Position numbers and translations under genes: made by a program
Shown here: piece by piece, positions 1-64,000 of the stretch
Layout: each line of letters opens with the position of its first letter
Position numbering within the stretch: position 1 is the first letter of the stretch
Notes under the pieces: model-generated
The model's input: only the letters and a program-made list of their open reading frames with translations
What the model was told of the DNA's origin: nothing
The model's database searches: none
Source of the DNA: Octopus vulgaris
Lineage: Eukaryota
Direction of reading: 5' to 3'
Assembly: GCA_951406725.2 (NCBI GenBank)
Contig: OX597819.1
Coordinates: 98,270,001-98,334,000, forward strand
Length of the DNA stretch: 64,000 nucleotides

Positions 1-510
1 GTCCACCAGAACAATGTTTTTGAAACTTTATTTATCTAACTCTCCTTCCGTTTTTTTAAATTTTTCTCTTTCATGAATGCCATGTTCTTTAGAAGCTTGT
101 TTAGAGACCAAGTTAATAGTCGCTTAAGTTTTCTCCAAGTGAATAGTAGTAAAATTTTGAATAGCAAAATTTAAATATCACAAGGAGTCATCAGGATTTT
201 AGAAATGATTCGGTGGGGCATGGCCAAAAATCGGTTGGGAACCACTGCCCTATTGGAATGTCTTAGTTACAGCCCTGTCTGTTTCCTTACACTCTTTCAC
301 TGCAAGTTATGGCTATAAGTTAATAAGGATAAGTGTTTGAAATAATAGTGCTATTTTGATCTTTTTTTTGGTTCTTCCAATGCCCGTTATTCTTCGGAAT
401 TCTGTATAAATTCGAATGTTCTTTTTAAAATATCGTTTATTCAAAATATTGTTTGTTGGATAGGTCATCATCAAAGTTTTAGTTTACCTTATTATACCTC
501 TTCAAAATTT

Positions 511-591
511 TATCTGAGGAAGGTGGACTTATGCTATGATGTAATCCATGATGACATAAATAAAAGTATACCGAAACAGCTGTAATTTTAA
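511..591 (+). ncRNA. Degenerate hammerhead motif
   Basis: at-CTGAGGA-a-ggtggactt...aagtatacc-GAAA-cagctg-TA-at. Confidence 0.45.
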
Positions 592-862
592 CCCCCCCAT
601 CTGTGTGTGCGCGCACGTGTGTGTATTTATGTATATATGTATGTATCTATATATTGTTGACGTTAGAATTTAGAAACTTCTTGAGAAAGATGATTCTGTT
701 AGAGACGATGGTTCTTGAAGCAGATAAAGGTACAAATAATACCGAGTAAATCTGGGGCTTAAAATCTTTAGAATAAGTCTCTTTTTAAACCAATGTTTAC
801 ACACTGTAAACACCTAGATCCAACATTCCAAAAGTAATTATATACATACATACATACATACA

Positions 863-893
<31 letters not shown>

Positions 894-915
894 GTTCTTA
901 ATACATATCTATCTA

Positions 916-954
<39 letters not shown>

Positions 955-1005
955 TTTTACATGTTTCAGTCATTTGACTGCGGCCATGATAGAATATTAC
1001 ATATA

Positions 1006-1037
<32 letters not shown>

Positions 1038-1170
1038 CAACGGCCTCGAACACACAAGTGCAAACAAGGGAGACAGAGAAAGGCACAATGCCACTTATAT
1101 TTGAACACTATACAAATATTCCTTTAAAAAAACTTTTCTTTTAATTTTTCTAAATTTAATTATTTAATCG

Positions 1171-1214
1171 TTACAGTTGAAAAGGTCTCAAAATGACCGA
1201 AACCGGTACTGAAA
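1171..1214 (+). ncRNA. Hammerhead motif, U3-A8 core variant
   Basis: cag-TTGAAAA-ggtc[tcaaaat]gacc-GAAA-ccgg-TA-ctg. Confidence 0.7.
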
Positions 1215-1259
1215 TGTTCTTTATAAAATTATTTTAGCATTTTCTATTTTGACTTGTTT

Positions 1260-1300
<41 letters not shown>

Positions 1301-1523
1301 TATGAATGAATGAAATGGTGTTGGGAAATTGGGACTATGACGGTGATGGATAACGAACCTCTGAAACGAGATTGAGAAGACGGCGTAAAAATTAATGGGG
1401 CTTTAGTGTGAATATTTAGGGAAAGAATGAAGAGAGAGAGAGACAGAGGTAGAAATAGAGATAGAGAAAGGTAGGAGAGATTGAGTGAGAACGATGGAGT
1501 GAGGGAGATTTATACTGAAAAGC

Positions 1524-1589
<66 letters not shown>

Positions 1590-2471
1590 ATAAGAGCGTT
1601 GAAGGAGAAAGAGAAGAGAATGTGAAAGTGTGCTGAGAGTCGGAAGTTTGACGTGAGGGGTGGATACAGGAAGAATGTGAGGAGAGAGACAGACAGAGAA
1701 AGAATGAGAGATAGACAAACAAAAAGACAGACAGTGATAGAGGGGGAGAGAGGAGGAGAAGTGATGGAAGTAAAAACTGAAATTTTGGTAAAGGAATATG
1801 AAATAGTGAAAGAGGAAGAGTGGTGAGAAATCTAGAGTGACATAGTAAGGGAGTAGGAGTAAAAAAATGAAAGTGAGGAGCAGACTGATTAAAGAGTAAA
1901 TTAAATAAATTGAAAGGTTGAATGAGTAAAAGTGAGAGGAGAAGAAGAGCGATTAGAATGAGACAGAGGAAAAAAGAATCTATGAAAAAAGCTACATTAA
2001 GAAGCTCATGGGAGGAGTTAAGGGAGTTAGTAGGTGTGTCAATGGAGAGGAGGCGTGTCTTATATATATATTTTTTGGACGTTGGATCTCAGTGGCTGTG
2101 TATATCTGTAAATGTTGTTGCTCTGTTTGTTATTGTTTAACCCTAAGTAAACCGTGATCGAGCAAAACGGACGTACGATTAAAGGTATTCCAGCCTTGAC
2201 CATCATGCCTTTTTCCTATGTGGAGGAAACACACGACAACATTATCCAATGATTATCCAATGGATCTTTTAAGTCAGTAGGACATGATTTGAGGAAAATT
2301 TGGCTGCTATTTTTTTTTAGCGAAAGGTTTGTATGTGTATATATGTGTGTGAGTGTGTGTGGATGTTTGCGTAAATATTTCTGTAACCATCAATCAATAA
2401 ATGTGTGGTCTTCAAATTAGCAAATACAAACCTACCTACCTACATACATACATACATACATACCTACCTAC

Positions 2472-2535
<64 letters not shown>

Positions 2536-2624
2536 TTATCTCTCCATCGATTTGTCTGTCTGTCTGTCTTTCCCTTTATACATATATATTTCTCTGTCTG
2601 TCTGTCTCTCTGTCTGTGTCTGTT

Positions 2625-2714
<90 letters not shown>

Positions 2715-2740
2715 ATATATATATATGTAGTCATAAATAC

Positions 2741-2775
<35 letters not shown>

Positions 2776-3088
2776 TGTGCGTGTGTGGCTGCTTTCCAAC
2801 CACATAGATACGGTTTCTGTTCTACTGCGTGGCACCTTTGGCAAGTGTCATATACTAGAGCCTCAGACCGACTTTGTGAATGAATTTGGTAGACAGAAAC
2901 TGAAAAAAGCTTCGTCAGTCGGAATTTAAGTTAACATTCATTTGAGCATTGCTCAGTCTTATCTGTATTGAGTTTATTTTACTCTCACCAAATCAGTGTG
3001 TGTACTCATGTACACAGAAACACACATACACACATATATATTAGCATATATATTTGTGTGTGTTAGTATACATATATGTATTAGTATG

Positions 3089-3141
<53 letters not shown>

Positions 3142-3634
3142 GTGTTTGCCGCCCACCATCACTTGACAACCAATGCTGGTGTTTCCCCGTAACTTAGCGG
3201 TTTGACAAAATACACCAATAAAATAAGTACTAGGCTCACAGAGAATAAGTCCTGTGGTCGATTTCTCCGACTAAAAACCCTTCAAATCGGTGCTCCAGCA
3301 TAGCTGCAGTCAAATAACTGAAACAAGTAAGAGAATAAAAGAAAAATCCATACAAATAAAAATATATAAATATATACATCTAAATATAAATGAATATATA
3401 TACATACTTCGGTTTTTGTCTGGTTTGCAAGGTTCTTTATATGAATTTGTGTGTTGAAACAAATTTTGTTGTGGTCTGGGGCAAGTCATGCTTAATATCT
3501 AACACACTCACCGGTTCAATTTCCATTCATTTATTACTTATAATTTTTCCTTTCCCCAAAAATATTTGTTGCTTTTGCAACCTTGTCAATAGACATAAGA
3601 ATATAAATGAATATATAAACAAATGTATGCATGT

Positions 3635-3670
<36 letters not shown>

Positions 3671-4174
3671 GTGTGTGTGGGGAAAGTAAGAAGAAAAAAG
3701 CGAAAATGCACATTGGATATCAAAAAAATAATGGCTTTTTTCGGAAAAGTAACGATAAATATATACAATGAGATGAACTGGGATAGAATTAAGAGGAATA
3801 AAAGTCATGAATTGTTAAAGGTATTCAAAGTCATACCGGTTTCGTCAATTACTGTTCACTAGCTTTGAATGCACACCGATTATCAAACGGTATTGGGTCT
3901 AATTGTCCCTGAGTAAAAAGATTATGTGTGAGGGAGGTAAGTAGTTCTGGTTGTGGTGCAGTTAGGGTAGGTATGATACTGTAATAAGAATGGTGTATGG
4001 GATGTATGGGAATTAGTGGTATTATTGGTAAGGTTAGTAGTGTTCTGTATTAGGCTATGCGTTCATGTTAAGTTGCGGGTGGAATTTATTGATCCAGAAC
4101 TACTTATCTCCCTTACACATAATCTTTTTAGGGACTAGTAGACCCAGCGCTGTTTGATAATCGGTGCGCATTCA

Positions 4175-4212
4175 AAGCCAGTGAACAGTAATTGACGAAA
4201 CCGGTATGACTT
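4175..4212 (+). ncRNA. Hammerhead-like motif, G3-C8 core variant (inverted twin at 3828-3865, minus strand)
   Basis: aagcca-GTGAACA-gt[aattg]ac-GAAA-ccgg-TA-tgactt. The same core is present in both arms of the inverted repeat. Confidence 0.55.
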
Positions 4213-4245
4213 ATATTCCTCTTAATTCTACCGCAGTTCATCTAA

Positions 4246-4627
4246 TCTATATATATAAAACTGTAGTTGTGTGAGTGTCTGTCCCCTTCGATTTAGATTC
4301 CTAACTACTCCCACATTTTGCGGTGCAGTTTAACCAAAACCGGGTATCTTATGGTCGTGATTCATATCGAGCCCTTCTGGGTCTACGATGAGTCTACGAT
4401 TTTAAAAATAATTTACCATCATTTTTTTCCATTTTCATGTATATTTTTTTAAAGGGAAGTAACTCTCTAAAAATGTCTACGATGAGTCAACGATTTAAAA
4501 AAAAATTTACCATCATATTTTTTCCATTTTTAATGCATTTTTTTGCTATATTTTTGCTATAACTCTCTAAAAATGCTGTATAGTTATTTCCCTTACAAAC
4601 TCGAGCAACGCCGGGCGATACTGCTAG
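4246..4627 (+). mobile_element. Non-autonomous Helitron
   Basis: 5' TC(tatatatataaaa) and 3' imperfect hairpin (ctcgagcaacgccggg) followed by CTAG. Inserted between A and T with no TSD; the empty site is visible in the opposite arm of the 3679-4716 inverted repeat. Confidence 0.85.
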
Positions 4628-4833
4628 TTGTATATATTTATCGTTAGTTTTCATAAAAACAGTCTATTTTTTTCGTATCCAATGTGCATTTTCGCTTTTT
4701 TCTTCTTACTTTCCCCGTATCTCTTCCACGTGTAGTTTCTATTTTCTGCTCACTCCCCACAAAAAACCACGACGTGGATTCTGTTGGGACCAGTAAGAAA
4801 CAATTATCAACTTTTTATTACACTTTTTAAAAT

Positions 4834-4881
4834 ATTTTTGATAAGGTTCGATTTTTCAAGAAGAACCGAAACATGTAAAAT
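4834..4881 (+). ncRNA. Hammerhead motif, U3-A8 core variant
   Basis: attt-TTGATAA-ggttc[gatttttcaagaa]gaacc-GAAA-catg-TA-aaat. Confidence 0.7.
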
Positions 4882-4976
4882 TTCTAAGAAAATTAAAATT
4901 TATCTTATATAGTGGCGTTTTCAAACTTTTTTTTATAAATATATACCCACTCGTATACGACCTACACTTATTATAA

Positions 4977-5046
<70 letters not shown>

Positions 5047-5205
5047 TATATATATATAGGCGCAAGAGTGGATGTGCGGCAAGAAGCTTGCTTACCAACC
5101 ATTTAGCTCCGGGTTCAGTCCCACTAGATGGCACTTTGGGCAAGTGTCTTCTACTATAGCCTCGGGCCGACAAAAGCCTTGTGAGTCGATTTGATAGGCG
5201 TAAAC

Positions 5206-5259
<54 letters not shown>

Positions 5260-5402
5260 GCAATAAAGATTCAAGTTAATTTAAATGAATTTACTTGAAT
5301 ATGGTACCTAACTTAGATGCACCAAAAAAAACTATACTGATTTAACAATACAGTAATGTGGGGTGATTATAAGCGAGAATGAAGCAACAAGAATGGATAG
5401 GT

Positions 5403-5493
5403 TTTTAGTACAATCGTTTCATACAAGGACAGGTTTTATTAAAAGTTGCAAAAATTACAGCATATAAACGTGTTCCGTACTCATCAGCTAAAA
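5403..5493 (-). ncRNA. Type I hammerhead ribozyme motif, long stem II
   Basis: Reverse complement: ttttag-CTGATGA-[gtacggaacacgttt...aaacctgtccttgtat]-GAAA-cgattg-TA-ctaaaa. Confidence 0.8.
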
Positions 5494-5631
5494 TACATGT
5501 GAGTTCTCTAGACATCCTAGTGGTTGAGGCTATACTCATGAAGTAATGTAGATAATTAAGTAACATAAACAGATTTCAAAAGTTCGTTAAAGTTCTTTAA
5601 AGATGATGTACAGTCTTATCACAGAATTTAA

Positions 5632-5745
<114 letters not shown>

Positions 5746-6545
5746 TATATACATGCGCGCGCGCGCGCGTGTGTGTGTGTGTCTGTCTGTCTGTGCGTCT
5801 GTATGCATGTGTGTACAGGGGTGGAGGACGGAGTAAATGTGGGGAGGGCACGTGCGTGTGCGTGTCTGGATGAATTTATGAAAGCTTTGGGCGGATTAGT
5901 AACCAAGAAGGATGTGGGTGGAGGATAGATAGTGATAGGGAGGGGCGGAGAAAGTTAAAGTGGGAGATAGAATGAAGGAAGGTACAGATACTGAGAGACA
6001 GAGCTTGTTAAGTGAGAAGGTGATGAGATGAGAAAGAGAAAGTTAGTTGGGAAGAAGAAAGAAGTTGAGAAACAAAGAGAGGGAGAGATAGAGAGGGAAA
6101 GTGGGAGGGAAAGAGGGAGAGAGAGAAACGTGTAATAGAAAATGATAGAAAGGAATTCTTAAAGTAATATTTAGAGAGAAGATGGAGAACAGTGTTATAT
6201 GCAGTGGATCTCTATATTCAATGACTAGTGAGACTTCGAAGTCACTGCTAAAAACTTTACCATATGAGTGTGTGTGTATGTGTGCGTATGTATGTATGTA
6301 ATAAATATGACAAAGAAATCCTGTAACACATGTTTAATAATTCGTTACAATTGTTTCTGTACCAACTCTGCTTGCAACGCCAGTTTACGCAATATTCGAA
6401 GTGAAAATTTACGTAATGTTTGCTTTTCGCTACACCCACACAACGGTTTTACCGTCGTGAAACCATTATTATCTGCATTTGATAAATTTCGCTATTTGTC
6501 TGGAAATATTCCCAGACAAATATTCCCCTGAAAATAACCTACAAA

Positions 6546-7769
6546 TACGCGGGAGTACCCAAAAGAAACTGGAACTTTCCAATATTATTTTATTCACTTA
6601 GGTTTACATCTTTACACCTTTGCCGCCTTCAAAGTATTCTTCATCTGAAGCAATGTATCGGCCAAGACGCGTTTTCCACTGTTCGAAGCAGTGCTAGAAT
6701 TCTTGCGAAGTAACGCGTTTTGACGCCTCCATCGTTTTTTCCTTTACCTCTTCCACATCTTCAAAACGTTTTCCTTTAAGGACTTTTTTCAATCGGAGTA
6801 ACAAAAAAATGTCGCAGACAACAAGATCAGATGAATAGGGAGGGTGGGTAAGCGGGGTCATGTCATTTTTGGTCAAAGGCGCATTGTCGTGCTGAAACCA
6901 CTCGTCTCACTTTGCCACAAATCGGGATGTTTCCGTCTAACCGCGTCTCGCAACTGCTTCAAAACTTTGAAGTAAAATGTCTGTTTGATAATTTGACCTG
7001 GACAAACAAACTGTGTGTGAAGAAATCCTTTCGCATCGATGAAACAAATCAACATCATCTTGACATTGGACTTCACTTGACGCACTTTTTGGTGCATGGT
7101 GACATCGAATGCTTCCATTGACTTGATTGCTGCTTCGTTTCCGGGTCGTAGCTGTAGCACCAGCTTTCTTCACTAGTGATGACTTTCGAAAAAGGTCCTG
7201 ATCAACTTCCAGCTGTTCTTTCAGTCCACGACACACATTCAGTCGTCATTGCTTTCGATCTTCCATGAGCAAGTGAGGCAGAAATTTTACTGCAACTCTT
7301 TTCATTCGCGATTCCTCGCTCAAAATTCGTTGGCAGGAGCAACTATATCAACAAGTTCCTCAAATGTTCGACGGCGGTCCTCCAAGAATGTTTGTGATGT
7401 TTTCGACGGTCACTCTGAACGAGGTTGGTCTTCAAGAGACAAGTGACCATTTCTAAACCAATCGTAAACTTGTGCTTTGCTCATGGCAGCGTCCTCGTAA
7501 GCTGTTTCGGCCGCCGTTTTCCCCGGCAGAAAACAATTCCACGGAAGCACGATGTTTCTTCGATTCAGCCATTGCAAAAATCGACGAACAGGGAAAAAGC
7601 GCTGCAAAACAAAGACGCACCACGTGGCAATACAACTTCACACGATGATGCAGGCAGGAAAACTGGTGCCTAAGGGTTGCATCAAGTGGCTTCTAGCGGC
7701 GGAAACCTGAACTACAACGGACTTGTCCCACAGAGAACGTTTCCGGTTACTTTTCAGTACCCCCTTGTG
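6546..7769 (-). mobile_element. Full-length degenerate mariner transposon (~1.22 kb)
   Basis: Minus-strand fragments HPPYSSDL (YSPDL motif), KKVLKGKRFEDVEEVK, KSNVKMMLICF, MSKAQVYDWF and LEDQPRS. Degenerate TIRs cgcgggagtacccaaaagaaactggaa / ttccggttacttttcagtacccccttg. Confidence 0.9.
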
Positions 7770-7928
7770 TATGTGTATATATATATATATATATATGCCG
7801 AAATTACTAAGATGATCCGGTTCCCGACTGAAGATTAGAGGCTTCGAGTGACCCGTCTGTTTTTTTGTGTCGTCTCCTTGTGTGTTTTTGCGTTCTTGTC
7901 CCACTTTGTAATTTATATTTTATATTTA

Positions 7929-7977
<49 letters not shown>

Positions 7978-8817
7978 TACATACATATATATATATGGAG
8001 GGGGGTGAAATAAAATGGCACAAAAAAACCAGGGCTGTGTAGAATTTATGGAACAATATAATAATATTGTCCTATAAATTCCACAGAGCCCATATATTCT
8101 TTTATTCTGTTACTTGTTTCACTCATTTGACTGTGGCCATGATGGAGTACCGCCTTTAATCGAACGAATCGACCCCAAAGCTTATTCTTTTGCCAAACGG
8201 TTAAGTTACGGAGACGCAAACACACTAACATCGGTTGTCAAGTGATGGTGGAAGGACAAACACAGACACACAAATACATACATACATATGTGGTTGGGAA
8301 GCAAGCTTCTTGCCACAGTCATTCCTGGACCTATATATGTATATATATATATAATGCAATTAGTTTTCCTCATAAAAAAATCGATTGAAATTGCTGATTT
8401 GTATTCAACGCTGTAGCAGTGATGACCTTGAAAATTAGTCATTCACGCTGCGAACATTACTCCTCTGCATTGGATCAGCTGATCCGTCGTTCGCTCAAAA
8501 CCAATGGCATCACAAAAAAATTCCTTTCGACCCTTTAGAATTGGAATTTTTGAAAAGTAAAAATTTTGCATTATGTAGCTTGTTATTCTCTTTAACTGAA
8601 CATTTTTCTGCTTGAAATGCACCGAAAAATAGCGACACAGCAGTCAAAAAATCGTAAAAATAGGGATTTTCATAGAAAAAAAGCACCTTTTTGATGTGAA
8701 TAATTTTTAGTGTTAACATGGACCGATTTGAATTTTTTCTTCTATGGAATGAAGTGCGAGCCTTCTATCATACTCTCAATTTTGATCAATTTGCATGTTA
8801 GTTGAAGGGTACCAAAC

Positions 8818-8854
<37 letters not shown>

Positions 8855-8864
8855 ACTTCAGCTT

Positions 8865-8906
<42 letters not shown>

Positions 8907-8934
8907 TGTACACACACACACACACACCCACACC

Positions 8935-8995
<61 letters not shown>

Positions 8996-9235
8996 CATAT
9001 ATGTATACATACATGCATGCACGCCCGCATACACAGACACACATACATGTGTATATGTGTGTGTGTGCTTATGCATGCATATATGTATATATGTATGTAT
9101 ATATTAGCACGTATAGATGTACAAACGTACGTATATGTATACATGTTTCTATTCATGTATGCATGTATGCATGCATGCATGCATGTATGTATGTATGTAT
9201 GTATGTATGTATGTATGTATGTATGTATGTATGTC

Positions 9236-10997
9236 ACTATTCAGTTTTATTTCAAGATTTCTTACCAATAGAGAAAGAGCCGGTTTCTAGCCTTGATCCA
9301 CGGCTCCTTCATTGTAATTTTAGCATCAATAGGGTAATTTCGTATGTATGAGTTTTATGTATGTCTTCTCGTGCATATCTTTAATATCTAGACATGTTCA
9401 TATATACTTAAAATAATAAATAGATTTTTACAATTCCAGTGATTGATTGGATCAGTAATCTTCAAATCAGCTTACTCTTTTCTGGTTTTGAGAAGCCTAA
9501 TTTCTCAAGATTGGTATTTAGGCAGTGTGTTACATATCCCAGTGCCCCAATAATTACAGGTATAAACCTGAACTTGTAATCTGGATAGAGTAACTGTAGA
9601 TTTCTCAATAGTTCAACATAGGTATTCTCTTTTTCACTGATCGTAAGCTTTATGTTAACATCTGCTGGGCAGCTGATTTCCACAAGCGTACACAGCCTGT
9701 CTTCTCTATTCCAAATCATTATATCAGGTGGTTACATGTGCTTACATTTTATTGAGGTTTTCACTGGGTCATTCCACCAGTACTCATTTTTATTATGAGT
9801 GGCTATGGCTTCTGCCTTACTGTGGGTTCTTATTTTTTGTGTCCTCGGGATTATCCTTCCGACAGATTTCATTATATAGTGTCCTAGCTACATCATGTCT
9901 CATCGGTGGATAATACCGTGATGAAATTTTCGGATAACTGCTTATGATGTGGGTGATATTTTCGGTGTTAAGTCCACAAAGTCTGCATCGGTTGTCACAT
10001 TTTACTGCTTTTCTTGCATCTCTGTCCCTTTTGTGCATCAGGTATTTGGTTGATATTTCCTGTTCCTGGATTACAAACGCATACCCTTTAAAGTGGGAGA
10101 TAGTAGTCCGGTTATTGGTCCATGACAGACTGCTTTGATGATCAATGTTACTATCATCTCGGAGCTTTCTACTAACATATCCATGCATGGTTTTCTGCTC
10201 ATATATGCTCATCTTTTCATCTGATGATACTTTCCGATAGAGTCGTGCGACTTCATGTGGCATGTATTTAAGGTTATCAGAAAAGGAATGCTTCTCAAGG
10301 AGCTGCTTTCCAAGTCTTATGATGTTATCAGCCTCATGTATGCAAACTTGGTCAAGGGATACACTTCGTCACTTGGTGGTCAAAAGATGTTGCCGAAGGG
10401 ATATGATACGACATTCAAAGACATTTTGGATCGATGTTAATCTTCTGCCGCCTTGTTTTTGTTTTAGGTAGAGGCGGTCTACGTCACTGTTTATTTGAAA
10501 ATTATGTGTGCTTGTTAGTATTTTCAGAATTTTCACATCAGTGGCTCGGATCTCATCAAGCATCCAGTGAAGCAGGCCAAATGTTGGTATGAGTACTGGC
10601 ACGGCAAACATATAGTGGGCCACTACTTTATTCGGCTGTAGTATTTTTTAGTGACACGGGTTTTGTTACAAGTGTCATTGTAAGATATATTTTCATCCTC
10701 CCCTAGATACCTGTAACATTCCTCACCGGATATAGAAGAAATAGTCAAATCAATGATGGAGATGTTGCTGGACTGGTTTACAGTTTCTTCCTTTTTACAA
10801 CCATATAAGAACACTTATCCTGACCAAACTCCAATCCTATATCCTTTGAGAATGTTGTAACCAGGCCAAGGCTCTTTTTCATCTCGTGCATATTCTTTGC
10901 ATAAAGTTTCAAGCCATCCACGAATAAACAGTGGTTAATTTTGGCATTTCTGTTTTCTTGTGAACCAGTGAGGTATCCTTCAGACTTCCTTAACATG
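9236..10997 (-). mobile_element. 5'-truncated RLE-type non-LTR retrotransposon (R4/Dong-like)
   Basis: INHCLFVDGLKLYA (RT active-site region), FGQDKC, YRYLG, RLYL...GGR.L, CRLCG...ENITHIIS, RHD and VEISCP...K...Y...IPVIIGALG. Flanked on both sides by (TATG)n. Confidence 0.88.
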
Positions 10998-11736
10998 TAT
11001 GTATGTATGTATGTATGTATGTATGTATGTATGTATGTATGTATGTATGGATGGATGGATGGATGGATGGATGGATGGATGGATTGATGGATGGATTGAT
11101 GGATGGATGGATGGATAGATGGATGGATGGATGGATGTATCTGTGTCTATACGGTTGCATTAAAACAAATCTGAGACAAGCAATTTTATTGACTTACGTA
11201 TAGGCCTGTGGTTACGTGGATATATATATCTTCATGTATGTGCACACGTGCACACGTGCACCTAGTTTCATCTGTATTTATATGTTCGCATCTGTGCATT
11301 TGTGCCAAAGGTGTGCATCTACACCGACATCATAAAGTTGGGTCCAGTGAGAGCGGCCCACACCGGGTGAGTTTATCGTTTTTGCTATCTCTTCCAGTTG
11401 ACAAAAACTGTTTTATATAGGCAGTAATATGTGTAAAATGTGAAACTAATCCGTTAGTAACATTAACGTTCAACATTAAAGTCAGCATATAACTTGACGC
11501 AGTGACGGAGCCCGAAATTTTGCAACAGCCCGGGCATCAGGGAACTATGATGACGAGGCAAAGTTTTAATATAAGTAACATGTGTTGTCATACGCAATGA
11601 AACAAATTTAAAGTTATTTCGCTGTGCAATTGTAATGTTATGGTAAACAAAATGAATAAGACATAAATGCTGCCAGTGTCCTATTACACTAACTGCACGA
11701 CAGTGTGGATTTTTGCCGTGATTTTTGTTTACTATG

Positions 11737-11770
<34 letters not shown>

Positions 11771-11903
11771 TGTATGTATGTATGTATGTATGTATGTATC
11801 ATAATCAGTATCATAATCACATCATCATCGCCCTCATCTTAATTGTCCTCCTCCTACTTCTCATCACCTTCATCATCATCATCTTCAGCATCATCATTAT
11901 CAC

Positions 11904-11961
<58 letters not shown>

Positions 11962-12176
11962 GTCGTACAATGTCTTTTATTTTTTATTCGTCTCACTCAT
12001 TTGACTGCGACCATGCTGGAACAACACCTTCAAGGATTTAAGTCGAACAAATTGACCCTAGGACTTATTCTTTAAGCCTAGTCCTTATTCTCTCAGTCTC
12101 ATTTGCCGAACCACTAAGTTACGGTTGTCAAGTTGTGACGGGGACAAGCACAGAGATAAAGACAAACACACACACA

Positions 12177-12230
<54 letters not shown>

Positions 12231-12234
12231 CGTA

Positions 12235-12278
<44 letters not shown>

Positions 12279-12469
12279 TATTACACGACAGGTTTCTTTC
12301 TGTTACCGTCTACCAAATCCACTCACAAGGCTTTGGACGACCCGAGGCTATAGTAGAAGACACTTGCCCAAGGTGCTACGCAGTGGGACCGAACCCGGAA
12401 CTATTTGGGTTGGGAAGCAAGCTTCTTACCACACAGCCACGCCTGCGCCTACAAATATTTAAGTCTTCG

Positions 12470-13855
12470 GCACATCGTTTGCTCATAGCAGCTCTGCTTA
12501 AAATTAGCCATTCTGTAGTCTGCCATGGGATTCCACCCTCAATTACAGATAGCTTCAGAGTATATTGTAGAAGTTTCAACAATTCAAAGAAGGTATTCCC
12601 GTATGAAAGCAAAATCTCAAGCAATTCAGTTTGTGAATCTAAAATGCTTTATTTCCTTTTGATGAAATGTTTCGCACCGTGACACCCTATCCTCAGGTCA
12701 ATCATCTTCAACTGATATGTATCTGCCATGAATATGAGTAGATCAATGTTGAAGAATTGGTCAATTAGGAGACTGAAATGGGAAAACCTTTTCATAATAC
12801 TAGAGTTTTCTCTCGAAAATCATAATCAGAACTCTCAATAAACCCCATCCCAAACAAGAAGTTTTCACCATGAAATCCACGAAAAGACTTTTATTCCATG
12901 TCGGCCGGTTTCCAACTTGTAAGTCCTCGAAATGTCGTACCAGTTTGTCTTTGCCATTTTAGCTTCTCACAAATAAGTTGGTTGTCTCTAATAAGTTTTG
13001 TGGTCTGTGGCCTACAGCTATGTCACCAACCTTCGTTGTTTCATTTAGCAGCAAGATCCTTAATGCAATTGATATCAATTCGTTTGCTACAATCACAACC
13101 AGTGAAGATTCAGCATATTTATCAAAGGCTCGTTCCGTAGTAGAATTGTTCAAAGAGGACAAGGACTTAAGCGATAAAAGCTATTTACCATCATTTTGTT
13201 CTCCAATAATTTATCACCTTCAATGAAATACAATAGACTGTTCAAACTAAATGAACTCGAACAATACGCAGCATAACATGATGTACGCTGGATCGATCCA
13301 ACATATATCGAACAAGCTTTTTAGCTCTATCGATTGTCTACCTTTTCTTCTTTTCCTGTAACTGCTTGACCACTATTGCACAGTGGACCGAACATAGTCT
13401 TGTTGTAATAAGGCGAAACATTTTCCAGCATCCTCTCTATTTTTTACGCTGTTAGATACCATCAGGTTGAGCCAGTGGGTGTGTCAGTGAACATAGACTC
13501 CAAATAGAACAACGGCGCACAACTTTGAACACCAGTGAGTTTTCCGTTCATGCATTCATAACATCACCATAGTTCGAGACATCCTCATAGTGACATTTAA
13601 CTGGGTATCAAGACCAACAGAGTCTAACACTAAGAATATGAACTTCAGAAATGATGCAACGTCAAACGCTGAAGCTGATTTGATATCTGACAAATTCTTC
13701 ATTTTTCGAAATATCCTTTGTGTCATCGTTTAATACTACAAAGAGTCCGACTTAGACACTTTTTGCGTTATTTCTTCTTTAATAGGTGAAGCTATAATAG
13801 AAAGAAAATTGTTCTGAATAGAGTGAAGTAAATATTTTGCATTTTGGAGCCCCTC
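12470..13855 (-). mobile_element. Highly degenerate hAT (ZMYM1-like) transposase relic
   Basis: Minus strand near 13450-13600 reads ..GKLTGVQ....YVH*HTHWLNLMV (hAT VHC.AH.LNL motif). Near 12600 it reads FELLKLLQYTL, like the start of the hAT dimerisation domain. Confidence 0.55.
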
Positions 13856-13874
13856 AAATACAAGGGTAATAGTA

Positions 13875-15090
13875 ATAATAATAATTATTATTCATTGTTT
13901 CTGGGCTTATTATATGAGTCTCTGTCAATTTTTGTGGCCCTACTTTCGCTATTACTACTGCTCCCCGAGCAGTAGTAATAATAATTATAATAGTAACTCA
14001 GACAGCTCTGGGAATAACCCCGCCAAACACGAAACAAACTACGCGTACAACGTTCAAATCCTGGGTAAAAACAAACCAAAACATAAGAATAGGACAAGCA
14101 GAAGTAGGTACTTGAGAACCAATGATGGGATAGAGCAAAATAGCAACGGACAACTCATCAGCATCGTTAAACACAGAATATCACAAAATCGCAACACCAC
14201 TCCAAACTCCCGAACAAATAAACCTATAGGGGATATAAAAAAAACATAATGTCCTCTGATGCATCGCAATTTGGGACTCAAACGTCTCGTCCAAGATCGG
14301 GAAACAATTCTTCGCCGCACTCGATCGTTGCTTCCCTAAAGACAGTACCTACAACCAGCTGAGCACACTGTAAAAGTGTCGTATGCAAATTCGTCAAACA
14401 TGGGGCACAACATTCATATGACTAACAATCGAAAACTGAAACAGCGTGCAAGCAACTTCGAAAATAGGGCCACTAAAATTGACGGAGACTCATATAATAA
14501 GCCTAGAGACAATGAAAATACCAACCACATAACGCATCACAGTCACAATAACTCGAACAATAACACTAACCAAACAAAATACGGTAACTTCAACAACAAC
14601 TTTAGCAACCAACCAACACATGATATCCACAACAACTCAAATAACAACACAAATACACCCAGAAATAATAAAAATAAGGACAGGATAACTACGAGCACAA
14701 ATGAAAATAGCACTGACTGGACAGGTACTGGCCATACACACGCAAACAAAAAAAGTGGCAATTTATGCTCATGCAGAGACCGAGCGAAATGTCCTCTGGG
14801 TAACCAATGCAAGAGCCGCAATGTGGTGTACATGTGCACCGTAAATACTAGAGGAGGCTCGTATGTATATATCGGTGCATCGGCCAATATTTTCAATAAT
14901 AGATATTGAAGCCACATTGCCAGTTTCCGAAGAATCCATAAACGGCACGCAACATCACTGGCGACTCAAAGAAGAGAAAGTAAAATACGACCTGACCTGG
15001 TCAGTAATTAGACACGCCGTCCCTATAACAAACTATTCCAGAAATGCCAACTATGTTACAAAGAATCGCTGTCTATATTGTTGACGAAAG
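13875..15090 (+). mobile_element. Degenerate Penelope-like element (RT C-terminus, Cys linker, GIY-YIG)
   Basis: KIGKQFFAALDRCFP...TVKVSYANSSNM, then CSCRDRAKCPLGNQCKSRNVVYMCTV...YIGAS...FNNRY, then KYDLTWSVI, with frameshifts. 13890-13948 is an inverted copy of about 14458-14520. Confidence 0.85.
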
Positions 15091-15613
15091 AGAGGTTCAA
15101 AGAGAGGTTTGTATGTATATACGCATATATGGGTACAGGATGTCACAAAACGTAAACAAACGAGTTAGTTAAATACGTAAACAACGAGAAAAAATAGGAA
15201 AACAGGACAATTAGATACAGAGAAACGACCCTTCATCAGTTTTTGCCGGCTGTCTATCTACTCATTTCGAGCATTCAACGAGAATACGAATCTTCAAAGC
15301 CAGTTGCTCCCACAAATTCTAGAATAAAATTTAGGATTTATTGAGGGTCAAAGCTGGAAATAAAAACAGGACAGTGGAGACATACAACGAAACCGACGAA
15401 AACAATTATGGAGGGTCGTTAGACCAAAACGAGAGGAAAACAGTGAATGCCGGGAGAAACATTTTTTGAAAAGAGAAAAAATAGAAGAGAGAGAAAAAAA
15501 AACATCCGTTCTTATGAACGTCTGTGCAGGAAAAGAAAGATGGTCACGTGAGGAAAAGAAAGATGGACGATGGTCACGTGTGAGCAAGGAGAGAGAACGA
15601 GAGAAAAGAGAAC

Positions 15614-15660
<47 letters not shown>

Positions 15661-16045
15661 CGGTGAAGGTGGGAGGGGAGAAAACGGAATTAGAAAAAGA
15701 TTACAAATGTTTACTATTTTTGTTATGGAAAGTTAATAATAATGAAAAGTGTAGCAATGCTTCATTTCCTAACTCGACAGGCAAATAACAACATGACCGC
15801 CCAAACTCAAGATCTTTAGCGAGACACCACTTTATATATGGATGTACCTGATGTGACCCAGACTGCAAAATGGATGCAACACAACATCCGCCCATAAGGG
15901 ACAGTAGCAGGATTGGTCGAAACGATCGTCGTACAAAATAGACTAATACCAAATTCATCTTCTGGTTACTTAATCTATTATTATTATTATTATTATTGTT
16001 GTTGTTGTTGTTGTTGTTATTGTTGTTGTTGTTGTTATCATTATT

Positions 16046-16232
16046 AAGGCGGCGAGCTGGCAGTATCGTAGCACGCTCGTCGCTACGTTCTGAGTTCAAA
16101 TTCTGCCGAGGTCGACTTTGCCTTTCAGCATTTCAGGGTCGATAAATTAAGTACCAGTTGCGTACTGGTGTCTATCTAATCGACTGTCCCCCCTCCCCAA
16201 TAATTTCTGGCCTTTTGCCTAGAGTGGAAAAG
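16046..16232 (+). mobile_element. SINE family B
   Basis: aaggcggcgagctggcag...gagttcaaattc (B box)...gactttgcctttca..tttc.gggtcgataaattaagtaccag core. Further copies at 26480-26690, 42708-42925, 43043-43258, 45425-46050, 51410-51930 and 62000-62345, usually in (TAA)n. Confidence 0.8.
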
Positions 16233-16472
16233 ATTATTGTTGTTATCATTATTATTATTAATATTATTATTATTATTGAGTGAGAGAGCAGTTCATGCCA
16301 TCAAAGTGACACTGGGGTAAAATATACGAAGCCCAATATACCCATCATGACTACCCGTCTGATAAGGGTACACCAGGCACATGCATCACAACCATATGTG
16401 CGCGACATGGTGATCTCATATCAAGATAAACAGCACATGACCTTGCAGATGGGGCCCAGTTAGAATTTTCTA

Positions 16473-16544
<72 letters not shown>

Positions 16545-16555
16545 CATTATTATTA

Positions 16556-16610
<55 letters not shown>

Positions 16611-16611
<1 letters not shown>

Positions 16612-17168
16612 GAGTGAGAGAGCAGTGCATGCCATCAAAGTGACACTGGGGTACAAATATACGAAGCCCAGTATACCCATCATGACTACCCGTCTGATAA
16701 GGGTACACCAGGCATATGCATCACAACCATATGTGTGCGACATGGTAATCTCATAACAAAATAAATAGCGCATGATCTTGCGGGTGGGGCCCAGTTATAA
16801 TTTTCTTCTGGTTGGGTAACCCATCCCACTTAAAAGGTCCCTGATTAAGGGTTGTTTAAGGATGTTGAATGAAACATCCATGTTTCTATAGGTGAATCAT
16901 TCAAACCCTAAAGAATCCCTCTCAACACATGGCTATGATGCTCCCCTACTACTTCTGCTCGTGATCAGAGATGTACATATCGTCAGCCACTAAGAGACAT
17001 GCTCAACTGGTTAAGGCCAAACAACTGACAAGCAAATCTGTGGTATTGAGCAGAATATTTGTTGTAGCCCATCTTTTATACCAAGACAAAACAATGTACA
17101 TGATAACACTTCCAGTCAGTTAAGATCAGAAGCCATGAGAGCCGCTGCCTGGTACTGCATCAGAGCAT
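16611..17168 (-). mobile_element. ~560-bp non-coding (TAA)n-associated interspersed repeat
   Basis: Copies at 16277-16470 (partial tandem), 26085-26398, 26690-27010, 32293-32835 and 44820-45025. Most end in ...gcactg.tc.ctcactc followed by (AAT)n. Confidence 0.8.
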
Positions 17169-17687
<519 letters not shown>

Positions 17688-17957
17688 CGCACATACATAG
17701 ATGCATTTACACACTCAGGCGTGTGTATGTATATGTATGTGGGTATAAATGCACCTATGTATGTTTGTGCATATTTATATGATTATTGGTTTTTTGCATG
17801 CGCGCGTGTGCGTGTGAGTGAGAGAGAAACAGACAGATAGATAGACAGAAAGACAGACAGAGTGTTGCGAGTAAATACTGCTGTATATGTGTTCTTGCGT
17901 GAGTGTATGTGTGTGTGTGTGTGCGTGTGTGTGTGTATTTGTATGTGGTTGTGTGTG

Positions 17958-17990
<33 letters not shown>

Positions 17991-18986
17991 TCCGGTGAAA
18001 GAAAGTAGGACAAAAAGGAAGTAGGAGTGAAAGTAAATTCGCTAAGTGGGAGGAATGGGTAGAGGAGGTGCATCCGTTGTCAGTGGGGGACAAAAAAGCA
18101 GTCTGTGTATTGGTGTAATTGTGTATGTAGTGTAAGCCGAGCGCAGAGGTAAACCTTATATACACTACAACTGCATTATAGGGAGCAGCTGCCTGCTGTA
18201 GTATAATATCAGTCATATACATCAACGGGACTTTTAACAGAGGAACGGACTGTTGTTCGCCGTTTACATCGTATCTGCACGGTGCGCAAAAAGTACGGTG
18301 GATTTTTCTCCCGCTGTTGATGTAAATATGGACTGTTACAGGCAAGACACTCTTGTGGTACGTACTTCTAATGTATTTCTATGTATGTATGTATGTATGT
18401 ATGTATGTACGTATAACTCTTTAACTCTTTTACTTGTTTCAGTCATTTGACTGCTGCCATGCTGGAGCACCGCCTTTAATCGAGCAAATCGACCCCGGGA
18501 CTTATTCTTTGTAAACCCAGTACTTATTCAATCGGTCTCTTTTGCCGAACCGCTAAGTGACGGGGACGTAAACACACCAGCATCGGTTGTCAAGCAATGC
18601 TAGGAGGACAAACACAGACATACAAACACACACACAGATATATATATATATATATACATATATACGACAGGCTTCTTTCAATTTCCGTCTACCAAATCCA
18701 CTCACAAGGCATTGGTCGGCCCGGGGCTATAGTATGTATGTATGTATGTATGTATGTATGTATGTATGTATGTATGTATGTATGTATGTATGTATGGGTG
18801 TGTGTGTGTGTGTGTGTGTGTGTACATGTAACATATATGTGTGTTTTTATATTTGCCGGCGTGACAGATATGAAGCACATTTGTAAATATTTACATATAC
18901 ATCCAACGGGGGTTTTTTAAAACCAATATTTACATGCTATCATTATTACCTTTATGTGATTCGAGATTCACTGTTTCATATACATG

Positions 18987-19036
<50 letters not shown>

Positions 19037-19303
19037 TAAAGTATACCTTTTTGTACCCTACGCCACCTCTGCACCAGATTTTTGCTTTAAGCTAGATTTG
19101 GTACTTGAATATCTTCGATAGTTAATTAATATATGTGTGTGTGTGTGTGTATGTGTCTATAGTATGGTATAGTATAGTATAGTATGGTATATATAATACA
19201 CACACATGTATATATACACATTTACACACACACACATATATATAAGCATACATATGTGTGTATGTATATGTATGCATGCATACATATATATGTATATGTG
19301 TGT

Positions 19304-19361
<58 letters not shown>

Positions 19362-19599
19362 CTTTCTCTCTACTCATCCTCTTTTTCTCTTCTCTTTCCT
19401 CTGATTCTTTGGTCTAGTCTTCCACTACCCTCCTATTTCTTTGTCTCGCTCTGCACTCACAGGTCATTCTTCGACACCCATCCCTTCTCCTCTCTGATTC
19501 CTTCTTTCTCTCTCTTCTCTCTCTTTGTTGCGTTTGTCCCTCCTCTCTCTCTCTCTTCCTTTGCTTCTCTTTCTTTTCTTTTCCCTCTTCTCTGTCACG

Positions 19600-20079
19600 T
19601 GACTGTTGGCCGAAATCTGCCTTTCAGCCTCTGACCCTCGTTCTGTTAACATCGCTGTTTTCGTCCGCCACTATAAAGGCTTTTTCCATTGCGCCAGAGA
19701 AAAAATTTGTTTGCTTGTTATCAGTCGTAAGACACTGTTGTTTTCACCGTTAATGCTTCTGTATTTCATGTTTCTGTATTCCATTATTGTTTTTTGTTTT
19801 TTTTTTTATATCTGTCCCTTTTGCTGTCCTGGTGTTCGTATGCATTCGATCCTTCTTCCAGGAAATCTACGCTTCCAGCTTAGTTTTTCCAATGCTCGTT
19901 GCTTGGTTTTTCTTGGAGGGCTGGCCGTGATCTAGTAATCTCAAGATTAATCAGCCGAAATTACTACGATGATCCGGTTCTTGACTGAAGACTGAGGGTT
20001 TCGAATGTCCTGTCCGTGTTTATTGTGTCGTCTTCTAAGAGTTATACGTTCTTGTCCATGTTGTATTTTTCTACATACC

Positions 20080-20085
<6 letters not shown>
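19600..20085 (+). mobile_element. (TA)n-associated repeat family (also 7797-7915, 20205-20330, 29923-29992, 55767-55945)
   Basis: Shared atcagccgaaatt...gatgatccggttcttgactgaagat...ttcgaatgtcc. Confidence 0.7.
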
Positions 20086-20117
<32 letters not shown>

Positions 20118-20325
20118 CCAGCATGGCCACAGCTCATTAGCTGAAACTGGAAAAATCAAAATCAAAAATCAAAATCATATGTATGTATGTATGTATATGT
20201 ATATGTAAAAAAACACAAACTGGGACAAGAACGGCAAAACATTTAGAAGACGATACAAAAAAACGGACGGGACATTCGAAGCCTTCGATCTTCAGCCAAG
20301 AACCGGATCATCTTCGCAATTTCGG

Positions 20326-20380
<55 letters not shown>

Positions 20381-20758
20381 GCACACACACACGCACACAT
20401 ATACATATATATGTATAGGTGTAAGGCGTATCTGTGTAGTAAGAAGCTTGCTTCTCAACCATATGGTTCCAGGTTCAGTCCCACTGCCTGGCACCTTGGG
20501 CAAATGTCTTTAGCTATGGCCTCGGGTCGACGACCAAAGCCTTGTGAGTGGATTGGGAAGACTGAAACAGAAAGAAGCTCGTCGTGCATACACACACACA
20601 CACACACACACGCACACACACATATATATATAGTGAGAATTTACAAAAAAATAGATGAAGACGACTGCGTAAACAAGAAACAGATGTATTAGTTTAACGC
20701 TCAGGAAGCGAGAAAGTCTTTTACTTATATATACACACATACACACACGCACACACAC

Positions 20759-20828
<70 letters not shown>

Positions 20829-21357
20829 AAGGTATTCTAACAATGACCACCCCGTTTCTTTTTCAGTCCTGTTATACAGTCAGTCCTAGAGAATTATATT
20901 ATTTCATACAGTGGTTCTCAAACAATTTTACTTATGTACCATTTTAACCCCTATTTCTCTTGGATGGACCCTTGAAGCCACTCAACGTTTAAAAAAAAAT
21001 TCCTTTATATTTATATAATTAAATATCGGGTTGTCCGGCAAGTTCGTGCCGATTATTTTGATTAATATACTCTACCACCTACACCACTAAATGGTATATA
21101 CAGGTGCTTGCAATTATCAAGTATTCACCCTGAATTTATGTATGTATGTATGTATGTATGTATGTATGTATGTATGTATGTATGTATGTATGCCTATGTT
21201 CCCCCCACCCCCATCATCGCTTGACAACCGATGTTGATGTGTTTACGTTCCCTTAACTTAGCGGTTCGGCATAGGAGAGGGATAGAATAAGTACTGGGCT
21301 TACAAAGAATTAGTCCTGTGGTCGATTTGTTCGACTAAACGCGGTGCCCCAGGATGG

Positions 21358-21403
<46 letters not shown>

Positions 21404-21490
21404 TATATATATATATACCTCGCTATTGATAAACCTCGCTATTGATAAACCTCGCTATTGATAAACCTCGCTAAGATAAATATTTCAATT

Positions 21491-21557
21491 ACCTGAAGAT
21501 TGACTGTAACCATAACTCGAATTATTACGAATTGGACAGCCATGAAACGATTGTAGT
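21491..21557 (+). ncRNA. Type I hammerhead ribozyme motif (weak stem I)
   Basis: ac-CTGAAGA-[ttgactgt...acagccat]-GAAA-cgattg-TA-gt. Confidence 0.6.
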
Positions 21558-21696
21558 GTTTTACTCATTATCTTTTATTAAATTTTAATACTTTTGATAT
21601 ATATTTAAAATAATATAAATCAATTAATTTTATGTATTGGCTTAAGTTTTTCATCGTTTGATTTGCCTAATAGTGGTTTTAGCTCTAATTTAATAT

Positions 21697-21745
<49 letters not shown>

Positions 21746-21832
21746 CAATTGAGGGTAAAATTAATTAATTAATCAATTTCACCAAGTGTTCAGTATGTAA
21801 AAGGACCATTTAAGGCGAATTCAAAATATTAC

Positions 21833-22105
21833 ATTATATAATTAGGGCTTAGTAAAATAAATTACTTTGCCACATACTGAACTTAGTAGAAATAGGAGCC
21901 AAAAAATTTTTCTTAGCATTTCTACTACTTAAAGAAAATTTCTCTCAGATAATGTTTACTCCAGACAGCTCACCTTCGTGAGCTGTCTGGAGTAAACATT
22001 ATCTGAGAGAAATTTTCTTTAAGTAGTAGAAATGCTAAGAAAAATTTTTTGCTCTATTTCTATAAGTTCAGTATGTGGCAAAGTAATTTATTTACTAAGC
22101 CTAAT

Positions 22106-22113
<8 letters not shown>
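21833..22113. repeat. ~140-bp inverted repeat with 4-nt loop
   Basis: ...ccagacagctcac-cttc-gtgagctgtctgg...; the arms extend to attatataattag / ctaattatataat. Confidence 0.95.
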
Positions 22114-22148
<35 letters not shown>

Positions 22149-23254
22149 TAAAGATGTGTGTGTATGTGTTTATCTTGGATGCTGAAATTGTTTTGACTTC
22201 TAATTGACAACTGAAGGAAGGGACGGATTTGTGCTCGATCAAGCTGAGGTTTTATGCTGTTAGGGCGTTACGTTTCATAAGTACCACGTGCACTCGCGTA
22301 CACACGCGTGCATACACACGCGCACATGCCCACACACAAACACACATACACGTACACACACACACACACGCACGCAGACAGCCACACATAACAACATACA
22401 TATACATACACATGCGCCACCGATCAAAGTTGTGTGTGTGTGTGTGTGTGTGTGGTTGTATTTTATATTCTAAAGTTGATACTGTGACACTAATTAGGTA
22501 ATGTAGCGCACAGCTAGCAGAGGCGTTGTCAGTTCGTATCCAACCAACGGTATTGTGTCTAACAGGCACAACGCTCATTCTTAATTGCCCATGTGAACTT
22601 AAGCTCTAAATAGGCGCCACCGAGGTGGAGCAATTGATGGTAACGCTAGAAAAATGATAAATGTTTCGAAGACTTGCTGTACAAAGTTCAACATTTCATG
22701 TATGACGCTGGGACAACGATTGTAGTATAATTCCAATCTCGTTGTTTAGTATAGCTATGATCAAAGGCGTTCCAACCGTCACCGACCAATCTTTTTTAAA
22801 TTGTAGGATGTGGATTTTAATGTTAGTTGCTGTTTAACCCCAGGTCAGCTCTCAATGAGTAAATATATATCAAAGGCATTCTAACAATGACCACCCCATT
22901 TCTTTTTCAGTCCTGTTATACAGTCAGTCCTAGAGAATTATATTATTTCATACAATGGTTCTCAAACAATTTTACTTATGTACCATTTTAACCCCTATTT
23001 CTCTTGGATGGACCCTTGAAGCCACTCAACGTTTAAAAAAATTCTATCTTTTCCTTTATCATTTACTTGTTTCAGTCATTAGACTGCGGCCATGCTGAGG
23101 CACCACCTTAAAGAATTTGTAGTCGGATGAATCGACCTCAGCACTTATTTTATTTATTAAGCTTTGTACTTATTTTATCGGTCTCTTACCGAACCACTTA
23201 CTTTCGTGGAAGCAAACACTCGAACACCAGTTATCAAGCAGTGATGGGGAACAA

Positions 23255-23285
<31 letters not shown>

Positions 23286-23917
23286 ATACACACACACATG
23301 TATAATACACACACACACACACACATACACACGACTGTCTACTTTCAGTTTCGGCCTACCAAATCCAATCTCAAGGCTTTGGTCAGCCCGAGGCTATAAA
23401 AGAAGACACTTGCCCAAGCTACTGTTCAGTGGAAGTGAACCTGGAATCATGTGTTTGAGAAGCAAATTTCTTACCACACAGCCACGTCTGCACCTGATAA
23501 GTAATAATTAAAAAAAAAGAAGAAAAGAAATTAGACCACGTTATTAAACTCCTCAGGATGCTACGTAGAACCAAGTTATATAAAAGGGGTTATTTAATAA
23601 ATTTATTTAGAAAAGCGATTTTAATCAAGTATACAGTTCTCCTCTTTGTCACACCCACTGAGATGCTATCTCGCACCTCCAGAAAGTATGGGCACCCCAG
23701 GATGGGAATTCTTGTAGTAAAGGTTCTTTCACTGGGTCGACTAGTTTAATATTTTAAAACTAAATATTGATGAAGCTATAAATATGTATGAAAGAATAAC
23801 AAAAATGAGAGAATTCAGAGTATATAGAAAAATAAAACAGAAGAACAAAGGTAGAAAAATAAAGTTATTCATATATACTCTGAATTCTCTGTCTGGAACT
23901 CGCCAACATACATACCT

Positions 23918-23995
23918 TGTCTCTGATGATGGAATACCCAGTGTATGGGAAGGTTGATCCATTACCTGGGATATCCCAGAAACAGCTGTAAGACA
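23918..23995 (+). ncRNA. Type I hammerhead ribozyme motif, long stem II
   Basis: tgtct-CTGATGA-[tggaatacccag...ctgggatatccca]-GAAA-cagctg-TA-agaca. The core is canonical and stem III is palindromic. Confidence 0.85.
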
Positions 23996-24418
23996 TTAAT
24001 TCTACTTCTCATTTTTTTGATTCACCTAACTCTAATTAAATATTCTAAATGACCTGAAATACTCGTCCTGCTTTGGTTTTGTTGTCCATTTTTCTTTACA
24101 ATATACCTGCTACCTCAGAAGCCTACTATGGATTCCTAGCTCCAGCCTCAGCTGTGAGTTTGGAACCTAACGGATGACCAATTATAACACTTACGCAACG
24201 TACTTATTGGTTTAGATCATCAATGAACAGAACTCCTCATATTTTATAAATAAGAAATTGTGGTTCAACAATGATACTTAAAATTTATCTGTGTGTGTAT
24301 GTGTGTGTGTATACACAAACGCCCCATGAGCAAATAATCTCACACACAAGTGCACACAAGTACAAACAAAAATACACAAATATATAAGCTGAACAAGATA
24401 CATACATATATATATATA

Positions 24419-24488
<70 letters not shown>

Positions 24489-24892
24489 ATATATATATAT
24501 ATAATATATATGTAATATATATATAATATATTGATTGATTGATTGATTCTAGTTTCAGCTCACGAGCTGTGGCCATGCTGGGGCACTTAAGCAAAATACA
24601 TACTTGGGGAGTGGTCAAGGAGTCAGTGGTAAGTTAGATGAAAGAATAGATAAATAAAAATAAAATAATAAAATTATTTTATTTTTTTATTTTTTTTTTA
24701 TTTTTTTATTTTTATTTTATTATTTTATTTTTTTATTTTTTTATTTATCTATTCTTTCATCTAACTTACCACTGACTCCTTGACCACTCCCCAAGTATGA
24801 TATTTTGCGCTATGCCTACCCCCAAAAAGTCCCCACCACCACTCCTTTAAACCTGCCTAAATGTATAAATGCTAATACAATTCTTGTTAAAT

Positions 24893-24943
24893 AGCTTCCT
24901 GAAGATTTCTCTTGAATGAAACAGTACTAGTCCTGTAGAAGCT
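24893..24943 (+). ncRNA. Type I hammerhead ribozyme motif
   Basis: agcttc-CTGAAGA-[tttctcttgaat]-GAAA-cagtactagtcctg-TA-gaagct. Stem III is one mismatch from the palindrome caggactagtcctg. Confidence 0.8.
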
Positions 24944-24956
24944 CTTCTATATAATA

Positions 24957-25017
<61 letters not shown>

Positions 25018-25034
25018 GTAATATATATATAATA

Positions 25035-25083
<49 letters not shown>

Positions 25084-25322
25084 GTGTGTGTGTGTGTGTG
25101 TGTGTATATCTATCTATCTATCTATATATATATATACTTGACTGCTAGATCCACAAGTTTTTTTTTATTCACTCTCTGCTTATTTTCTTTTATTCCCTTG
25201 TTTTGAAGAGCGTAGTTTCGAAACGTAAAAGACTTTCAGACTTTCCAAGCGTCAAACTAATTCACCTGTTTTGTTGTTCATACCCCTGTCTTCGTCTTTT
25301 GTTTTTCTTTAAATTTCAACTG

Positions 25323-25419
<97 letters not shown>

Positions 25420-26401
25420 TAGTTAACGTACATTTTAAGTAAAAAAATAACTTACAAATGTAAGTTAAATATGATGATTTCGTGTGCCATAGGGAGGATA
25501 GGTTCCGAGGTTTCACCAAGGACCTTTTTTTTTTTTTGCGAGAAATTACACAACGCGAAATGTCTTGCTGTTCGTGGAAAACCGCTTCTCGAAAAAGTCG
25601 GAGACATGCCCGACCTGAATTGTCACAACTCACCTGTCTTGATCACGCACAAATCTAATTAATTTTATTGAATGTTTCCTTTCGTTTACACAACAGCTGA
25701 AACTAGGTGAAATCGACCACGAATCAACCCAGTACTTGACCAACGCTTTGTTCTATTGTTCCCCGAGAGATAAGAAAAAATCGGCTACAGCAGGAATTCA
25801 ATTATTTCTGTAAATAAGAACATGACTAATCACAGCAGGAATCTTTCTAGCCATCACCTTCGTAATAATAATAATAATAATAATAATAACATAAGCACAA
25901 AACCACGAGTTTGGGGAAAACGGTTAGTCTCTCACATTGCCCCAGTACCTGTTATAGTAATTTATTGACCTCGAATGGACGAAAAGCTGTTAGTCTTTTC
26001 GAAATTTGAACTCAGAATGTAAGGAAGCGGAACAAATATCGTGAAATATTTTCCCGACGCTCTATCGATTGTCCCAGCTCGTCATGTGTTGAGAGGAATT
26101 CTTTGGGGTTTGAACAATTCACCTCTGGAAATATGGGTGTTTTGTGCATCATCCTTAAACAAATCTTAATCAGGTACCTTTTGAGCGGCATGGGCTACTC
26201 AGGCTGAAGAAAATTCTAACTGGGTCCCATCTGCAAGGTCATGCGCTGTTTATTTTGTTATGAGATCACCTGTCGGGCACATATGGTTGTGAAGCATGTG
26301 CCTGTGCCCTTATCAGACGGGTAGTCATAATGGGTATATTGGGCTTCGTATATATTACTCTGGTGTCACTTTGGTGGCATGCACTGCTCCCTCACTCAAT
26401 G

Positions 26402-26447
<46 letters not shown>

Positions 26448-27519
26448 TACCAACAACAACAACAATAATAATAATAATAATGGTTTCAAATTTTGCCACA
26501 AGGGTAGCAATTGGGGGAGAGGTTGTGTTGATTACATCGACCCCAGTGTTCAACTGGTACTTAATTTATCGACCCGATAGGATGAAAGACAAAGCCGACC
26601 TTGGTGGAATTGGAACTCAGAACGTATCTACCGACGAAGTACCACGAAGCACATCGCCCGGTGTGCTAACGATTCTACCAGCTCGCCTGTCCTGACACAG
26701 TACAAGGCAAGCTCTCGTGGCTTCTGATTTTAACTGATTGGAAGTGTTATCATGTACATATTGGTGTAAAAACGGACTACAACAACTATTCTGCTCAATA
26801 CCGCAGATTTGTTTGTAATTTGCTTGGCCGTAACCAGTTGAGCATATCTTTTAATGGTTCACGGTATGTACATCTCTGATCATGGGCAAGAGTAGTGAGA
26901 GAGTATCATAGTTATGTTTTGAGACGAATTCTTTGAGTGTTTGAATTTTCATCCTTGGAAACATCAATCTGTCGTTCATCATCCTTAAACAACCCTTATT
27001 TAGGGATCTATTGAGTGGGAATAGACACAGATAGAGAAATTAAGATCAATAGGCCGGATATAGTTGTCAGGGATCACCAAGAAAAGATGCTTTCTAATCG
27101 ATATATCAATACTAACAGATGACGACGTTTCCCTAAAAGAAATGGAGAAACTTTCAAAATATGTTTCATAATTGGCCACATATTGCTGAACAAAGAGGAG
27201 ACAAAATACAAAGTAGAGTTTTTTTCTTTTGGGGAAGAAGAAGAGAAGGAAAAAAGAAAAAAATGTGGGTCGAATTCCGATCAAAAGGGATCGTGGCAAA
27301 AAAATGTGGGGCCGATCAATAGGGATCGTGTATCACAGAAATGTCAATGTAAAAAGAGAAAACAGATTAGGTTTATCCGTGGAAAGAAAGGCCTACGGAA
27401 AAAAGACTCCGGGAAACTTGGGCAATAGGACAAATTTATATTATTTAATCTCAACCGTAGCAAGGCTCTATAACCTCACAGGGAACGGGCTTGGACGGAT
27501 CGGCGGGAAAAAAATACCC

Positions 27520-28500
27520 TGTTGAGCTTGACTGTTTTGTGAGGGCACATGGTAGGCGTAGCATAGGCGGTAGCATTCGCGTTGCCCCGCGCCGGCCGCC
27601 GGCGGGGATAGACGAACCTGTGCGATCCCTGGTAGATCCATCCACGACAATTTCCACTTCATGCGATACACAGTCGAACGGGTCGGGAATAGATTGGGCT
27701 TTGGAGGAGCACTGGTCGGTTTGGGCCAGTCCAAAGCTTTTGACAGGGTGGACCATTGCTATCTAGTGTCAGTCCTAAAAGCTGTCGGTTTCGGTACTGT
27801 TTTCAGAGGTTGGATCATCGCAATATATAGTGGCATCTGCTCGGTTGTGAAATTGAATGGCCACCTCTCGGAATCTTTCAGTATTGAACGCTCGGCACGC
27901 TAAGGATGCCCCCTCTCCCCGCTTTTATATATTTTAGCTTCAGAACTTTTGCTGCGAAGGATGGAGAATTTGAGGAGTGTCCCGCTGAAACTAGGTTACA
28001 GGAGAGCTATGTCTTCATATGCGGACGACAACTCATCGAACATAGAAAAGATCGACACTACACTGAAAGAATATCAGGAATGCATAAGAGCATTCATAAA
28101 CCAAGACAAGTCAGTAGGTCTGCAACTAGGCTCTTGGAGAGGCAAGTCGACTAGCAGCGATTTCTGTCGTTGAACGGAGGGTCTAGTGAAAGTGCTCGGA
28201 CTCTGGTTCGGACCAGATCTCCAAGGAGATAGGAACTGGGAAGAGGTCATGGCTAGGGTGGCCAAGCTCATCCAGAAATGGGCAGAAAGGAAGCTGTCTC
28301 TGAAAGGCCGGGAGGAAGTAGCGAATGCATATATCGCCTCTAGTGTAAGACCGCCTAGCCGTCGTACCTTGTCCTAAGAAAACTCTGACCCGATTGGAGC
28401 GCTTGCTTTTCCGATTCTTATGAAAGGGTCAGATTCCGCTAGTAAGAAAACCCATCTGCTGTTAAAATCCACACCGTGATGGTCTTGGGATACCATCCTT
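27520..28500 (+). mobile_element. L1/Tx1-clade LINE reverse transcriptase fragment
   Basis: QSKAFDRVDH, GFG, GCPLSPLLY, YADD, INQDKS, VKVLGLWFG and W.ERKLSLKGR, with stops and frameshifts. Confidence 0.88.
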
Positions 28501-28563
28501 AAGTGAATCAAACAGTTTTTGTGTGTTTTTAAATGGCTTATAAGCGCCTTCCACGCTGCAATT

Positions 28564-28672
<109 letters not shown>

Positions 28673-28799
28673 TGTGTGTGTATATATATATATATCGACG
28701 TGTATTTGTCTACATACATGAGTATGTCACATACTATTCTTGTGTGTGTGTGCGCGCGTACATGTGTGTGTGCGCGTACACGTGTGTGTGTGTGTATGT

Positions 28800-29004
28800 A
28801 TAAAATTAGTGTACATTAAAACACATGAGAGGTGCCCTGACAGGACACCTAACATGCTAGAAAGATCAGTCAAAATTCAAATTACGGCTAGAGGTAATTT
28901 CGAAATTATCCCTAACTGTGGTTTAGATCTTGACTGGTCCTTCTAGCATGTTAGGTGTCCTGTCAGGGCACCTCTTACGTGTTTAAATGTACACTAATTT
29001 CATA
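28800..29004. repeat. ~205-bp spacerless imperfect palindrome
   Basis: Centred on aatttcgaaatt, with arms aaattagtgtacatt...gaggtgccctgacaggacacctaacatgctagaa / ttctagcatgttaggtgtcctgtcagggcacctc...aatgtacactaattt. Confidence 0.95.
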
Positions 29005-29267
29005 TGAACAATATATAGTCTATTGACTATTTTCTTCATTCTAGGCCACTGGTAGAAAAAATTCTATAATATTCCTACCCTGTATATTTTTCCTTATATA
29101 TATATATATATATATATATTGTAAATGTAAGGATACGCAAGTGAGGCAGATCAATGTACAAAGTATATTAAATACATGAAATATTTCTATTTTATGTAAG
29201 TCAGACCTTTTTTGTATTTCATGTATATAATATACTTTGTATATATATATATATATACACACACACA

Positions 29268-29491
29268 CAGTAATCTCTCGCCTTATCGCGGTTCACTTAT
29301 CGCGATTTATTATTTAAGTTAACATCGATTCCTCCGCGGTGATGTTTTGCATTTATAATAACGTAAATATATAGAGATTATAAAAATAATTTTAAAAAAT
29401 ATACAGTACAGTACTGCTTCTACTTGGCGGATTTTCACCTATCGCGGGGGCGTTTTGGAACGTAGCACTCGCGATAGTCGAGGGTTTACTT
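29268..29491. mobile_element. Tc1/mariner-pogo type MITE
   Basis: TIRs cagtaatctctcgccttatcgcg / cgcgatagtcgagggtttact, in a TA-rich context. Confidence 0.7.
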
Positions 29492-29588
29492 TATATATAT
29501 ACATATATATATACCGTAAAATATAATTGCCAACTAAATGTAGCGGTCCCAAAGAGGACGACGCTACTGTGTGTGTGATTATGTGGTA

Positions 29589-29629
29589 CACACAGACCCG
29601 GGTTTCTGAGTAGTAACCTGTCATCAGTG
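29589..29629 (-). ncRNA. Minimal hammerhead ribozyme motif (left arm of a palindrome)
   Basis: Reverse complement: ca-CTGATGA-caggttactactca-GAAA-cccggg-TC-tgtgtg. Confidence 0.65.
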
Positions 29630-29638
29630 ATTGATAAT

Positions 29639-29683
29639 CACACACTGATGACGGGTTACTATTCAGAAACACGGGTCTGTGTG
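29639..29683 (+). ncRNA. Minimal hammerhead ribozyme motif (right arm of a palindrome)
   Basis: cacaca-CTGATGA-cgggttactattca-GAAA-cacggg-TC-tgtgtg. Confidence 0.7.
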
Positions 29684-30006
29684 TGTATCACGTAAGGCTA
29701 GCGATGACAACGACGATTTCCCCTCGCAAATACTAATCGGACATAGACAGTGTGTCGTTAGCCAGCTGGAGGAGCTGTCCTCCTGGGGCTAAAATCAACA
29801 GCAGCAGTATCCTCTGTAGGACCGCCACATTTGTTTGGCAATTATATTTTACAATTCCGTACTGCTACTGTTTACTTCTCGCTCAGAGATTTAATATTGT
29901 ACATATATATATATATATATATATTAATCAGCCGAAATTGCGAGAATGATCCGGTTCTTGACTGAAGATTAAAGGCTTCGAATATGGCCGTCACATATTA
30001 CATTTA

Positions 30007-30068
<62 letters not shown>

Positions 30069-30199
30069 AAATGGGGCAACAATGCAAAACATCCAGAGTA
30101 ATATTGACCCTGTGCAAAGTCTTTCTTCATTTTAAAAAGCCTCAGGCTCAGGTGTCGCTTGAATTTTAACATCTCTTTTAACATCCTTATTAACATCAC

Positions 30200-31560
<1,361 letters not shown>

Positions 31561-32834
31561 TCAGGCTGTAGGCAACAAGCAGCAAGCTGGACGTGAAAGG
31601 CAAAACACTCAATGAAAAATAAAATTCCATGATAGAATGAAGGCATGTATCAGTGTGGATGGCGATCTCTGATAACTCCTACTGTATCGTTACTACATCT
31701 GTGAAAAAGAGTGTAGAACTCAAGAAGGACTGTAAAGCCACATGTATTCTCACGTTTCAGAAAGCAATCAAATGATGGCCTAGCTCGAAACCGGGCTGCT
31801 GCTGCTGCTTTTGCTCACACTTAGTGTTCAATATCTTTTTCTACCTTGCGATACACGTGCACCTGGGAACATTTAACACTAAACGGATCCTATCACCTCT
31901 GCTGTTAGATTACCTGTGAAAGATGAAACAACGTTACACATGAGTACCTTTAGTTTATTTCTGGTTTCCACTCTGCATCCGAGAATTTGACAACGACTAC
32001 AACAACAACAGCAATAATAATGATGGTTTCAAATTTTGACACTAGGCCAGCAATCTTGAGGGGAAGGGCAAATTGATTACATTGCCCTTAGTGCACATCT
32101 AGAACTTATTTTATCAACTCCGAAAGGATAAACAGCAGAGTCGACCTCAGCGGAAATGAGTCGGAATTAAACATTTTATCCGACACGTTAACGATTCTGT
32201 TAACAACAACAACAACAATAACAAGAGCAGCAACAAGAACAACAATAACAGCAGCAGCAGCAGCAGCAGCAGCAAAAGCATCAACAATAACAATGTCCTG
32301 AGCAGTGGCTCTCACATCTTCTGATCTTAATTGATTGGAAGTGTCATGTACATGTTTTGCTTTGGTGTAACATGGCTTACAGTAAATACTCTGCTCAATA
32401 CCGCAGATTTGTTTGTCAGTTGCTTAACCATAACCATTTGAGCATGTCTCTTAGTGGCTGAAGATATGTGCTTCTCTAATCCTGAGCAGGAGTAGTTGGT
32501 GGGGCATCATAGCCATGTGTTGAAAGAGATTCTATGGGTGTTTAAATAGTTCATCCCTGGAAACATGGCTGTTTTATTCATTACACTTAAACAATCCTTA
32601 TTTAGAGACCTTTTGAGCGCGATGGGCTACTCGACCTAAAGGAAATCTTAACTAGGCCCCACATGCAAGGTTATGCGTTCCTTTCCTTGATATGAGATCA
32701 CCATGTCACTCACATATGGTTGTGATGTATGTGCCCGATGCATCCTTATCAGACGAGTAATTATGATGGATATATTGGACTCCGTATATTTGTAGTCCAG
32801 TGTCACTTTGATAGCATGCACTGTTCTCTCACTC

Positions 32835-32892
<58 letters not shown>

Positions 32893-32895
32893 TAC

Positions 32896-33725
32896 TAAGA
32901 AAAAGAGAGGGAAGAGGACTTATTGGATGCGAACACAGCATTAGAGCAGAAGAAAACAACATAGCATGGTATGCAAAAGATGTCACAGAACCGCTATTAT
33001 TAAAAATAAGAAAGCCAGGCTTGTGTAGGATGAAAGATTGCAAAGATAAAGCACTATACAAAAATTGAAAATGAATGAAACTGGAAATATGTGGGTAAAG
33101 AAAAGAATGCATGATCAATTTCATAGGGATGTTGAAGATAAGACAGAAAGAGAAAACTGATGTTTGTGGATGACTAAAAGTGATTTAAAACCGGAAACGT
33201 AGGCTCTAATCTGTGGTGCCCAAGGGCAAGCACTAAAAACAAACTACAGAATATTAAACACAACAGAAGGGGATAAGTGCAGAATCTGTGGATAAAACGG
33301 TGAAACCGCACGGCGTATTACCAGCCAATGTACGCCACTAGCCCAGAAGGAATATAAGAGACGCCACGACAATATAGCCAGGTTTGTCCATTGGACACTT
33401 TACAAGTATGGATTTGACGGAGCAAAAATTTGGTACGACCACAAACCTGAAGGCATCGTCGAAAATAGAAATGCAAAGATTTTATGGGATTTCATGATTC
33501 AGTGCGACCATGAGATAGAGAATAGGAAGCTAAATATAGTCTTAATTGAGAAAGAAAACAAACTTTGCTGGATCATAGATATAGCATGCCCAGCAGACAA
33601 CAAGGTATGTGATAAGAAAGAAAGAAAAGTTGATAAATATGACAGGTTAGCTTGGGATGTTAAGCAGTTGTGGTCGATGAAAAAGGTAGCAGTAGTACCA
33701 ATAATTGTCGGAACCCTGGGAATAG
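32896..33725 (+). mobile_element. RLE-type LINE 3' fragment (R4/Dong-like)
   Basis: REGRGLIG, a CRICG zinc knuckle, YKRRHDNIAR and ILWDFMIQCDHEIENRK..IVLI...IIDIACP...K..KY..L...VVPIIVGTLG. Begins at an (AAT)n tract. Confidence 0.88.
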
Positions 33726-34598
33726 AAATGAGTTGCGAGGTCACTGGTGCCAAGCTGTATCGGCCTTTGCCTTTCCCTTGAATGACATCGGACTTGTGCA
33801 ATCTCATGATCATTCATTTACATTTACTTACATAATTAAATGAAATACAGATATGCTTTTATTTCTTTATTCTTTAACTTGTTTCCGTCATTTCAATGCG
33901 GCCATACTGGAGCACTACTTTCAATGGTTTTAGTCGACGAAATTGACCCCGGGAGTTATTCTTTGTAAACCTAGTACTCGTTCTATCGGTCTCTTTTGCC
34001 GAACTGCTAAGTTACGTGGACGTAAACACATCAACACCTGTTGTCAAGCGTTGATGGGACGGGAGCAAACACAGACTCAAAAATGCACGCGGGCTTCTTT
34101 CACTTCTTTTAGTTTCCGTCTACCAAATCCACTCACAAGGCTTTGGTAGGCCCGAGGCTTTAATAAAAGACACATACCCAAGGTACCACGCTGTGAGACT
34201 GAATCTGGAACCATGTGGTTGGGAAACAACCTTTCTGTATGTGTATATTAGTGTAAAATAGCGTGGACTATAAAAGATTCCAGACGTTGAATGTCCGGAA
34301 CCACTTACAAGTTGGTGTCGTACCTACATACGCTACATGGCATTTTCTTCAGCGCTCCACTGAATCTGCCAATCGACCGCCCTAGATCTCTCCAGCATAT
34401 AACTTCAAACAATATTGTATTATGTAATAATTCATAACGTCACTACGAGGCCACATCTGGGGGAATGACATTCAGTCGATTGATTTAAGGCTTCGCTTCC
34501 ATTTAATTTATCGGAAGTATTGAAGACAAATTCGCTTTGACGTAAATGGTATACGTAATTCTGCCATTAACACACATACATACACACACACACATGTA

Positions 34599-34662
<64 letters not shown>

Positions 34663-35224
34663 ATATATTCTTTTACTTGTTTCAGTCATTTGACTGCGAC
34701 CATTCTGAAGCACCACCTTTAGTCGAAGAAATCGACCCCAGGACTTATTCTTTGTAAGCCTAGTACTTATTCTATCCTTCACTTTTGCTGAACCGCTATG
34801 ATACGGGGACGTAAACAAACCAACATTGGTATATGTATACGTATATACGACGGACTTATTTCAGTTTCCGTCTACCAAATACACTTGCAAGGCTTTGGTC
34901 GGCCCGAGGCCATAGCAGAAGACACTTGCCCAAGGTGCCACGCAGTGGGACATATTTATAAAGTTTCGAATGGGAAGAGGTTGCTCTTTCACATGGATGC
35001 ATTTTATCCAAATGTACACCGGTTTAGCTCCATATCGATTAATATACTTTGGATTTCATTAATTTGTGTTAGTATTAGTGTTAATACTTATGAAGTTCCA
35101 GTTGTTGTTATAGATGTTTTCATCCATTTGATACAGGAGAACAGAAGTTTAATATAATATGAGGAAAATGGAGTGTTTGAACACAGAAAAATAAATTTAT
35201 TTATATAATAGTTAATTTCATATC

Positions 35225-35313
35225 GCCTACGCACGTTTCACCTTCTTACCTTCATCCATATTTTGCAATTAATATTGCATTATGCATTTAAAAAGCAAAA
35301 ATCTCTTCAGGAC
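35225..35313 (-). ncRNA. Type I hammerhead ribozyme motif, long stem II
   Basis: Reverse complement: gtc-CTGAAGA-[gatttttgcttttt...gaaggtaagaaggt]-GAAA-cgtgcg-TA-ggc. Confidence 0.6.
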
Positions 35314-36073
35314 CAAAATTGACAAATATTCATTAACATCCTAATGGATGGAAAATTGCTTACAGAGATAACAGCATGCTTTTGTGTGTTTGTGTTTATC
35401 AGGATGTGTCTTTTGGATTGCTTTTTTAAAGTAGCTTAAGGTTAAACTATTGGAAAATGGCTAGTAGTAGTTATGAGGAACTAGATCATACTACCATTCT
35501 CCTTAGATCAGTTTTGTAGAGGCTGGCTACCACTCCTATCTCTACTTATTGTGCAAAAAATGAAAATAAAATATATATATTAGCAAGAATCCAAATCAAT
35601 ATATTTATTTAACTTCTACTTATTTAGTGGTGAGAATTTTCATTACAATTTTTATTTATTTAGATGTATTAGTCTTATTATTGATAGTTTAGGTTATTAT
35701 AAATATATTTTAGTTAAAATAATTTTTATATTTAATGGGGGTTTGATTCACTATGTATCACATGTATGTAGTTAGACTATTTTCAAATGGTGGGGGTACA
35801 TTTCACTTTAGGGTTACTTCCTATGTTTATCTTAATGTTTATCATTCACGGAGTGTTAATTTAAATATAATTTATTATATAAAAATTTATTAAATATATA
35901 CATATATATATATATAATAAAAAATAAATAATATATATATAATATATATATCATATGGTTCCGGGTTCAGTCCCACTGCGTGGCACCTTGGGCAAGTGTC
36001 TTCTACTATAGCCTCGGGCCGACCAAAGCCTTGTGAGTGGATTTGGTAGACGGAAACTGAAAGAAGCCCGTCG

Positions 36074-36125
<52 letters not shown>

Positions 36126-36543
36126 TGTGTGTGTTTGTGTATCTGTGTTTGTCCCCTAGCATTACTTGACAACCGATGCTGGTGTGTTCATGTCCCCGTT
36201 ACTTAGCGGTTCGGCAAAAGAGACTGATAGAATAAGTACTGGGCTTACAAAAGAATAAGTTCCGGGGTCGAGTTGCTCGATTAAAGGCGGTGCTCCAGCA
36301 TGGCCGCAGTCAAATGACTGAAACAAGTAAAAGCGTAAAAGAGTATATATATATATATATATACATGCATATATGGGTACAGGACATCACCAACGGTGCC
36401 AGTAACATGAAGTGTGTAAACAACGAGAAAAAATAGAGAATAGGACAAGTTAACTCAGAAAAAGGACCCGTCATCAGTTGTCGGCCATCTATCTACTCCT
36501 CATTTCGAGCATTAAATGACGAGTGTGTGTGTGTCTATACAAG

Positions 36544-36578
<35 letters not shown>

Positions 36579-36588
36579 GCAGACACAG

Positions 36589-36622
<34 letters not shown>

Positions 36623-36835
36623 TTATATATTCCTTTATGAATAACAAGTTATCAAGCCCTCATTCATTTAATATAGTTGTTAAATTATTTATTTTGTTAC
36701 ATCAGTTGATAGAGTTTCAATGTATATTCCTCTATTTGATTAATATAGAAATAATAATTCTATATTAATCAAATACAGGAATACACACTGGAACCCTTAC
36801 TATCTGATGTATCAAAATGAATAATTTAACAATTA

Positions 36836-37060
36836 TCTATACATATAAAACACAGGATGTGTATCTGTGTGTTTGTCATGTCGTTAAAACTCGAGATCCA
36901 CCCAACCGATTTTAACGAAATTTTACATATGCATTACATAGGGTCCATGGAGTGTCATGGGTCAAAAGCATTTTCAACTTCTTGCCTAATGCGGAACCAG
37001 GGGCAGATAAAGCACATTTTTAAAGCATTTTCGCAGCGTTAAGGACCGTACGTAACTTGA
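36836..37060 (+). mobile_element. Helitron-like 5' end
   Basis: a|TCtatacatataaaa...gtgtgtttgtc...ccgattttaacgaaatttt, the same architecture as 4246. The 3' end was not located. Confidence 0.55.
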
Positions 37061-38529
37061 AAAGTATCCAGTCACTTTCCTCAAAATTTGGCATAAACAT
37101 TAATCCTGCTCCTTGAATTGCTGTTGATTACAAAATATTTCCCACGCTGACTATGCCCCCACCCTCGAAAAATGCAGATTCATCAGATCTGAGTATACTG
37201 CGCTGGGTTTTTTCTTTGTTTTTGGCCATTTTCCGACGATAAAATATTGACACTACTTATGCATTATAAATAGCGTATAATATTTCATAAAAACCTTTTT
37301 GTCCAATTTGGCAGAGGAAATGAGAACATTAAAATTTTTGTCGGCGCCCTGTCGATGCTTCATGTTACCATCCCGCGCACCATCGGGTCATGTGTGTGTG
37401 TGCGCGGCTGGGTAAACAACAAACCCATACATCCATTCTGCAGAAGTGCCCTGTTTGATGTTTCACTTTTCCAATCCTGCATAATGCAGCATGGCCCGGC
37501 AGCATGTCTGCTTTCTATGTCATCTATGTCTAAAATATATAATGCAAAATATTCATACAAAAAAAAACCTGTTGTTATGACTTACAGCCATTTGAGTTTG
37601 ACCGCGTAACCACTCCCGGAAGCTACGCTCGCCAGCTGCAATTGATCCCCCGCCCCGTATTCCCTACCCCGTTTAATTGGACGAGTAAATACAAGATGTC
37701 CAAGAATTAATGATAATTTGAGTGAAATCGGATGCATTTTTTAAAACTCACTTTTATCTATGTTTATCATGTTTAATATGTGTTAAAAGTGTATAAATTT
37801 TGAATTTTGTTTATAATTTCCTTTTCATTCTTGTTGGACCCCTCTTATTTGTCTACGACAGCTTGTTTTCAATTTGGCAGCAATCATTTTCTTTACACCC
37901 ATCCCCAAGATGGAGCAATCTTTTAGCTGAGCTTAAAGAATACATTCAGTTAGCAGTGCAGGAGTTAACACCTGAAATACTTCAAAATGTGTTTCACAAC
38001 GCTAAGGAGAGATTTGAAGGTATGCAGGGATAGAGACATGTTGAAAATTTTCAATAAAGGTTTGACATAAGATTTATAAATTTATTTGTTTTGGTAATAA
38101 ACATAAGATTCAGTCAGTTTTTTTTTTAATTTGCTCCATTGAAACAGATAGTTAATCCTGCAACAACCTGTAAGGTGTAGCGTTGTTAGTTGTTAGATTG
38201 CTCGAGTAAGGGCTTCTCGCCGTAAACATCCCATCTTTTTGTTAAGCATATTGTATCAAGGGGTATATTATCCAAAATGTATCTCTCCATTATAAAATAT
38301 GCCATGTATCTCGAAGCAACTTTTCAGGCTCTGTTTATGCATTATATCTATTTTTAAAAGCAAGGACAGTAAGAAAATAAGGAAAAATTGTGAAAAAAAC
38401 GTGAAGTTTGGTGCAAAAACTGGAATGAGAAGAAAGAAACGAAATCAAGAAAACTATGTTCCACGTCCTTTCTGATTGCAGAAAGCACATTAAATACAAC
38501 CAGTATAGAACAAAATAAAAGAAAATATG

Positions 38530-39110
38530 TCAAAGTCTGCGAGACAGCAACTCAATCCGAAGCGGTTGGTGCCCTCCGAGTCGATAAAAGAAACCTGTCC
38601 ATGTGTTTACACTGCTAAAACTTCAAATTTGAAATTAAGCAGTGTGTTGGAATTTCTGGATCTAAGAAGAATACGAGATCTTTCTGCTACACGTAAGTTG
38701 CATTTCAAAGATCCAGTTACATATGGCTTGGATTTTTCCACTATTCTCCACTTAATTGTATATGATGTGGAGCTACTCTTCAGATTCCAAACGTGGCTAG
38801 CCAGCTTAGTTGCATTGATTTTATTGATGTGCCGGAAAGAAGATAGGAGGTTTGCGTAACGTCGCTTGAATTTGTCCTGATATAACCCGATGTAATTCTT
38901 CTTTTCAAGTGGTTTAACTTGAAGCATAACTGTAACTTCCCCCTCGTATATGACGTTGTTTATCATGCACACCTGGTTAAGAGAGCAAGTTTTATGGTCC
39001 CGACAATTACAACTGGGAGTGGGTTCTTGGAAATTTTTTAACAGACACTCAATTAAAATATCTTACAGCTGCTACCTCAATATGAAGAACATCATATCTC
39101 GTAAAAACTA
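38530..39110 (-). mobile_element. Penelope-like element relic with internal inversion
   Basis: Minus ORF NNVIYEGEV...NYIGL...FKRRYANLLSSFRH...TKLASHVW...IKWRIV (GIY-YIG). The RT-end motif KFFNRHSIKISYSCYLNMKNII lies on the opposite (+) strand at about 39030-39110. Confidence 0.85.
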
Positions 39111-39317
39111 TCAGGAGTCCAAGAGAATAAGCATGCTCTTGATTGTTTCTCATCTGAAAATTTACATCATTGTTTCCATATCTGCTCATACGGATTCTCT
39201 TTATAGCTATACTTTACCCTGCTGACTTGATACTCGTTGAATATATCGGAGTGTTCAAATCATTTGAACGTTACCAATTGCTTTCTATATTGAGATTTTC
39301 GCGATCTCATCTTTTGA

Positions 39318-39368
<51 letters not shown>

Positions 39369-39837
39369 TGTGTGTGTGTGTGTATGGTGTATAGGTATGT
39401 ATGTATGCATTTATGTATGTATGTACATGTCTGTTTGTGTACATACATGCACAGGTATGTATATATATATGTCATCGTCGTCATCGTCGGCGGCGGTGTT
39501 TTATTGTGTGTCCGATAATTTATTTGGTTTCTTCTTGACCACTTCCACTCTGTCTATATTTATGCTTCTAATGACTAATGAAGCCGATTCTTGCATGGAA
39601 GCGTCTGTTGCCAAGTTCACTAGGGATCCGTGGTGGAGGCATTGGTTGTTGCAGCGTCCATTTCATATTATATATATAATATATATGATCCAAAATATGA
39701 AAAAAAAACATAACGTTTATCAAACTGATTTCGGGACATTTAAAAAAAAAACCGTTCGATAATTTGATAAGTGGCATAAGTGCCAGGCATGAAACAGTAG
39801 GTTACTTTGTAATATCTGACGATTAATATGTGTGTAT

Positions 39838-39896
<59 letters not shown>

Positions 39897-40073
39897 AAAG
39901 GGTTATATTTATCAATTAAATTAATTAATTATTCAATCAATCAATTAATAATTTAAAATAACCTTTATAGGTAAAATTATACAAATATTTTATAATTATA
40001 AACATAATTCGGTATGTGGTAACGCAATTAGCTGAACCCTAATTATAATTATGTTTATAATTATAAATATTTG

Positions 40074-40105
<32 letters not shown>

Positions 40106-40266
40106 GAGAGAGAGAGATGGGGTGGGTGAGTGAGTGAGTGGACGAATGAATGAAAAGCACTCAACATATTTGGTTGGAGTCACATATATTATCATTAAAA
40201 AAACCCACCTTCATTCGGTCCAATGAATGAAGCCGAATTAAGCAGTTTTTGAATAATGTTAAAAAC

Positions 40267-40302
<36 letters not shown>

Positions 40303-40315
40303 TTTATTATTAATA

Positions 40316-40411
<96 letters not shown>

Positions 40412-40414
40412 ATA

Positions 40415-40445
<31 letters not shown>

Positions 40446-40459
40446 TATTATTATTATCA

Positions 40460-40548
<89 letters not shown>

Positions 40549-40752
40549 GGTCAATGTGGTAAGAAGCTTGCTTCCCATCCGATCCTTAGCTGTTCGGCGA
40601 CAGAATAAGTACCAAGCTTTAAAAACAAAAACCGTGGGATCGATTTGTTCGATTAAACCCCACTTAAGGCGGTGCTTTAGCATGGTCGCAGGCTAATGAC
40701 TGACAAGTGAAAAAAAAAAGAAAAGATCTATTTGTTGAGCTGCTTGCTATGT

Positions 40753-40915
40753 AGGCGTAGGAGTGGCTGTGTGGTAAGTATCTTGCTTACCAACCACATG
40801 ATTCTGGGTTCAGTCTCGCTGCGTGGCACCTTGGGCAAGTATCTTCTACTATAGCCTCGAGCCGATCAAACCCTTGTGAGTGGATTTGGTAGACGGAAAC
40901 TGAAAGAAGCCCGTC

Positions 40916-41011
<96 letters not shown>

Positions 41012-41231
41012 TTGTATGTCTGTGTTTGTCCCCCCCCCCCAACATCGCTTCACAACCGATGCTGGTGTGTTTACGTCCCCGTAACTTAGCGGTTCGGCAA
41101 AAGAGACCGATAGAATAAGTACTAGGCTTACAAGAATAAGTCCTGGGGTCGATTTGCTCGACTAAAGGCGATGCTCCAGCATGGCCGCAGTCAAATGACT
41201 GAAACAAGTAAAATAGTAAAAGAGTAAAGAG
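40753..41231 (+). mobile_element. tRNA-derived SINE family A, full copy with internal (TA)n/(TG)n
   Basis: A-box-like tggctgtgtgg, B-box-like ggttcagtc, body ggcaccttgggcaagt...gccttgtgagtggatttggtagacggaaactgaaag, tail gtaaaaga repeats. More than 12 further copies, e.g. 5059, 11975-12450, 18415-18730, 23045-23495, 33860-34230, 35953-36345 and 54690-54910. Confidence 0.85.
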
Positions 41232-41349
41232 CATGTTACGAAATATTAAGTTTCACATTAACAAGTCTGGTTTGAGACATTGTAAACGCAAACACACACA
41301 CACACACACACACACAAACATATGCACACACTCATTTATGCAGAAATAG

Positions 41350-41392
<43 letters not shown>

Positions 41393-41461
41393 GTTAATCC
41401 AAACAAGAAAACACAAAAAAACACAACAACGCGAGGACGTGGAACAAATATAGTATATATT

Positions 41462-41521
<60 letters not shown>

Positions 41522-42655
41522 CAGATAAATAGATGTGTGTGTACGTGCGTGTGTGCTTGTGTGCGTGTGTGTGTGGCTACATACATTCACAATTACAACC
41601 TAAACACCGTTCATCAACTCTGTAACACGATAATAAATGTAGCAATAATGCCAAACGATGTTGGCCTCCCACTTCACACATGTCTACCTCCCACTAGACC
41701 TCTATCACACGCACTCTTTGCCTCCCATTATCACCGTTACCTCTTCTACTCCCACACAAAGCCAATCACACCCTTCACCCATCACCACCACCACCACCAC
41801 CACCATACAATCACACCGTTTAGGTGGTCATCCGGGCATTTAGACAAGCTGCGTTTCCATGTTAGATTCACTGTAATTGTCAGTGTTTTGTACAAAGTGA
41901 CGTCATTGTGGTGGCTTCTCTGACCTTCGGTGCGGCGCGTGCCGTGCGGCATGCCTGTCGCTCGCCCACTGAAGTGTGGTGTAGTTTAACTAACATCTAG
42001 CCAGCGTTGATTTTTGTCCTTAATTTGTGTCTTATACGTTTCCCTACCAGCATCTACATCACTGCTATAACTATATGCATTCATCTTTACATATTTATGT
42101 ATATATTGTATTGTATGTAGAATATATGTATGTATGTATGTGTATATATATATATATACATATATGTATATATATATATGGGGTGTCATGTATACATACA
42201 TAAATGCATGCATACATATACATACATGTGTGTGTTTTATAAGACGACTTCACGAGAAAAGATTCCTTGACCGCATGGACAAAAGCTGAGAATGCGGCCC
42301 TTATCTGATGGTGAATTTTACACAATAGCCATAACACGGACCGTAGTCACGTGGCCCTTTACGATGCGTTTCCGCTTTAGGCCGTCTGAAACCGGAATAA
42401 GCATGGTGGTGGTGGTGGTGGTGGTGTGAGCTGTTGGTGACGAGAGAGGACATTGTAAAAAGCTATAAATTCTTCACACATGCATCTACAATAGCTATTA
42501 CCACAAGAACAAGAATAATAATACCGCCAGCAAACCTAAAAATTTTCGTCTAACTACTTACTTCTGAACAGCAAACTATCTGTGCTAATAATAACAAACT
42601 ATCTAACAAACCTAACAAACTATATGTGATGATAATAATAATAATAATAATAATG

Positions 42656-42709
<54 letters not shown>

Positions 42710-42921
42710 GTCTCAAATTTTACCACAAGGGCAGCAATTTGGGGGGTAGGGGATGTGTTGATTATATCGACCACAGTATTCAACAGGTACTTAATTTATC
42801 GACCCCTAAAGGATAAAAGACAAAGTCGACCTTGGCAGAATTTGAACTCAGAATGTAGCGACGGCCGAAATACCACTAAGCATTTCACCCGGCGTGCTAA
42901 CGATTCTATCTGCTCACCACT

Positions 42922-43030
<109 letters not shown>

Positions 43031-43276
43031 TAATAATAATAATCCTTTCTACTAGCAGCACAAGGCCTCAAATTTGTGGGGAGAGGTTAAATCGATTACA
43101 TCAACCCCAGTGCGTAACTGATATTTATTTAATCTACCCCGAAAGGATGAAAGGCAAAGTCGACCCCGGCGGAATTTGAACTCAGAACGTAGCGGCAGAC
43201 GAAATACCGCAAAGCATTTCGTCCGGGGTCCTAACGATTCTATCAGCTCACCACCTTAATAATAATAATGATGATG

Positions 43277-43333
<57 letters not shown>

Positions 43334-43348
43334 GTAATAGTAATAGTA

Positions 43349-43400
<52 letters not shown>

Positions 43401-45025
43401 GGAATCGCTACATGTCCCACCTGTATAAATCATAACATTTCTGTTGTGTTTCCTGATGGAATTCACTTGACTCATGTTGTTGCACAATGAACAGGGCTCA
43501 CCTCTCTGGCAGCTGTTTTTCAATTGATCAATTGATCTATTCAGTTATCCACTACAGTTATCCAAGTACACAGCCAACGAAAAGCACCAACTTCACTGCT
43601 GTCATTTAGCCGAAATTTTAAACTCTAATGTCAATAGAAGTATTACCTAGAAATTACCAATAGTATCTTCCTTGTTTTTCTTCACTAGCGTCACCACCCT
43701 GTGACAGAATTGAGAATTTTCCCACTCTTTTGTTAGTTTTGCTAGACGTCGGCCAAGACGTTGGCGAACATGCTTGGCATATAAACATAAATTTCTCTAG
43801 CAGACCCATCAACAATTTCTTCTTTGCACATCCATTTACCGCCAATCTGCTTTCAGCAGCTTTTACAGGATTTTCGCAGCACCTTGCAGCACTTTGCACC
43901 CCATTCCGAGAGTCGTTGCAGGCCGTCGAGGGAGTACAAAATCAGCTGCCGTCTCTGGTTCTTCGCTTCCTCAAACAAAGTTCCACTGGAGCAATGTACT
44001 GCCTGGAAACTACACATATCTTCTTGGAATCGAATAATACATGCCCGGTCTGGTACTTCGAAGACTGAATTGTAGCCATACTGTCATGCCGACCTTCTGC
44101 CATATGTGTTTGCTGAAGGGGGTTTCGTTCTCTCGTGCCTAAACGCACACGCCGTAGCTCTAGCACACAACCCGCAACCTCCATGCTTCTCGCTGAAGAA
44201 ATGGTCGCAGGGCATACTCGCTGCCAGTACGCCGTCGTTATGCTTTTGCTAACCGTCTCTGCAGATATGTTCACAAGTTTCCTCGCTAATCTATTTCTCT
44301 CTATCACTACATTCTTTCTTTCTATCTTTCTTTCTTTTTTTCTTTTTTGTTAAATCATACTGTTTCATGACTAATTGCCCACACTTGATTGTTGGTGATT
44401 GCTCTCTTCAAACATCAACAACCAGTTTATCTTATTCACTAACCCAGTCGCGGTACACTTTTTGTATTTATTTATCAGGAAGGATGCTTTCATCTTCCAA
44501 CTACTGAGTCTTTCTGTCAAGAAGGTCAACAATGCAAATCACAAATTTGTAGTCTGTAAAGCCGATCTCTTGAAATTCTGGCCACCCTAACCTAACTCTA
44601 TCCGCTGACCTAACAAACATCAATAAATGATTTGAATGGCTCAATGAAGTTTCTCCATGCCTAAACTAGTCCATTCTGCAAATCCAGCTGGTACCTATTA
44701 AAATGTTGAAACTCTCTGCGCAGATTTCCGAAGCATATATACTCCTTTCTTTTATTTGGTTAAAGCCACGCAGCCGTGGCGTGCCGCTAACATGCCTCTA
44801 CAGTTTTCCAATAGATACTAAAGACCTGAAGAAAATTCTAACTGGGCCCTACTTGCAAGATCATGCGCTGCTTATCTTGATATGAGATCACCATGTCGCG
44901 CACAAATGGTTGTGATGCATGTGCCTTGTGTACCCTTATCAAACGGGTAGTCATGATGGGTATATTGAGCTTCGTATATTTGTACCTCAGTGTCACTCTG
45001 ATGGCAAGCACTGCTCTGTCTCTCA

Positions 45026-45094
<69 letters not shown>

Positions 45095-46992
45095 TTAATA
45101 ATAATAATAACAATAATAACAACAATAATAATAACAACAATAATAATAGAAGAAGAAGAAGAAGAAGAAGAAGAAGAAGAAGAAGAAGAAGAAGAAGAAG
45201 AAGAAGAAGAAGAATGGGAGGAGGAGGAGGAGGAGGAGGAGGAGGACGACGACGACGACGACGACAAAGAGGACGAGGAGGAGGACGACGACGACGACAA
45301 CGGCGACTGGAAAAAATTTATAATAATGATTTCTAATAAAAGCCACGGGGCCAGAAATGTTGGGAATATATGTAGTTAACCACGTCCCAGATCGCAATGT
45401 TAATATATTAATTTATTACTGGTACTTAGGCAGTGAGGTGGCAGATTCGTTAGCATGCCGCACAAAATACTTCGCAGTATTTCTTCTGTTTTACATTCAG
45501 AGTACAAATTCTGCCGAGGTTGATATTGCCTTTCATCCTTTCGGGGTTGATAAAAGTAATACCAGTCCAACACTAGGGTGGATGTAATCGGCTAAGACCT
45601 TCCCTTGAAATTCCAGGACTTGTGCCTATAGCAGAAATACAAATATATTTTTCTCTATTCTAGTCACAAGGCCCGAAATTTGGGGGAAGGGGGCCAGTCG
45701 ATTTCATCGACCCCAATACACAGCTGGTACTTAATTTATCGACCCCGAAAGGATGACAGGCCAAGTCGATCTAGCCGGAATTTGAACTCAGAACGTAGCG
45801 GCAGACGAAATACCTATTTCTTTACTACCCACAAAGGGGCTCAACACAGAGGGGACAAACAAGGACAGACAAACGGATTAAGTCGATTATATCGACCTCA
45901 GTGCGTAACTCGTACATAATTTATCGACCCCGAAAGGATGAAAGGCAAAGTCGACCTCGGCGGAATTTGAACTCAGAAAGTAACGGCAGACGAAATACGG
46001 CTACGCATTTCGCCCGGCGTGCTAGCGTTTCTGCCAGCTCGCCGCCTTAGAAATATAAATATATTGCTGATACATCAGTTTATCGAAGGTGGAAGCATGA
46101 AAGGAAAATAGCAAAAAATTTGAACTGAGAGCGTAAAAGGCTGAAACCATCAAAATGACTCCGTTCGCTTATAGTAAAATGTACTCAAGGAGAATTGTTT
46201 AAAATTACATTGTCGTAGTAACATTATGTAGATCTGCATGTTTTATACGATGAGGTGGCGTACATTAATTACCCCTACATCCTTCTCTCCTGTTAAGAAG
46301 AACAGTATTTTCATCCTTATGCAATCTGCCTGACTTCCTCTCCCAACATTTGTGTTAAATAGCAGCGTTAGCGTACAACCACTTACGTAACAATGTGATA
46401 ATTGGTGTTTTGTTAAGGACTTAACAAACGAAGAAACTGATGCTAGGGGATCGGTGGATATGGATAAAATGGAGCAGGAGATAAAGTAGTTTTCCTCAAA
46501 AGTTAGATAGGGGCCATAAAGTCAAATAAAGAGTTACTGGAACACGGTTTGCAATGGTGGTGGGGAGAGCGGACCTACGGGAGCAACATAAATGATTTTA
46601 ATATGGAATAAGCTGCAACTTAAGCGAAACATGGCTACTGTGAGGGCTGTGTATATCGTGGGAGGTTTGTAAGTAAAATATAGGCAGCTGATGGTAGCGA
46701 CTGCTTGGAATCAAGGCTTGCAGATTATATGCCATTCTTAAGTGGACAGTGGAGAGTTAATGTCAGCACCTGTAGAAGTCTATTGTATGACTGGCTAGAG
46801 GCACGATCCGGCAGTCAGCCGAGACAATAACTAGCCTCTGGAGATGGTTTTACAATAACTCAGATTGAGTAACTAACAAATTGGGGAGTAATTATGTACA
46901 TAAAGACGAGAAAGGAACAGCTCACGCACGCACGCACACACGCACACACACCTCGATGAATATACATAGATATACATATGTATGTATGTATG

Positions 46993-47026
<34 letters not shown>

Positions 47027-47032
47027 TGTATG

Positions 47033-47066
<34 letters not shown>

Positions 47067-47511
47067 TGTATGTATGTGTGTGCGTGTGTAAACCAACACA
47101 CACACATAAACATATGCATACATACATACATACAAGACCGTACATACGCACATACACAATACAGCCATCATTATTGCTATACACGTCCATAGATATCTTG
47201 GCAAACCGACCAAAGTAACATCTTTCTTCCACATCATCATCGTCATCATCATCATCATCATCATCATCATCGTCGTCATCATCATCATCATCATCATCAT
47301 CACCATCATCATCATCGTCTATTCTTTTCACAAACGCAAATATTACATATTTCTACTTTCATGTGCGTACGCGTATATGTGTGTGTAATATAATTTTATA
47401 ATGTAATATAATATAATATTAATATAATATAATATAAAATAATATAATATAATATAATATAATATAATATAATATAATATAATATAATATAATATAATAT
47501 ATATATATATA

Positions 47512-48790
47512 TATCTATACAATATGTTACATTACTCGGTAGTCAAGATAAAACTCTGAGTTTCAGATGCCGAAGTGGAAATCCACAACACCATCTCTTC
47601 GGTTATCTGGCTATTTGAAAACGTTATGAAAAAATACCGTTAAAAATGAAGGGAAATTACTCTGTTATAACTCTGCTTTGCCTGCGTACTTATACATCGC
47701 TCGCATTTTTCGTCATAAAAATTATATAAAAATACATAAAAATATATAAAAATATATAAAAATATATAAAATCTTCTTGGGACATAACACAGAAAGCATG
47801 TTCTATCCGTTTTCTTTAGGGGACCAAAAACGTAACAGAAATTTAGTCACATGTGGGCATGATCCGAAAAGCTCTGTCCTTGTATTTAGACATGTGGTAG
47901 GGTCTAAGCTGCTTTTCCAGATAAGCCATCTCTCCATGTCGCATAAACCGCACCTTCCGCTGCCGTTAGTATAGGGCTTACATCTGGCCAAAATCTTCCA
48001 TTGTATGTTATAATCGACACCTTTATCTCTTAAAGACCAAATATGATTGGATAATTGTGTCGCTTTTCTTTTGTTCCAGTGCCTAAAGCTCAAAGTGTGG
48101 TTATTGAACCTGGCCTTGAAATTACCCTCTGTCAGGCCCACGTATTTCTTCGTCGAAACGGTGTCTTTAGTGGTTAGAGAGTTTACGGTAGCTTCATATA
48201 TGATGGTCTTGGACGTGTCGATTATAACATACAATGGAAGATTTTGGCCAGATGTAAGCCCTATACTAACGGCAGCGGAAGGTGCGGTTTATGCGACATG
48301 GAGAGATGGCTTATCTGGAAAAGCAGCTTAGACCCTACCACATGTCTAAATACAAGGACAGAGCTTTTCGGATCATGCCCACATGTGACTAAATTTCTGT
48401 TACGTTTTTGGTCCCCTAAAGAAAACGGATAGAACATGCTTTCTGTGTTATGTCCCAAGAAGATTTTATATATTTTTATATATTTTTATATATTTTTATG
48501 TATTTTTATATAATTTTTATGACGAAAAATGCGAGCGATGTATAAGTACGCAGGCAAAGCAGAGTTATAACAGAGTAATTTCCCTTCATTTTTAACGGTA
48601 TTTTTTCATAACGTTTTCAAATAGCCAGATAACCGAAGAGATGGTGTTGTGGATTTCCACTTCGGCATCTGAAACTCAGAGTTTTATCTTGACTACCGAG
48701 TAATGTAACATATTGTATAGATAAATTTCCTCTATTTACATAATATTGAGGTCTCTTTCTTTCTTTTGTTATCTTACCGTTTTATCAATA
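47512..48790. mobile_element. Penelope-like element 3' fragment (GIY-YIG endonuclease + 3' UTR) with inverted duplication
   Basis: Minus ORF 47803-48234 reads IIYEATV...KKYVGLTEGNFKARFNNHTLSFR...TQLSNHIW...WKIL...CGLC..E..LI...LN.R.E...C.H, a Neptune-type PLE endonuclease. 509-bp inverted arms at 47512-48020 and 48215-48723, flanked by TA-rich microsatellites. Confidence 0.9.
48627..48689 (+). ncRNA. Hammerhead-like motif in PLE 3' UTR (twin at 47546-47608, minus strand)
   Basis: agataa-CCGAAGA-gatg[gtgttgtggatttccacttcgg]catc-t-GAAA-ctcagag-TT-ttatct. It has a U4C change and one extra nucleotide before GAAA. Confidence 0.55.
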
Positions 48791-48792
48791 TA

Positions 48793-48915
<123 letters not shown>

Positions 48916-49376
48916 GCATGCATAAACGGGCACCAACATACTGACATAAATATACACATATATATACACAAAATGTCTTTCACCAAGTTTACATTTAAAT
49001 CTAGTAAGAAAATGTCAGAGGGATTTAATACAAGTGTACTCTTTATCACCGTGGGGCATGGAATACACACACTACTTTATAAACTATCTCACCAAGTCAC
49101 GTAAACAGCGACTGTCGGAGTTCGCTCCGTACCACCTTCCTGAAGCGATGTTCGCAAGATAAACTTAGTCCTGAGGGGGTGTTATGTTAGTCGCGTGCTA
49201 CGTGGTGGGGGAGGAGATGATGGTAGAGGAGGTAGATGGGGAGGCTTAGGTCTTTAAATGAAGAAGATGGTGAGAAAGTGGGCAAAGAGTAGAAAATGAT
49301 GGGAGGGAAGAAGATGAGATGAAGAAATGCTAGTGAAATAAAAATGATGTGGAGGCAGAGAAAATGTTAGACAGGC

Positions 49377-49443
<67 letters not shown>

Positions 49444-49883
49444 ATGTGGGAGATGGAAAGGGATATAGATGTAGGTAAAGAAAAGTGGGAACAGATATAT
49501 GCAGAGACAGAGAGAAGGAGGTGAACAGACAACTTCTAAAGAAAAGGGATAGAAAACGGAGAAAAGGCGGGAAATTTAGTCGCGTTTGTATGTTTATGTC
49601 TATAGGGATACGGGTGTTTATGCAAACATTTGAGTAAGTTATTTTCTTTATGTCTAAATGTATGTTATGTGTATTCTATAGTGTGGTCGTGTGTAGATGT
49701 TAGTGTGCAATTTTTCTAACGTGTGTATAATTATTGATATTTATGTCAGTAAGTGTATTTATGCGTATTTGTGCATGTGTATATGTGTGAATTTGTATGA
49801 ATGCCTGTGTGTTTTTTTTTGTGTTTTTTTGTGTTTAATTTCAAATGTGTGTATGTCTATAGTATATGTGTACATATGTGTGT

Positions 49884-49923
<40 letters not shown>

Positions 49924-50199
49924 TCTTGAGGGCGTGTGGGGAGGTGAAATAAAGAGAAGGAGCGTGTGTATTTAATGAGTGTTACATCGAACTGCAGCAA
50001 ACTTCAACGAAGGGCAGTGGTGGTGGTCGTGGTTGTGTGGGTCGTGTTTAGCAAGTGGCTGCTGAAAGATGGTGGGGATAGAATTTGGTAGCGGAGTAGT
50101 CAGTCAATAAAGCGTCCTATAGGGAGTAGTAGAAGTAGTGAACTGGAGAAGGAGGAGGAGGAGGAGGTTATGCCGTGGTAGTATACACTGCAACAGAGG

Positions 50200-50374
50200 C
50201 GACACGTGTTCCACTTGCATACGAGGATGTACTTGGTGCCCAGACACACACACACACACTAACACACACCAACACAACTACCACTCACTCCACCTCACCA
50301 ACCTTGAGTCGTCTTTAATTTTCAAGTGTACAACAACAACAACAACAACGAGAGAAATACAGCATCACCACACA

Positions 50375-50415
<41 letters not shown>

Positions 50416-50650
50416 GCAGAGGCGGCACGTCTACGAAAACGTCATGCCACCAGCGTACACACGGCTCCTCATACAGTCGCACAGTTCTTCTGTGACGAAG
50501 ACAGGCCCCTCTCACACGTGCACACGTGAGTGTCTTAAGAAACATATGTAGACACCTGCATGTCTCCTGCGCCCTCCTTAACAGTTCGCGATGTGCCAGT
50601 CACGTGACGTCTTGTCTAACGAGCTCCAACGCGAAACCGCTTCCCACACT
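50200..50650. promoter_or_regulatory. Candidate enhancer: E-box and Su(H) cluster
   Basis: CACGTG at 50203, 50515, 50523 and 50601, CACCTGC at 50553, and TTCCCACA at 50641, in CpG-retaining non-TE sequence 2.5 kb before the bHLH exon. Confidence 0.45.
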
Positions 50651-50957
50651 CCGATGTTGAAAAGTGGTGATGAACATACTTACAACGTTCTGAATAATAA
50701 TACTAATTCTTTCAAATTTTGGCACAAGGCCAGCAGTTTTGAAAGGAGGGTGTCAGTTGGTAGAATTTCCCCCACTACTTGACTGGTATTTATTTTATCG
50801 ACCCCAGAAGGATGAAAGACAAATTCGACCTTTGCGAGCTCGCTACTCCCTACACTAATAATAACCCTGTCTACTATAAGCACGAGGCCCGGAAATACGA
50901 GGAGGGGTTTAGTAGATTACATCAGCCCCAGTATTTCACTGGCACTTCATATGCCAA

Positions 50958-51382
50958 TACAACACACAGATAGAGAAATTAAGGAAAATAGGTCGGATAT
51001 AGTTGTCATGGATCACCAAGAAAAAAATGCTTTGTAACCGATGTACTAGTATCAACATATGACAATGTTTCTCTAAAAGAAATGGAGAAACTTTCAAAAT
51101 ACAAAGATCTTAAAATAGAGGTAATTCGAATATGGAACCTAAAATCAGAAACAATTCTTATCATAGTAGGCGCATTAGGTATGATGAAAAAACATTCAGA
51201 AAAATACATAACAAAAACACCAGGACTTACAAGTATATATAACATACTGAAAATAGCACTACTAGGCACCGCACACATCTTACGTAAAACACTTTCAATA
51301 CAGTGAAAGTAGAAGCACCACAGCACATACCCAAGGCACACAGAGCTGCGCTCGGTAGTGCAGTGAAAGTACGTGTTAAAAA
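50958..51382 (+). mobile_element. RLE-type LINE 3' end (shorter copy at ~27025-27165)
   Basis: DREIKENRSDIVV...KEMEKLSKYKDLKIEVIRIWNLKSETILIIVGALG...KIALLGTAHILRKTL, followed by a short 3' UTR and a TAA-like tail. Confidence 0.85.
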
Positions 51383-51630
51383 TCATACTACTGAATGATA
51401 ATAATAATAATCCTTTCTACTACCGGTACAAGGCCCGAAATTGTGGGGGAAGGGACTAGTCGATTACATCGATCCCAATGTTTTAACGGATACTTAATTT
51501 ATCGACCTCGAAAGAATGAAAGGCAAAATCGATCCTGTCGGAATTTGAACTCAGAACGTAAACACGGACGAAATGCCGCTAAGTTTTTTTTCCCGGCGTG
51601 CTAACGATTCTGCCAGCTCCCCGCCTTTAC

Positions 51631-51701
<71 letters not shown>

Positions 51702-52458
51702 CTTAATAATAATAATAATTTCAGATTATGGTACAAGGTCAGCATTTTCGAGGAAGTGGATCGGTCGACTATATCGATCTCAATATTTAAACTGGCACTT
51801 ATTTTATCGACCCCGAAAGGATAGAAGGCAAAATCGATCATGTCGGCATTTGAACTCAGAACGTTAAGATGAAATGCCAAGACGCATTTTGTCTGATGTA
51901 TTAACTATCCTCCAAGCTCACCACCTTAATAAGAGCGCCGGGCAAAAATGTCTGACTGTTTCTTCCAGCTTAAATCCTGTCGAAGTTGACTTTGCTTTCA
52001 TTCTTTCGAAGTCGACAAAATAAAATATCAATGAAGTTTTGGAGTCGAAATAATCGCTAAACCTTTCTTGAAAAATTTTTGGGCCATGCAACTGTATGAG
52101 GAACCAGTATTTCATGTATTTACCTCGAAGGTGACGAATGAAAGGAACATTGCAAAAAGGATGTGAATTTACGAGAATCGATTATGAAAATAAACACACA
52201 GGCATGGAAAACATGAGTATATAAGAGGCAATGCTTGACAACATTCCAGATACAAAGCGCCCGTGTTGGCCCTTGATTGATCCAAGACTGAATTTCCATC
52301 AAAGAGCAGAGTTGCGCGAAAACGTTTCATACAAACAGTAACCGCACCCTCTTACCATCTAAGAATATCTACAGACACTGGAGATTTAGAGTACATCTGA
52401 GGTATATTAGGCACGGCCTCTTACAAAAATAGAAAAGACAGACACCATACAGTCAATA

Positions 52459-52720
52459 TCTATTATATAAAATCCGTTCTGTCTGTGTGTGTGTCTTCTA
52501 GGATCTCGGGCATCCTCCATCCGATTGCGCTCAAATTTGATATGTAGGTACCGACGGTATCAGGGCGTGTATAAGTCTTGAAAAAATTACAAAAATCGAT
52601 TCCAGGTGAGAATGCAATCGATAAAGCCGTGGGAACGTGCATTTGTACGCGCAAGTACATCAGCTGTTGCGATCGATACTACGCATACGCGAGAAAAATG
52701 CACGGTGTCTCAAATTTATG
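52459..52720 (+). mobile_element. Helitron-like 5' end
   Basis: a|TCtattatataaaa...ctgtctgtgtgt...ccgattgcgctcaaattt. The 3' end was not located. Confidence 0.5.
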
Positions 52721-53135
52721 TTAAATCAGTGTTTCTCAAAGGAGAGGCCTATGGGACGGTCGGACAAGTTGTTTTGAGAAAATTTGGTTTAAATGTTTGA
52801 CAACTCAGCACCGCCCATTATGCGGGAGGGAGGCATTTTGCTCGTATTCAATATGTTTAGTCGATTGCTATGAATTTCCGATCGATACAGTTATTGATAA
52901 TGTCATTGTTGTCCATATCGGTTATAGCCATCACAATCCTTTTCTTTCGTGCTTATCATATCTATGACTATATTATCCAAATTTTCTTTTACATTATAGT
53001 GAGTGATTTAAGAAAAATTAGGCTGTTATATCAATCTGATCGAGTGATCGAATAAAGGCTGCCTTGTTGATGTTGTTGACATTATAGTTGTATTTTGCCT
53101 TTTGTTTACATTTTATGATACTTTATTATTTTCAG

Positions 53136-53237
53136 GATCAAACTTCCCATAAGGTGATTGAAAAAAGACGACGTGATCGGATTAACAATTGCTTGGCTGA
53201 ACTTAGTCAAACAGTTCCGGCAGCTTTTGCCAAACAG
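53136..53237 (+). CDS. HELT: HELT/Heslike bHLH transcription factor, basic region + helix 1 exon (DQTSHKVIEKRRRDRINNCLAELSQTVPAAFAKQ)
   Basis: Polypyrimidine tract + ttcAG acceptor (53134-35), 102-nt phase-0 open exon, CAG|GTCAGT donor. The peptide SHKVIEKRRRDRIN.CL.EL..TVP.A.AKQ matches HELT as recalled better than Hey, Hes or cwo. It is absent from the ORF track. Confidence 0.9.
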
Positions 53238-53335
53238 GTCAGTCTCCACACCAATTAGATATCTAACAGCTATCAACTACTTCTATATTACTGTCCTTCA
53301 CAAGTAGGTTGATGCGCTGCAGATTTTGATTCTTA

Positions 53336-53413
<78 letters not shown>

Positions 53414-54362
53414 ATATATATATATATATATATATACGTGCGTGTGTGTGTGGAGAATCTGAAGATTCCACTAAAGTGGATGCAAGCGCTAATATATGAT
53501 TTATAAAAACATGTGACATATTAAGAAAAATCTGTAAATATAAAACCATCCAGATTTCTGAGTACCTTATATATATATAGAACGTATGTATATATATACT
53601 TACATTTATACATAAACATATATACATATGCATATATACATATCTATACTTACACATATATAAATATACATATAAATACACTCACACAAATATATTTGTA
53701 AAATGCAATTAAAATTTAAGCTGTATGACATATAACCAGTATTTAGAAGTCTATGTGCATCATTATACATCGAAAGATAAAACTAATAAAAGAACTCGTG
53801 TAATATATTCCCAGTTTCCTTTCATTACTCTTTACAGTTAGAAAGAAGAGACAGAATTCATATCGAAAAAAAAAACTGAAATGTCAGTTCATAAATTAAC
53901 TAAATTATTAAACGTTTATTAAACGTCTTATTAAACGTTTCATAAACAATAATATTTGTTATGTAGGAAAACGTTTTATAAATAAATTACCTTATCAATT
54001 TTTCACAGATTGCATAACAAACGTAAATAACTATTAAGATTTATACTGGCCATCATACAGTGTTATACTGTTAGACAGGGTATGTTATGTGCGTTGGCAC
54101 CATAACACTGTCCCATGTCTGTCATAAATCGTAAGTTATTTTTTATGCAAATTCTGAAGAATCCAAAATGTAATCTGTTCATAAGGTTTTCCCTATATAT
54201 TGTTCAGTAAATACGTGTAAGATGACATAATTTAATAATTTATGAACCGACACTCTACTTTTGTTTTTCTACAGACGTACGCGCAAACACACACGCGCAC
54301 GCACACATACACACAGATAGATAGATACGCATATGTACAAGTATATAAATGTATATATATTT

Positions 54363-54396
<34 letters not shown>

Positions 54397-54431
54397 ATAT
54401 ATATATATGCATATATATATATATATATATT

Positions 54432-54469
<38 letters not shown>

Positions 54470-55391
54470 GCATATATATATATAGCTTTGATGGCATGGG
54501 GCACCGCCATATACAGCAGGGATCACCATATATATATACGCCCGGTCTGAGAATATATATATATATATGCGCCTCTATATATATATATATATATATATCA
54601 TATATATATATATATATGTGTATGTGTGTATTCGCATGTATATGTACTTATATATATATATGTATGTATGTATTACGTGTGCGTGTGCATATGTTTGTGT
54701 GTCTGTGTTTGTGCCACCCCCCAACATCGCTTGACAACTGATGTAGGTGTGTTTACGTCCTCGTAACTTAGCGGTTCGACAAAAGAGAGACCGATAAAAT
54801 AAGTACTAAGCTTACAAAGAATAAGTCCTGGGGTCGATTTGCTCGACTAAAGGTGGTGCTCCAGCATGGCCGCAGTCAAATGACTGAAACAAGTAAAAGA
54901 GTTAAAGAGATACATAAATTCGATTGGTTCGCGTTTTAGCCACTGCCGTGTAATGTGTTTAATTTGTTCATTGAACACCGTCGCGAATTCCCCCTTGTTT
55001 TTGAAAAATCTTCCCTAACTCACAAAATAAGGGGTTCGGGGTAATGTGCCCTATTTTTCAAATCCTGGCAGCAACACTGAAGCTGAAAGCAGGATAATAA
55101 TCTAATTCTACATTTTATCAGATTCAAGAGCGTTTTTAAGCACAACACCTGCGGAGTCAAAAAGAAACACTACCTTTCACCCGGCACTGTGGTTCACGTC
55201 GTGCACTCTTAGTTGTGTGAAGCTTCTTATCATGGATATGTGAGATTGCGCATAACAGCCAAACACAGAGTCACTGGAATTGTGAAGTGCACAGTTCTAT
55301 ACAAGGATTTTTGTATTTTTTTTATAAAAAGGGATTGGCTACTGACATTAAGCTTAAGGGTTATTTAATGTACAAGTATAAAGAAAGAATT

Positions 55392-56370
<979 letters not shown>

Positions 56371-56429
56371 GTATGTATACTATTTATACTACTATTTAAT
56401 TGAACGCCACGCATCCATTTCCAAGTAAG

Positions 56430-57050
56430 TTTATCTCAACCTTTTTGATGTGACTCTACTCTATACTGTTTTCTCTACCATCCTTCTCTAATGCTCTTTT
56501 TCTCCCTTTCACCGTTTTATATCTGTCTGTCTGTCTGTCTGTCTCCCTCTCTCTCCTTCTTATTCTTTTTCTCTCTCTCTCTCTCGTTGCTCACACGTGA
56601 CCATCGTCCATCTTTCTTTTCCTGCACAGTCGTTCTAAGGACTGGACATCTCCTATCTCTCCTTTCTATCTTTTCTCTTTTCAAAGAAAATATTTCTCTC
56701 AGCGTTCACTATTTTCCCTTTGTTCTGATCTAACGACCCTCCATGTCTGTTTTCGTTCGGTTTCCTTGTATGTCTCCACTGTCCTGTTTTTGTTATCAAC
56801 TTTGACGCTCTATAAATCCAAAATTTTATTTTGGTATTTATGGTAGCAACTGTCTTTGAAGACTCATGTTGTCGTTGATTGCTCGAAATGGGGAGTAGAT
56901 AGATAGCCGACTACTGATGAAGTGTCGTTCTTTGCATTCTTTGTATTACTTGTCCTGTTTTTCATTTTTTGCTCTCGTTATTTGCGTATTTAACTCATTT
57001 GTTTTCATATTTGATGTTGTTTACTGTTGGTGACGTCCTGTACCCATATA

Positions 57051-57056
<6 letters not shown>
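56430..57056 (+). mobile_element. Non-coding PLE-like terminal repeat family (also 15115-15600 and 36365-36520, minus strand)
   Basis: Shared cacgtgaccatcgtccatc...gctcgaaatg...ctgatgaag...tcctgtacccatatatgc ending in (TA)n. One copy directly abuts the PLE relic at 13875-15090. Confidence 0.6.
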
Positions 57057-57120
<64 letters not shown>

Positions 57121-57328
57121 TATATGTATATGTATATAAGCATGCATATATGTATCTATATTATTATAAATATTAATTTTTTAAATATCGGTTAAGGTAC
57201 CTCTTAGTGACAGAAAAAAAGTAAACAGTTCCTCCTATAGGAAGTGGACTACATTTCCGTGATATATTAGAACGACTGCAATAATCTTCACGCTGTCAAC
57301 TCTACACATACACACACACACACACACA

Positions 57329-57386
<58 letters not shown>

Positions 57387-57427
57387 TACTTCCATCCACC
57401 TATACATAGATGTATTTCCTTAAATTC

Positions 57428-57464
<37 letters not shown>

Positions 57465-58234
57465 TGTGCATGTATGTATATATGAATGTATGTAGGTATA
57501 TATGTATGTATGTATGCATGTATGTATGTATGTATGAATTATCAAATTCGACTTGTCAGCAACATTGAGTGAAACACATAAACACACAGACACATATACA
57601 CACACGCACACATACACACATACACACGCACATACGCACGCATGTATATTACATGCCAAAGAGAGAACCACGAACAAACGATGAAACCTCTATCTACAAA
57701 AGAAGCAATCAATTGTCCCTCATATCACACCCTACAGGCTTAAAAAAGGAAGTACTCATTTAATCAGTTGTTTTAAATGTACTATTTTTAAGAGGAAATA
57801 CGGGGTGGTCACGCCTAGAACAACTTAGGGTATATTAGTTTGCTGAATATTCGCTGATGTGGGATTAATGATCAACAATTCACACACACATGCACACACA
57901 CACACGCACGCACACACGCACGCACACACGCACACGCACACGCACACACACACACACACACTCTCTCTCTCTCTTTCTCTCTTTCTCACACAAACATTCA
58001 TACCCATATAAAACTAACTCTTTTGAGAGGAAAAACTGATGTGATGGTTCAGATTTGCCTATTAATAACTCTAGATTGTATTTCTTACTAATAACTCTAG
58101 ATTGTGTAAAAATACTACATGAGAATGAATAATAGCCGTCCGAAACGTCACGATACAGCTTTTATAAAATACCTGTCAACAAAACTGTACCAATATTGGA
58201 CTACTTATTTCCTTTTTCCTTGCTTTTATTTCAG

Positions 58235-58331
58235 TCTTCTGGAAAACTTGAAAAGGCAGAAATTCTGGAAATGACCGTTGAATACCTAAGAGCTGTCCAA
58301 GCTACAGAAATCGGAATGAGGTTTGAAAATG
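58235..58331 (+). CDS. HELT: HELT/Heslike bHLH, loop + helix 2 exon (SSGKLEKAEILEMTVEYLRAVQATEIGMRFEN)
   Basis: Pyrimidine-rich tttcAG acceptor, in frame with the previous exon (AKQ|SSGKLEKAEILEMTV.YLRA), G|GTAAGG donor in phase 1. The first exon and the Orange-domain exon were not found in the window. Confidence 0.9.
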
Positions 58332-58507
58332 GTAAGGAAGCGAAGATTCAATTATGTACCCACCCACAATGTATACTTTATGGTGACGCTAAGAATTATT
58401 TCATCATTCAGGATTGTTTTTGGTATCATGCAGGAACACTAGGTGTGTCCTGCTTAACAACCGATGTTGGTGTGTTTACGTCACCGTAACTTAGTATGTA
58501 TGTATAA

Positions 58508-58550
<43 letters not shown>

Positions 58551-58882
58551 TGCATATATTTACAGACATATATATATACATATATACATACTCATATATA
58601 CATGCATATATATATGTGTATGTATGTATGTATGTATGTATGTATGTATGTATGTATGCATGTATGCATGTATGTATGTATGTATGTATGTATGTATGTA
58701 TGTATGTATGTATGTATGCATGTATGTATGACGACGACTTGGTTGGCCGAAACTTTTAAGTCACTGTCAACAAAATTCTTGTTTAAAGATAATAAATTTG
58801 TACTCTTCAAAAGTATAGAGTAACCCATCAAATTGATGTAAAACTGTTTTTATTATAACTGAAGATGAAAATAAACATTAAA

Positions 58883-58917
<35 letters not shown>

Positions 58918-58929
58918 TGTATGTGTGTT

Positions 58930-58982
<53 letters not shown>

Positions 58983-59200
58983 GGGCAGACAGACAGACAA
59001 ACAAACAGACAGACACATATGTAATACATATTCATGCTTATAATTCTTAGAAGAGGTCGCATGTTTATTATTTGACCCCAGTATATAACTGCTTATCATT
59101 TTAACGATTCTGTTAGTGATGGTGGTATAGTGATAGAAGTGTTGCCATTGTTACTGCTGCTTGTGTTGATGGTGGTAGTTGTGAAATGATGATGATGGTA

Positions 59201-59233
<33 letters not shown>

Positions 59234-59334
59234 GTGGCGTTGATAGCACAATTTTAACATGTAATTAACGTAGTTATCTATATAATGAAGTGTGTTCGTT
59301 CGCCCGGGTGTCATTATTTTTGCGAACGCCGCAA

Positions 59335-59392
59335 GACGGCGACACGTGCACAGTTTGTGCAATCCACGTGACGTACGAATGCCACGTGACCC
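59335..59392. promoter_or_regulatory. Candidate intronic enhancer: triple CACGTG
   Basis: CACGTG at 59343, 59365 and 59383, within 46 bp. Confidence 0.5.
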
Positions 59393-61254
59393 ACTCTCCA
59401 ATCAAGTCATCTTCAAATCTCGTACATTGCTGAAGATGGTGGCAGTCAGTAAATGAAGGCCTGAATTGGTACCAAGTGTTATAATTAGGACAGCAGCAGC
59501 AGGCTTTAGCTTATTAAATAACGGCTCTAGTTTACCCATTCTATATTCAAATAAGACCGCTATTAGTACCATCGCTACTATGATCATTATCACCACCACA
59601 GCCATCATCATTGTCACAACCAACACCGTTAGGAACACTATCACTACTACCACCATCATCACTACCACCACCACTATAACATACAATAACAACTCCAACA
59701 CCACCATCACTTCTTGCCAACACCACTACCACCATGAGCACCACTACCATGCCACTACCATTGTCACCACCGTTACCGAATCGGATCTAGTCTTTTTCAT
59801 TCGCAAATGAGCCCCCTTTAATTTTGCTCAGATTGCTTTCAATTTTGGTGTATCGATGCAACTCTGAATTTTGATTACGATCAACCAATTACTTTATCTC
59901 GTAAATTAAAGAATCTGATGTTGTTTGGAATTGAAATTGGGAAATTTGGGTAATTTTAGGCAATCATCATACAGCGAGGCATTAACTGCTTGTTACCATG
60001 ACAACTGCACGTTGTGTTGCGCTGATTCTTCCCACCACTAGATTTCTTCACCCGCGCGTTTTGTTTTAATAAAAATTTATTTTTATCAATTAGTATTTTA
60101 TTATAGATATATTTCGTCAATTGCCTTAATATTTTGCATATTTTTCATATATATATAGCAAAAGTTGTTTGCGATGTTTATACAGTTTTTGGACATCATG
60201 AAGGTGAAAGGAATATGTGAACTTAGTACTGATAATTTGACATAATTTTTGAATTCTGCATGCAAAAACATATAAGATACAGGTATTCTATTTCTTGGGA
60301 CAAATTTTTTGTTGACCAGTGTTATTCTTATCGTAGTTTACAAATCCAAGCATAGAAACGTTACTCAACTTTGAAGTTTTGGAGACAAACGCCTACATTT
60401 CACGCACGCACTTATGTATTAATGATGTACAGAAATACATGACAGGCATACATAATACTGAAATACGCATAAAGTAAACACATGCAGACAAATATATTAA
60501 TATAACAAAGTTTTAAAAAATAATAAAAACATACAATCAATGAAGAAACAAAAGAAACAGTAAGATGATACACATTGACTTCTTTAGGTATTTCTGTTTA
60601 TTTAGAAAACTACAATAAAATTAGGTATTTTTGTTTATTTAGAAACCTACAATGAAGAGGTCATTTCACAGACGCTAAACTATAAATTTTACAGGGTACA
60701 ACCTTAAAGTTTATACCGCTCCGCTAAACGTAGAACATTTCTATTTCGCTATTGGCTAAAAATACAGTTTTTTTTTCGATTTTTAAACCTCTGTAGCTTC
60801 TTCCTCTAATTTGTTTCTCCAAAACATCATACCTTCATAGCAATTAGATTGGAAAACTACATTGTTATAACCAATTTTCAGATATTTTACTGTCGTTTAA
60901 AAAATGCATATTTTGCTAATGAAAAAATTAGATCCACCAAATCTACCACCACTGTCATCACCCTTACGAACAATACCACCATCAACAATACTGTTGCCAC
61001 CATCAGCATCACTAACATTACTAAAACTTCCACCACATCCACAATCAAAACCACCACCAATACCACCACCACTAACAACAACACCAACACAAACGCCGCC
61101 ACCATCACCACGACCAACAGCAGCAGCAGATTTTTCCCAATAATACCTGACCACTTTAAAAAATAAACATCAAAATTTATTTCGGATCATATAATCATGG
61201 ATATACGAAAAGAGATGGGATGACCACGAACGGACCGACGATTATAGGTCTACA

Positions 61255-61577
61255 CAAGTGGTCCTCAACCAGGGTCCATATAAAATTTTGCGGGATCCAC
61301 GCACACAAAATAGTAATTTGGGGATCAACAGCATTATTTTAAGGGTCCATAATTTTTTTTTTACTTTAAATGGATTTATTGCAAGAACCAGCTAGGTTTC
61401 TTTCTCTAACATGTTTCTTGCTAACGTATTCAAGTGAATGTGTGAAAAACTAAATAGGAATTTTGTAAGAAGTGTCTATAAGACTTGTTTTTTAAACATC
61501 GAATAGCTATGGGTATCCACCAGCATAAAATAGTAATCAAAGGGGCCTATAAATAAAAAATGGTAGAGAGCCACTAG
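61255..61577. mobile_element. hAT-type MITE
   Basis: Ends caagtggtcctcaacc...ggtagagagccacta resemble CAGTGGTTCTCAACC TIRs. Related ends occur at ~230-247, 20909, 52727 and 63721. Confidence 0.55.
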
Positions 61578-61795
61578 TCTACAACGGTTAGGACTAATCT
61601 GTAGCTAAACACTAGCAAAAGAATGTCAATAAGGCCATCAACGGAAAGTCACAGCCGTAATTCACCAGTGAATACGATTTGACAGCGTGAAGTGTACTAT
61701 GGTTTCGTTAGTTGTTCTAAGCGACTGTGTAGTTTGCGAGTAGATAGAGATACCCGTTTGGCTCTCCAACAGAGCATCGAAGATGTGACTGTGAG

Positions 61796-61890
<95 letters not shown>

Positions 61891-64000
61891 AAAGTGGTAC
61901 TCATTAAGAGCTAAGTAGACTGGAACATGATGAAATGATGAGCCTTGCTCAAGGACATAACACTCCGCCTAGACCAGGAATGGAAGGATCTCGTGGCCGT
62001 TACATCGACCCAGTGCGTAACTGGTACTTATTTAATCGACCCCGAAAGGATGAAAGGCAAAATCGGCCCCAGCGGAATTTGAACTTAGAACATAACGGCA
62101 GACGAAATACCTATTTCTTCAGTACCCACAAGGGGCTAAACACAGAGAGGACAAACAAGGACAAACAAACGGATTGAGTCGATTACATCGACCTCAGAGC
62201 GTAACTGATACTTATTTAATCGATCCCGAAAGCATGAAAGGCAAAGTCGACCTCGGCGGAATTTGAACTCAGAACGTGGCGGCAGACGAAATACCGCTAA
62301 GCATTTCACCCGGCGTGCTAACGTTTCTGCCAATTCACCGCCCTACCACCACTATTAATATTGTAAAAGGAATATTTGACAATCCTAAAACACCTAAAAA
62401 TCAAGTCCAGATAACTATATGCTATGAACAACAACAAGAACATTTTTCATTCAGTTATTGCTGACGTCACGAAAGAAAAAGACCGCTGAGATAAGTTGTA
62501 AAGCAGGATGTCATCAAACAGTTTCATCTTTATATTATATATTATATAATCTCCTTTAAGGAGATTTAGAAATATTAATATTTCTAATTTCATCTTTGGT
62601 GCGCTTCTTCTAATATGGACATCAGCTATATATTTAACGTGTTTTAGTTACTAGTCAGCTGTGTCCGTAGTAGTCAAGAAAATGGACGATAACGACGAAG
62701 ATGCAGCCAAACCAGCTAGCTGCTAAAATCACACGACGACGGCTACTGTCATTCTCGACTGAAATAACATCTCATAAATCTTTGAACAATCGCACTTGGT
62801 GTAAACATCTTTTCTTTGTCGTTCATAATCACGGCAGTATATTAATTTACTAACGATAAAAATAAATATTTTTGCAATTAAATCTCAACAGAATTAGTGT
62901 TCTTTCCATCGTCTTCAACTCAACCAAATCATCACAATGGTGACATGCAGAAATGTCATATATTTTCAATATAATTATCATTTGGCGGCGGAACTCTTCG
63001 TTGAAGTAAGTGATGAACTGCTTGTGAACCTTGGTTGTCAAAAACCTTGTGAAACTGGGGAGACGGAAAGTTTTTCGATGGACTAAACCTATTCGAAAAA
63101 AATAGTCAACCCGCCTCCCTATTTAACACCATCTTTTTCAATTCTCTGTTGCAAGTATTCAAGCCATATTAGTAGACTAAAATTTATGTTTGCTTTCTTC
63201 AACTCCCAACTACTACCAATCCCTTAAAGTGCCATGGATGCTGCCTCTACTATTTTAACCAATAGCTTTCCCCTGCCCCCAGAAATTATATACATTGATT
63301 CTCTTACATCTTCAATTAACTGAATTTGGGTGACCCATAACCATCTAATATCATTTTTTTTAATGGCTACACCATTTTTAAAAATAGCCTTCACCATCTG
63401 CATCATGTTTATAATCATATTCAATATATACAGGACCCGATTAAGACCAATTAAAACCCTAATCACAGCCCTGAAATTGTACCCCCTTTAGGACTTCTAT
63501 GATTTAACTGACAACCCATTAACACATAAATACTGAATGTGTAGGAGCTGAAAATAATTGAATGAAATCAATATATTAGAAGATAAGATAGTAGTTTAAT
63601 TGTGCTGGGTGGTAAAATCAGAGACATTGCTTGTCATAAAAATATTCAAGGAAATCTTTCGTTTAGGCTTGTCATTCAGAAAGTCCCGCGGGCCACCGAT
63701 TTCCCACAACAGATCTATGGCAAAAGGTTTCCAAACTGCTAAACAGCGTCACGGCATTTTAGTATGTTGCCGATAATTTCTGAATGTGCCGCGAAATTAA
63801 GATAAATTTTTACAAATATTTGATTATAAAGTATATTTGAGATCTGTCATCTCTGTGAACAGTTAAACAGTTGACTGGTGTCACATGACATATTTAATGT
63901 TTCATTTATTAAATTTGTTAATTTCCTATTGATAAAATTTAATTAATATCACGAACAACTATTCTTTTAAAAACAAATCGCCAATATGCAAAATTTCGAT

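Follow-up and report, generated by a model that had tools for sequence, protein, structure and literature searches.

Three related families of Penelope-like retrotransposons carry minimal type I hammerheads in their terminal repeats (pLTRs) in which U3-A8 or G3-C8 is the family-wide state of the core. Judged from sequence comparison, these motifs are likely to have been slow, dimer-dependent ribozymes in the parent elements, with the pairing of positions 3 and 8 under selection. Textbooks give C3-G8 as a tertiary contact in the active hammerhead, and both crystallography and engineered swaps back it. In the window, the whole 64,000-nucleotide stretch of Octopus vulgaris DNA analysed here, a two-strand search with a relaxed core, in which any base was allowed at positions 3 and 8, and with a stem II of at least 2 bp, GAAA, a 6-nt palindromic stem III, UH and stem I, returned four strict minimal type I hammerhead matches and no others. 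Two are U3-A8 motifs on the plus strand, with cores TTGAAAA (1177-1183) and TTGATAA (4838-4844); two are G3-C8 motifs with the core GTGAACA, at 4181-4187 on the plus strand and at 3859-3853 on the minus strand. All four satisfy the three-way junction (stem I, core 3-9, stem II, GAAA, stem III, UH) and have U4, G5, A6, A9, G12, A13, A14, A15.1-U16.1, H17 and G10.1-C11.1, together with a palindromic stem III (ACCGGT in three, ACATGT in one) and a GUA triplet. The literal core C3-U4-G5-A6-N7-G8-A9 is absent from each of them, and U3/A8 or G3/C8 stands instead, a Watson-Crick complement in 4/4 motifs; the original prediction, that the changes fall on positions 3 and 8 only and are complementary, is thereby confirmed. 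Twenty shuffles of the 64-kb window in 100-nt blocks gave a single match in all, unpaired at 3-8. Rfam left the G3-C8 motifs unreported, with no hammerhead match in 3780-4240 even at E≤10, and the four motifs are absent among the best 150 of 331 matches for the whole window, where a canonical hammerhead at 15842-15936 is the sole one. As had been anticipated, CUGANGA descriptors, in the form quoted in the accessible text of PMC8557442, miss these motifs; Rfam misses them as well.

The first U3-A8 hammerhead (1174-1211, plus strand) consists of stem I 1174-1176/1209-1211, core 1177-1183, a 4-bp stem II (1184-1198), GAAA at 1199-1202 and the palindrome at 1202-1207, with a predicted cut after 1208. 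It lies in a plus-strand pLTR fragment (1037-1311) from a 5′-truncated copy of a young, high-copy Penelope-like element, family 1, and the fragment shares 86-94% identity with the repeats in further copies, full-length ones among them (L118, L112, L114, L069). The second, of family 3 (4834-4881, plus strand), has core 4838-4844, a 5-bp stem II (4845-4867), GAAA at 4868-4871, the palindrome ACATGT at 4871-4876, a predicted cut after 4877 and a stem I of 4 bp made up of A-U pairs only; its plus-strand pLTR fragment (4744-4975, 3′ end approximate) shows 85-94% identity to L036, L040, L043 and L034. The two G3-C8 motifs are the arms of one inverted repeat (3815-3910/4130-4225, 85% complementary) in a 5′-truncated insertion of family 2, subfamily A, with its inversion junction near 4092/4093. 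In the inverted arm (3675-4093, minus strand; 82-87% identity to other copies) the hammerhead at 3823-3870 has core 3859-3853, a 2-bp stem II, 10/11 stem I pairs and a predicted cut after 3834. The direct arm, on the plus strand and delimited by comparison with other copies, has a portion preceding (4092-4245) and a portion following (4628-4748) an unrelated insert. Its hammerhead (4175-4212) has core 4181-4187, a 2-bp stem II (4188-4196), GAAA at 4197-4200, the palindrome at 4200-4205, a predicted cut after 4206 and 5/6 stem I pairs, with the distal part of stem I missing. The high-copy insert (4246-4627, no strand assigned) lies outside the ribozyme; it is flanked by A and T, and its ends are Helitron-like, with TC at 5′ and a hairpin plus CTAG at 3′. 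It has a 92% match in L069, and the family 2 pLTR restarts at 4624-4748. Since they are 5′-truncated remnants without a same-family, same-strand partner, the window's own motif copies are probably inert.

The paired variants are the consensus of their families. U3-A8 is found in 30/30 loci of family 1 and 35/35 distinct copies of family 3, and G3-C8 in 28/30 family 2A copies picked by BLAST; with positions 3 and 8 left free, family 2A gave G3 in 21/21 and C8 in 20/21. The family 1 pattern has 1897 exact matches in the genome (control 0), with A8 in at least 99 of them (99/100 among the first 100 of the 1897 listed), and family 3 has 1163 first-look candidates; a DNA similarity search with 1120-1250, in which common words were skipped, gave no matches. 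One family 1 copy, L223, carries C3-G8. The original prediction would have fallen had the family consensus been CUGANGA and the window cores copy-specific decay or chance matches. The family counts contradict this reading, which we regard as scarcely credible: C3 occurs with an ACCGGT stem III and GUA in only 19 matches, 4 of them with G8, shuffled sequence hardly ever yields such a motif, and beyond the lone C3-G8 copy nothing was found in its favour. A strict Watson-Crick 3-8 pair is not always kept, as one U3-G8 family, in which stem I is shifted, has also amplified (12/100 among the first matches listed). Canonical C3-G8 families are present as well, so that all four Watson-Crick 3-8 pairs are natural in one genome; the general canonical pattern has 1330 genome matches, fewer than the 1897 swapped-core ACCGGT matches of family 1 alone.

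The G3-C8 lineage comprises several subfamilies and an A3-U8 sister subfamily with a consensus identity of 98%; the 3-8 covariation is real, and broader than had been claimed, as it includes A3-U8 families. With position 8 free, a G3 census gave 131 matches (control 0) and an A3 census 211 (control 4). Counted by hand over the first 100 matches listed, position 8 was C in 83, A in 8, U in 6 and G in 3 beside G3, and U in 82, A in 10, C in 6 and G in 2 beside A3; most of the A8 rows share their stem II with the large U3-A8 families. Because the census patterns held the remaining core bases fixed, part of the core conservation seen in subfamilies B, C and D follows from the search design, and core-versus-flank conservation (163/226 columns invariant among the subfamilies) was dropped as a test. 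A hammerhead-blind query, consisting only of DNA 3′ of a G3-C8 hammerhead, found 40 other places, 36 of them scorable: A3-U8 in 31, G3-C8 in 3, G3-U8 in 2 and A3-C8 in none. In this set G12, A13, A14, G5, A6, U16.1 and H17 each predominate, with 33-36/36 copies, and the conserved core bases with G10.1-C11.1 do so with 31-36/36 blind-picked subfamily B copies. The G3-C8 and A3-U8 sister consensuses differ in 6/276 columns, positions 3 and 8 among these (chance 4e-4, post hoc), and neither position is a CpG site. CpG decay as the source of G3-to-A and C8-to-U in subfamily B is ruled out by the contexts AG and CA; in clade Q (context CG/CA) it may account for the position 3 change. G3-C8 is retained across subfamilies whose consensuses are 73-95% identical although N7 and loop II vary, and clade Q obeys the H17 rule with GUA or GUC. 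Fast natural hammerheads have tertiary contacts between loop II and stem I; across these subfamilies no conserved loop II sequence is evident. An alternative register, in which NTGACGA overlaps stem II, is missing in subfamily B and would leave no stem II, and was rejected.

Copies with G3-C8 or A3-U8 are old, at a median distance of 7-10% from the consensus of their subfamily, and are outnumbered by the U3-A8 copies; neither an intact ORF nor two pLTRs on the same strand were found among them. In a pLTR tree of 111/123 clade copies, built with positions 3 and 8 masked from flanks that are partly non-homologous, 65/108 inner branches are without support and G-C/A-U takes 11 parsimony changes. 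Switch counting was dropped because the tree is too noisy, and only the A3-U8 grouping was used: all 27 A3-U8 rows fall on the same side of one supported branch. As read from these copies, the coupled switch between G3-C8 and A3-U8 represents a single lineage event or a small number of them. The pattern suggests that evolution keeps the 3-8 pairing rather than the letters, and coupled core changes in what appear to be propagating master lineages argue for the importance of the active fold. We consider it improbable that function was lost in the clade and that positions 3 and 8 drifted in master elements, became complementary by chance and spread by hitchhiking. Such drift would suit the small number of independent events, the amplified U3-G8 family and the extinct look of the purine-3 lineages. 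However, each of the three non-canonical family states (U-A, G-C, A-U) is Watson-Crick, mismatched states are confined to scattered copies, roughly as many as decay after insertion should produce, positions 3 and 8 make up two of so few differences between the sister consensuses, and stems I and II are paired although their letters change.

By sequence, all three families sit in the pLTRs of related Neptune/Nematis-type Penelope-like retrotransposons, and the hosts are thus of the kind predicted. The view that the elements are unrelated was wrong; families 1 and 3 are sister lineages in a tree of copies from the same genome only, so U3-A8, which had been counted twice, is in these two families probably one inherited event. 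Rooting with the main canonical family was given up, as its ORF piece is found in just 2/20 copies (70-80 aa at 37-41%). In family 1, reverse transcriptase (RT) and GIY-YIG lie in one 784-aa frame (RVT_1, E=2.9e-08, above cut-off; GIY-YIG, E=1.5e-04, 22.4 bits versus a cut-off of 22.6), in the order of endonuclease-bearing elements, RT and then C-terminal GIY-YIG; the corresponding ORF of families 2 and 3 was matched by tblastn, mostly at 40-65% identity. Same-strand ORF matches lie upstream of 30/71 G3-C8, 12/38 A3-U8 and 37/87 U3-A8 motif contexts. The family 1 copy L118 has the arrangement pLTR-ORF-pLTR, with 537-nt direct repeats that are 97.8% identical and a hammerhead in each, while in families 2 and 3 the hammerhead lies 3′ of the ORF end and a 5′ pLTR hammerhead copy was not found. 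The CX4CxxC linker is intact in families 1, 3 and 2 (L018, L015, L208) and in the L169 family; the CX2-5CxxC linker is decayed or frameshifted in 4/10 rows listed. All four family 1 copies examined have two overlapping ORFs, the first without a Pfam match.

Stem III is formed by the 6-nt palindrome only, giving 2 pairs as a monomer and 6 as a dimer. The letters of stem I differ between families with pairing maintained, and stems I and II both stay paired despite changed letters. Stem II is a single contiguous pair in G3-C8 subfamilies C and D (hand count), and a 2-bp stem II also occurs in one U3-A8 family of the same genome. A double-hammerhead pairing can be drawn for 12/12 representatives at 0 to 15 kcal/mol above the dimer minimum; tertiary contacts excluded, the three ACCGGT window motifs lie 5 to 9 kcal/mol and family 3 lies 15 kcal/mol above it. 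Monomer minimum-energy folds are without the hammerhead core, which is expected for such motifs and is not counted as evidence. Following established hammerhead chemistry, G8 would work through its 2′-OH, positioned by pairing with position 3, and hence another Watson-Crick pair could hold the geometry at a lowered rate. In a transcript that contains two pLTR copies, these would pair through crossed stems I and the palindromic stem III, and their cleavage after GUA would trim the element RNA from a longer precursor. The parent-element motifs are accordingly modelled as slow, dimer-dependent self-cleaving ribozymes in which selection presumably preserved Watson-Crick pairing of positions 3 and 8.

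We rate as rather unlikely a reading in which selection kept the fold not for efficient self-cleavage but for another role, be it as a platform for binding or folding that serves the RT-endonuclease or as a signal for dimerisation, with the 3-8 pair shaping the fold. Such a role would accord with the very short stem II of subfamilies C and D and with reports that hammerhead cleavage is dispensable for insertion in vitro and that it required the element's protein (accessible text of PMC11167929), as well as with the poor in vitro cleavage of minimal hammerheads, for which the authors leave other functions possible (PMC4209133, in the part available). Against it stand the near-invariant core bases of the blind set, the H17 rule obeyed in clade Q and the 3-8 pair itself, described in the available part of PMC3884650 as specific to the active conformation. 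Several observations count against the cleaving, 3-8-paired ribozyme that we favour: cleavage could be dispensed with for insertion in vitro and no RNA-seq reads end at the cut site (accessible text of PMC11167929), minimal hammerheads cleave poorly in vitro, some Penelope-like clades succeed without canonical hammerheads (PMC8557442), stem II is a single pair in subfamilies C and D, the double hammerhead of the window motifs lies above the dimer minimum, the purine-3 copies are old and comparatively few, the coupled switch goes back to few lineage events, and a U3-G8 family exists. The findings bear on whether Penelope-like hammerheads face selection, given that cleavage is dispensable in vitro. 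Retention of G3-C8 over long divergence, followed by a change of both bases to A3-U8, is comparative evidence for the 3-8 pair in all four Watson-Crick forms. Search descriptors should permit any 3-8 pair. It is a tentative suggestion that the clade dropped C3-G8 and used all three other Watson-Crick pairs, with G3-C8 and A3-U8 as natural active cores not yet in print, in families invisible to CUGANGA and Rfam searches; if this is true, some elements reported without hammerheads may carry swapped-core ones.

As far as our literature search reached, natural 3-8 covariation was previously known only for U3-A8. No natural G3-C8 or A3-U8 core was found in the searchable literature; both may be new as natural family-wide cores, with possible earlier rows in the alignments of Lunse, Weinberg and Breaker as the main risk to this novelty. 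Those authors (RNA Biol) reportedly described small dimer-cleaving hammerhead variants of Penelope-like retrotransposons with a diminished stem III, and the present motifs, with their reduced stem III, predicted dimer cleavage and Penelope-like association, resemble them. Przybilski and Hammann (2007) are said to have partly rescued hammerhead cleavage with an engineered C3G/G8C swap.

U3-A8 itself was not overlooked, having been in print since 2011 (PMC3088659) and 2014 (PMC4209133, for Penelope-like elements). In the accessible text, Perreault et al. 2011 (PMC3088659) describe natural U3-A8 covariation and a stem II with two pairs and sometimes just one; a 2-bp stem II, which belongs to the G3-C8 form that the original prediction called the most unusual, is therefore published for natural hammerheads, whereas U3-A8 is the sole 3-8 variant in that text, without the G3-C8 and A3-U8 families found here. 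The minimal hammerheads of metazoan Penelope-like elements, with their small palindromic helix III (Cervera and De la Pena 2014, PMC4209133, as far as available), are like the window motifs type I, located in pLTRs of RT plus GIY-YIG elements and furnished with G10.1-C11.1, and like the present families have a palindromic stem III, a predicted dimer and many solo or opposite-strand paired copies. They include the U3-A8 Cercyon elements of Schistosoma mansoni, with about 1,300 matches, and, in Fig. S3, a single U3-G8 row from Saccoglossus. Fig. S3 of that paper (56 rows per legend) has C3 or U3 throughout, whereas here whole families are G3-C8 or A3-U8; unlike those hammerheads, ours pass from position 9 to 10.1 without an additional base, and the purine-3 families have a stem II of 1-3 bp. 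Some successful Penelope-like clades are described as without canonical hammerheads in the available part of PMC8557442. Neptune/Nematis elements, as presented there, share the RT, the CX2-5CxxC linker, the C-terminal GIY-YIG, the pLTRs and 5′ truncation with an inverted copy; they have one ORF, whereas family 1 has two overlapping ones, and the label Neptune/Nematis covers the two clades jointly. Engineered C3G/G8C hammerheads also appear in a review (PMC8495972, accessible text), and in the hammerhead of a Penelope-like element the swap brought back part of the cleavage (Frangieh et al. 2024, PMC11167929, in the part available). That swap was laboratory-made, whereas here the same one occurs in nature, throughout a family, beside an A3-U8 sister.

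A scan of both strands of the 64-kb window with positions 3 and 8 left free gave hits only at 1177 (+), 4181 (+), 4838 (+) and 3859 (-), confirming on the sequence the motif positions first noted, while 20 block-shuffled windows yielded a single hit in total, unpaired at 3-8. The feature is real. All four motifs contain U4-G5-A6, A9, G10.1-C11.1, GAAA and GUA, together with stem I and a stem III made of a 6-nt palindrome. For the G3-C8 motifs, Rfam reported nothing on 3780-4240, even at E<=10; it does detect a hammerhead at 15842-15936, which is of type I with a canonical core and a ~50-nt insertion in loop II, and scores 33 bits where the cut-off is 34.

In the genome searched for copies, the paired cores proved to be family-wide and not copy-specific, as the original prediction required: U3-A8 was found in 30/30 loci of family 1 (motif 1177) and 35/35 distinct copies of family 3 (motif 4838), and G3-C8 in 28 of 30 copies of family 2 (motifs 3859 and 4181), the other two being G3-A8 and G3-G8. 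The family 3 copies come from 30 loci (41 rows minus 6 duplicates), fetched after a search with 1163 first-look candidates, 40 of which were scored; two of these loci (L040, L043) retain ORF remnants upstream of the motif. The family 2 search gave 678 candidates, 40 of them scored. As its 30 copies are the best matches to the window, a second pattern was run with positions 3 and 8 free, and its 21 matches carry G3 in every case and C8 in 20. For family 1, a pattern with position 7, position 8 and loop II free gave 1897 matches and none in the reversed control, with A8 in 99 of the first 100 listed.

Family 1 copies are near-identical to one another, and the long ones contain a 784-aa frame with RT and GIY-YIG; in the window the family is represented only by a repeat fragment (1037-1311). 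In locus L118, direct repeats of 537 nt (97.8% identical) flank the ORFs and each contains a hammerhead. All four full-length copies examined (L118, L112, L113, L114) have two overlapping ORFs. The upstream frame, ~410 aa from the first Met, had no match in a Pfam search; the RT-endonuclease frame lies in the -1 register to it, with a U UUU UUA heptamer within the overlap, which could reflect a 3' splice acceptor or programmed frameshifting by -1. A single copy inside this U3-A8 family (L223, G000:C13:524775-524806) has canonical C3-G8.

In the window, family 2 forms an insertion truncated at its 5' end, with one arm inverted (3675-4093) and the other direct (4092-4748). Inverted 5'-truncated copies are described as typical of such Penelope-like elements (PMC8557442). 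Where the alignment extends to the C-terminus, the family 2 ORF ends ~170-230 nt upstream of the motif. The direct arm is interrupted by an insert with Helitron-like ends (4246-4627), which splits the terminal repeat (pLTR), is very high-copy, contains a 94-nt direct repeat and dominates the contigs aligned to this region.

G3-C8 occurs in four subfamilies (A-D), which share 73-95% identity between their pLTR consensuses and vary in N7 and loop II. Four near-identical subfamily C copies on one contig (L262, L263, L268, L269; G000:C17) are more likely segmental duplicates than products of recent transposition. A3-U8 copies mostly form a sister of subfamily B (consensus identity 97.8%): 6/276 columns differ, and two of the six are positions 3 and 8, with a chance of 4e-4 by post hoc calculation. 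Further diagnostic columns mark the A3-U8 lineage (for example, T in 21/24 vs 2/18), several of them CpG sites. In a blind test, only the 161 nt downstream of one G3-C8 hammerhead served as query; of 40 other places fetched, 36 had a core that could be scored (4 did not), and these comprised 31 A3-U8, 3 G3-C8, 2 G3-U8 and no A3-C8. A wobble intermediate would be consistent with the two G3-U8 copies, but their number is too small to establish one. A pLTR tree of 111/123 copies with positions 3 and 8 masked, too noisy for counting switches, had a branch (SH-aLRT 100) with 27/27 A3-U8 rows on one side, intermixed with 17 G3-C8 rows, and no A3-U8 among the 62 rows opposite. Parsimony favours a switch from G-C to A-U, since the reverse requires three gains.

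A3-U8 also prevails in clade Q, a second group lying apart from the G3-C8 clade (A3-U8 14/17, A3-C8 2, G3-U8 1). It has its own stems I with compensatory changes, GUA or GUC sites, and an upstream ORF piece in only two copies. Its members include L184, L201, L244-L252, L257 and L283; it also turned up in sequence flanking L020, L058 and L196.

Genome-wide, the general pattern for G3-C8 matched 177 places vs 59 in the control, and a same-shape C3-G8 pattern 1330 vs 141. Narrower patterns (stem III fixed as ACCGGT, GUA, position 8 free) gave 131 matches for G3 (control 0; first 100 listed: C8 83, A8 8, U8 6, G8 3), 211 for A3 (control 4; first 100 listed: U8 82, A8 10, C8 6, G8 2), 19 for C3 (control 2; A8 14, G8 4, C8 1) and 1361 for non-G3 with short stem II (control 2; first 100 listed: U3-A8 81, U3-G8 12, A3-U8 6, C3-A8 1), the breakdowns being hand counts of the listed matches, which cover only the first contigs, with permitted stem II lengths that vary between patterns. 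Under G3, A3 and C3, most A8 rows are changes in single copies, with the stem II of the large U3-A8 families.

Other hammerheads were noted as well. A U3-G8 family (L174, L181, L071; G000:C1:68054399, 70848756 and others) lacks one base at the cleavage site or in stem I, and stem I therefore needs a 1-nt shift to pair; L181 has a long open ORF piece. Tandem canonical hammerheads with ~359-base spacing, metazoan-retrozyme-like, lie at G000:C1:20002278-20004542, 92886705-92887859 and 44912338-44912725. The commonest canonical-core family (L284-L303) lacks stem I at its normal register 3' of GAAAC(A/G)TGTT, pairing being possible only immediately 3' of GAAAC; two copies have a distant RT piece, and an open frame of 253 aa at L293:518-1276, similar to the C-terminal region of another non-LTR retrotransposon, has a canonical hammerhead downstream.

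The host elements, originally taken to be unrelated, turn out to be related, as judged by an ORF tree and a common CX4CxxC linker; linkers of the CX2-5CxxC type are given as a mark of Neptune and Nematis (PMC8557442). The tree (C-terminal 304 columns, 36 rows, no outgroup, bootstrap not fully settled) leaves out rows <170 residues, those beyond three per motif class and four with an upstream ORF seemingly of another element. A 100/99 branch sets the G3-C8/A3-U8 clade apart, and families 1 and 3 come out as sisters with 100/99 support; the U3-A8 seen twice is therefore probably one inherited state.

The 3-8 pair is part of the active fold (PMC3884650). G8C is reported as highly damaging and partially rescued by C3G (PMC8495972), also in the hammerhead of a Penelope-like element, where cleavage required the element's protein and was dispensable for insertion in vitro (PMC11167929). 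Minimal hammerheads are described as poorly active and functioning as dimers (PMC4209133). A double-hammerhead pairing could be drawn for 12/12 representatives; its computed energy was 0-15 kcal/mol higher than the dimer minimum and, in 8/12, lower than that of two folded monomers. Two pLTR copies within a single transcript of a master element would pair and cut after GUA. The window's own copies are probably inert: no motif has a same-family partner on its strand, pairing between the two arms is expected in family 2, 4181 has lost distal stem I and the family 3 motif has a weak one. Several points count against functional variants: purine-3 copies lie 7-10% from consensus, and no intact ORF was found for them; stem II of subfamilies C and D is reduced to one contiguous pair; the U3-G8 family with shifted stem I spread as well; and independent switch events are few.

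U3-A8 (PMC3088659, PMC4209133) and natural 2-bp stems II are already in print. For natural G3-C8 or A3-U8, the literature searched held only engineered cases or none, and an earlier description is possible. The U3-A8 part is ordinary; interest lies in the lineage with G3-C8 and in the A3-U8 sister coupled to it. The hammerheads in Fig. S3 of PMC4209133, one of them U3-G8, have C3 or U3 in all rows, whereas the families described here also have G3 or A3.

Follow-up and report, generated by a model that had tools for sequence, protein, structure and literature searches.

A 386-nt insert of two head-to-head copies of an abundant hammerhead repeat, likely a non-LTR retrozyme inserted by a Penelope-like element

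Animal non-LTR retrozymes have been described as tandem repeats of 150-450 bp that carry type I hammerheads, have a low GC content, are flanked by target-site duplications (TSDs) of more than 4 bp, and are expressed as circles, with Penelope-like elements (PLEs) proposed as the agents that mobilise them (Cervera & de la Pena 2020, PMC7229834). A more recent account gives retrozyme consensus lengths of 51-972 bp and derives retrozymes from pLTRs (Li, Clavereau & Pollet 2026, 10.64898/2026.07.22.740005). The insertions of PLEs themselves are marked by an adjacent inverted 5'-truncated copy, a one-sided tail of 30-40 bp, and a bias toward (TA)n (Craig et al. 2021, PMC8557442), and their head-to-head palindromes have been ascribed to self-priming, with deletions at microhomology and TSDs of 8-10 bp (Arkhipova et al. 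2013, PMC3846280). Pairs of hammerheads on opposite strands, 100-700 bp apart, have been reported in work on the minimal hammerheads of PLE pLTRs (Cervera & De la Pena 2014, PMC4209133), and uncut RNA was the main template of an anole PLE in vitro (PMC11167929). In the open literature on octopus retrozymes and cephalopod hammerhead ribozymes, a scope outside which most subscription papers lie, no description of a cephalopod retrozyme family was found.

The locus considered here lies within a window of 64 kb, the whole stretch of DNA analyzed, which is AT-rich animal DNA with many microsatellites and transposon fragments. On balance, we are fairly confident that it is a 386-nt insert in which two copies of an abundant non-coding hammerhead repeat lie head to head, that this repeat is likely a tandem non-LTR retrozyme with a unit of ~293 nt, that it was likely inserted into a TA microsatellite by a PLE, and that the inverted copy likely lost ~100 nt afterwards. 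Compared with metazoan non-LTR retrozymes, the repeat is alike in its non-coding unit of ~293 nt, its GC content of 45% (below 50%), its head-to-tail joints, a probable TSD longer than 4 bp, and the presence of PLE remnants in the same genome, as well as in having one type I hammerhead with a 6-bp helix I, a 4-bp helix II, and a palindromic loop III. The type I assignment follows from a structural descriptor and from family variants that restore stem II and loop III, while Rfam gave no hammerhead match. The repeat differs in that the locus is a head-to-head pair with one deleted arm and no tandem copy, so that a head-to-tail unit of 150-450 bp is found in the family, with joints in all four of the DNA runs compared, but not at the locus; in addition, a C faces an A where its stem II begins at the base. 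Compared with the inverted insertions of endonuclease-positive PLEs, the locus shares the head-to-head palindromic junction, the shorter inverted copy, the one-sided tail, the (TA)n target, the probable TSD, and a microhomology deletion, but its tail is 47 nt rather than 30-40, and neither the insert nor the inferred unit has an ORF for reverse transcriptase (RT) or GIY-YIG endonuclease.

Architecture of the insert and its surroundings

The insert has a palindrome at its centre and is set in (TA)n between two probable TSDs of 14 nt (Table 1). The plus-strand copy in it measures 268 nt, and ~100 internal bases are missing from the inverted copy on the minus strand. The two copies face each other in two sets of inverted arms, an inner repeat of 48 nt (29588-29635 and 29637-29684) and an outer pair of 55 nt, and when the arms are compared overall there are 15 differences in 113 positions. 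The centre of the palindrome also contains a 4-nt duplication that a simple fold-back product would not have. The earlier note on this DNA, which dealt with the centre of the palindrome, had overlooked the outer arms, a further ~210 nt of the unit on the right, and the probable TSD.

Table 1. Positions of the features of the insert and its flanks within the 64-kb window
Feature	Position	Strand	Remarks
Left copy of the probable 14-nt target-site duplication	29500-29513	+	TA run containing one C; no longer direct repeat is shared by the flanks
3' end of the inverted copy; left outer arm	29514-29570	-	29516-29570 versus 29798-29852, 45 of 55 identical
5-8-nt filler at the internal deletion	29571-29578	-	Same letters as plus 29638-29645 (5' strand of stem I)
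Inverted copy, hammerhead part	29579-29629	-	Core 29627-29595
Head-to-head junction, palindrome centre	29628-29638	.	Arms meet at 29635/29637
Type I hammerhead motif, plus	29632-29690	+	CUGAUGA 29645-29651; GAAA 29666-29669; predicted cut after C29677
Plus copy, 268 nt of the likely ~293-nt family unit	29632-29899	+	Non-coding, 45% GC
35-nt hairpin, common to a far more abundant repeat pool	29758-29792	+	-19 kcal/mol (z -3.07); an equally stable fold in 0 of 200 shuffles
One-sided extension past the inverted-arm end, 47 nt, like the PLE 'tail'	29853-29899	+	Covered by family contigs, which continue beyond 29899
Probable 14-nt target-site duplication, right copy	29900-29913	+	Begins at the very point at which family contigs diverge from the window sequence (loose ends behind 29897/29899)

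The 14-nt direct repeat of TA type that abuts both ends of the insert is probably a TSD. It is graded as probable rather than certain because the 14-mer is of low complexity and has 10 occurrences on the window's plus strand; among these, only the one at 29500-29513 ends a TA run. With this qualification of the TSD, the marks of PLE-type integration are all present, namely an adjacent inverted 5'-truncated copy, a one-sided tail, and an AT-rich target. What characterizes an autonomous PLE is absent from the insert, as no ORF with RT or GIY-YIG endonuclease was found in it or adjoining the locus, and the inferred unit would close on itself after ~293 nt. Only two stop-to-stop frames of at least 70 aa touch the locus (82 and 70 aa), and both run into TA repeats. 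No second copy of the hammerhead repeat was found within the 64-kb window.

Several other features of the window were recorded. A 5'-truncated Penelope-like remnant, the 3' end of a GIY-YIG element, occupies 47509-48790 as a head-to-head pair with the same layout as the insert: its 512-bp arms are 99.8% identical (47509-48020 and 48215-48726) and separated by a 194-bp spacer, with a one-sided tail of ~60 nt and (TA)n flanks. Each arm carries a hammerhead-like motif with a U4C change in the core and a 6-bp stem I (+48633-48683 and -47602-47552), and one of two longer homologs of this remnant matches Pfam GIY-YIG. Two further GIY-YIG-like remnants, at 14340-15084 (+) and 38607-39062 (-), are 29-38% identical in protein to the one at 48 kb, and no hammerhead was found near either with a relaxed descriptor. 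Pfam searches of nine ORF pieces from the window named none of the three remnants directly. No autonomous PLE with the sequence of the unit came to light. Comparison of the unit with the 3' ends of all three remnants gave no significant match (best E 0.39), and because the unit does not match these 3' ends, the three remnants are not shown to be its partner.

The window has 11 local fold-back repeats in all, among them 19950-20330, 21826-22121, 24591-24808, 28799-29004, 36673-36836, 45477-45813, and 55392-56370, several of which adjoin TA runs. No hammerhead core was found in these further fold-back repeats of the window, and a partial copy related to the one at 28799-29004 lies at 30958-31046. 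Directly to the left of the insert, at ~29270-29490, there is a short element with inverted ends that by eye resembles a DNA-transposon MITE. Fragments of mariner-type transposase (PF01359) and of non-LTR retrotransposon ORFs lie at 6873-7245 (-), 9462-11146 (-), and 33296-33781 (+), with a weak zf-RVT match on the 9.8-kb piece. The window also contains exons of a bHLH gene on the plus strand (~53140-53238, 58230-58330, and probably ~59270-59430), with a Pfam HLH match on the 58.2-kb piece and a readable basic region, which we take to be of the HES/Hey type; relative to the first of these exons, the insert is located more than 23 kb upstream.

The hammerhead motifs and the deletion junction

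The two divergent hammerhead cores reported in the earlier note, each of the form CUGAUGA...GAAA...GUC, are indeed present inside the 48-nt inverted repeat (plus 29645-29677, minus 29627-29595), separated by 17 nt core to core and by 9 nt between the edges of stem I. The plus motif consists of a 5-bp distal stem I, an internal loop, a 6-bp stem I, a 4-bp stem II, and a 2-bp helix III, and it is the sole match to the structural descriptor in the window. When 100 dinucleotide shuffles of the window were used as the null, the descriptor was matched in none with a stem I of at least 6 bp, in 2 with at least 4 bp, and in 5 with 2 bp. The 4 bp of stem II are flanked at their base by a C that faces an A, a non-canonical arrangement that may impair cutting. 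The minus motif is identical to the plus motif at 39 of 42 positions and fails the descriptor; its stem I has only 2 bp and the first pair of its stem II is broken, and its self-complementary loop III is intact. Neither motif was recognized by Rfam, which had no match at gathering score in the window. The 18 weak Rfam matches around the locus, all below the gathering score, were set aside, as none is a hammerhead and most are miRNA hairpin models that fit the palindrome. Two further candidates in the window were also rejected, a 13-nt match to the start of the core at 36466-36478, which has no GAAA/GUC half, and a loose core at 24899, which fails the stem tests.

Close structural relatives of the repeat's hammerhead are the minimal hammerheads of PLE pLTRs (PMC4209133), with which it shares an extra nucleotide between A9 and G10.1, a G10.1-C11.1 pair, and a palindromic loop III for dimer folding. 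It differs from them in its canonical helices of 6 and 4 bp, its distal stem I, and the very short distance to the opposite core, as well as in one more unpaired A before GAAA, for which no counterpart was found in the accessible part of that paper. For the intact loop III palindrome, a 12-mer, the predicted self-dimer energy is -16.3 kcal/mol, versus -2.1 kcal/mol for the mutated plus copy. A transcript of 29560-29720 is predicted to fold as a long hairpin (-89.2 kcal/mol) rather than as a hammerhead (-34.0 kcal/mol with that fold enforced), and the copy at this locus is therefore probably dead as a ribozyme, at least according to these folding models.

The earlier note had drawn attention to a different 12-mer, one repeated on the two strands, and this too is present, at minus 29571-29582 and plus 29634-29645, with a chance expectation of 0.03 and with two matches in none of 100 shuffles. 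From it came the proposal that the source was a tandem or circularly permuted unit of ~56 nt, nearly all ribozyme, of which the minus arm would record one and a fifth turns, and it is true that the junction leading from the 3' strand of stem I into the 12-mer is real and not due to chance. However, there is no 56-nt period on either strand. On either strand, exact self-matches at lags of 40-79 nt reach no more than 6 nt, Tandem Repeats Finder reports TA arrays only, and the supposed unit turns out to be a mosaic of the 5' end of the plus copy and the 3' end of the minus copy. The second turn ends after 12 nt, where the minus strand has no second core and resumes instead with the 3' part of the family, that is, with the left outer arm.

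The structure of this junction is best described as an internal deletion. Homology of the minus copy to the plus copy extends up to 29579 (29579-29594 against 29680-29695, 14 of 16 identical) and resumes at 29570, leaving out ~100 nt that correspond to ~29696-29797 of the plus copy. The first four letters of the 12-mer represent the left edge of the deletion (three of four identical to 29692-29695), and its first seven match the right edge, 29791-29797, at six of seven. The 12-mer is thus made up of 4-7 letters accounted for by the deletion edges and a CA-type filler of 5-8 nt that matches the 5' strand of stem I ~50 nt away. A global alignment that set the 12-mer against 29733-29757 was rejected, since ungapped anchors on both sides fit better. 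A local origin of the 12-mer, which the earlier note had itself named as the alternative, is accordingly what we find, the 12-mer being a junction product at the deletion.

The repeat family in public DNA runs

Of 24 listed sequencing runs, 13 contain part of the stretch, with shares of 0.23 (X1), 0.20 (X2), and at most 0.20 in the other 11, and there is no RNA run among these 13. Four DNA runs chosen from these 24, from four studies and with four organism labels, were compared with 29440-29900 at 80% likeness, and 2,270, 2,220, 1,579, and 2,504 contigs were aligned. It is clear from these thousands of related contigs that the hammerhead repeat is repeated in the genome (1,579-2,504 contigs per run at this likeness). 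Among the best 32 of 8,931 pieces, 8 run from 29632-29639 to 29762-29897, whereas none spans the whole stretch or lies on the left arm.

The contigs also indicate how the copies are joined. Among the best 15 of 115 joints, 4 connect 29899 with the first letters of the hammerhead (29632/29637), and contig entries for such end-to-start joints number 9, 3, 4, and 3 in the four runs, with sides of 24-70 nt. Behind 29899, the loose-end consensus of all four runs continues with ~25 new letters followed by five letters that resemble the start of the unit; these consensuses comprise 27-46 contigs per run and have an agreement of only 0.50-0.62. Because the 268 nt of the plus copy and the ~25 letters of the loose ends would together give ~293 nt, the family likely consists of head-to-tail units of about this length without an ORF, a length read from contig ends, with the end-to-start joints marked 'between: not known' and no array seen whole. 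The family is not uniform, as three of the same best 15 joints go back 109, 176, and 213 nt and point to shorter tandem variants. Joints from the antisense arm to the sense copy also occur at other breakpoints, from 29612 to 29749 in one run and from 29626 to 29843 in three, which is consistent with other head-to-head copies.

The joints and the contig depth bear on the ~56-nt unit as well. Among the best 15 of 115 joints, none goes back 50-60 nt, the shortest going back 109, and the depth of the bin that holds the 12-mer junction (29568-29583) is 11-15% of that of the next bin in all four runs, part of which comes from bin edges. A small subfamily could nonetheless hide, as the joints are known for the best 15 of 115, and published retrozyme consensus lengths go down to 51 bp (10.64898/2026.07.22.740005), a range that would accommodate a unit of this size, which would accordingly not be the smallest reported. 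Taken together with the composition of the junction, this makes an origin from a ~56-nt unit very improbable. Of the retrozyme-like replicon proposed in the earlier note, the class therefore stands, the element being a hammerhead-bearing retrozyme-like repeat, and the size does not, the family unit being likely ~293 nt.

A more serious alternative to a tandem retrozyme is that the 268-nt piece represents the pLTR or 3' end of an autonomous, ORF-bearing PLE, in which case the end-to-start joints would be partial tandems of short 5'-truncated copies. Its size and layout fit PLE ends, for which a 218-bp pLTR, a shorter inverted pLTR, and a 31-bp tail have been described (PMC3846280), and with retrozymes derived from pLTRs by Li et al. 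2026 (10.64898/2026.07.22.740005), the two would form a continuum. Yet the end-to-start joints fall at the same place in all four runs, and the loose ends behind 29899 return to the start of the unit within ~25 nt instead of entering an ORF, with none adjoining the locus either. We thus consider the pLTR of an autonomous PLE unlikely. It is less likely still, to the point of being hardly credible, that the 337-nt stretch between the outer arms is a MITE-like DNA element whose movement depends on its terminal inverted repeats. The 55-nt inverted arms, the TA flanks, and the 11 local palindromes of the window would suit such an element, but family contigs pass 29852 to reach 29897 and beyond, which places the right 'terminal' repeat inside the unit, and the 14-nt duplication lies outside 29899; moreover, none of the best 32 of 8,931 pieces spans the whole stretch.

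Variants among the contigs indicate that the hammerhead is better preserved elsewhere in the family than at this locus. T>C changes at 29662 and 29663, at 87-88% of depth in X7 and 41-53% in X1, make stem II of these other copies Watson-Crick, and an A>C change at 29671 (74% in X1, 87% in X7) restores the palindrome of loop III. In one loose-end consensus (20 contigs, X7), TCGA replaces CCGG with self-complementarity kept. No variant at the opposed C/A of the stem II base was found among 40 of the 135 variant rows. Just before the start of the unit, the loose ends of all four runs contain ATCAG, which yields ATCAGTG and pairs with CACTGAT at the start of the core as a 7-bp inverted repeat.

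Not all parts of the unit behave alike in the contigs. The summed contig depth of the hairpin at 29758-29792 exceeds the combined depth of the two hammerhead bins by a factor of 20-58, depth not being copy number, and that of the 3' tail (29856-29899) is ~3-7 times that of the hammerhead part. This suggests that the hairpin and the 3' tail are modules common to other repeat families. A hammerhead pattern had no matches in viral and metagenome contigs, and a hairpin pattern had none in viral, prokaryote-genome, and metagenome contigs; these are non-animal collections and uninformative on the family.

A proposed origin and its implications

For a tandem retrozyme mobilised by a PLE, the following series of events may account for the locus. 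Tandem copies of the family would be transcribed, and intact hammerheads would cut as dimers by way of the self-complementary loop III to give monomers or circles, a step modelled on other animal retrozymes in which such monomers and circles were demonstrated. The RT/GIY-YIG protein of a PLE would then nick (TA)n and begin copying in the 3' part of the RNA, passing through the hammerhead and ending 13 nt upstream of the core. The template would have been uncut, multimeric, or circular RNA rather than a cut linear monomer, because the cut site, together with sequence 5' of the core, is present in both copies. Subsequently, the new DNA end would fold back on itself and serve as primer for the inverted copy. 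The 7-bp inverted repeat ATCAGTG/CACTGAT is the probable site of this, and fold-back there would explain why the minus motif is without the 5' strand of stem I. Judged from the sequence, fold-back priming is plausible only, because of the 4-nt duplication at the centre, the 15 differences in 113 arm positions, and the head-to-head joints at other breakpoints. Finally, the left arm would later have been deleted at a short TAA/AA microhomology, with 5-8 nt filled in from the stem-I strand ~50 nt away. The deletion and its filler may stem either from repair of the palindrome, through a snap-back insertion, or from reverse transcription, through a double template switch, both of which are local.

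A bolder extension of this scheme, which we put forward as speculative and on the doubtful side, is that the 7-bp inverted repeat overlapping the start of the core is a family-wide self-priming signal at the unit junction, and the hairpin a candidate binding site for the PLE protein, in an undescribed retrozyme family, probably of cephalopods. If the 7-bp repeat is such a signal, it could mask the core in RNA, and once copied into cDNA it would snap back to start synthesis of the inverted copy. If this were true, a 293-nt RNA would offer a minimal system in which to test head-to-head insertion by Penelope-like elements.

The hammerhead repeat is thus best regarded as a further retrozyme family of an already known kind, and an ultra-small replicon is not supported. 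The import of this is modest: a retrozyme family, for which the accessible parts of the literature consulted held no prior description, is added in related animals, probably cephalopods. At the same time, a unit of retrozyme size that bears the marks of PLE integration, namely an inverted copy, a tail, a TA target, and a probable TSD, fits the proposed, as yet unproven, mobilisation of animal retrozymes by PLEs.
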